Part shown: positions 1 through 64,000 of the stretch, one piece after another
How positions within the stretch are numbered: the stretch's first letter is position 1
How the letters are laid out: each line of letters begins with the position of its first letter
Assembly (NCBI RefSeq): GCF_964204645.1
Contig: NC_134034.1
Coordinates: 3,241,814-3,305,813 of the forward strand
Length of the DNA: 64,000 nt
Direction of reading: 5' to 3'
Origin: Tubulanus polymorphus
Lineage: Eukaryota > Animalia > Nemertea
Translations under genes and position numbers: made by a program
Notes under the pieces: model-generated
Seen by the model: only the letters and a program-made list of their open reading frames with translations
Told to the model about the DNA's origin: nothing
The model's database searches: none

Positions 1-105
1 CGTACCGCTAACCACTGACTTAAAAAATAAAACACGGGATTATTTATTTCTTGACATGGAACAACATGTTCACTGCTGACTCAGAGACATCTCATGGTTA
101 CAGTT

Positions 106-968
106 CTATCATCAAAGCCACTATGAGATATCTTGTGGTTCCAGTTCAGCCATCATTGCCACTATGAGATATCTCGTATTTACAATTCAGCCATCATTGC
201 CACTATGAGATATCTTGTAGTTCCAGTTCAGCCATCATTGCCACTATGAGATATCTCGTAGTTACAATTCAGCCATCATTGCCACTATGAGATATCTTAT
301 GATTCCAGTTCAGCCATCATTGCCACTATGAGATATCTTATGATTCCAGTTCAGCCATCATTGCCACTATGAGATATCTTATGATTCCAGTTCAGCCATC
401 ATTGCCACTATGAGATATCTTATGATTCCAGTTCAGCCATCATTGCCACTATGAGATATCTCGTAGTTACAATTCAGCCATCATTGCCACTAGTATATCT
501 TGTAATTCCAGTTCAGCCATCATTGCCACTATGAGATATCTTGTAATGCCAGTTCAGCCATCATTGCCACTATGAGATATCTTATGATTCCAGTTCAGCC
601 ATCATTGCCACTATGAGATATCTTATGATTCCAGTTCAGCCATCATTGCCACTATGAGATATCTCGTAGTTACAATTCAGCCATCATTGCCACTAGTATA
701 TCTTGTAATTCCAGTTCAGCCATCATTGCCACTATGAGATATCTTGTAATGCCAGTTCAGCCATCATTGCCACTATGATATATCTCGTAGTTCCAATTCA
801 GCCATCATTGCCACTATGATATATCTCGTAGTTCCAATTCAGCCATCATTGCCACTATGAGATATCTCGTAGTTACAATTCAGCCAACATTGCCACTATG
901 AGATATCTTGTAGTTCCAGTTCAGGCATCATTGCCACTATGAGATATCCCATAGTTACAAATCAGCCA
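106..968. repeat. 41-bp tandem minisatellite (~21 copies)
   Basis: Unit CAGCCATCATTGCCACTATGAGATATCTTATGATTCCAGTT recurs with period 41 (e.g. 311, 352); a few shortened variants. Confidence 0.95.
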
Positions 969-1934
969 ATGACCCTCAGTTGTATGGGCTTCCGCTATCA
1001 TTCTTCATACTAGCTGAGATCAGAGCGTGGGACACTTCATAGCATTTATGGGAATAGAATGGGGATGTGAGGATATACCAGGAGTCGCTGTAGCCACCAT
1101 GCTTCAATTTCTTCAATAGCCTTACAATGAGACAATGCTATACAATCGCAATCAAGGCTCATTGCACCAAAAGTGAGCAGCCATCAGGAGTCACTAGTAT
1201 GCAGTAGCTGCGGCAATAGAGGATTCGACTTGCTGCAAGTGAGGATCCACCAGGTGTCGCTAGCGTGCAGTAGGGCACCACTACGGAAACATAGGATCCA
1301 CGAAGTGTCGCCACTAGTAGTAACTCTGTTTTCGGCACTTCAATTTCATAAGTATTCCAAATCTAAAATCGATTTAACTTTTATCAATTCACAAAACAGT
1401 GTCACAAATCTATTGTCCATAGATGTGAAAACCAAACAGCGAAAAATAGAAAGGTGAATCTTATATTTATATTAAAAAATCCAGTTGAAATTGAAATGAC
1501 CCTGGATTAGGATTAGGATTTTATTTACACTCCAACCATTTCTATGGTACATGGAGGGAGACTAATACAAAGTATACAATATTTGAAATTAACAGAAAGT
1601 ATGACCTACTGTTAGTCATGCCATCTGGTGGCATAGCCGGTACCTCAATCAAGACTATATTCGGGACATAAATGACATACATCTTCACGAAACAGTGTCA
1701 CAGATGTGTGGTTTGTCTCTAATCCCTGATACGTATGTTTTCAAGCGAGTGGCGAGGTTTTAGTATCACTAACAATAATACACATCAGTACATGACTGGA
1801 CTATACGCCAACACGTTACCATGGTAACAATCCAGCCGCCGCGACAGTCTAGACGATTGTGACGCTGCGCGTTCGTAAAAATATGCACTACCCGGTTCGG
1901 GTACCTGGGAATACACCGGGGCCGGCTCTTCTCT

Positions 1935-2500
1935 CTACCGCTAATTCTATATCAAATTATTTCCATGAAAAAAATGTCATTCGGATATTCTGGCTGGGCC
2001 CAGTGCAGTCGACTAATTCATAGTGAATGAATAGTTTGTGCAAGACTGGTTCTTCAGAGTGCGAGTGATCAGTAGGCCTACAGACTACATCACAATTTCG
2101 ATCACTGACGGAATTCGTAGATAGTCCGATGAATGACTAAACCCACAGTCTTATTGACTAAACCGAGCCGAACCGCTGAATCTGAACTAAACCTAGTCCG
2201 GATACAGACTAAACAAACTGTAGTCCAGCACTGACTGAACGAGTGCAGGACTCCAGTTACACACTGAACCACAGGGCTTTGTTTACTGACTAAACCACCG
2301 TCCAGCTTACTGACTAAACTGCAGTCAGTTTACTGACTGACTGAACACAGTTTGGGTAGAGACTAAACTGCAATTTCGTACTGACTTAATCACAGGATTT
2401 CAGTTAGCCTACCGACTAAAGTTACTGCAGCCTAGTACTGACTAGTACAGGACTCTGACTAAGCCGCAGTACCATTACTGACTTAACTGCTGATAATTCC
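1935..2500 (+). repeat. 5'-truncated copy of the SINE-like repeat at 4202-5192, with a GACTAAAC-rich tail
   Basis: 1935-2260 aligns with 4327-4539 + 5072-5192 and lacks the MITE. Confidence 0.7.
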
Positions 2501-2826
2501 TCGAGTCTACAGTCATCTAAATTGCACACGTAGCCTACAATGAAGGTAAACCTTATCGTTTAAAACTTCAGTGCTATTACTGATTGAACTACTGATAATT
2601 CCTAGACCTGGACCTTATTTTTTATAACTTTACAAGTCCATAATTTACTAGCTGGGAATAATGGTTTTTACTAATTGCCTATTACGAAGACTTAAGCCAG
2701 GTGCTACAATCACAATGTGTAGACACTTCACAAATCATACCTGCATGAGACCACACTTTGAAAATGAGCCTGACCACAATAGAAATAACTAGAGAATTTT
2801 CAGATCAGACCGAGATCCTGAAATTC

Positions 2827-2995
2827 CAGGGCTGGGTTTCATAGATGTGGAAGAAAAATAGTCCCTGGGAACATTTTGAAATTCGTCAGTTATAACCATG
2901 GTTTCTAATTGTTACTATGATGGTCGTCATCCAGATTGAGGATTAACTAACCCCTAGGGATAACTTCGATACTCAGTCTATGAAACCGGGCCCTG
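2827..2995. mobile_element. Short MITE with GGGC(T/C)(G/C)GGTTTCATAGA-type inverted termini
   Basis: CAGGGCTGGGTTTCATAGA ... TCTATGAAACCGGGCCCTG. Confidence 0.6.
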
Positions 2996-4201
2996 GAGTT
3001 TAAAAACCCCTGAATTTCCAGGAATTCCAGGTTGTGGAATTGATTTTGCTCGATTCGCTCAATTACCAAGAAATCCAGGCATTCCAGGACGTGTACGAAC
3101 CCCGAACAGTTTTAAAAACCAACAGTAGACTCTGCATACTTCGGGATACTCGGGACCACCTAAAGGATTTCCGAGCAATGTTAAAAAATTGTCTATTTTT
3201 TCAATGGTAGGAAAGTATCCTGTAAGCCAAAAAAAAAACTTTAAACAAAAATCTTAAATGAATAAACCATTTTCAAAAATATATTTTCTTGTGTACGTCA
3301 TGTGTCTTTTAGGCAAAAAAATATATTCTGTTTCTGGTCAGGCCTCTTTCTGCACAAAATGATGCAGTTTTTTTTAATGTTCCTACGTTGGAATATCGAG
3401 TGTGGTGGATTAGTCGACTGGAAAAAGTCCGAACGGATGTATAGTAGCCGGCCCTTTCAAAATCGATATCGATATCATCTAGTTAGTTACCTAATCGTTG
3501 ATGGTAAGCCCTTTATGACCGGATGGGCTTATACCAATGTGGTTAATATAACATAATATGTGGCTTGTGAAAATATCCGATCGTGAAACTAAACCACAGA
3601 CAGGTTACTGGCTAGTTATCGACATGCTTTTCGTTTTCATTCACAATCAGACAATAGCAATGAATAGATGGACTAAACTTCCAGTTTGACTAGATGACGC
3701 GGTGCGAAAATTTCGAAGCCGATTTTTGTTTCCGAAAAAAAATTTCGAAGCGGGGGTTCAAGATCGACGCGCCTGCTGACCAGAAACAGAATACATTTTT
3801 TGTTTGGCCGTAAGTAAGATTTTAATTTGTCGCGCGTGTACAGACCTACACAGCCAAACTGATTTGATCCCTCGACATGTCCTCCATTTCTGTTACCATA
3901 ACAAAAGCCGGAAAATGAGGTTGTTCAGAATTTCTGATGGATGCGATATTTTTGTCATATTCTTTTCGATATTTAACTGAATAAACGGCAAAGTATTTAC
4001 TTCCGCTATTTTATTGTACATCATTACTATATATATTATAGTATTAACTAATAAAAAGTAACAATAAAATCATTTATTGGCTTAAGTGTTCCGATGGGTT
4101 AAGGGTCTAAAAGACCCAGAGGGTTTGGGTTAGGGTCCGTTTTACCCCTAGGGATAGGATTAGGTTAAGGAGAGGTACTATATCTAGTTAAAACAGTTTC
4201 A

Positions 4202-5192
4202 GCGAGCTCCGTGGTCTAGTGGGACGACACTGCGCTAGTAATTTACTGGCCCGGGTTCGAGTCTCGCTCTATCCGCTCTATTTTTCTCTAACTCTGTTCT
4301 CCAAACTATCCTTGAATTTTCTAATTCTACCGCTAATTCTATATCAAATTATTTCCGTGGTGAAAACAAATGTCATTCGGATATTCTGGCTGGGTCCAGT
4401 GCAGTTGACTAACTCATAGTGAATGAATAGTTTGTGCAAGACTGGTTCTTCAGAGTGCGAGTGATCAATAGGCCTACAGACTACATCACTGCCGGAAGTC
4501 ATAGTTAGTCCAATGAATGACTATAAACCCACAGTCTTAGGGGCCGTGCATAAAGTACGTACGTCCGTAGGGGGGGTGGGGGGTTCTTAAAATCCGTACA
4601 AAAGCGTACAGGGGGAGGGGAGGGGTCAGCTAAAAACGTACATACTTTCCAAGGGGGGAGGGTTAATATTAATAGTACGTACTTTGTGCACGAAACATAT
4701 AACTGTGGGTAAACCTGTCTTCCTTTAATGTATAGCAAACACTGCCTTAATTGCGAAACCTGGGTCTCACTGGGTTTGTTGCATTCAATATATTATATTT
4801 GGATCTCGGGAATTCCCCACTTTCAGTCTTTCATTTCGTCGCCATGGAACATTGTTGATCAACATCAGCAGGAACTCAGTTGAACCAGGGTGGATTTTGC
4901 CTTCTTTAAACCATTATTCCTGAAAATTCTGTTTTACTGGGGGGGGGGGGTTACCCCTAAAAGTATGTACGCAAGGGGGGTTATAAAAAAACGTACAATG
5001 AGCGTACAAGGGGGAGGGGGGGTTAAAAATATCCGGAAGTCAAGCGTACGTACTTTATGCACGGCCCCTTATTGAGTTTGACTAAACTGAGCCAAACCGC
5101 TGAATCTGATTACTACTGAACTAAACCGTAGGCTGGGTACAGACTAAACAAACTGTAGTCCAGCACTGACTGAACGAGTGCAGGACTCCAGT
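4202..5192 (+). mobile_element. tRNA-derived SINE-like element interrupted by a MITE
   Basis: Head has Pol III A box (TGGTCTAGTGG) and B box (GGTTCGAGTC); body repeated at 1935-2260. Confidence 0.6.
4540..5068. mobile_element. PIF/Harbinger (Tourist-like) MITE, 529 bp
   Basis: 24-bp TIR GGGGCCGTGCATAAAGTACGTACG, TTA target duplication; empty site visible at ~2145-2160. Confidence 0.9.
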
Positions 5193-7563
5193 TTTATGGA
5201 GCAAAACGATATTCCCAGCTAAGCGCAGTCTACTGTTGTATTTTGACAGCTGTCAAAATGTTGTTTTGACAGTTCGCGAACGAATTGATCCCGCGATCGG
5301 CGCGACGAAGAAAGCCGATTTTAACGACTTAAAACTACATTTCGCCGATTAATATTAGAATAGATTGAAATCGGATCGAATTTTAAACTATTCAACGAAT
5401 AATTCAGGAGAATTTACTCACGTTTCGATGCAGAAATTGCGCGTTAAATCGAGTCGAAAACGACGCCCTTTTCTTGTCTAAATAATCCCCGACGACCGGA
5501 AGCTGCGGGTACCGGCTCCAGTGCGCATGCTCGGCACATAAATATCCGGCGACGTGTAAATAGAAAACTACTTTTAGTGAATCGTCGATTGGGGTATTGA
5601 ACTTAATAATCGTGATTTTCACCGTAAATGATGGACGTAAAAATTGTAAGAGGTACTATTTTTAATAGGTTGATTACTTGTCTTTCCGCCTGGTTAGACT
5701 GGTTACCGGTCCAATTCTGCGCCACCTGCTTGCGCAGTCCATCCTCGCTTGCCAGGGGTCCGGTTTCGCTCGCTTAGACCAACAGCTTGAGTTCCAACCC
5801 CTTGTGAAGCTGGCGCAGTCAAACACATATTTGTTAGGATCTTCAAGTATTGCATTTTGTCACAGTGACAAAGGATGATACTGACCCCCAGGAAAAATGA
5901 TGTAATAAATGACGATTTATGCGTGTCACTCCAGGCATGCGGCCGCAATTTTCGATTCAGGCCGCCGGTCATTTTTGTTGGCACAAATAGTCGTTTTGTT
6001 TATCCAGAAATCAGAGGACGAAAATTGGAAGCCCGGGTCCAGAGAAAGGGCATTCTCGGATAAAGCAGCCACGTCAAAGAACTTTAGTGGAACCCCGCTC
6101 AATCTAAGAAGAGTTTGCGAAGAACCAATGCAATTTCCGAGAGGACAAGTGTGAAATTGAAAGGTTTTAATGATCTGTCTCTATCAAAATGGCAACCTTA
6201 ATGGGAAGCCAGAGGTCCGGACGTCGAGACCATCCCTTAAATCCGGCCTGGAAATGCCCATCCAGGTTTTTTGCGGTTCATAGACCCAAGTTATTCCATA
6301 CAAAAATACCACAAATCAATACAACCTAATTGAAAATCGTTCATCGCACCGATTGAATTCCACAAATGATGGGGTTTCGGCAATGAAACATGACAAATTG
6401 CGGATAGAAAACGAGCTGAACACCTATAGGCCATTACCGGGCCTTCTTTACGTCAGTTGGCGACGATGATGACCTTTTCCAACACTCTTATTCGCGTGAA
6501 GGCTCATGTTCACCGCGTCGGTGTCGCTGTATTTATTTTTCCAATTCCTTGTAATTATTCTTTTACAGGAAAAATACAAAATTTTGCAAGATCCTTTTTT
6601 TCATATCAAGTTAAAATCAATACGCAGAATCAGTTATTGATCCCATCAGAATAAAATATCATACACTTTTAACATGGTATATGTATAACTTAAGTTCACG
6701 GTATATGGCACAAAAACGATCAACGCATTCGAACTGATACTGTTCTTGAATTCTATTTTCACCCCTGCAATATTAGCCAAGGAATCTTTAATCGGTTTTA
6801 TAGACATTCTCACAAGTATTTCGTGATTTCACCAGTGGAAGTATCATGCGCCATTTCACACAAGTGATGTTGCGCTGACCATTACATGGGCCATTTACAT
6901 TTCAATACATTTTAATACATGCAAAAACATTTTGATATATATAATTTGTTCATTGTGCAGTTTGGATATATTATGATATGATTTCGTTACATAATTTGAT
7001 GATGCATTACTAAGTCGATCCAACCGGCCAATTTTGGGCTATAAGAGCAGATTAAATATTCATAACTTCTGTTTAGACTCATTTATGGCGCATCGCATTT
7101 GTTTGGATAATGTAGTTAGCCAAAAGTTTATATTGTTTTTTTCGATTTTGAATAAACCAGTTTGAGTGGTAAACAGTAGCGTATTCCTCAGTTCTGCGTA
7201 TCCGTCACAAGATGTTAAAAAGTGACGTTTGTCTTCGACAACGTTTTCATCGCATTGTCTGCCGAATCTCCGTTCAGGAGGTATTCCTTTAAAACGACCG
7301 GTCTCTACTTCTAGCGGAAATGTACCGTTTCTAATCAGAGCGATTATACGGACCGTTGACCGCGTGTCATTTTGGCGGTGACGTAGTTTTCGGGTAAGAA
7401 TTCGCTCTTAACAGTTATGTAAAATGGTAATTTAGGGAGCTCGTTTATTTGTTTGAGCCACGTTTGTGCACGATTCCGTTAATACGAGCTAAACAAAGTC
7501 TGATAATGTTTTCACGGTTTCATCAGTGTTGTTACCCGCAAACACCATGTATCGTGGTTATAA

Positions 7564-8622
7564 TCACAACGCTTTCTGCAGTCTTGAACGACGACATCCA
7601 AAACCTTTGAATATTCGTATCGCTTCAGCCCTGAATCTGTCGTTGGTCCCGCAATATACGAAATAATTGACGCTCGAATCTAACGGACTCAACACATCGG
7701 ACCCTATAGGTGATAGACGCATAATCGTGTTATAAACTGAATCACTCGGCCGCGGCATGCCTAAGTCAATTAGCATAGCTGTATAAACCCAAAGCGAAGA
7801 AGGAAACTCTAAGATGATGAATAAAATGACAATAGCGAGCGTCATTTTAGAAGCTTTTCGATCGAGGTTGCTGAACTTTGAATCTTGGGTGCCGAGATTT
7901 TGTCTATTTTTACCAATTCTTTTCAGCAAAACTATAAGAACGACATTTAGGATTATAAGCAATAACATCGGTATCAGACTCGAGAAAAATGTCGTCAAAA
8001 TCTGTTCACCCCAATATTGAAGACCTAGGTGAATACGCTTTAATTTTCTTCGGGCCAGTATCGGAACGTAAATTCCTGTACATACGTCCAACCAATAGAA
8101 TAGATGGCTTATATTTACGAAATAAAAAAGACCGAAACAAGCGAAGAAAACGTATTGCAAGCACACAGATATTAATAAGCGTCGTTTGGTGATGTGAGAA
8201 TGCGCAAACAGCGGGAAACCGAGACTTGTTACTCGTTCAGCGGCTATCAGAACCGTTATCCAGTTCCTCGTCAACTTCGTCGAACGGTTGAAGATAAACA
8301 TACCGAAATACATCCAATAAAACCCCATAAATCTGCCATCGTGATAATAGCGTTGAAGCGAAACCCCGTAAACCGCTATATTCAGCAACGGACGAAGGAC
8401 GTCCCGAAAGAATTTGACAGCGAGAAATGATATATCAGCGACGGCCAAAGCCCTGAGCAGAAACAGCGACCTGTGCTGCGACGACTGTCGTTTTAGGATC
8501 ACGATGCTGAGACTGTTGAAGAAGATACCGAACGTTATCAATACGGGCAGAACTGTGACTCGCTGTATGAAATCATCGGATATTTCAAGTTTTTTATCGC
8601 ACTTTGATTCATTTTTCGACAT
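7564..8622 (-). CDS. Intronless class-A GPCR (peptide/FMRFamide-receptor-like expansion), paralog 1
   Basis: 352-aa ORF, 7 hydrophobic segments, GxxxN, LAVAD, AERV (DRY position), EFP in TM6, DSSVNYFVY (NPxxY position). Confidence 0.9.
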   Translation of the reverse strand: MSKNESKCDKKLEISDDFIQRVTVLPVLITFGIFFNSLSIVILKRQSSQHRSLFLLRALAVADISFLAVKFFRDVLRPLLNIAVYGVSLQRYYHDGRFMGFYWMYFGMFIFNRSTKLTRNWITVLIAAERVTSLGFPLFAHSHITKRRLLISVCLQYVFFACFGLFYFVNISHLFYWLDVCTGIYVPILARRKLKRIHLGLQYWGEQILTTFFSSLIPMLLLIILNVVLIVLLKRIGKNRQNLGTQDSKFSNLDRKASKMTLAIVILFIILEFPSSLWVYTAMLIDLGMPRPSDSVYNTIMRLSPIGSDVLSPLDSSVNYFVYCGTNDRFRAEAIRIFKGFGCRRSRLQKAL

Positions 8623-10151
8623 CGCGCGTTTTGCCGCATTAGAAAATATCCATTAACGTCACGAATGATACGTATATATTGGAGAATCAGCGACGCGGTT
8701 AGTCTCACTACCAGACGATATGGGTTTCGATACAACGGTGACTACAGCAAGTAGATCGAGGGATTTTTCAAAATTCCGAAAAAGCCTGGGTGTTGTATCC
8801 GAGTATATCTGTGTCACTGGAGATGCTGGCACCGGTTCGGCGCAAACAAAAATAAATGTAGACTCTCGTATTCTGGGAGAGTAACAGTCGTGTGGTTCTG
8901 AGCCTTCCGTTTTTATTGAACTTGGATATGAAATTTGAAATTTTACGATCAACTTTTCAAATCCATCTTTCTCGGAAGGGGCGTTGCCTCTGGTTACGTG
9001 AGCGGCCGATTCTGTGGTATGAGTTGTGGCTCAGACACACCGGGCGGTTTAGTCGGCCGACTCATCGCCCGACTCATCGCCCGACTCATCGCCCAGGGTG
9101 CCCCCGCTTTAGAGCCAGTATAGGTCTGGATTTGTTTGGAATTTCCCAATTTCCATGAAAGTGTAGTAAAACGCGGGATTATTGTTCAACACCTGATCTG
9201 GGGGATGCAGTCCCATAGGCAGGATTTAGAAAGTGTGATGGTTATTTCACATAAAACGGCACCTGATATCGAATAACATCACACTGTCTAGGAATTTCGT
9301 CCAACGAGCTGCGAAGCGACAGAGTCCCAGCGGCGTCAATAAACTCGAAAATGGCACCCATAGACCGAATACTCGCAGTAGGAATGGGGCCCTAATGGAG
9401 CATTTGGTGGTCTACAGATTGCTTTGGTATTGGCAGCCATCATTATATCTTAGCTTGATGTAATTGTTCCTATATTTAATAGCCAATCCAAAAAATAGTG
9501 TCCATAAAACCTCGCGTCGATGCAAGTGCATTTTTTGTTAAAAGGGTTCCTCTTACACATAAAATAGCTGCCACGTTAAAGGGCCCTTTTCGTGGAAGGT
9601 GTACCCGAGATAAAGAAGTGCCCTTTTTGTCTAAGGTATACTAATGTTCATGTTCGGCACAGGCTTTTTATCATCTTAGCTCATTTTCTTCAAGTCATTA
9701 GGAAGGGCACGTCAACCGATAAGGTTCTAAGTCCTGAACGCCACGGGTCATGCATGATTCTGCTGTCATTGTGATGTCGGTATCCAGAACGAACCAAACT
9801 TAGGCAAATATTGTAGTAATCCAACTTTTTCAGATGTATTACAATTAGATATTCTACAATTTACGATGGATTCTTGTTCGCGCATACATATTTATATGCA
9901 ATTTAGTCCCAAGCTTAAAATCAATATGTTACTGAGAATAAACCCGTTTTCATTGGTTTTTGTGACCTGTGTCAGAATACTAAGAATGGATTTTTCATTT
10001 GATGCCAGCTAATGAATTGCAAACTTCCATGGAAATTCTTAATGATTAATAAGGGTATCAATTTCACAACATAGACCTGAATGATGCGAGATCAGTACCG
10101 TACATTCACAGACAAGTGTAGCCGACATTCTCGCTTGATATTCACGGAGAG

Positions 10152-11102
10152 ATGAATTTTTCCCAGATGAAAATTGGCCGAACTTATTGCAGTTACATTA
10201 CTTTAATGGGTTTGGCAAATAAGCCTGAAAGCTACCGTACGTTGTCGTTGGTTATTCTGATTATTTTGTTCCTGCTAGGAGCTTTCGGAAATTCAGCTCC
10301 CTTCGTCATAATGATAAGTCGCAGATTCCGCAGTTTATCTTACGCCAACTATCTGATCGTTTTGTCAGTCTGCGATTCCGTGTACTGCGCTAGTATAACT
10401 TTTATGCCTGTTTTACAGTTTGTTCTCTTACGCGTGGAAACGGGTCCGATATTCGTGATGAAATCACTGGTCAGTTGTAAAATCTATGAATTTCTTATGG
10501 AGCTCGTAGCCTGCAATAGTTCGTGGCTAATAGTTGCTATAACTCTTGAACGTGCGGCAGTTGTGCTCTTCCCGTTCACATCTCGTTTGATATGTACACC
10601 GAGATTCGCTAGAACTGTTATAATGATAATTACTGCAGTGAACGTACTGATTCTATGTCTTCTACCAACTTAGTCGATACATTTTTCCGACCCGCTTTTT
10701 GGATGTTACCATGAATTAGCTGACCAGATAACTTTTTTTACCGTAAAAGTCATCCACCTTTACATCATACCGTTAGCCCTGATTATAGTATCGAATCATG
10801 TTATAATAGTTCAGTTGTTCAGAGGGTCAAAAATGGTTTCGTCCGATAAAAAAACTACAAATTCAAAACGTACAACAATAATGCTTGTAACAGTTTCAAT
10901 TGCATTTGCAATATTTACACTTCCTAACACTATTACTGTATATTTACCAATCTCAGCAGGACAGAAAGATTTTCTACTAGACATTTTCACCCAGTTCCAC
11001 GCTTGTAACTACGTGGTCAACTTTTACATATATCTTTTACTAGGACGAGAAATTCGCGAATATTTCTGTACACAGATATGCACTAGAAATCCAGTCAAAT
11101 AA
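10152..11102 (+). pseudogene. Intronless class-A GPCR with one in-frame TAG (10671-10673)
   Basis: ORFs 10152-10673 and 10815-11102 are in the same frame with an open intervening region; GN, LSVCD, CKIY, TLERA, NYVVNFYIY motifs. Confidence 0.85.
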
Positions 11103-12806
11103 CAATTGATTTTAAGTTTGATTCAATCTTACAACTCAACTCATATTCACTGTGGATCGGTTACGGGGACATTTCACGAAAAGTCGAACTGGTATTTATG
11201 CGTTCCTATACATTCGAGCTGCTAGCTACGGCAAGTATTTCTGATTGGCACCAAATAAGAACGCATAAAAGGTATGTTTGTACTATTTAGTGTTGGGTGG
11301 GTACGCCGATCAACAACCTAAGCCAAATTAGAAAAAAAAGAAATAATATTGATTCGTTTTATTCCAAATGATGCCAATCAGATGTAATTGCCGTAGCTAG
11401 CTGTTTCAAGTCGAAGGTAGGACAATTTAGCAGTAAGTTTTAGCATGGACACTAAAAAACTAACAAATTGAAGTCGTCGCAAGTAAGTGATTCCATGTAC
11501 ATGTACAAGGCTAAAAACAATTGATACCTTAGTTTCCAATTTCAGCTAAGCTTTAAAGGTGACCCGTCCGGCCGCCTATCCTTTACATTACCTTTGTTTC
11601 TTTCAATTGTTTTTAGCCTTAAATGATGGTGTTCTTGATTTAAAAAAGACATTGTCCCTGTTTAGTGTTTCCTTAACAGGTTTGGTAGAGCTGGTTTGTT
11701 TTTTTTTGTTTGGATTTTGTTTCAGAAACAAATCCACCACGATGTCTTAGTGTATTCGTTCATTGTAAGTTTGTTCATTGTAAGAATTGTGTAATAAAAG
11801 CTTTTGACCGCGTACAATGTAGCATTGGAAGATTGAATTAGCTTGGAGTTGACATTCGCCTTTACACAAATTCTCTTCATTTCAAAAACCGTTTATCGAT
11901 GCTCATTTTCCATAGTCTATATTGTTGCTTTTTGGAAATAAAGTTTCAAGGGTCGGTTTATAGACTAGTATCAACTTTAAACCGGGGCTAACGCAATTCA
12001 TCTTCGACCGAGTTAACCCCGGGTTATAATCAATACCAGTCTATAATAAAACTGGGTCCAGCGGTTTGCCTTGAACCCGTTTCAATTTTGTAAACCTTCA
12101 TATAAGTATTCTATGCTGATATGTTGTAACAGCACGTAAATTCACGAGACCATGTGCACTATAGGTGAATGCCCATTTGCAGTGAAGTTAGGAATGGTCG
12201 TCTTAATCTTGATCGAGACCCGGGATCATTTTTCGCCTTCTTCTTCGCTATACGTAGAAAAAGACAATCGTGTTTCTCGTGTAATGGCGAACCTCTAACC
12301 TCATGTGACAATGGCAATCGAGGATTCCACTTACGGCAAGCGAGGATCTGCCAGGTTCGCTAGAAGTTACTCGGTCTTCCACATTCAATTTCTTCTACAT
12401 TTCAGCTAAAACTGAATAAACGTTTTTTTTTTTTCATAGACAAATAAATCAATTATTGATGAAAACTACACCAATCACTGGCTAGTATAACTAGTTCAAT
12501 GTGTATTTGATGGGTCCTTTGATAATATATGGATTCGTATCCGTAGACATTTATTTTTAAAATTCATTCGAACGAATTTTGACAACGTATGAAAACTCTT
12601 GCTGGTCACGCCATCTTGCGGGATAGCAGGTTTTATGATTCCTCATTGCCACGTGAATGCCTTTTTGTATCGTAATTTCTACCGAAGAAATAAACCAACA
12701 ATCAATACATAAAAATACCAATTATACTGTGTAACTGAATCTGAATGAACAGATCTTTTTAATTATTTTCACGTAAGCTTATAAGCTTTGTTGTTTTAAT
12801 TCGTAA

Positions 12807-14296
12807 CTAATTAGGACAGTGAACGCAGTATTTATGGAAACATTCGTTATAGCAGTCTAAGTAGCTGAATACTTTTTTGACACATCCTGCGCCGCAGTGC
12901 ATTGAACACATTGAGCAGATTTTTTCACTCAGAAAAGACAAAAAACCACCATTAGCAACGCCAACGCCCTGTGCGACCATTATCAGAACTAAAATCAACA
13001 AACACTGAAAAGAAAAAAGTTTCGATACTTGTTTCAATTCCTTCTGATGCCGTGAAAACTGTTACAATAATGTTAATATAGAAAATTGATACCTACGTAT
13101 AGTATGCGGTATAAATGAGGGGTTCTCAGTGGGAGTCGATGCGCACTGTCATCAATAAATATCGAGAGTAGAGGCGATTTTCTTTTTCGCAAGAGGGGTC
13201 TGACTATATTTCGCCTGGCTTGAGAGCTTACAGCATCGCTGTATTAGTGTGGTGGGCCTGTATCCGTGTAAACCTATCGAATAGCAAACCTCCCCATCAA
13301 ATCCGGCTATCAAAGGTCAACCTAGCGCTTTTGTTAACCGATCAAAATGGCCAATACTTACACGGAAAAGATCTTTTCGAAGAGTCAGTGAATATAGACA
13401 TTTTTACATTAGAAATAAATTTTTAGGGAACATTGCCCAACTTGAGAAAAAAAGAAAATAATCTTATTTCCAAACATTCTTATGCATCATAGGTGTTTCT
13501 CTTTGATAAAACGAACACAACTTAAGATGTCATTGAAATCTTTTATTTTCAATCACCAACAGTTTGGATCAAGGAAAAAGATATTCTTTTGCATTTCAAG
13601 CAGGATCCGAGCAACGCGCCGTGGTGATCGCGATCAACGTGATACGACTATTTCTTAAATCCTCCAAAATATACGAGTTAGAAGATTACTCTGACTTAAT
13701 ATGACGTACACGGCATAAAAAGGAAATACGAATTATGAAATTTTGCATTGAGCTTGGATGGGGAAACGTTCATTTAAGATCCGTCCTCGCGAGTCCCCAT
13801 ATTCCTAAAAACGTTGAAACTCTGATCACGAATTGAAATATACGTCAGATATTGACATCATGAAATCAAGACATGTGGACGTAAAATAGTAGAAAATAAA
13901 TTGTTACCGGGCGGGTATTTGACGCGAATTTGTTTTTAGGTAGACAGGCGCGGTACTACGAGTAAGATGGTGGAAAATCTCTTGTGCAAAAAACTTGCAG
14001 GTTAGGCTGGTTGCCGATCAATTCAATTAAATCATCGATATATTCAAATCCAAAATCACTTACTTATTGATACTTATTGTTATATGATTTATATCATCAA
14101 TTATAGACGATATTAAGCAAAATATGCGTTTTTTTTCCAACGCATCAATAAACTTTTAAGTTAGGTTTCTCGTTCGTTACGTGAACGATCGTTTGAATCG
14201 AGTTGTTGAGATGTTACTATTTCTAAGTATTTTACTACGATTCCAAAAAATTAATGACTTCATATACGAATCAGAAAAAATTACCTGTGATGACAT
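12807..14296 (-). CDS. Small secreted cysteine-rich peptide precursor (82 aa; exons 14296-14285, 13043-12807)
   Basis: ATG TCA TCA CAG|gtaatt joins ...catcag|AAG GAA in phase 0; hydrophobic signal segment ending VANG; mature part GFLSFLSEKICSMCSMHCGAGCVKKVFSYLDCYNECFHKYCVHCPN has 8 Cys. Confidence 0.75.
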
Positions 14297-15088
14297 GTTC
14301 GCTAGTTGCTGTCAGTCGATTTCAGCGGATATTTTTTGTCTTCAACTAACTACGCCGATCCCGGATCGCGTTTGTCGTGACGAATGAATATACTATTTCG
14401 TCTAATGCATGTATAATGGAGGGTGAGATAATTGATATGTGTGTTCAGATCACCAACTGTTCAAATACAACGTTTAAGTCGGTATCTCCAGCTTCAGTCC
14501 GAAAAAGTCGGAATTATTTGTAACCTATAGCGGTCTAACGATTCGGACAATATGAGAAATATAAGACTCTGGTGGTATCGTTGCTTACCTAAGTATATTG
14601 TACCAGGGAAACGGTCCCACCTTACTTATTGTACAGAGGGCTTACATTGGTCGAATTGCTACGTGACAATAGAAACACGAGTTCCATTTAACGGGTCATT
14701 CATGATATCTATACAACGAATGCGGGTAATTAGTAACCAGTAGTTATTTCACGTAAAATTTTAAGTCATTTAAGATAGGATATGATAAGTAATACTACGA
14801 TTCAAAATCTTAAAAATGATAAAATGCATGCACAAGTTCAAGGTTATTCATAAATCGATATAAAATCGATTCATATAATATAATATTCCTACTTAGAATA
14901 AGAATCACTCTACGGTAGATATTACGTTTGAAATATTTAAATTCTGGAGTTTTTAATGATGATAATCGATGGATGATAATCGATGGAGTTTTATGAATAC
15001 AGATGGACAGGTGGAAGATGCCCGATATCCCAATTTCATCACTCGTCAAAACGCTATGTCGTAATGTACCTATATCGAGCGAAAAATC

Positions 15089-15364
15089 TGTTTAATAAAC
15101 GCAGTAATTCTAGTGTTGGCCTGTTTCAATAAACGGAGTTACCCTAGTGTTGGCCTGGTGAATAAACGCAGTTACCCTAGTGTTGGCCTGGTGAATAAAC
15201 GTAATTACTCTAGTGTTGGCCTGTTTAATAAACGTAGTAACCATAGTGTTGGCCTGGTGAATAAATGTAGGCCAACACCAGGTTTACGTTTATTCACCAG
15301 GGCAACACTATGGTTACTACGTTTATTAAACAGGCCAACACTAGAGTAACTACGTTTATTAAAC
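15089..15364. repeat. Foldback repeat built from 33-bp units (about 5 forward, about 3 inverted)
   Basis: AATAAACGYAGTWACYCTAGTGTTGGCCTG(G/T)T units followed by their reverse complement. Confidence 0.85.
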
Positions 15365-16059
15365 ATGACCCACCAGGATCCAATAGGTGTCGCTAGTGCG
15401 CAGCAGTGCTGCACTTGATCTTGAAAAAGAGAACGTCCCTGTTTTTTATTTGATTGCGGTAGATTCTGGTTAGATTTCTTTTGTTTCGATTTGGTGGATC
15501 CCCCAACAAACCCACCACGCCTGTCGGGCGCGAGACGGGGATTTGATTCCGGTTTATGTAAATAAAGAAAGGAGACCCAAAAACATACTGGCATACTGAT
15601 AGATTTTCATTCACGGATAGGTTTATCAGTCCTGACAATAACCTGTTCGATAGACACGTACACATCTAGTTTTGTATTCCTTATAGCGCGTGGATACTTT
15701 TCAAACATTGCTACATATCGAAAATAATGTACTTGGTCAATTTCAAAGATATTAATGAATTAGGGAAACCGATGCATTAGGGAAACGGATAATGCATAAA
15801 AATATTTCAGATGCGCGAAATAGATGTGCAAAATATTTTAGATAATCAGTTTCAATCTGAGATCCGAACCGTATAGTCTAGTATCTAGCAGTGTTGTTGA
15901 TGTAATATGAGAATGTGTACATGGTCTGATATTGAGACCTACGAGCAATTATCTAACACTTTGCTCGTAGTTGAGACTAACCGTACCGCGCTGATTAGCC
16001 AGTATATACGTACAATTCGTGGCGTGTAATTAGTGTTTTCTAATGCGGCAAAACGCGCG

Positions 16060-17115
16060 ATGTCGAAAAATGAATCAAAATGCGATGAAAAACTCGAACT
16101 ATCGGATAGGTTCATACAGCGAGTCACATTTCTGCCTTTATTGATAACGTTCGGCATTTTCTTCAACAGTCTCAGTATCGTGATCCTAAAACGACAGTCG
16201 TCGCAGCACAGGTCGCTGTTTCTGCTCAGGGCTTTGGCCGTCGCTGATATTTCTTTTCTCGCCGTCAAATTCTTTAGAGAGTTCCTGCGTCCGTTGCTGA
16301 ATGTATCAGTTTACGGGATATCCCTCCAACGCATCTCATCTCGACATGGTACGAGATTTGCAGGGTTTTATTGGTTGTATTTCGGTATGTTTATCTTCAA
16401 TCGTTCGACGAAGTTGACGAGGAACTGGATAACGGTTCTGATGGCAACAGAACGGGCCGTGAGTCTTAGTTTCCCGCTGGTCGCGCAGGCTCACATCACC
16501 AAACGACGCCTATTAATATGCGTCAGCTTGCAATACGTTTTCTTCGCTTGCTTCGGTCTTTTTTATTTTATGTATATAGGCCATTCATTTTATTGGTTGG
16601 ACGTTTGTACAGGAATTTACATCGCGGTACTCGCCCAAAGACATTTAAATCATACTCAAACCCTCCTTTTGTATTTCGTAGAAGAGATTTTAACAACGAT
16701 TTTCACGAGTCTGATTCCGATGTTATTTCATATAATGCTCAACGTCGTTCTTGTATATTTGCTGAAACGAATCGGTAAAAATAGACAAAATCTCGGCACC
16801 CAAGATTCGAAGTTCAGCAACCTCGATCGAAAAGCTACTAAAATGACGCTCGCTATTGTCATTTTATTCATCATCTTAGAGTTTCCCACATCGGTGTATA
16901 CTTATAAGAATATGCTGGTGTCCATGGGCGTGTCGCAGCCGAGTAGTGAAGTTAGGGATCTGCTAGCGCGTATATCAACTTTTGGGTCTGACGTGATGAC
17001 TCCTTTAGATTCGAGCGTCAACTATTTCCTATATTGTGGGACAAACGACAGATTCAGGGCTGAAGCGATAAAACTATTTAAAAGTTTTGTAAGCAAATTC
17101 CGCTGTTTAAGTTAA
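16060..17115 (+). CDS. Intronless class-A GPCR, paralog 2
   Basis: ATG at 16060 (MSKNESKCD) homologous to paralog 1; same 7TM motifs. Confidence 0.9.
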   Translation: MSKNESKCDEKLELSDRFIQRVTFLPLLITFGIFFNSLSIVILKRQSSQHRSLFLLRALAVADISFLAVKFFREFLRPLLNVSVYGISLQRISSRHGTRFAGFYWLYFGMFIFNRSTKLTRNWITVLMATERAVSLSFPLVAQAHITKRRLLICVSLQYVFFACFGLFYFMYIGHSFYWLDVCTGIYIAVLAQRHLNHTQTLLLYFVEEILTTIFTSLIPMLFHIMLNVVLVYLLKRIGKNRQNLGTQDSKFSNLDRKATKMTLAIVILFIILEFPTSVYTYKNMLVSMGVSQPSSEVRDLLARISTFGSDVMTPLDSSVNYFLYCGTNDRFRAEAIKLFKSFVSKFRCLS

Positions 17116-18402
17116 CAGAGAGCTTTTTCCATTCATTTGAGCCACGATAATTGGCGCTTAAGTGCAACGAGATTCGTTCTTCGAGAATATGTCCGTTAAG
17201 ATAATTGGCACATGAATGACACGGGATCTGTTTTTCTATTCAGCTGCCCACATTACGATTTCAATGCTTGAGTCGTATTTCTGCTAATATCAATCACGAG
17301 ACGGACGGCAAGGGCTTTCTATCATTTTGCGGAAAACTAAAAATAATCACGACAATAATGATAAGGTTTTTTGCCGGTCGGAACGCCCTAGTGTATAATC
17401 ACAAGAACAAAATAGGGTTTGCTGTCGGTCAGTCACAAAAACCCTGATAGAGGCCACGCAAATTCAAAGTTAGCCTGTTTCTCATCAATTTCATTTTCCG
17501 TGCGCGCATTCCGCGTGGAGATATCTGTTTCCGTTTCGCTTGAAAAAAGTAAAACATCTTCACGGTCGCCTCCCAAATGTTACTTTGGCAGGTGAGTATT
17601 TTGGTTTTGCTGTTTATCCTGATTGAAGGTCGTAAATGCCTAAATTTCCCCATTTGAAAAATTGAAAATATTCGCTCTAATCACTTTTTGAATATTGTAA
17701 TAAGGTTTTTTATTTCTCTTTTTTTAAACAGGGAGGTAAAATGAAAGCCTGTCGCCCTCATTGTTAAGAAAAAAGGCTGACGAGAAACAATGGTATTTCT
17801 TTGCGTGGCCTTATCATCACGAGATTTATGTTATTTTTCTATTGATGAATTTACGTGTCTCTCTGATAATCAATGGCAAATATAAAACAATGCAGCGAAA
17901 ATTAGTAGCCGTTTAGATTTCGTTAAGAACCAGTAGTTATCGCGAAGGCCTCGGCTGTTGTTTGCTGTCGACCTGGTGGCTCAGGTGTTGGGGTTCGAAT
18001 CCATGAAAGTTGTGTAAATCCATCCTCTCCGGCAGGGATTCGAACCTGATGGGCTGGCATCGATATTGCCAAGGTACACTCAATCGGGACAGTTCCTCAC
18101 CAGCTTCACTGCGGCAATATCATTTATCAATTTCTCAAGATAACATCAAATAGTCATATTGTTCCTTGAAATCCTACGAGCTGAAATTAACTGAAATTCA
18201 TACCATATTCTCTACACAATACGAAGTGTGGCCATGTATTCCGTTTTGGTGCTTCGTGAAAGTCCCGCGGAGCGTGTAAATCTTTATTTTCTTGTTTTTA
18301 TGTTTTGTAAATTATGAATATTGTTGTATAAATTCTTGTATTCTCTATATACAAATGTACAAATGTTTGGTTAGAGAGAAATAAACCATTCGATCCATTC
18401 TA

Positions 18403-18896
18403 CCGTCTGTCACACCTGCTCTCCGTGCGACATTTTGATCCGGGATTTCGCTAATAATCCTTTTATCTACCTTTGCATCAATTTGTTCAGCGGAGGAATT
18501 CGCATTCAGAAATAAACAAAAAACTCTGCTAGTTGTTTTTGTTCTCATTTATCAGCGATAGTTTACTCAGTATACGTTCGTGTAGTGCTGAAAAACTGCT
18601 CCGCGGACACTCGGAAACGTTGCTATGACGTCATTACCTATTCATTAGCATAGCAAAATACAGTAGGTGGCGCCACGTGACGGGCCATAAAAGCCTTTTT
18701 TCAACATTACGCGAGCGTATGCTAGATAAACTATCGCTGATAGATGAAAACTCAAACAAATTTATGCCAGTTCATGATTTATTTCTGAATGCAAATTCCT
18801 TACTGAACAAATTGATGCATAATATTCACAGATCAATCGATTATTAGCGAAATTACGGACCACAACGTCGTACGGAGAGCATGTGTGGCAGACAGT
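18403..18896. mobile_element. MITE with ~160-bp imperfect TIRs, TA-flanked
   Basis: 18403-18562 is the degenerate reverse complement of 18727-18896. Confidence 0.7.
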
Positions 18897-18933
18897 AATT
18901 GGCCGCTACGTCAAGGCATGTTCACTCCGACAA

Positions 18934-20001
18934 TCACGACACTTTCTCTTGTCTTAAACAGCGACACCTACTTCCAAAACGTTTGAATATTCTTATCGCT
19001 TCAGCCCTGAATCTGTCGTTGGTTCCACAATATACGAAATAATTGACGCACGAATCTAAAGGAGTCAGCAGGTCGGACCCTATAGTTGATACACGCGCTA
19101 GCAGATCCCTAACTTCACTACTCGGCTGCGACACGCCCATGTACACCAGCATATTCTTATAAGTATACATCGAAGTTGGAAACTCTAAGATGATGAATAC
19201 AATGACAATAGCGAGCGTCATCTTAGTTGCTTTTCGATCGAGGTTGCTGAACTTTGACTGTTGGGTGCCGAGATTTTGTCTATTTTTACCAATTCGTTTC
19301 AGCAAATATACAAGAACGACGTTGAGCATTATAAGAAATAACATCGGAATCAGACTCGTGAAAATCGTTGTTAAAACCTCTTCCACGTAATATATAAGAT
19401 GGCTTTGAATATGATTTAATTTTTTTTCGGCCAGTATTGGAACGTAAATTCCTGTACAAACGTCCAACCAATAAAATGAATGGCCTATATACATAAAATA
19501 AAAAAGACCGAAGCAAGCGAAGAAAACGTATTGCAAGCTGACGCATATTAATAGGCGTCGTTTGGTGATGTGAGCCTGCGCCACCAGCGGGAAACTAAGA
19601 CTCACAACCCGTTCTGTTGCCATCAGAACCGTTATCCAGTTCCTCGTAAATTTCGTCGACCGATTGAACGGAAACATAGCAAAATACAACCAATAAAACC
19701 CAGCAAATTTTGGATTATGACGAGTTACGACGCGTTGAAAGGAAATCCCGTAAACCGCTACATTCAGCAACGGACGCAGGAACTCCCGGAAGAATTTGAC
19801 CTCGAGAAAAGAAATATCAGCGACGGCCAAAGCTCTGAGCAGAAACAGCGACCTGTGCTGCGACGACTGTCGCTTTAGGATCACGATACTGAGACTGTTG
19901 AAGAAAATACCAAACGTTATCAATACGGGCAGAACTGTGACTCGCTGTATGAACTTATCCGATATTTCAAGTTTTCCATCGCATTTTGATTCATTTTTCG
20001 A
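18934..20001 (-). CDS. Intronless class-A GPCR, paralog 3 (inverted duplicate of paralog 2)
   Basis: ATG at 20001 (MSKNESKCD); high identity to 16060-17115 including upstream flank. Confidence 0.9.
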   Translation of the reverse strand, partial: SKNESKCDGKLEISDKFIQRVTVLPVLITFGIFFNSLSIVILKRQSSQHRSLFLLRALAVADISFLEVKFFREFLRPLLNVAVYGISFQRVVTRHNPKFAGFYWLYFAMFPFNRSTKFTRNWITVLMATERVVSLSFPLVAQAHITKRRLLICVSLQYVFFACFGLFYFMYIGHSFYWLDVCTGIYVPILAEKKLNHIQSHLIYYVEEVLTTIFTSLIPMLFLIMLNVVLVYLLKRIGKNRQNLGTQQSKFSNLDRKATKMTLAIVIVFIILEFPTSMYTYKNMLVYMGVSQPSSEVRDLLARVSTIGSDLLTPLDSCVNYFVYCGTNDRFRAEAIRIFKRFGSRCRCLRQEKVS

Positions 20002-21108
20002 CATCGCGCGTTTTGCCACATTAGAAAATATCCATTAACGTCACGAATAATACGTATGATGATATGTTTTGGCGAATAAGTCTGAATAGCACGCAGACGA
20101 ATTCCCGACGACAGCAGGAACAGCACTGCTAGATACTAGACTATACCACAGTTCGGATCTTAGATTGGAACTGATTAAATTAACGCGCATCTGAAATTCT
20201 GATGCATTATCCGTTTCCCGATGCATTATCCGTTCATTAGATATTAACTCGATATCCTTTTTGCTGCATTCGACTTAATGTTTGAAATACTAGGATTGAA
20301 TGCACCGCATAATATTTGTCGTCAATACACGATCAGATATGTTTAATGTGTGCATCGAACGGGTTATGATTTTCAGGACCGATTCACTGTCAATTCTATT
20401 CAATTTATTTTGATTCCACGTAAGGTTATACGATATAAAATGATGGAATATGATAAAGTGTATAAACAGCGATGGGTGAAAGCGAAGACAATTTAAATAC
20501 AACAAAGATGCGTTAATGCTTTCAACCATCGTCGATGCTTAAACAATAGCACTTAGGTATTCTACAATATATTTAGTATCATACATTAAATCAATAAATT
20601 TCAATACGTTGAGACGTTGCAAAGGTGATTTGGAATGAATCTTCTTTTCTAAATGAAAAAAAAAAAAAAACTATGCCCAATTTTTGCCGCACGCGTAGAA
20701 ATTCAGGATACTCAAATATCGCTCTTTTGTTGTAAAAGGCAACCCATACACTGCTTGCGTTATCATTAACATTTTTCCAGTCGGAGATGCCACTTTTTCT
20801 GACATTCAGACTTGATATTTCACTGACCAAACTTTTCGTACTTTATAGAGAGTATTCACAAGAGAGTTGCTGAATATAACCCCCATATCTAGCTTTTTGA
20901 CCATTTCTCCAACCATCTTATGTCAGTAAATTATTACAAGCTTATTTATTAATTATTGATTTAAATGGTCATCATAATCGATTTTGAGTACGTATATATT
21001 ATTACATTTCTTTTCTTTTTTCATCCCAATATATTTCTCTTCCCACCCAGTCTCAAACCTTAAAATCCTTATTAGTATCGAAGCCCAGCATTGGCATCTT
21101 TAACGCCT

Positions 21109-21229
<121 letters not shown>

Positions 21230-22763
21230 CATAGATAACGTTATATTCAACCTGAAAATACGAACGATTAAAACCATTTCCGAGGGAAAGTAGATGGTAA
21301 AAAATGAAAAAAAAACTCCCATATACTGAGATATACGATCATCTCACGACCAGCGCATGCGCAGACTATATCTTTCGTTTTCGTGGTTTGCTTACAATTC
21401 TATATCATTCATTTCTGCGCATGCGCAAGTCTCTTGCGGGATAATTAAAATCGTGACTTGCAAACTTCTTAAGAACTATACTTTGATATATTTTTTTTTA
21501 ACGGAATACATGTAAGTGACATCGTCAATCGCAGTCGTCTGAATCAGGACTGGTGCTATTGCGACGTACCTTCTAGAAAATGTATTTCTTCGTATAATCA
21601 TGTATCATCAGGGGGGTCTCGGGAATTAAAAAAATAGCTTTTGTAAACGTTCGAATGAAAATTCGAATGAAGAAAAATAGACGGATAAGTTTAATCTACA
21701 TGCTACAATCAAAGTGCATTTCGAGACGTTTTTAGGGGGTAATTAGCAATTCAAATCAAATGCACTTTATTCATTATTAATGCAGGATTGAACACGGTAA
21801 ATAATTATGAATCGTAACAATAATTTCAATTTTCCCTTGAGCTATGACGGGATTAAAGTCATGATATTTGATCGCAATAATCGAGAGACCAGACCCTTTC
21901 AACCACGCTACGAGCACGCGCCGATTCACATGTAACATTGGGTCGATTAGACTATTGATACGTAGTAGTAATAAAACATGTTCTACTGGAATGAAAACTA
22001 ATCGAGTTAATCCAGCCCTGGTCTTTTGTTGCAACAGTGAGCATCTGTTATCGGCATCGTACGTCCAATCGCTAGGTCGTGAATCTCATTCGGAAGCGAT
22101 TTCCAATTGTGGGTTTTTTTTTCAAAGTTGATCAGCACTGCTAGAAACAATCTGCACCCACTGAAACCAAGGACAAGGTAAATCCAAGGTCCTGAAAACA
22201 ACTTTTTAGGTCCCGAGGCTTAGCTTATCAAGATGTTTTTATTTTCTTCTCTGTTTCGATGAGTGACGTGTACTCCGTTTGTGAGTTAACTCCTACAGTT
22301 CACCTAGCCCCAAACTTCATACGAGCCTCTGTGGTTTTTCTGGCAAAAGTTGTCATAGCCTATGGAACTATAGCAGCGAATTGAAATGTTAAATAAACGG
22401 TGGAACGACCTTGAGATGATCGCGAATCCCAAAAAATAGGCCGCCATTCTACTATCCGTACATTATCGCCCCCTCGTGACATTTAGCCGATATTACACAA
22501 TTTGAATTTACACTTAGACATTTGGACGGTATTATATTATGACATTTTATCGAAGTACTGACAAATAGACGAAACGCTGATTTTTGAAGGGAATTGTCGC
22601 CCATACGCGCTATGTGGTGCGCCAGGTGCAATCGGCCTACCTTATATTGGATGAACGCGGGATCGTTGTGTATCACACCCGGTACACCGTACGGCGTGCT
22701 TCACTTCTTTCATCGAAGGTTCGAGTCGACGAAAATCAAATCGCTTCTTTCGACGCTGCTGCG

Positions 22764-28397
<5,634 letters not shown>

Positions 28398-28435
28398 ACG
28401 GAACAAACGTGTTATGATATCGCTACGCTCTCAGA

Positions 28436-28860
28436 CTCCCCCGGCAGGGATTCGAACCTGATGGCATCGAGATTGCCACGGTACGAAACCCTGCCACGCT
28501 AGACGAGTGCGCAGCTACACCCGCAGCTTAGATGGTGTCATTATTAGCCAATCAGATATCCCGTTTTATTTTAGCCCGGGTTTTCCGTTTATAGTTCTTC
28601 CGCGAAGTTTACCTTAGCGATTATACAACGAACAATCTGATTGGTGCCGCAAGTTTTCGTGCGGCACAGCTGCGCATTCAATTCAATATCTATTTCACGG
28701 AAAAGCAGAACAATAAAATCATAAGAAAGCTAAACAAATTTAAAAGAGAACGAGAAAATAAAACCAATGTACCTGTGCACCCGGTCTAGTGTGGCAGGGG
28801 TTCGTGCCGTGGCTGTGCGTGGCGATGCCATCGGGTTCGAATCCCTGCCGTGGGAGGATG
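28436..28860. mobile_element. MITE with B-box-containing ~75-bp TIRs (family also at 58968-59308, partial at ~18019-18075)
   Basis: CCCCGGCAGGGATTCGAACC... / ...GGTTCGAATCCCTGCCG; interiors of the two full copies align. Confidence 0.8.
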
Positions 28861-29171
28861 ACGTTCTGATCGTAGCACAATTTCTTTCCTGTAACTTTTC
28901 GTCCTTATATTAATATGCCGCTCTAGACTGTTGTTGACTCAAGGGGACAACCTCGACGCTCGGTCTATGAAACCTAAATCGTCTTCAAGATCAGTTCGTT
29001 CAAACCTGACTTGGCAAGTTAAACGAATACAGAAGAGTTACATTTTACAGAGAATCAAAAATCAATGTTCGAAAAGGAAATATATTTAAGACTAATTGAA
29101 TCGAATTGCCGTAAAAGTATAGCTACAATTCGAATGAGTAGCCATATCTTATTAATAGAAACGGGGAGGTG

Positions 29172-29552
29172 CAGGGGTGGTTTCAAGGGGAGCAGGGGGA
29201 GCGCTCCCCCTCAAAATTTCAAGGTGCCTTAAAAATTGTTTTTGAAACTTTTTTTCATTTAAGTAAAGTTTTTTTTATAAAACTAAACCATCCGTAATTG
29301 GGTGTTTCAAAAATATAGTTGATGATTTCCGGTGACTTTCATGGGGGGGGGGGGCGGGGGGCTAGACCACTTTTCCTTTTTTTGTCTCTTATCTTTGGCT
29401 GTTTAATACATGTCTAGGATACAGGATTCGCAAAGGCTCCCAGGTGCCACCAGAAAAGCCAAGATAGCTCTAAAATTGAATCAAATTTAGAAAATTTTCG
29501 GTGTGACGCTTTACCTGCCCCCCTCCATAATTAAACCCTAGATCCACCCCTG
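29172..29552. mobile_element. Unclassified MITE, 381 bp, 6-bp TSD
   Basis: Termini CAGGGGTGG...CCACCCCTG flanked by GAGGTG on both sides. Confidence 0.8.
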
Positions 29553-29723
29553 GAGGTGGCAAAGACCTCCACTCGAGAGACAACAGAGGAACTGTAGATT
29601 TTGCGATGGAACTGACCTTGAAGATGAATATTATCTTATTTCCAAAATGCCCTAGATTTCACGATTTGCGACGGAAATTCATAAAACCTCATTATTATAG
29701 ATACCTATCTGTACATAGATACA

Positions 29724-30720
29724 CAGTAGACTCCGCTCAACTCGAATTCATTGGCACCAGAAAAAAAATCATTGAGTTAAGCGGAATTTGTGTCCGAGGA
29801 CGAATCCCAAACCAACGACAGAATACGCGGACAATTTTTACTGGTTTATTAGAATATAACCGTTAACTGGAATACAAATTATAAACATAAAAGTTTACAG
29901 AATATTGTTGTAATTATCAAAAATCAATTAGACTGAACGGCAACAGAGGAAAATCAACCGACTTACAATTTATTCCGCTTCTTCGTGTAACGAAACATTG
30001 CAGTGACCAAAACGCCACGCAGTCACAAACCCAACTGAACAGAAATGCACGTACAAAATATTAAACCCGGAAATACTCAAACCGTGAAATCAGAATCACA
30101 GCAGCGAAAAGAAACATAGTAATCCAAAAGCTCTGAAGCAACCAGCAAACCCAACGGTCCGAAACAATTGCAGTTGGGGTTTTGACGAAATTTGTGAAAA
30201 AAAAATCGTTGAAAAATTGAAAAACCTCAATAAAACATTCGATCCGACATGGCTTGTTTGACTATCAGATGCAAAATATAAGTACATTCATTTGGCACGA
30301 AGGAAAATGAACGATCATGAACTGCCGCCTACCGCGTTATCGTAGTGAATTTTGTAATAAATAAACGGGCAATAGGCCGTTAATTTTCGGGTATTTAGGA
30401 TCGATTGTAATTAGGAGTTCGTGTACGTACGAATGACTGAATGTCTCCGTCAGCGGTGCTACCGATAGCCTACTAATCAAAGCAGTAAACACGTGCATGT
30501 TTTGACCGATCCTTGTGTTCGCTGCCGGGAGGTCGTCAAGATAGTCGAGTTAACACCGGGGTTTGAACGAAGTTTTGTTAAAAGATAGTCCGAGTTGAAC
30601 GAATATTCGAGTTGAGAAATTAGTAGAGCGAATTTTAAATGTATGGTTTAACATAGGAGACAGAAAAAACTTTCAACATTTGCCGAGTTGAACAGATTTT
30701 CGACTAAATAGGATTCGATA
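29724..30720. mobile_element. Probable decayed pogo/Tc1-like non-autonomous DNA element
   Basis: Left end CAGTAGACTCCGCTCAACTCGAA; repeated CGAGTT(A/G)A motifs near the right end; right TIR incomplete. Confidence 0.4.
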
Positions 30721-32083
30721 CCGTACTCAGTTATTGAGTACACAGAATGAGAACGAATTGCTAAAAGTTAGGTAAATACTGTTTCTTAGGTCTGAAAAGA
30801 ATCCAATCATGTTATATCATATGCTTAATCATATGCTTTTTAAGTTCTTGATTTATATATAAATGTATTAACCCTTTGTACAGCGCGTAGATTATTATTT
30901 TAGTTATGCGCTATATAAGAAATTAATTATTATTATATTATTATTATATCCTCGAAATTACTACTCAACAAATTGACCGGTGCCGATACGGGAACGGCGT
31001 TATATTTTCCGAATTGTATTGTGTCGTGTATCGAAAGTACTGTATTCATAGAAAATTATTGTAACGAAATTGAGGACCACGATGGTCTATTTCATTAAAC
31101 TTAAACTTAATCTTATATAGTTTTCTTCGCGGGATTTAACACCAGGTGAGGCTTTGTAAACGCCTTCCCTGTTGGACTACGAACGACGAAACGACTGTAT
31201 TAGAAGACGTCTAGTTTATTTCTCACCCACAGTATAGGGCTCCAACAGTATAAATACCTGTGTCCAATGATGTGTTAATCACAAACTGCTTTAACGTATA
31301 AAAGAGAATTCATGCTTGAAATGGTATACACTGAATACAGTTAAATCCAGATTATAGTATTACAGTATTCACTATTATAGTATTCACAGGCTTTTCTTGA
31401 TTATTTGGTGAACGGATTCGTCTGCCGGAATTCTGCGAACGAAATCATCAAATAGCTATAAGTCCTCCGTCGGGTTTTCATGAGACTTTTCAAAAAAGAA
31501 TACATTTTTATTTGGTCACGTCCGTCTTTACTTTTAACCGAATGATTTGTGTGTTGAAATGATTCTGTCACTGGGTTCAAAATCTGTAATATCTATCAAA
31601 TGTGTCCAATCCTGTAAATCAATTTTTTGTGAGTATACTAAATAAACCAGTCTAATGCCAACACTGCCGTCTTGTTTGCCTTCTATGCTCCAGCTCTCCC
31701 GTGATTACAATTTGCAAAAATGAATTCTTTTACTTTATTTCTCCGATATTTTGAATTCATTTCATCACGATTTTCGCTGATATAGATTTTTTGTCTACAG
31801 TCCTTCCGAAATTTTATGCTGAACATACCACGAACAACGAAAACGATTTCAAATTCCTCCGCTTTTTCCTTGATCCCTTCCATTTTAAAACGTCAAGGCC
31901 GCGCTCCGAGTAATCAATTAAGAAAAGGCACGTGTAATGACGAAGATTCAAAGTTTATTTTGCTCCATATTATTTTACAAATAAAACAAGGTGGCCAGTA
32001 GACGGCCTAAAAACCAACAAAACTAAGAGTTTTTGATTAAGTCACATTTTCAACGAAATACTTAAATGAATGAATAACATGTT

Positions 32084-34238
32084 TTATAATGTATACATCC
32101 CTCCATTTAGCCAATCCTGGTCGATCTTGACGATAAATTCCTCCAATATCGCTTCGAGTTTCTCTCGAAGTTCCGCTTTAACAAATTCCTCGAATTCGTC
32201 TCGCGATATCTTTCTATTTCCGTCGGTGTCGGATTCCATCAGTGTCGCTCTTACTTTTTCTCCTTGTTCTCCGATCTGACCCAGAAATGACAGGTAACAT
32301 TCGACTTCTTCCGCGTCCAAATCCCCGCTTTTATCTTTGTCGAATTCTTCGAAGGTGTCCTTCCACTTTTTAACGACTCTCTCGCTGGAATGATTGTGAA
32401 ATGAATAAATGAGGCGACAGTATAATGAATTGACAGCCGATTAGTGTTTCGAGATGATAATCCAACCCCCGGACTAAGAGGACTGCAATCGGTCAAGCAA
32501 CCGAAGACAGAAAACAAGTGCCTACTTCATACAGACTTACAGAGTGAACCATTCCTAATTATAGGGACGTTAGATTATTCAAGGCCCAGGGCCCAGTTCC
32601 AAAGTCATGGCTTAGACTTCAGACCAATTTAAGATCATTTTAGTTCTATAGCCAATCTAACAACTTAGGACCAGTCTTAAGATTTAAGACCTTTTTTGGA
32701 CGTAACTCTCAACTGAAGAACCAGCCCCAGGACATATGATAAGCCCGAGACCTGACACCATGATTTGGAAATTTCCATTCAAATTTGGAAACCTCATCAA
32801 AACCTTAGTTTCACACATTTTTCCTTGATTTTAAAACATTACTTAAAAGTCCAACGTATTATGCTTACAACTATTTCAAAAAGCCGAATATCGAGCGACC
32901 TCAGTCAAGTACCGGCCATATGAAAAATCAACCCAACCCGCTTATTCTTCATGACATTGGCTTAAACGAAAAATCCAAGATGGCCGGTAACGTCAGTTTT
33001 CAATGGGGACTCTACGTTCGACTGCGGCAATCTACTTGTGGTAAGCGAAGATCCACCAGGTTCGCTAGTGTGCATTCAGACAACGACTCCCAGATTTCTT
33101 CTACGATTCAATTAAAATCTAACCATAATTTGTTGAATTCTTTGAATGGTGAGTTAAGTGAAGTTCACCCTATATATGAACCTAAAGATCATTCGAGTTT
33201 ATCAAGAAGGTGATTTGCCTAATTTCTGATGAGGGAGGCTAAAAATCTAGATGAAAGTTCATCCAAAATGAATTAGATTTTGACAGGGTTGTTGCACCGA
33301 TGCGCACGCCATCTAGTGGGATAGCTGGTGGCACCGAGTCCTCATTGTGATGGACATTTCACCTAATCCTCATATCAGGTTTTAGGTATTCATCTTGAAA
33401 TGTGGGGTGTGTATCACACTAATGTGGTCCCTGGGAACGAACGACCTAGGGCGGACACCGATTAATGAAATAAACCCCATCGAGGAGACTAGAAAAAAGA
33501 GGCACATTTAGGGAAATTTTGGTCCGGAAGAACAGCTAAGGTATTTCTTGGATAAAGCAGCCATTTCAAAGGGCAATAACGGGGTCCCTCTATCATTGTC
33601 AAATATTTTTTCGAATAAAGCCGAAAGTAACCGATTACTGGGAGAATGAGTGGTCAGATTTGTAAGGTTTGACAATATAAGTCTTAGTAAAAAAGGCAAC
33701 CACAACTGAACCACTGGACCGCCCCCAGAATCTGCCCCCGAAGTACCGCTGCCGCTGTCTCTTTTATGCATATGCACTATCGATGACATACCTGAACCAG
33801 TCGTGTACGAAGTCATTGAAATCTAACGGTTTTCTCTCTTCTCTGCAGTTGTACTTATTATCCAAATGCTGAAAAAATATCACGTACAAATTCTTACAAT
33901 ATATCATCCGCATTTTGGATTTCTCAATGATATCGTTTACGAAAAATCGATTTCTGAAAGATAATACCTGTTCAAACACGTATTGCACGATATGTGGACA
34001 GAAAATTCGAGGCATCTTTCGAAGAGACATTTCATATCTGAAAAGATCTTACCTTGATATATTTCATATTCGGCAGGACCCTCGACTGTTCCTGAAACGG
34101 AAGCTTGCGACGTCCATGTCCGTTATAATTCTTGGTATATTGCTCCACGGCTTTCTCGAAAACTTTCTTGAATCTATCGGCGATCTGATATTTAGTAAAA
34201 ATGACATCGAACAACTGAAAATATTTGACGTAGTCCAT
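32084..34238 (-). CDS. EF-hand calcium-binding protein, copy 1, 220 aa (exons 34238-34053, 33967-33792, 32384-32084)
   Basis: In-frame GT-AG splicing (phases 0, 2); loops DKDKSGDLDAEE and DTDGNRKISRDE; degenerate EF-like motifs in the N-half. Confidence 0.85.
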
Positions 34239-35313
34239 TTCGATGTTTCAGTCGCTTTACTTTGCGGTGTCAATTCGCCGAATGTGCCCGGTTTACAAGG
34301 TGCGTTTTGACCGCCGACCATAACCTCGAGACAGGTTTAGACGCATTCCCCCTGTCGTCGTTATGTTTTTAAGCAACCTTGGAAAATACCACTCAATCCA
34401 TTCAATACACGGACGAACATTAGATATGCGTTTTGCGACGTACCACCAACGTAAGTTCTTTGTATATTTAATGAATTCTTTTGATGATTTGACTTATAGG
34501 ATTAGGGGCATTGGACGGTTAACCTTTCAATGAACTCCGGACATTTCGATTTAAACGAACATGCCGCGCATTAGATGTTTATATATGTGCATTTTGAACA
34601 TGAACGTAAAAACAACGAACGAAAAGAAAATCAACGTAAATTCTCAAGATTTTAATGCGATCTTTAAATGCAAAAGATATAAACTAAAACTTTGAAATAT
34701 TATTCGCAAAGGAATTTTTGTTGACGTTAGGAAATAAAACGTTTTACGAGAGCCAGCGTAGTTTATCTATCACGCGTGTTTTTTGTTGAACTCCGCCCAC
34801 CTCGTGGCGTTTCAGTCCGTCTGAGTTTCCTAGACGCATAATATAATCATTTGAACCTCGTCTGCGAATCTTTCATATTACAGTAATTCATCATAATTCA
34901 TCAATAATTTTACAATAATTGATTATAAAGTAAAATTTTACTGTTGATAATATTTTATGATTTTCCAGTAATCAGTTATATCTTTTGATATTACAGTAAT
35001 TGATAATATCTAACAATATTACTGAGATTAAAAGTATTTCAGAATATTCAGCTTATTTCACGTCGCGCTTCGTGCAGACAAGGTTTTGCTGAACCCATTT
35101 GTTATTCAACGAGGAACACATTCTGTTGATTATTTTCTCGGGTCGCTCTTCTGTAGATCAACAGTAAGCGTTCTATAAGCGCTACCGACGACCCGACGGC
35201 TAGTCCGATAAGTAATATGAGGAATACGCCCGACATTTCAAAAAACGTCAACGGTTCGGTCTCTGACAATACGTCTGACCACCTGGTAGGATGGTCGCAT
35301 TTAAACTGACGCG

Positions 35314-35838
35314 CGGAACGCGTATAAATTTAAAGGTACGGGACTGTCACTCAGCGAGGATTACAGCCCAGAAACTTCGAATAAAATCCGCGAATTGCTC
35401 CCAATTAAAAAAGCGGCCGTCAAAGCTGGTCACAAAGCGTTCTTCAACTGGCAGGGTAACCTTTTCGTAGACAAAAAACCGTATAAGGGTGATGGTAGCG
35501 AATTTAGACGTAAGAAAAAACCAATGAAAGTGGCCCCGCCGCAGGGGAACACGGTAGCCGAAAATCAAGACGCCACACGTGACGAAGGGGTTTTTTCGTT
35601 TCGTGCCGGACCAAGCCCAGAGAGCTTTGACAAACATGATACAGTGCCAAAAACCGTATCTTATTCAAAATTCGCGGGGAAACCGAATCACAATAGAAAA
35701 CATGCGTCATCAAAGCCTGATTCGAAACGGGCACGGGTTTCTTCATCGGTTACCTCAACGGATGATGGCCTAGGCGATCTAGGCGAGGTGCTGAGGAACG
35801 CGCGCATGACACTAGATTGCGATCCGGTCCAGGCATAA
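35314..35838 (+). CDS. LINE ORF1, C-terminal part
   Basis: Open from 35314: KFKGTGLSLSEDYSPETSNKIRELLP...GHKAFFNWQGNLFVD resembles ORF1 C-terminal domains. Confidence 0.7.
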   Translation, partial: RNAYKFKGTGLSLSEDYSPETSNKIRELLPIKKAAVKAGHKAFFNWQGNLFVDKKPYKGDGSEFRRKKKPMKVAPPQGNTVAENQDATRDEGVFSFRAGPSPESFDKHDTVPKTVSYSKFAGKPNHNRKHASSKPDSKRARVSSSVTSTDDGLGDLGEVLRNARMTLDCDPVQA

Positions 35839-38800
35839 CGGGACACTGAGGCAAAATTATCCATTCTATCACTAAACGTTGGTGGATTGAGGAGCAAATT
35901 ACATGTCCCAGAATTTCAGGCGCTAATTCTGGAAAACGATGTTATCGCGCTAACTGAAACTAAACTCGATGATACGGACGAACAGTGGATAAAGCAGTTT
36001 TTTAAAAGTTTAGGATACAAAATATTCCTTAAGAACCGGAAAAAAATATCATCGTTCCGTTCAGGAGGCATAGCGATCGCCGTTAGACTGAACTTAGCTC
36101 CACATGTATGCCCTATTGACAGCGAAAGTAAATTAGTTCTGTGGCTGCGCGTTCATAAGCAGCTAACTGGATCTGAAAAAAATATCCAGATTGGATGTGT
36201 TTACGTTCCACCCGAATCGAGCAGTTACGGTGGAAGTGAGTGTTTTGACGAACTGAATCTCGAAATAATAGAGAATTATAATGCTAATGATTCGCACTTA
36301 TTTATTTGTGGTGATTTTAATGCGTACACTGGAAGCCTATTTGATTATAGTGACCCAAACGACTTTTTAACACAAGGGCTGGAATTCGAAAACGAGGTTT
36401 TTGCAGACACCCATACTTGTGTACAAATATTAAATTCCCTCAATATTACCAGACGTAAAACAAAGGATCTTTCTATTAACAACTACGGTTTACGGTTGGT
36501 GGAACTATGTAAAAACCATTCAATCATTATCCTGAATGGTCGAATAGCCCCTGATTTAACAGTTGGTGATTTTACGTGCCATAAAGGAGATAATGAACAT
36601 ATTGTCGACTACATGATTTCGTCATCGTACCTTATAAACTATGTAAAGCGGCTGGAGGTAATGGCATTCGACCGGTTACTTTCCGACGTACATAGCGCCA
36701 TCGTGACGCATCTACAACTTAAGACATCAGCGCCAGTTGTAACTGGTTCTCAAAATTTCGAACCGGAGGAGGTAGTGAACTGGGACCCAGATAAAAAAGA
36801 CCAATTCGCACAAGACATTTCGAGAAATTCAACGGTCCTTATTGAAATAAACGAAAACCTGATGAATGGGTCATTGAGCGCAAGCGAAGCCAATGAACGG
36901 CTTTGTGCTGTTATGTTACAATCAGCCGTTAAAGTAATGGGCAAACGAATTGTCAAACGTAAATCGAAACCTCGGCCACCGGCCAAGGCTACCCAAAACG
37001 AAGTCGTTAGAAACACCAGGTTGGATTATCGTCGTGCAAAAAGAACATACTCATCTTTACCCTCACGTAATAATCACTACATAATGAACCGTGCGTTCCG
37101 TAAATACAAAAACGCCATTCACAAATGGAATAGTGATAGGAAGACGGTTTTCAACAAGAAAATACGTTCACTGTCAAAATCTGACCCTCACAACTTCTGG
37201 AACTATTTCAAGAAGAACCACAATAACACGTGTAATGTCTCAAGCGCTGATTTTCTAAATCACTTTAAATCTATGAACGAGCGTCCTGTGCTTGATGGAA
37301 GTGAACCACGGCTTCATAACGTCGAAGACTTTAACGGCAATAACTATGACCAAACCCCTTTAAATCAACCTATTAACGGGGATGAAATATTAAAGAGTAT
37401 AAATAAATTAAAAAACTTTAAGGCTTGTGGTACGGACAAAATCCCTAACGAGTTCTTAAAATCGGCCGAGGAGAGTTTACTACCAACACTTATGTGTCTT
37501 TTTAACAATGTCCTTGATACAGGTAATATCCCCGAATCATGGTTAAACGGAATGATTATACCTATTTTCAAACAAAAGGGTAGTGCTGATGACCCAAGTA
37601 ACTATAGGGGCGTGACTTTGTTGAGCAATGTAGGCAAACTTTTTACTAGTGTCATCAACAACCGGCTAACTAATTACCTAGAGACGAACAATATACTACT
37701 GGAAAATCGAGCAGGTTTCAGACAAAAACACGGCATTCTGGACCATATATACTCCCTTAAGTCACTTGTGGATATGTTTTTGAATAGTAATCGCAAGCTT
37801 TACTGCATTTTTGTAGATTACAAACGTGCCTTTGATAGCATATGGAGAAAGGCTCTGTGGCATAAGATGATCAATAGTGGTGTTACGGGCAAAGTTCTAA
37901 ATGTAATATGTAGCATGTACCAGGGCATCAAGTCATGTGTATTTTCTAATGATAGTAAAACAGATGCCTTTGAAAGTTTTATGGGTGTCAGACAGGGAGA
38001 AAATTTGTCCCCTGTGCTCTTTTCAATATTTTTAAATGATCTGGAAGGCTATTTAGATGCTCAAAATTGTCCCTCCCTAAATCTGCGCATGCGTAATGAT
38101 GCATGGGTCAAATTGATGATCCTTATGTACGCAGACGATACAGTACTTATGAGCGAGAGTCCACAGGGTCTTCAGAAATTGATTGACAACCTGCATGTTT
38201 ATTGCAAAGATTGGAAGTTACAAATAAATTGCGAAAAAACAAAAGTAATGATATTCTCGAAACGAAGACTCCGAAACCCTCCGGAGTTTAATATAAACGG
38301 TCGAGTGTTGGAGTTAGTATATAACTATAAGTATTTGGGTATACTATTCTCCCATACCGGGTCTTTTGCTCAGTGCCGAAAAGCGTTAGCAACCCAAGCA
38401 CAGCGGGCTATGTTCTCTGTTTTAAAAAAGGTTAGCGAATATTCACTCGACGTTGATGTTAGTTTAAAGTTATATGATAGCATGGTATTACCAATCCTAT
38501 TATTTGGTTGTGAAATTTGGGGTTACGAAAATCTCCGAGTTCTTGAGTGCGTGCAGCTGAAATTTTTTAAATATTTACTCAAGTTAAAGAAATCTACTAA
38601 TAGCTCATTTGTCTATGGAGAACTGGGTCGTTTTCCTCTCGAAGTTTACGTACAGCTTAGAATTGTAAATTTTTGGGCAAAATTAATAACTGATGATAAA
38701 TTATCGTCAAAGGTTTACAGTTGTGTTTATAATAGCTATATTGATGGTCAAGCTAACTCTTGGATGGATTCTGTGAAGAACATTTTGCTCCGAAATGGGC

Positions 38801-39291
38801 TCGGATATATTTGGGAAAATCAAAATATTCCAAACGTGAATTACTTGAGTCTGATTCTTAAACAGAGATTGCAGGATCAGTTTATGCAAGTCTGGCATGC
38901 AAAACTTACTGATTCCACTATGGCTGTTACGTATTTAACAATCAAATGCCGTTTCGAAATGGAAAAGTATCTAACTGAATTAACCCCTAGGGACCGGTTA
39001 ACTTTATGTAGATTTAGATGCTCAGCTCACAGGCTACCGGTGGAAGTTGGGCGGTGGCGTGGAATTGCCCGTGCCAATAGGCTGTGCCAAAAGTGTGATT
39101 TAGTGGCGGTGGGGGATGAATATCACTTTTTACTCGTCTGCCCGTACTTCCAGGAATCCAGAGCTAGATATATCCCGGAGCGTTATTGGAGATTCCCCAA
39201 TAACGTAAAGTTGTATGATTTGTTCAACTCAAATTGCCAAACTCTTAAAAAATTGGCGTTGTATATACGCAAATGTTTAATACATTTCTAA
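35839..39291 (+). CDS. LINE ORF2: AP endonuclease + reverse transcriptase + C-terminal Cys/His motif
   Basis: SLNVGGL, LTET, GDFNA, SDVH, NYRGVTL, DYKRAFD, GVRQGENLSP, YADD, YLG, CQKC...HFLLVC; uninterrupted. Confidence 0.97.
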   Translation, partial: RDTEAKLSILSLNVGGLRSKLHVPEFQALILENDVIALTETKLDDTDEQWIKQFFKSLGYKIFLKNRKKISSFRSGGIAIAVRLNLAPHVCPIDSESKLVLWLRVHKQLTGSEKNIQIGCVYVPPESSSYGGSECFDELNLEIIENYNANDSHLFICGDFNAYTGSLFDYSDPNDFLTQGLEFENEVFADTHTCVQILNSLNITRRKTKDLSINNYGLRLVELCKNHSIIILNGRIAPDLTVGDFTCHKGDNEHIVDYMISSSYLINYVKRLEVMAFDRLLSDVHSAIVTHLQLKTSAPVVTGSQNFEPEEVVNWDPDKKDQFAQDISRNSTVLIEINENLMNGSLSASEANERLCAVMLQSAVKVMGKRIVKRKSKPRPPAKATQNEVVRNTRLDYRRAKRTYSSLPSRNNHYIMNRAFRKYKNAIHKWNSDRKTVFNKKIRSLSKSDPHNFWNYFKKNHNNTCNVSSADFLNHFKSMNERPVLDGSEPRLHNVEDFNGNNYDQTPLNQPINGDEILKSINKLKNFKACGTDKIPNEFLKSAEESLLPTLMCLFNNVLDTGNIPESWLNGMIIPIFKQKGSADDPSNYRGVTLLSNVGKLFTSVINNRLTNYLETNNILLENRAGFRQKHGILDHIYSLKSLVDMFLNSNRKLYCIFVDYKRAFDSIWRKALWHKMINSGVTGKVLNVICSMYQGIKSCVFSNDSKTDAFESFMGVRQGENLSPVLFSIFLNDLEGYLDAQNCPSLNLRMRNDAWVKLMILMYADDTVLMSESPQGLQKLIDNLHVYCKDWKLQINCEKTKVMIFSKRRLRNPPEFNINGRVLELVYNYKYLGILFSHTGSFAQCRKALATQAQRAMFSVLKKVSEYSLDVDVSLKLYDSMVLPILLFGCEIWGYENLRVLECVQLKFFKYLLKLKKSTNSSFVYGELGRFPLEVYVQLRIVNFWAKLITDDKLSSKVYSCVYNSYIDGQANSWMDSVKNILLRNGLGYIWENQNIPNVNYLSLILKQRLQDQFMQVWHAKLTDSTMAVTYLTIKCRFEMEKYLTELTPRDRLTLCRFRCSAHRLPVEVGRWRGIARANRLCQKCDLVAVGDEYHFLLVCPYFQESRARYIPERYWRFPNNVKLYDLFNSNCQTLKKLALYIRKCLIHF

Positions 39292-41279
39292 TGTTAAATG
39301 TTGCAATGTCTATTGTAAATTAATTTTGTGCTCTGTGCAATTGTATAATTGTAGAGTAAATAAACTTAACTTAACTAAAAAAAAAATTTAAATTTGTACC
39401 TGAAAACAACGAATGAAAACATTTAACTGTTGGTCTGACTCGCTGTAATCAGGTGCTGGCAATCAGTGCAATCTAACTGTGGCAATCGATGATTCTAGTC
39501 ATGGCATTTGAGGGTCTAACGTGGTTGTTATAGTGCGCAATAGGACATCAACTACTGTGGAAATTATAGAGGATTGCACCAGTGGAACGTGAGTATCTAC
39601 CTGGTGTCGCTAATATGATGTACATAGGAAACCAGCTGCCGTGGCAATTGAGGATTACACTTGTGTTAAGTGAAGATCCACCAGGTGTCACTAGCGGACA
39701 ACAGGATATCAACTGCGATTCGACACGCGAGGAACCACCAGGTGATGCTAGTGTAGGACTAACTGTAATAGTAACACATAAAAGCAGGCAGTTATGTTGT
39801 TGGTCAGTTAGTAATCAATTCGGGCCCAATAAATTTGCATTTCAAAGTTAACGCCACCTGGTGGGTTGGCTGGCTGTTCCTCCGTTCGGATCAATAACGC
39901 TTGAGACGCATTTGATGTACATACACGTGGTCAGTGTTGTTGTACGAACCATTTCAGCGAACTGAAATATATTCAAGGGTTGGGCATTTAGAGGGAGGGA
40001 AAAGAGATTGGGGGGGGGGGGGGGGGGTGAGATTGAGTTATAGTAGATGGTCTTCCACCAGACACCAGGTATATACGACCAGGGGAAAGTGTGGCAGAAA
40101 TTCAAATGGTTTATATGTACGGAAATGAGTAATATGTTACTGGGGGCTGGCGGAGAATTATGCGGATGTGAAGTTCCCCAAAATTACAAAACCGGAGCGG
40201 AGCATTTTTCCCAATATTACTTCTGACCTGTCTATTATCTCTTTTTGATCACCCTGAGTTCTTATGCGGGCTATCAACGAGTTCATTACGTGTCTTACTA
40301 AAGAACCCTTCGGCCCCTATCGATGGATATGCGTGCAGTATTATGATATGTTTGACAATAAAACAAAGTTTGATTTGATGTTGGTTGAAAATCTGATTAA
40401 ATGTCAGAGAAAATACTCACAAAAACTTGAAGGCGATCCAAAATATTCGTACTAGAATTCAAATCATGATCGTCGTATGCGAATTTTACTCTTGTGAACG
40501 GTCTGTACGTCTCGAGCAGGTCGTAAAAAATTCCGCTGAAATTTCCATCTTCCGATTTCATAAAGAAAGGCGGCTCCTGTTCAGATACAGAATGATGAAT
40601 AACATAGTGAGTTCACATTTCATAATTCATCGTTCACCCGGTGAGGCCCGTCTAGTTTGCTTGGTCTTCCGCACTTCATTTTCGACGCCGTCAAAACCGT
40701 TACAGTAATGAATGAAGCTTCTCTGCGTTATTGAATGGGTACTGTGCAAGTCGATGTGCACTACGTCATCAATATTGGTGTATCAAAATAGAAATTATAT
40801 GCAACATTGTGAATTTTGGCAGTATACTAAATAAACCAGTCTAATGTCAACACTGCCGTCTCGTTTGCCTTCTATGCTCCAGCTCTCCCGTGATTACAAT
40901 TTGCAAAAATGAATTCTTTTACTTTATTTCTCCGATCTTTTGAATTCATTTCATCACGATTTTCACTGATATATATTTTTGTCTACAGTCCTTCCGAAAT
41001 ATTATACTGAACATACCACGAACAACGAAAACGATTTCAAATTCCTCTGCTTTTCCTTGTTCCCTACCATTAAAACGACTATAAAAAGCCGCACTCCGAG
41101 TAATCAATTAAGAAAAGGCACGTGTAATGACGAAGTTTCAAAGTTTATTTTGCTCCATATTTTACAAATAAAACTAGGTGGCCAGTAGACGGCCTAAAAA
41201 CCAACAAAACTAAGAGTTTTTTATTAAGTCACATTTTCAAAGAAATACTTAAATGAATGTATACATATTTAATACTGTG

Positions 41280-43268
41280 TTACATCCATGCATTTTCCCA
41301 ATCCTTGTCGATCTCTTCGATAAAATTCTTCAATATCGCTTCGAGATCCTCCTTAATTTCCGCTTTAACGAATTTCTCGAATTCGTCGCGCGATATCCTT
41401 CCATTTTCGTCGGTGTCGGATGCCATCAGTGTCGCTCTTACTTTTTCTCCTTGTTCTCCGGTCTGACCCAGAAATGACAGGTAACATTCGACTTCTTCCG
41501 CGTCCAAATCCCCGCTTTTATCTTTGTCGAATTTTTCGAAGGTGTCCTTCCACTTTTTAACGACTCTATGGCTGGAATAATTGTGAAATGAATAAATGAG
41601 GCGACAGTATAATGAATTGACAGCCGATTAGTGTTTCGTAATGATAATCCGACCCGCGGGCTAAGACGGCAGTAATAGGTCAAGCAACCGAAGACAGAAA
41701 ACAAGTGCCTACTTCATACAGACTAACAGAGTGAACCATTCCAAATTATAGGAACGTTAGATTATTCAAGGCCCAGGGCCCAATTTCACGAACATTTAAC
41801 TCAATTTTCATTCAAATTTTGAAACCTCATTAAAAAATATAGTTTCACGAATTTTTTCTTGATTTGAAAACATTACTTAAAAGTCCAACGTATTATGCTT
41901 ACGACTATTTCAAAAAGCCGAATATCGAGTGACCTCGGTCATGAAAAATCAACCCAACCCGCATATTCTTCATGACATTGGCTTAAACGAAAAATCCAAG
42001 ATGGCCGGTAACGTCAGTTTTCAATGGGGACTCTACGTTCGACTGCGGCAATCGAGGATTCTACTTGTGGTAAGCGAAGATCCTCCAGGTGTCGCTAGTG
42101 TGCATTCAGACAACGACTCCCAGATTTCTTCTGAGATTCAATTAAAATCTAACCATAATTTGTTGAATTCTTTGAATGGTGAGTTAAGTGAAGTTCACCC
42201 TATATATGAACCTAAAGATCATTCGAGTTTATCAAGAAGGGGATTTGCCTAATTTCTGATGAGGGAGGCTAAAAATCTAGATGAAAGTTCATCCAAAATG
42301 AATTAGATTTTGACAGGGTTGTTGCACCGATGCGCACGCCATCTAGTGGGATAGCTGGTGGCACCGAGTCCTCATTGTGATGGACATTTCACCTAATCCT
42401 CATATCAGGTTTTAGGTATTCATCTTGAAATGTGGGGTGTGTATCACACTAATGTGGTCCCTGGGAACGAACGACCTAGGGCGGACACCGATTAGTGAAA
42501 TAAACCCCATCGAGGAGACTAGAAAAAAGAGGCACATTTAGGGAAATTTTGGTCCGGAAGAACAGCTAAGGTATTTCTTGGATGAAGCAGCCATTTAAAA
42601 GGGCAATAACGGGGTCCCTCTATCATTGTCAAATATTTTTTTCGAATAAAGCCGAAAGTAACCGATTACTGGAGAATGAGTGTTCAGATTTGTAAGGTTT
42701 GACAATGTAAGTCTTAGTAAAAAAGGCAACCACAACTGAACCACTGGACCGCCCCCAGAATCTGCCCCCGAAGTACCGCTGCCGCTGTCTCTTTTATGCA
42801 TATGCACTATCGATGACATACCTGAACCAGTCGTGTACGAAGTCATTGAAATCTAACGGTTTTCTCTCTTCTCTGCAGTTGTACGTATCATCCAAATGCT
42901 GAAAAAATATCACGTACAAATTCTTACAATATATCATCCGCATTTTGGATTTCTCAATGATATCGTTTACGAAAAATCGATTTCTGAAAGATAATACCTA
43001 TTCAAACACGTATTGCACGATATGTGGACAGAAAATTCGAGGCATCTTTCGAAGAGACATTTCATATCTAAAAAGATCTTACCTCGATATATCTATTATT
43101 TATGAGGACCCTCGACAGATCATCTAACGAGAGCTGGCAACGTCCATTTCCGTCATACGTCTTGGTATATTGCTCCACGACGTACTTGAAAACTTTCTTG
43201 AATCTATCGTTGATCTGATATTTAGTAAAAATGACATCGAACAACTGAAAATATTTGACGTAGTCCAT
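41280..43268 (-). CDS. EF-hand calcium-binding protein, copy 2, 217 aa (exons 43268-43083, 42997-42822, 41571-41280)
   Basis: Same exon phases; loops DKDKSGDLDAEE, DTDENGRISRDE. Confidence 0.85.
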
Positions 43269-44134
43269 TTCGATGTTTCAGTCGCTTTACTTCGCGGTGT
43301 CAATTCGCCGAATGTGCCCGCCCGGTTTAGAAGGTGCGTTTTGATCGCCGACTATAAACTCGAGACAGGTTTAGACGCATTCCCTCTGTCGTCGTTATGT
43401 TAATCCCATTCAATCCATTCAATACACGGACGAACCACCAATGTAAATTCTTTGTCTATTTAATGAATTCTTTTGATGATTTGACTTATAGGATTAGGGG
43501 CATTGGACGGTTACTCTTTCAATGAACTCCGGACATTTCGATTTGAACAGACATGCCGCGCATTAGATGTTTATATATGTGTATTTTGAAGATGAACGTG
43601 AAAACAACGAACGAAAAGAAAATCAACGTTAATTCTCGAGATTTTAATGCGATCTTTAAATGCAAAAGATATATACTAAAACTTTGAAATATTATTCGCA
43701 AAGGAATTTTTGTTGACGTTAGGAAATATAACGTTTTACGAGAGCCAGCGTAGTTTATCTATCACGCGTGTTTTTTGTTGAACTCCGCCCACTGAGTAAC
43801 CTCGTGGCGATTCAGTCCGTCTGAGTTTTCTAGACGCATGATATAATCATTTAAACCTCTGCGAATCTTTCATATTACAGTAATTCATCACATTTTATAA
43901 TATCGCAATAATTTTACAATAATTGATTATAAAGCAAAATTTTACAGTCGATAATATTTCATGATTTTCCAGTAATCAATTATACCTTTTGATATTACAG
44001 TAATTGATAATATCTAACAATATTACTGAGATTATTAAGTATTTCAGAATATTCAGCTTATTTCACGTCGCGCTTCGTGCAGACAAGGTTTTGCTGAACG
44101 CATTTATCATTCAACGAGGAACACATTGTGTTGA

Positions 44135-45864
44135 CTATTTTCTCGGGTCGCCGCCGCCATTTTCCAGTAATTTCGCTCTTCTGTAGATCAACAGTAAGCG
44201 TTCTATATGCGCTACCGACGACCCGAAGGCTAGTCCGATAACTAATATGAGGAATACGCCCGACATTTCAAAAAACGTCAACGGTTCGGTCTCTGACGTT
44301 TCGTCTGACCACCTGGTAGGATGGTCGCATTTAAACTGACGCGTGGTGTACCTGAAAACAACGAATGAAAACATTTAACTGTTGGTCTGACTCGCTGTAA
44401 TGTCAGAATGCTCCCACTAAATGTGGGTCAGTTAGTAATCAATTCGGGCCCAATAAAAGTTAACGCCACCTGGTGGGTTGGCTGGCTGTTCCTCTGATCG
44501 GATCAATAACGCTTGAGATGCATTTGATGTACATACACGTGGTCAGTGTTGTTGTACGTACCAAGGTTTGGGCTTTTTTTTGGGGGGGGGGGGGTGATAT
44601 GGAGTTATAGTATATGGTCTTCCACCAGACACCAGGTATATACGACCAGGGGAAAGTGTGGCAGAAATTCAAATGGTTTATATGTACGGAAATGAGTAAT
44701 ATGTTACTGGGGGCTGGCGGAGAATTATGATGTGGTATTCCTTAAAATTACAAAACCGGAGCGGAGCATTTTTCCCAATATTACTACTGACCTGTCTATT
44801 ATCTCTTTTTGATCACCCCGAGTTCTTATGCGGGCTATCAACGAGTTCATTACGTGTCTTACTAAAGAACCCTTCGGCAAAGCTAATGCGAATCGTAACC
44901 CGTAAACCTCTTTAAGTCCATATTCGATTAAATCGCATCTTTGCGCTACAGTGTACCGCGCCGTTAGCGTATCGGTGATCAGTATGAAATTCTCGTTGAC
45001 AATTCTTTCAACAGCGGTTTCTAAATCCGGCAGTACGTTACCGGTTCGGCGTATAAAGTTCCATACCATGATATCGGGATATTTCTGCGCTTTCGACAAA
45101 ACTTTCTCCACTTGGGTGTTTTTGATGACGCCGAAATTGCCCTCGCCCCTTTCGATCAATTCGTTGAGATCCTTTATCGGGTTTTCACCGGCACTCAATC
45201 TCAAGAACGCCGTCATATTGGCCGTATAGGCGGCCGATAGGGCTAGACCGAGAAACATTACAACGGTGACGAGGATCCTACTGGGAATGGCGTTTGGATT
45301 AGTGTCCGAACTTCCGCTACTGAGTCGAGCCATCGTGAAGTAGAGACTGTCCACTAAAGAGATCGTGTCGGTTGTGTAGTCTATAAACGTCAACAACGAC
45401 AGCAATATACTTATGACGAGTATCGTTGCCAGAATAACCAGCCAAAAAGTGCCGACGAACGGTTTTAGAAATTGCCAGCGATTCTTCTCAACTCTGGGCA
45501 GCTTCGATACCAGGTGCAACCACGCCGGAAAAATCGGGTCGCTGAAATCCACGGAGGTTGTCCGCTCGAAGTCGTTAGAAAATCCACCAGCTACTATCTC
45601 CCCCTAGCGGTGGAAATGCGTGCAGTATTATGATATTTTTGACAAATACAACAAAGTTTGCTTTGACGTTGGTTGAAAATTTGATTAATTGCCAGAGAAA
45701 ATACTCACAAAAATTTGAAGGCGATCCAAAATTTTCGCACTATATTTCAAATCATGATCGATGTATGCGAATTTGACTGTAGTAAACGGTCTGTACGTCT
45801 CGAGCAGGTCGTAAAAAATTCCGCTGAAATTTCCATCTTCCGATTTCATAAAGAAAGGCGGCTC
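44135..45864 (-). CDS. iGluR/IR-like ligand-binding + channel cassette, copy 2, apparently intact, no own start exon found (exons 45864-45709, 45603-44792, 44351-44135)
   Basis: EPPFFMK..GNFSGIFYDLL, ERTTSVDFSDP, FLKPF (pre-M1), PNAIPSR, AYTANMTAFL (SYTANLAAF position), ALALPKGS, M4 LTFFEMSGVFLIL; all splice sites canonical and in frame. Confidence 0.8.
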
Positions 45865-46567
45865 CTGTTCAGATATGGAATGATGAATAACCTAGTGAGT
45901 TCACATTTCATAACTCATCGTTCACCCGGTGAGGCCCGCCTAGTTTGCTTGGTCTTCCGCACTTCATTTTCGACGCCGTAAAAACCGTTACAGTAATGAA
46001 TGAAGCTTCTCTGCGTTATTGAATGGGTACTGTGCAAGTCGATGTGCACTACGTCATCAATATTGGTGTTTCAAAATAGAAATTATATGCAACATTGTGA
46101 ATTTTGGCAGTATACTAAATAAACCAGTCTAATGTCAACACTGCCGTCTTGTTTGCCTTCTATGCTCCAGCTCTCCCGTGATTACAATTTGCAAAAAAGA
46201 ATTCTTTTACTTCATTTCTCCGATCTTTTGAATTCATTTCATCACGATTTTCACTGATATATATTTTTGTCTACAGTCCTTCCGAAATATTATACTGAAC
46301 ATACCACGAACAACGAAAACGATTTCAAATTCCTCTGCTTTTCCTTGTTCCCTACCATTAAGACGACTATAAAAAGCCGCACTCCGAGTAATCAATTAAG
46401 AAAAGGCACGTGTAATGACGAATTTTCAAAGTTTATTTTGCTCCATATTTTACAAATAAAACTAGGTGGCCAGTAGACGGCCTAAAAACCAACAAAACTA
46501 AGAGTTTTTGATTAAGTCACATTTTCAAAGAAATACTTAAATGAATGTATACATATTTAATACTGTG

Positions 46568-48709
46568 TTACATCACTGCATTTTGCCAATCCTGGTCGAT
46601 CTTGACGATAAAATTCTCCAATATCGCTTCGAGATCCTTCTTAATTTCCGCTTTAACGAATTTCTCGAATTCGTCGCTCGATATCCTTCCATTTCCGTCG
46701 GTGTCGGATTCCATCAGTGTCGCTCTTACTTTTTCTCCTTGTTCTCCGATCTGACCCAGAAATGACAGGTAACATTCGACTTCTTCCGCGTCCAAATCCC
46801 CGCTTTTATCTTTGTCGAATTCTTCGAAGGTGTCCTTCCACTTTTTAACGACTTTCTCGCTGGAATAATTGTGAAATGAATAAATGAGGCGACAGTATAA
46901 TGAATTGACAGCCGATTAGTGTTTCGTAATGATAATCCGACCCCCGGGCTAAGACGACAGTAATAGGTCAAGCAACCGAAGACAGAAGACAAGTGCCTAC
47001 TTCATACAGACTAACAGAGTGAACCATTCCAAATTATAGGAACGTTAGATTATTCAAGGCCCAGGGCCCAGTTTCACGAAAATTTAACTCAATTTTTTGA
47101 TTAATTGCCATTGGTTACTTCATGTTTTCAATTAGGACAACAATTCAAACTCAACCGTTTTAAGCTTAAACTTTTCGTGAAACTGGGCCCTGGACATATC
47201 ATAAGCCCGAATCCTGACACCATGATTTGGAAATTTCCATTCAAATTTTGAAACCTCATCAAAAATATAGTTTCACGAATTTTTTTCTCGATTTGAAAAC
47301 ATTACTTAAAAGTCCAACGTATTAAGCTTACGACTATTTCAAAAAGCCGAATATCGAGCGACCTCGGTCATGTACCGGCCATATGAAAAATCAACCCAAC
47401 CAGCATATTCTTCATGACATTGGCTTAAACGAAAAATCCAAGATGGCCGGTAACGTCAGTTTTCAATGGGGACTCTACGTTCGACTGCGGCAATCGAGGA
47501 TTCTACTTGTGGTAAGCGAAGATCCTCCAGGGTCGCTAGTGTGCATTCAGACAACGACTCCCGGATTTCTTCTAAGATTCAATTAAAATCTAACCATAAT
47601 TTGTTGAATTCTTTGAATGGTGAGTTAAGTGAAGTTCACCCTATATATGAACCTAAAGATCATTCGAGATTATCAAGAAGGGGATTTGCCTGATTTCTGA
47701 TGAGGGAGGCTAAAAATCTAGATGAAAGTTCATCCAAAATGAACTAGATTTTGACAGGGTTGTTGCACCGATGCGCACGCCATCTAGTGGGATAGCTGGT
47801 GGCACCGAGTCCTCATTGTGATGGACATTTCACCTAATCCTCATATCAGGTTTTAGGTATTCATCTTGAAATGTGGGGTGTGTATCACACTAATGTGGTC
47901 CCTGGGAACGAACGACCTAGGGCGGATACCGATTAATGAAATAAACCCCATCGAGGAGACTAGAAAAAAGAGGCACATTTAGGGAAATTTTGTTTCGGAA
48001 GAACAGCTAAGGTATTTCTTGGATAAAACAGCCATTTCAAAGGGCAATAACGGGGTCCCTCTATCATTGTCAAATATTTTTTCGAATAAAGCCGAAAGTA
48101 ACCGATTACTGGGAGAATGAGTGGTCAGATTTGTAAGGTTTGACAATGTAAGTCTTAGTAAAAAAGGCAACCACAACTGAACCACTGGACCGCCCCCAGA
48201 ATCTGCCCCCGAAGTACCGCTGCCGCTGTCTCTTTTATGCATATGCACTATCGATGACATACCTGAACCAGTCGTGTACGAAGTCATTGAAATCTAACAG
48301 TGTTCTATTTTCTCTGCAGTTGTACGTATTATCCAAATGCTGAAAAAATATCACGTACAAATTCTTACAATATATCATCCGCATTTTGGATTTCTCAATG
48401 ATATCGTTTACGAAAAATCGATTTCTGAAAGATAACACCTATTCAAACACGTATTGCACGATATGTGGACAGAAAATTCGAGGCATCTTTCGAAGAGACA
48501 TTTCATATCTGAAAAGATCTTACCTTGATATATTTCATATTCGGCAGGACCCTCGACAGTTCATGTAACGAGAGCTGGCAACGTCCATGTCCGTTATACT
48601 TCTTGGTATATTGCTGCACGACTCGCAGGAAAACCTCCTTGAAACTATCGTCGATCTGAAATTTAGTAAAAATGACATCGAACAACTGAAAATATTTGAC
48701 GTAGTCCAT
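46568..48709 (-). CDS. EF-hand calcium-binding protein, copy 3, 217 aa (exons 48709-48524, 48438-48263, 46859-46568)
   Basis: Same exon phases; loops DKDKSGDLDAEE, DTDGNGRISSDE. Confidence 0.85.
47066..47189. mobile_element. Short Harbinger-like MITE in EF-hand intron 2
   Basis: TIR GGCCCAGTTTCACGAAAA...TTTTCGTGAAACTGGGCC between CAG/CTG. Confidence 0.75.
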
Positions 48710-49563
48710 TTCGATGTTTCAGTCGCTTTACTTCCCGGTGTCAATTCGCCGAATGTGCCCGCCCGGTTTAGAAGGTGCGTTTTGATCGCCGACTATAAAC
48801 TCGAGACAGGTTTAGACGCATTCCCTCTTTCGTCGTTATGTTAATCCCATTCAATCCATTCAATACACGGACGAACCACCAATGTAAATTCTTTGTCTAT
48901 TTAATGAATTCTTTTGATGATTTGACTGATAGGATCAGGGGCATTGGACGGTTACTCTTTCAATGAACTCCGGACATTTCGATTTGAACAGACATGCCGC
49001 GCATTAGATATATATGTGTATTTTGAACATGAACCTGAAAACAACGAACGAAAAGAAAATCAACGTTAATTCTCGAGATTTTAATGCGATATTTAAATGC
49101 AAAAGATATATACTAAAACTTTAAAATATTATTCGCAAAGGAATTTTTGTTGACGTTAGGAAATATAACGTTTTACGAGAGCCAGCGTAGTTTATCTATC
49201 ACGCGTGTTTTTTGTTGAACTCCGCCCACTGAGTAACCTCGTGGCGATTCAGTCCGTCTGAGTTTCCTAGACGCATAATATAATCATTTGAACCTCTGCG
49301 AATCTTTCATATTACAGTAATTCATCATAATTCATCAATAATTTTACAATAATTGATTATAAAGTAAAATTTTACAGTTGATAATATTTTATGATTTTCC
49401 AGTAATCAATTATACCTTTTGATATTACAGTAATTGATAATATCTAACAATATTACTGAGATTAAAAGTATTTCAGAATATTCAGCTTATTTTACGTCGC
49501 GCTTCGTGCAGACAAGGTTTTGCTGAACGCATTTATTATTCAACGAGGAACACATTGTGTTGA

Positions 49564-59625
<10,062 letters not shown>

Positions 59626-60089
59626 ATCTCGATCGCTAAAAACACTAAAGCGAAATGTGATGTTTATATATATGCGACACCGAGTTCGTATCCGCGAACA
59701 ATATCTTTATTTCCCGAAAGACAATAATCCCATTAGACGACACAGGCCGTGGCTTTCAGTTTTATTACTTTCCAAATGATGATTGTTTGTTTATTTCGTT
59801 TTCTAGTACGGATGACTATTTAATCGAATTGCCTAAAAACGTCGTAACAACCAGACTCGCAGATACGTGGGTAATTGTCGTAATAACGAAATTGGTAAAA
59901 GATAATTCCTCGAAAATATAAATCGCGCGATTCCGAATAAGTCAAAAAAACTTGCCAATAATGCGCGTGTTTAGATATCGGCACTCAATACACATTCTCA
60001 GATGAAGTTAGTTCTGAAGGCGATTTCACAACGTTAAGACCAATCTTAAGATTTTGACCGATTTTGGTGTATAAATGTCTATATCTTTA

Positions 60090-60488
60090 AGGTGACAGGT
60101 AAAAATTCCCCTGGGCAAAATTTCCCCCGTATTTGTTGATTTCACTCAAATGTTCAATAGAATTGACACTCGAGTTCTTACGTTCAAAAAACTTCAGGTA
60201 CATTCAAAATTCTATTGCACAACTTCCATTCTATATCAATAATTTCTGTAGATACAAAATTATTTTTCGATTGAATTCGGTCATTTAAACTACTGGCTGA
60301 TAAGAAGTGATCATGGTAAAGAAACTTAGTTCGAAAGTAACGATAAAATATCTATTTACTTATGTATGCCGAGATATTTTTGTAAAAAGATTTAGATTTG
60401 ATAGAAAAGTGAATACATGGGCCGATTTTTACCAAGGGGGATTTGCGGGGGGGGATATATTTACCTGGGGAATTTTTACCTACATCCT
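60090..60488. mobile_element. Probable MITE
   Basis: AGGTAAAAATTCCCC ... GGGGAATTTTTACCT inverted termini. Confidence 0.55.
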
Positions 60489-62475
60489 ATCTCTACGTAT
60501 AGGATATAGATGATGAAAACAGTAGCTTGACCTGCAAGCGCCTATTTATGTTATAATACGCATGTTTATTTACATAAATTGGTCAATTTTTACATCATCA
60601 ATTACCTAAAGCTACTGTTCCGTTTCTGTGTGTGTGTGCTACATATGATTAGATGATTGGTGAATGGTGAAGTATAGAGACGTAGTTGTAGGATCCTTTA
60701 TGCGCTCTTCTTGTTGTATCTGTAGGTGCAAATGTAAATATGTTGTTGATACTGTAATATTTGATTTCTGTTGCTTTTTGCCCGATAGCGATGATCGTGT
60801 AATAAGGATCATGACATATATGAAAACAGTACCTTGATCCGTATCCTGTAAAGCCTGTATAAAACAGTATATAGCCGGGTTCTACATCTAACTGTAGACT
60901 GACACCAGACTGTTGTCAGTCGTCGCGTAGCTTTGTTCACTAAAAACCAGGGCATGTATTCATTCGAAATGATTCATTCATTCGCATAATTAATGATAAA
61001 GAGGTACGGGCGAGGAAGGGAGAGGGAAGTATGAGAGAGGGAGGTATGAGAGAGGACGCGAGGGAGAGAGGCATCACGCCGAGGGAGGGACGTGAGACAT
61101 GATAACGAGCGACTAAATCGTGCTCATTCTTACCTGAGAACCGCCGATCGTCGCCTTAGCTTTTACCATATTCGTCGATAAGAATATCCGTGTATTTGAT
61201 GGGAACCGGCAACAACGGCGCCTATGTTTCGGAGGGTAAAGGGTTTCGGAATGGCGCAAACAGCTGATATAGCTAGTAAAACACGCGTGGTACTTCCAAG
61301 CGTATTCGATCAAATGAAAAACCGGTCTGTAGAGAGAAAAAACACGTTACAACACGTTTGCTCTTTTCTAAAGAAAGAATCGTCTATATCGTCTACATTT
61401 CACGGGAAAACCGAACATTCGTTCGTCGCCTTTCAAATACACTGACAACGTCACCTATCTTCGCTAAATATAAAAAAATCCAATCAAAATTTTATATATA
61501 ATAAATTCGTTTTATATAATCACTGTTCTCATTTGCTTGTATTTGTTATTGTTTTTATCGAAATGATAGAACAATAAGAATTATATTGAGTAATACTTTA
61601 AACAGTGTCCATTGTCTTATGTTTTTATGCTGCCATCTTAATATTCCAAGTTTTTATATCTGTAATTTGTAAAGTCTGTTGAGATGTCTTTTGTAACGGA
61701 CAGTAAATGAATATCATTTTCATTACTATCATTAATATGGATATTAAGAATATTCAAATTTGATTTACTGCTCGACGGCCAGTAACAATTGGGAAACGAC
61801 CGTGAGACAAAAAATAAGAAAGTGTGATAAGGTTGTTTATCAGGATGCGTGCGGGTGTGCGATACCATTTTTCAAAAAACAAAACAAAATATAAAAATGG
61901 ATTTCTGTATGCGGGATGCGCATTTTTCTTTTCTATCTTTACTGACGAACCTTTTTTTTGACGCGCGCGGAAACTGAAACTGCGAGCTATTTTCCTTGCG
62001 TGGCCCAAGCATTCATTCCACTGCGGTTTTTAACATCACTCCCGGTTTAGCGGATCCGATGAGGACGCCATATCAGCCAACCATTTCAACGATTTTCATG
62101 TTAGTGGATCGTTTTGTAAGGTGCCCGTGCAAATGTCGGATCCAGGGATTAGTCGCGCAGAAAATATTTGGAAAATCAGATGCAAAAGAAGCTCATTTTG
62201 GGTGAACATTTTGCTCCTTTTTCCAACAATATTCGTCCTCAAATCAAGTAAGTCGAACATGTGCATATTTTGAACGAAAACGAATGGATAATGATTGTAG
62301 GACAAGTAGCAATTTAGAGATTTTACAAGCACCTCCTCGTCAACATCGAATAATGATTGTAGGACGAGTGGCAATTTTAAAGAATTTACATGCGCCTGCT
62401 TAGCTTAGCGGCAACGTGTCCGCCCAAGAAATCGCGGGCGATGTAATAGACCAATGAAGGGTTTGCGGCAAGGGT

Positions 62476-63300
62476 TGTCACGAGGGTCCGTGGAAAACCC
62501 CAATAGGATATCCGATAGCAGAGAATCAACAACGGACGACAAGAATTCTTAAATTAAAACAAAACGAATTACAAATTTATTCCAACGTAACTTCTACAGT
62601 TAATTAGAATGGAGTTAGAGTTAGAGTTTGATCACACTTCTCCAGTAGTGAGCCGTGGTGGTATCCGAGTGAGACGTGACCTTGATGGGTGCACACTGAT
62701 CAACGTATGACGAGTCTCCCAGGATATTGCGAATGTTGACGACCGTCCGTTAGTAACTGAAATATCAGGCGCTCAGACGTTAACCGCACTAACTGACGTA
62801 GCTTGAGTACGGGAGGTTTCGAGACACGCACTCACTTGACGTATCTGAGTGGATATAATTCACAAACTAAAAGACAACAATTATTGTTACGACATTTATA
62901 AGGGTCATAAACCCTGCAAACCAAACGTGCGTCTCAATTGTAATGTTATTTGATTATAATACAAAGATTTATCCGAAGATAGAACAATGCAATGGTTTAT
63001 CTATTAAGCAATTTGCTTGGAATGATTATTAAGAATGAATATTAGAATAGTTTAACTTACCCCGTGAACAGCATACATGTGTTACTATACTACACCCAAT
63101 ACGGTGTCCTAACAGCTGGACGGGTTTGTCATGTCTAGTGAAACGACGCTTAAACCAAATCTTATATAGAATTGACCGCTAGGGTTGAATGGTCACATTG
63201 AGAAAGGTGCGCCGATCCCAACAAACACACAGCTAGCTATAAGCTATGCATGCATGCAGAATGCATGAATATATGAAGTTATGAATGCAAGGTCGTGACA
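62476..63300. mobile_element. Solo LTR, 825 bp
   Basis: TGTCACGA...TCGTGACA termini, 5-bp TSD AGGGT; empty site seen in the MITE copy at ~57785-57805. Confidence 0.88.
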
Positions 63301-63406
63301 AGGGTTCGTATTGGCGTGAGCTTCGGCGGGTGGCAACCAAACCGTGGCAGGCGAGCTCCTCGTAAATAATCGATGGCAAAAACAGCATTGCAGCGAACGT
63401 ACGATT

Positions 63407-64000
63407 TCAAGAGCAGCGTAACAACACTTTCATCCGTTCTTTAAATTTTATACTGAACACATAATAGAATATGCCGTTTACAGCTGAATTAATGGCTTGG
63501 AAAACGTCATTCACGAGTAATATTCGCCACAGGATGGACCATGGGGTAATACGTAATAAAGCATTGAATAGCATATCGGGAAAAACTGACACCATGAATA
63601 TGGCTGATGCGACGAATACCATTCTGTAAGCCGTTCCATCGAGTTTATTTTCTTTACTCGTATCTGCACCTCCGGTCAATTGTTTCCTATTTCTAGCGTA
63701 TATTCGTAATTTGATTATCATTATCGCATTTAAGATTGGTATAAGAGCGAACGGCAAATATGAGGAGAAAACATTCTTTATCAAAGACGTATATCTAGGG
63801 TGGCTTGTAACAGATTTTGGGCCGGGGACAGTCAGGCCGTATGTACATGGATATTTTACGTACACAACGATCCGGTCTTGCGCATGGTTTGCCTCAATCC
63901 CACTCCAAATGAGGATCCAAATGGCCGAAAAAACATAACAATGTTTCAGATTCCAATGTCGCTTTGCTTTAAGCGGAAAACAAATATGAACCGTTCGGTC
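63407..64000 (-). CDS. Class-A GPCR, 3' part (5' end outside window)
   Basis: Open frame from 64000: DRTVHICFP (DRY position), TM5 YLPF..LN, TM6 FP, TM7 INSAVNGIFY. Confidence 0.88.
   Translation of the reverse strand, partial: DRTVHICFPLKAKRHWNLKHCYVFSAIWILIWSGIEANHAQDRIVVYVKYPCTYGLTVPGPKSVTSHPRYTSLIKNVFSSYLPFALIPILNAIMIIKLRIYARNRKQLTGGADTSKENKLDGTAYRMVFVASAIFMVSVFPDMLFNALLRITPWSILWRILLVNDVFQAINSAVNGIFYYVFSIKFKERMKVLLRCS

Follow-up and report, generated by a model that had tools for sequence, protein, structure and literature searches.

Three tandem copies (c1, c2 and c3) of a three-exon EF-hand gene lie on the minus strand of the stretch of DNA analysed here, a 64,000-nt window from the nemertean Tubulanus polymorphus in which they occupy positions 32,084–48,709. 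They are 92–95% identical overall in coding sequence, and their exons outpace their introns because of amino-acid-changing substitutions. We consider diversifying (positive) selection after duplication to be the best reading of this pattern, with a probability of about 0.6. What is new here is how the genes evolve, the genes themselves being already in RefSeq; EF-hand calcium sensors are the usual textbook case of slow evolution. A species-restricted family in which the youngest tandem copies show a dN/dS above 1 next to a neighbour under purifying selection would be a clean small example of adaptive post-duplication divergence, and may point to a fast-changing interaction in ribbon worms.

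RefSeq holds two of the copies as "uncharacterized" and one as "oncomodulin-like". P0002 (187 aa) is c1, P0003 (184 aa) is c2, and the "oncomodulin-like" P0001 (127 aa) is c3, in a 5'-truncated model that starts at Met58 although the ORF of c3 exon 1 is unbroken in the DNA. In all three models exon 1 is joined straight to HLDN..., from which it follows that intron 1 of c1 is 184 nt long and exon 2 is 77 nt. The initial annotation had drawn exon 2 at 33967–33792, the first 34 codons of which (102 nt) are intron. The corrected exons and introns are:

34053..34238, minus strand, c1 exon 1 (LOC141912227, P0002), 62 codons from an ATG that has an in-frame TGA 12 nt upstream
33869..34052, minus strand, c1 intron 1, 184 nt, GTAAGA...TTTTTTCAG, within which lie the 85-nt intron drawn initially and the first 102 nt of the initial exon 2
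33792..33868, minus strand, c1 exon 2, 77 nt, HLDNKYNCREERKPLDFNDFVHDWF plus 2 nt of a split Ser codon
32385..33791, minus strand, c1 intron 2, its 5' half (33791–33091) belonging to a homogenised tract
33091–33347, dispersed repeat of about 255 nt in c1 intron 2
32084..32384, minus strand, c1 exon 3 including the stop, with EF3 and EF4 (Pfam EF-hand pair) and the variable C-terminal helix, which ends with an extra YTL through a 1-nt deletion
43083..43268, minus strand, c2 exon 1 (LOC141912228, P0003), with the bulk of the lineage-specific changes
42822..42898, minus strand, c2 exon 2
41280..41571, minus strand, c2 exon 3 including the stop
48524..48709, minus strand, c3 exon 1, ORF intact
48263..48339, minus strand, c3 exon 2, with 4 nt changes in 11 nt giving E73N, K75T and P76L
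46568..46859, minus strand, c3 exon 3 including the stop

Several initial observations were recovered unchanged: the coding sequences of all three copies are open, 18 of the 62 exon-1 residues differ between c1 and c2, every one from residue 20 on, there are 2 mismatches between these copies in the 85-nt stretch, and the three C-terminal helix strings match exactly those quoted. The claim that exon 2 is nearly unchanged fell with the exon call, since the unchanged part is mostly intron; the differences in the real exon 2 (two between c1 and c2, five between c1 and c3, five between c2 and c3) are all non-synonymous. That mis-called exon and the truncated RefSeq model of c3 could suggest that the whole pattern is an artefact, produced by miscalled exons, pseudogenes or misassembly of alleles, and does not reflect real expressed paralogs. 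We hold this to be extremely improbable: the corrected c1 and c2 models are identical to two independent public proteins (P0002 and P0003), the corrected proteins align over their full length with 183-aa paralogs, and correcting the model strengthens the pattern instead of removing it. In addition, the duplicated units differ in structure, since unit 1 carries an inserted LINE and a deletion and there are indels as well, so they are not collapsed alleles.

With the corrected model, 70 of 545 coding sites are variable compared with 69 of 1775 non-coding sites (p=1e-12), or with 50 of 923 when only the non-coding DNA outside the homogenised tract is counted (p=1e-6). Changes specific to c2 number 28 in the 545 coding sites and 12 in the 1775 non-coding ones. 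Coding change amounts to 2.4–3.6 times non-coding change, a modest magnitude. The excess is carried by non-synonymous sites, for which the tree length is 14.4% versus 5.4% for unconverted non-coding DNA (2.7-fold, p=1e-7), while the synonymous tree length (8.4%) does not differ from the non-coding one (p=0.36). The residue is altered in 49 of the 52 variable codons, and derived codons that are one step away comprise 32 non-synonymous and 3 synonymous changes.

The contrast had been overstated, because introns are conserved in part for another reason, a gene-conversion tract that can be delimited in c1:

33091..34052, minus strand, gene-conversion tract in c1 coordinates, about 1 kb, the three copies near-identical

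This tract covers intron 1, exon 2 and the 5' half of intron 2, and is homogenised among c1, c2 and c3: c1-odd sites are 4 of 852 inside it and 36 of 923 outside (p=4e-7), and change per branch inside it is about 0.5–1%. Conversion thus explains the extreme conservation of intron 1 that was first reported, and it sharpens the exon/intron contrast and exaggerates intron conservation; as a caution, about half of the intron conservation that was apparent at first stems from the mis-called exon and the tract together. The proposal that exons evolve faster than introns holds with the corrected exons.

The dN/dS ratios computed by the NG86 method exceed 1 in all pairwise comparisons (1.4–2.6). The tree ratio is 1.7, and the test of non-synonymous against synonymous single-step changes is borderline (p=0.02–0.07), modest values that reflect a sample of three sequences with about 101 synonymous sites. 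A three-taxon maximum-likelihood codon model gives 3.5 with F3x4 frequencies (p=0.0014) and 2.7 with F1x4 (p=0.011), and 3.9–4.5 when the 17 multi-step codons are removed (p=0.004–0.01). The check suggested initially thus yields maximum-likelihood dN/dS values of 2.7–4.5 (p=0.001–0.011), and a dN/dS above 1 means that homogenisation of introns alone does not account for the pattern.

The unit that carries the EF-hand gene also carries, on the same strand, an ion-channel ORF that provides an internal control:

44725..45552, minus strand, ion-channel ORF of unit 2 (Pfam Lig_chan), duplicated along with the EF-hand gene
50537..51364, minus strand, unit 3 copy of the ion-channel ORF, intact

This 275-aa ORF is unbroken in units 2 and 3 and lost in unit 1 only, and its dN/dS of 0.37 (p=0.017) indicates purifying selection, so that two co-duplicated genes experience opposite selective regimes (3.5 versus 0.37; contingency test of non-synonymous and synonymous changes, p=0.0009). 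The receptor cassettes were said to decay, which is true of unit 1 and not of the two others; there is no support for the idea that selection retains the EF-hand gene rather than the receptor, because two of the three channel ORFs are intact at this low ratio. The same ORF also raises a doubt about the neutral reference: its synonymous divergence (6.2%) is more than twice the non-coding divergence of the unit (2.5%), and non-coding DNA may therefore underestimate the neutral rate. Near-neutral drift under relaxed constraint, with a true dN/dS of about 1, could then look like an excess if non-coding DNA is too conserved, either through conversion, which is demonstrable here, or through a pace of evolution slower than that of coding DNA in the T. 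polymorphus genome. The low NG86 tree ratio fits such drift, as do the other paralog pairs of the family, in which dN/dS is 0.4–2.2 and exon 3 diverges at about the non-coding rate, suggesting that weak constraint is a family trait. We nevertheless find this account unlikely, as likelihood-ratio tests reject a dN/dS of 1, the non-synonymous excess persists against unconverted non-coding DNA and in comparison with the co-duplicated neighbour, and the copies retain their ORFs, the residues that do not vary in the family, the canonical EF3 loop and the hydrophobic positions.

The main rival to diversifying selection is that short stretches of exon were replaced, through piecemeal gene conversion or templated complex mutation, with sequence from donors now outside the assembly, either lost copies or copies in other haplotypes or individuals, selection being optional. 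Lineage-specific coding changes are indeed clustered (30 runs versus 44.7 expected, P=1e-4), multi-nucleotide change affects 9 of 44 derived codons, and some changes hit three to four bases in a row, as in the four consecutive bases at 34074–34071; other such blocks include the 8 substitutions in 20 nt that close c2 exon 1 on its 3' side and the 4 changes in 11 nt of c3 exon 2. Such runs look more like segment replacement than like independent point substitutions. Merging neighbouring substitutions into events leaves a strong coding excess on the c2 branch only (5.4-fold, p=2e-6), the values being 2.0-fold for c3 (p=0.1) and 1.6-fold for c1 and the stem (p=0.1), and the sites at which c1 equals c3 and c2 differs could also come from conversion between c1 and c3. 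There is a precedent in snake three-finger toxin genes, in which introns are similar and exon segments switched (ASSET, for 'accelerated segment switch in exons'; PMC2474615). Against this, a search of the 268-Mb assembly with exons 1, 2 and 3 gave only c1, c2 and c3 as close matches, the next paralogs being at most 46% identical, and conversion that spares introns would call for an unusual donor, for example a processed copy, of which none was found. Moreover, old diverged donors should raise the synonymous tree length, which is not above the non-coding one, and dN/dS stays high without the multi-step codons. Replacement from absent donors is thus, in our opinion, rather unlikely.

The position of the changes is consistent with diversifying selection acting on the surface of the protein. 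Variable residues are absent from positions 1–16 (0/16), frequent at 17–76 (27/60), rare at 77–137 (4/61) and frequent again at 138–184 (18/47), so that they concentrate in the N-terminal lobe and the C-terminal helix. Positions that are hydrophobic in all copies make up 3 of the 49 variable and 55 of the 135 invariant ones (p=2e-6), the charge class is altered at 31 of the 49, and none of the residues that are invariant in the paralog alignment has been lost. The diversifying surface or pocket proposed initially is plausible and gains indirect support from the hydrophobic and charge counts, although clustering of the variable positions on a helical face is not significant.

Pfam EF-hand_7, EF-hand_6 and EF-hand_1 match above their gathering score; EF-hand_7 covers residues 93–156 with 42.7–50.9 bits in the three copies (cut-off 30). 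The EF3 loop, DKDKSGDLDAEE, is identical in c1, c2 and c3, and the EF4 loops are DTDGNRKISRDE, DTDENGRISRDE and DTDGNGRISSDE, in which the Ca-ligand positions are retained. In both 12-residue loops, positions 1, 3, 5 and 9 hold acidic or polar ligands and position 12 holds Glu; the loops are putative Ca2+ sites, and these proteins may sense calcium. Residues 1–95 have no Pfam match. The AF2 model, which is confident (pLDDT 83, pTM 0.78), gives this lobe the succession helix, loop, bridge and helix, twice; its structural-atlas leads are weak, and hhalign of the N-lobe with the C-lobe aligns 15 columns (E 0.009, probability 4.5%), a faint EF-loop profile match. The N-terminus, MDYVKYFQLFDVIF, does not resemble a signal peptide, as judged from its residues (acidic at positions 2 and 11) and from the model, where it forms structured helices (pLDDT 86–89), and the proteins are probably intracellular.

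A unit made of the EF-hand gene and glutamate-receptor-type channel exons was duplicated twice, giving three young paralogs of a family of roughly 185 residues. Each protein consists of an N-lobe with two predicted, degenerate helix-loop-helix units, a canonical EF3/EF4 pair and a long C-terminal helix. Under diversifying selection, amino-acid-changing substitutions would have accumulated after duplication above the neutral rate at polar positions of the N-lobe (residues 17–76) and of a region spanning the EF4 loop to the C-terminal helix (138–183), EF3, the Ca-ligand positions of EF4 and the hydrophobic positions being held, so that surfaces may have diversified towards a separate partner or regulatory specificity for each copy around a conserved calcium-sensing module; the conversion of about 1 kb in all three copies is a separate event. 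The EF-hand protein might even be a dedicated calcium-sensing partner of the adjoining channel, its charged surfaces making a private sensor for each cassette, or the switching of segments within exons only, described to date in genes for venom toxins, might operate on an intracellular calcium sensor; we find such proposals quite unlikely.

Venom multigene families, in which introns are conserved and exons fast (Doley et al. 2008, PMC2474615; 2009, PMC2711939), resemble these genes in being tandem or multicopy, with introns more alike than exons and with changes that gather in short stretches of exon and affect the charge of the surface while fold and core are kept. They differ in that the T. 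polymorphus product does not look like a secreted toxin, its N-terminus being modelled as folded helices and not signal-peptide-like, only three copies exist, intron similarity is partly due to conversion, and the magnitude is modest.

Among EF-hand proteins, the likeness is to calmodulin/centrin-type pairs: residues ~85–160 match calmodulin lobes (E about 4e-10), the structural match has a Z of 8–10 and the ligands are canonical in both loops. Calmodulin is among the slowest-evolving proteins, unlike the T. polymorphus proteins, which also have 90 N-terminal residues that Pfam does not match, an extra C-terminal helix of ~25 residues and full-length relatives found in this species only. An oncomodulin or parvalbumin identity, suggested by the canonical EF-hand pair, was rejected, as those proteins have about 108 aa and three helix-loop-helix units compared with 184–187 aa and four here, and each of the 60 best solved relatives listed is a calmodulin or a fusion that includes one, none being a parvalbumin. 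Sarcoplasmic calcium-binding proteins (SCP), calexcitin and photoproteins have a similar length and four helix-loop-helix units, as predicted here; none appeared among the phmmer PDB, Foldseek and VIA-align top-50 matches listed, contrary to the homology envisaged initially, and a weak or absent fold match is no proof of difference. The only whole-chain molluscan protein with four EF-hands in the fold matches listed is caltubin, a weak match (Z 7.4, rmsd 10.2 Å, 126 aligned residues).

The 268-Mb genome assembly that holds the window (contig C10, 3241814–3305813) is that of the nemertean Tubulanus polymorphus, as the protein matches indicate. Self-comparison of the window delimits three tandem units, mutually 91–95% identical, each of which carries a minus-strand EF-hand gene (copies c1, c2 and c3) followed by exons of a glutamate-receptor-type channel, the ORF of which matches Pfam Lig_chan. 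Unit 1 is longer because a LINE inserted there, between the EF-hand gene and the leftover channel cassette. The stretch homologous to 44878–45601 is absent from this unit (junction at 40314), a deletion that removed most of its channel ORF; of the three cassettes, only that of unit 1 is clearly broken at this channel exon.

Features of the array and its surroundings (units from self-comparison of the window)
31625–35313, tandem unit 1, with c1
35887–39291, plus strand, intact LINE ORF of 1134 aa (Exo_endo_phos endonuclease and RVT_1)
40814–44343, tandem unit 2, with c2
44725–45552 and 50537–51364, minus strand, two Lig_chan ORFs of 275 aa each, both intact, 97% identical
46102–49772, tandem unit 3, with c3
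52117–53337, plus strand, Ser/Arg-rich ORF of 406 aa in a GC-rich block

The initial annotation placed a 176-nt exon 2 (33967–33792) after an 85-nt intron, which the RefSeq splice contradicts. The RefSeq proteins of c1 (P0002, LOC141912227, 187 aa), c2 (P0003, LOC141912228, 184 aa) and c3 (P0001, 'oncomodulin-like', 127 aa, beginning at Met58) all join ...KYIK/E directly to HLDN...; the acceptor used, at 33869, is a strong one (TTTTTTCAG). This makes intron 1 184 nt long and exon 2 77 nt long. The 34 codons of the exon 2 described as nearly unchanged are intron, and two paralogs of 183 aa, P0006 and P0014, which lack these residues, match the corrected model from end to end. The proposed exon 1 of 62 codons is retained: an in-frame TGA lies 12 nt 5' of its ATG, hence this exon is a true start and not an extension of the upstream channel exons. 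In c3 (46568–48709) exon 1 is an open reading frame over its full length, and the 5' flanks of c2 and c3 share 98.8% identity; the RefSeq model of c3 is probably truncated.

The differences first counted were all recovered: between c1 and c2, 18 of 62 exon-1 residues, none before residue 20, and 2 positions of the 85-nt stretch, as well as the strings of the C-terminal helix. Of the 183 codons that align under the corrected model, 52 are variable, only 3 of them purely synonymously. Independently of any tree, variable sites amount to 70/545 in coding and 69/1775 in non-coding DNA (p=1e-12), and an excess in coding DNA is found on each branch.

Site patterns in the gap-masked three-way alignment of c1, c2 and c3
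c2-specific sites: coding 28/545, non-coding 12/1775, 7.6-fold, p=4e-10
c3-specific sites: coding 14/545, non-coding 17/1775, 2.7-fold, p=0.009
c1 or stem sites: coding 26/545, non-coding 40/1775, 2.1-fold, p=0.003

When neighbouring substitutions are merged into single events, c2 is the sole clearly accelerated branch (5.4-fold, p=2e-6), the ratios for c3 (2.0-fold) and c1/stem (1.6-fold) both having p values of about 0.1.

Gene conversion is real, yet partial. It affects a tract from 34052 to about 33091, made up of all of intron 1 and exon 2 together with intron 2 in its 5' half. Sites at which c1 differs from the other two copies number only 4/852 there, compared with 36/923 in the remaining non-coding DNA (p=4e-7). 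A stretch of about 1 kb has thus become homogenised among the three copies, which explains why intron 1 looked so conserved beside exon 1. Even against the non-coding DNA outside the tract, coding DNA shows a 2.4-fold higher variability (70/545 versus 50/923, p=1e-6), and exon 2, inside the tract, varies at 6 of its 77 nt, its surroundings at 19/852. The claim that exons evolve faster than introns thus survives correction of the gene model, while the contrast with the intron was exaggerated by a separate conversion tract.

Codons of the exons of each copy were concatenated for counting and for dN/dS. The NG86 estimates are 1.61 (c1–c2), 1.43 (c1–c3) and 2.58 (c2–c3). Total tree lengths are 14.4% for non-synonymous, 8.4% for synonymous and 5.4% for unconverted non-coding sites; the first exceeds the non-coding value (p=1e-7) and the second does not differ from it (p=0.36). 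A custom-written GY94 codon model fitted on the three-taxon tree gives a dN/dS of 3.5 with F3x4 (2dlnL=10.2, p=0.0014) and of 2.7 with F1x4 (p=0.011). Because multi-nucleotide changes can reportedly produce false positives, a point said to have been made by Venkat, Hahn and Thornton in 2018, the 17 codons needing more than one step were dropped, and dN/dS was then 3.9–4.5 (p=0.004–0.01). Single-step derived codons number 32 non-synonymous and 3 synonymous, for an expected synonymous share of 20–24% (p=0.02–0.07). The channel ORF (275 codons, units 2 and 3) served as internal control: with pS 0.062 and pN 0.021 its maximum likelihood dN/dS is 0.37, significantly below 1 (p=0.017), and the EF-hand gene has a different N:S ratio (p=0.0009). 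A dN/dS of at most 1 with homogenisation of introns only, the outcome the initial annotation opposed to its proposal, is therefore not what the corrected gene model gives.

Variable residues are unevenly spread along the protein: 0/16 at positions 1–16, 27/60 at 17–76, 4/61 at 77–137, which comprises EF3 and its helices, and 18/47 at 138–184. Positions hydrophobic in all copies are rare among the variable ones (3/49, versus 55/135 of the invariant ones, p=2e-6), and charge class is altered at 31 of the 49. The EF3 loop is invariant across copies, the EF4 ligand positions are kept, and so are all columns invariant in the paralog alignment. These observations suggest that the variable residues lie at the protein surface; their clustering on helical wheels is not significant (P=0.11 and 0.30). 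Taken with the dN/dS values, they lead us to favour, with a probability of about 0.6, diversifying selection that, following the tandem duplication, acted on polar residues in the N-lobe and in the C-terminal helix, the conversion tract being a distinct process that enlarged the contrast with the introns. The three genes are in RefSeq already, and their mode of evolution is of a known kind.

Lineage-specific changes are also clustered (30 runs versus 44.7 expected, P=1e-4), with blocks of 3–4 consecutive changed bases and, in one place, 8 changes in 20 nt. This pattern recalls the exon 'segment switching' documented in snake three-finger toxin genes (PMC2474615), and segments might have been replaced from unsampled donors. 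We consider this rather unlikely, however: a search for conversion donors across the assembly found none, the close matches of each exon being the three copies only, and the next-nearest paralogs are at most 46% identical in protein.

Searches with the public proteins of c1 (P0002) and c2 (P0003) give a Pfam match only for the EF-hand pair (residues 93–156) and none in the N-lobe, and the relatives of known structure are calmodulin lobes (E about 4e-10). AlphaFold2, run on a 7-sequence alignment (pLDDT 83, pTM 0.78), predicts four helix–loop–helix units with short bridges and, at 149–183, one unbroken helix; fold searches return generic EF pairs only (residues ~85–165, Z 8–10). With hhalign the N-lobe gives a faint profile match to the EF4 loop, for its first loop only, and its look-alikes in the ESM Atlas are at noise level. 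Homology to SCP, calexcitin or photoproteins, families to which the initial annotation had pointed, is unsupported, none being among the sequence and fold matches listed.

Full-length relatives (P0006, P0014 and P0009) are found only in T. polymorphus (HMMER, run exhaustively over 1.84 billion representatives). Its genome has no fewer than 20 paralogs, some clustered on contigs C8 and C12 and some standing singly on others. The excess of exon over intron change is not general in the family: in 5 of 6 other paralog pairs exon 3 diverges about as much as non-coding DNA, and dN/dS ranges from 0.4 to 2.2. This comparison would also fit near-neutral drift, with rates judged against a skewed baseline. 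So would the synonymous divergence of the neighbouring Lig_chan ORFs: at 6.2% it is over double the 2.5% by which non-coding DNA of the duplicated unit itself has diverged, and the true neutral rate may therefore be higher than non-coding DNA indicates. We regard drift as quite improbable. The EF-hand family is weakly constrained overall, and the triplet of the window, above all c2, is its extreme case.

Intron 2 of c1 contains a dispersed SINE- or MITE-like repeat of about 255 nt (33091–33347), present at the same place in c2 and c3, with 306 first-look candidates genome-wide; the matches listed, on many contigs, are 82–88% identical. This repeat predates the triplication. No Rfam family was found in the conserved introns of the EF-hand copies. 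At 52000–54000 and 53888–54744, the GC-rich block (GC 0.56 versus about 0.39 elsewhere) with its Ser/Arg-rich ORF precedes long (TA-type) microsatellites, which translate as YIYIYI in several frames. On C8, the clusters at 2152000–2170000 and 3829000–3847000 (L027/L030, L028/L031) look like mutual segmental duplicates, with loci paired as L006/L005, L007/L010 and L011/L012, the last pair having an exon-3 dN/dS of 2.2. Self-BLAST of the C8 and C12 clusters returns mostly minisatellite arrays with an offset of roughly 39 nt, and such tandem arrays are interspersed among the C8 paralog clusters.
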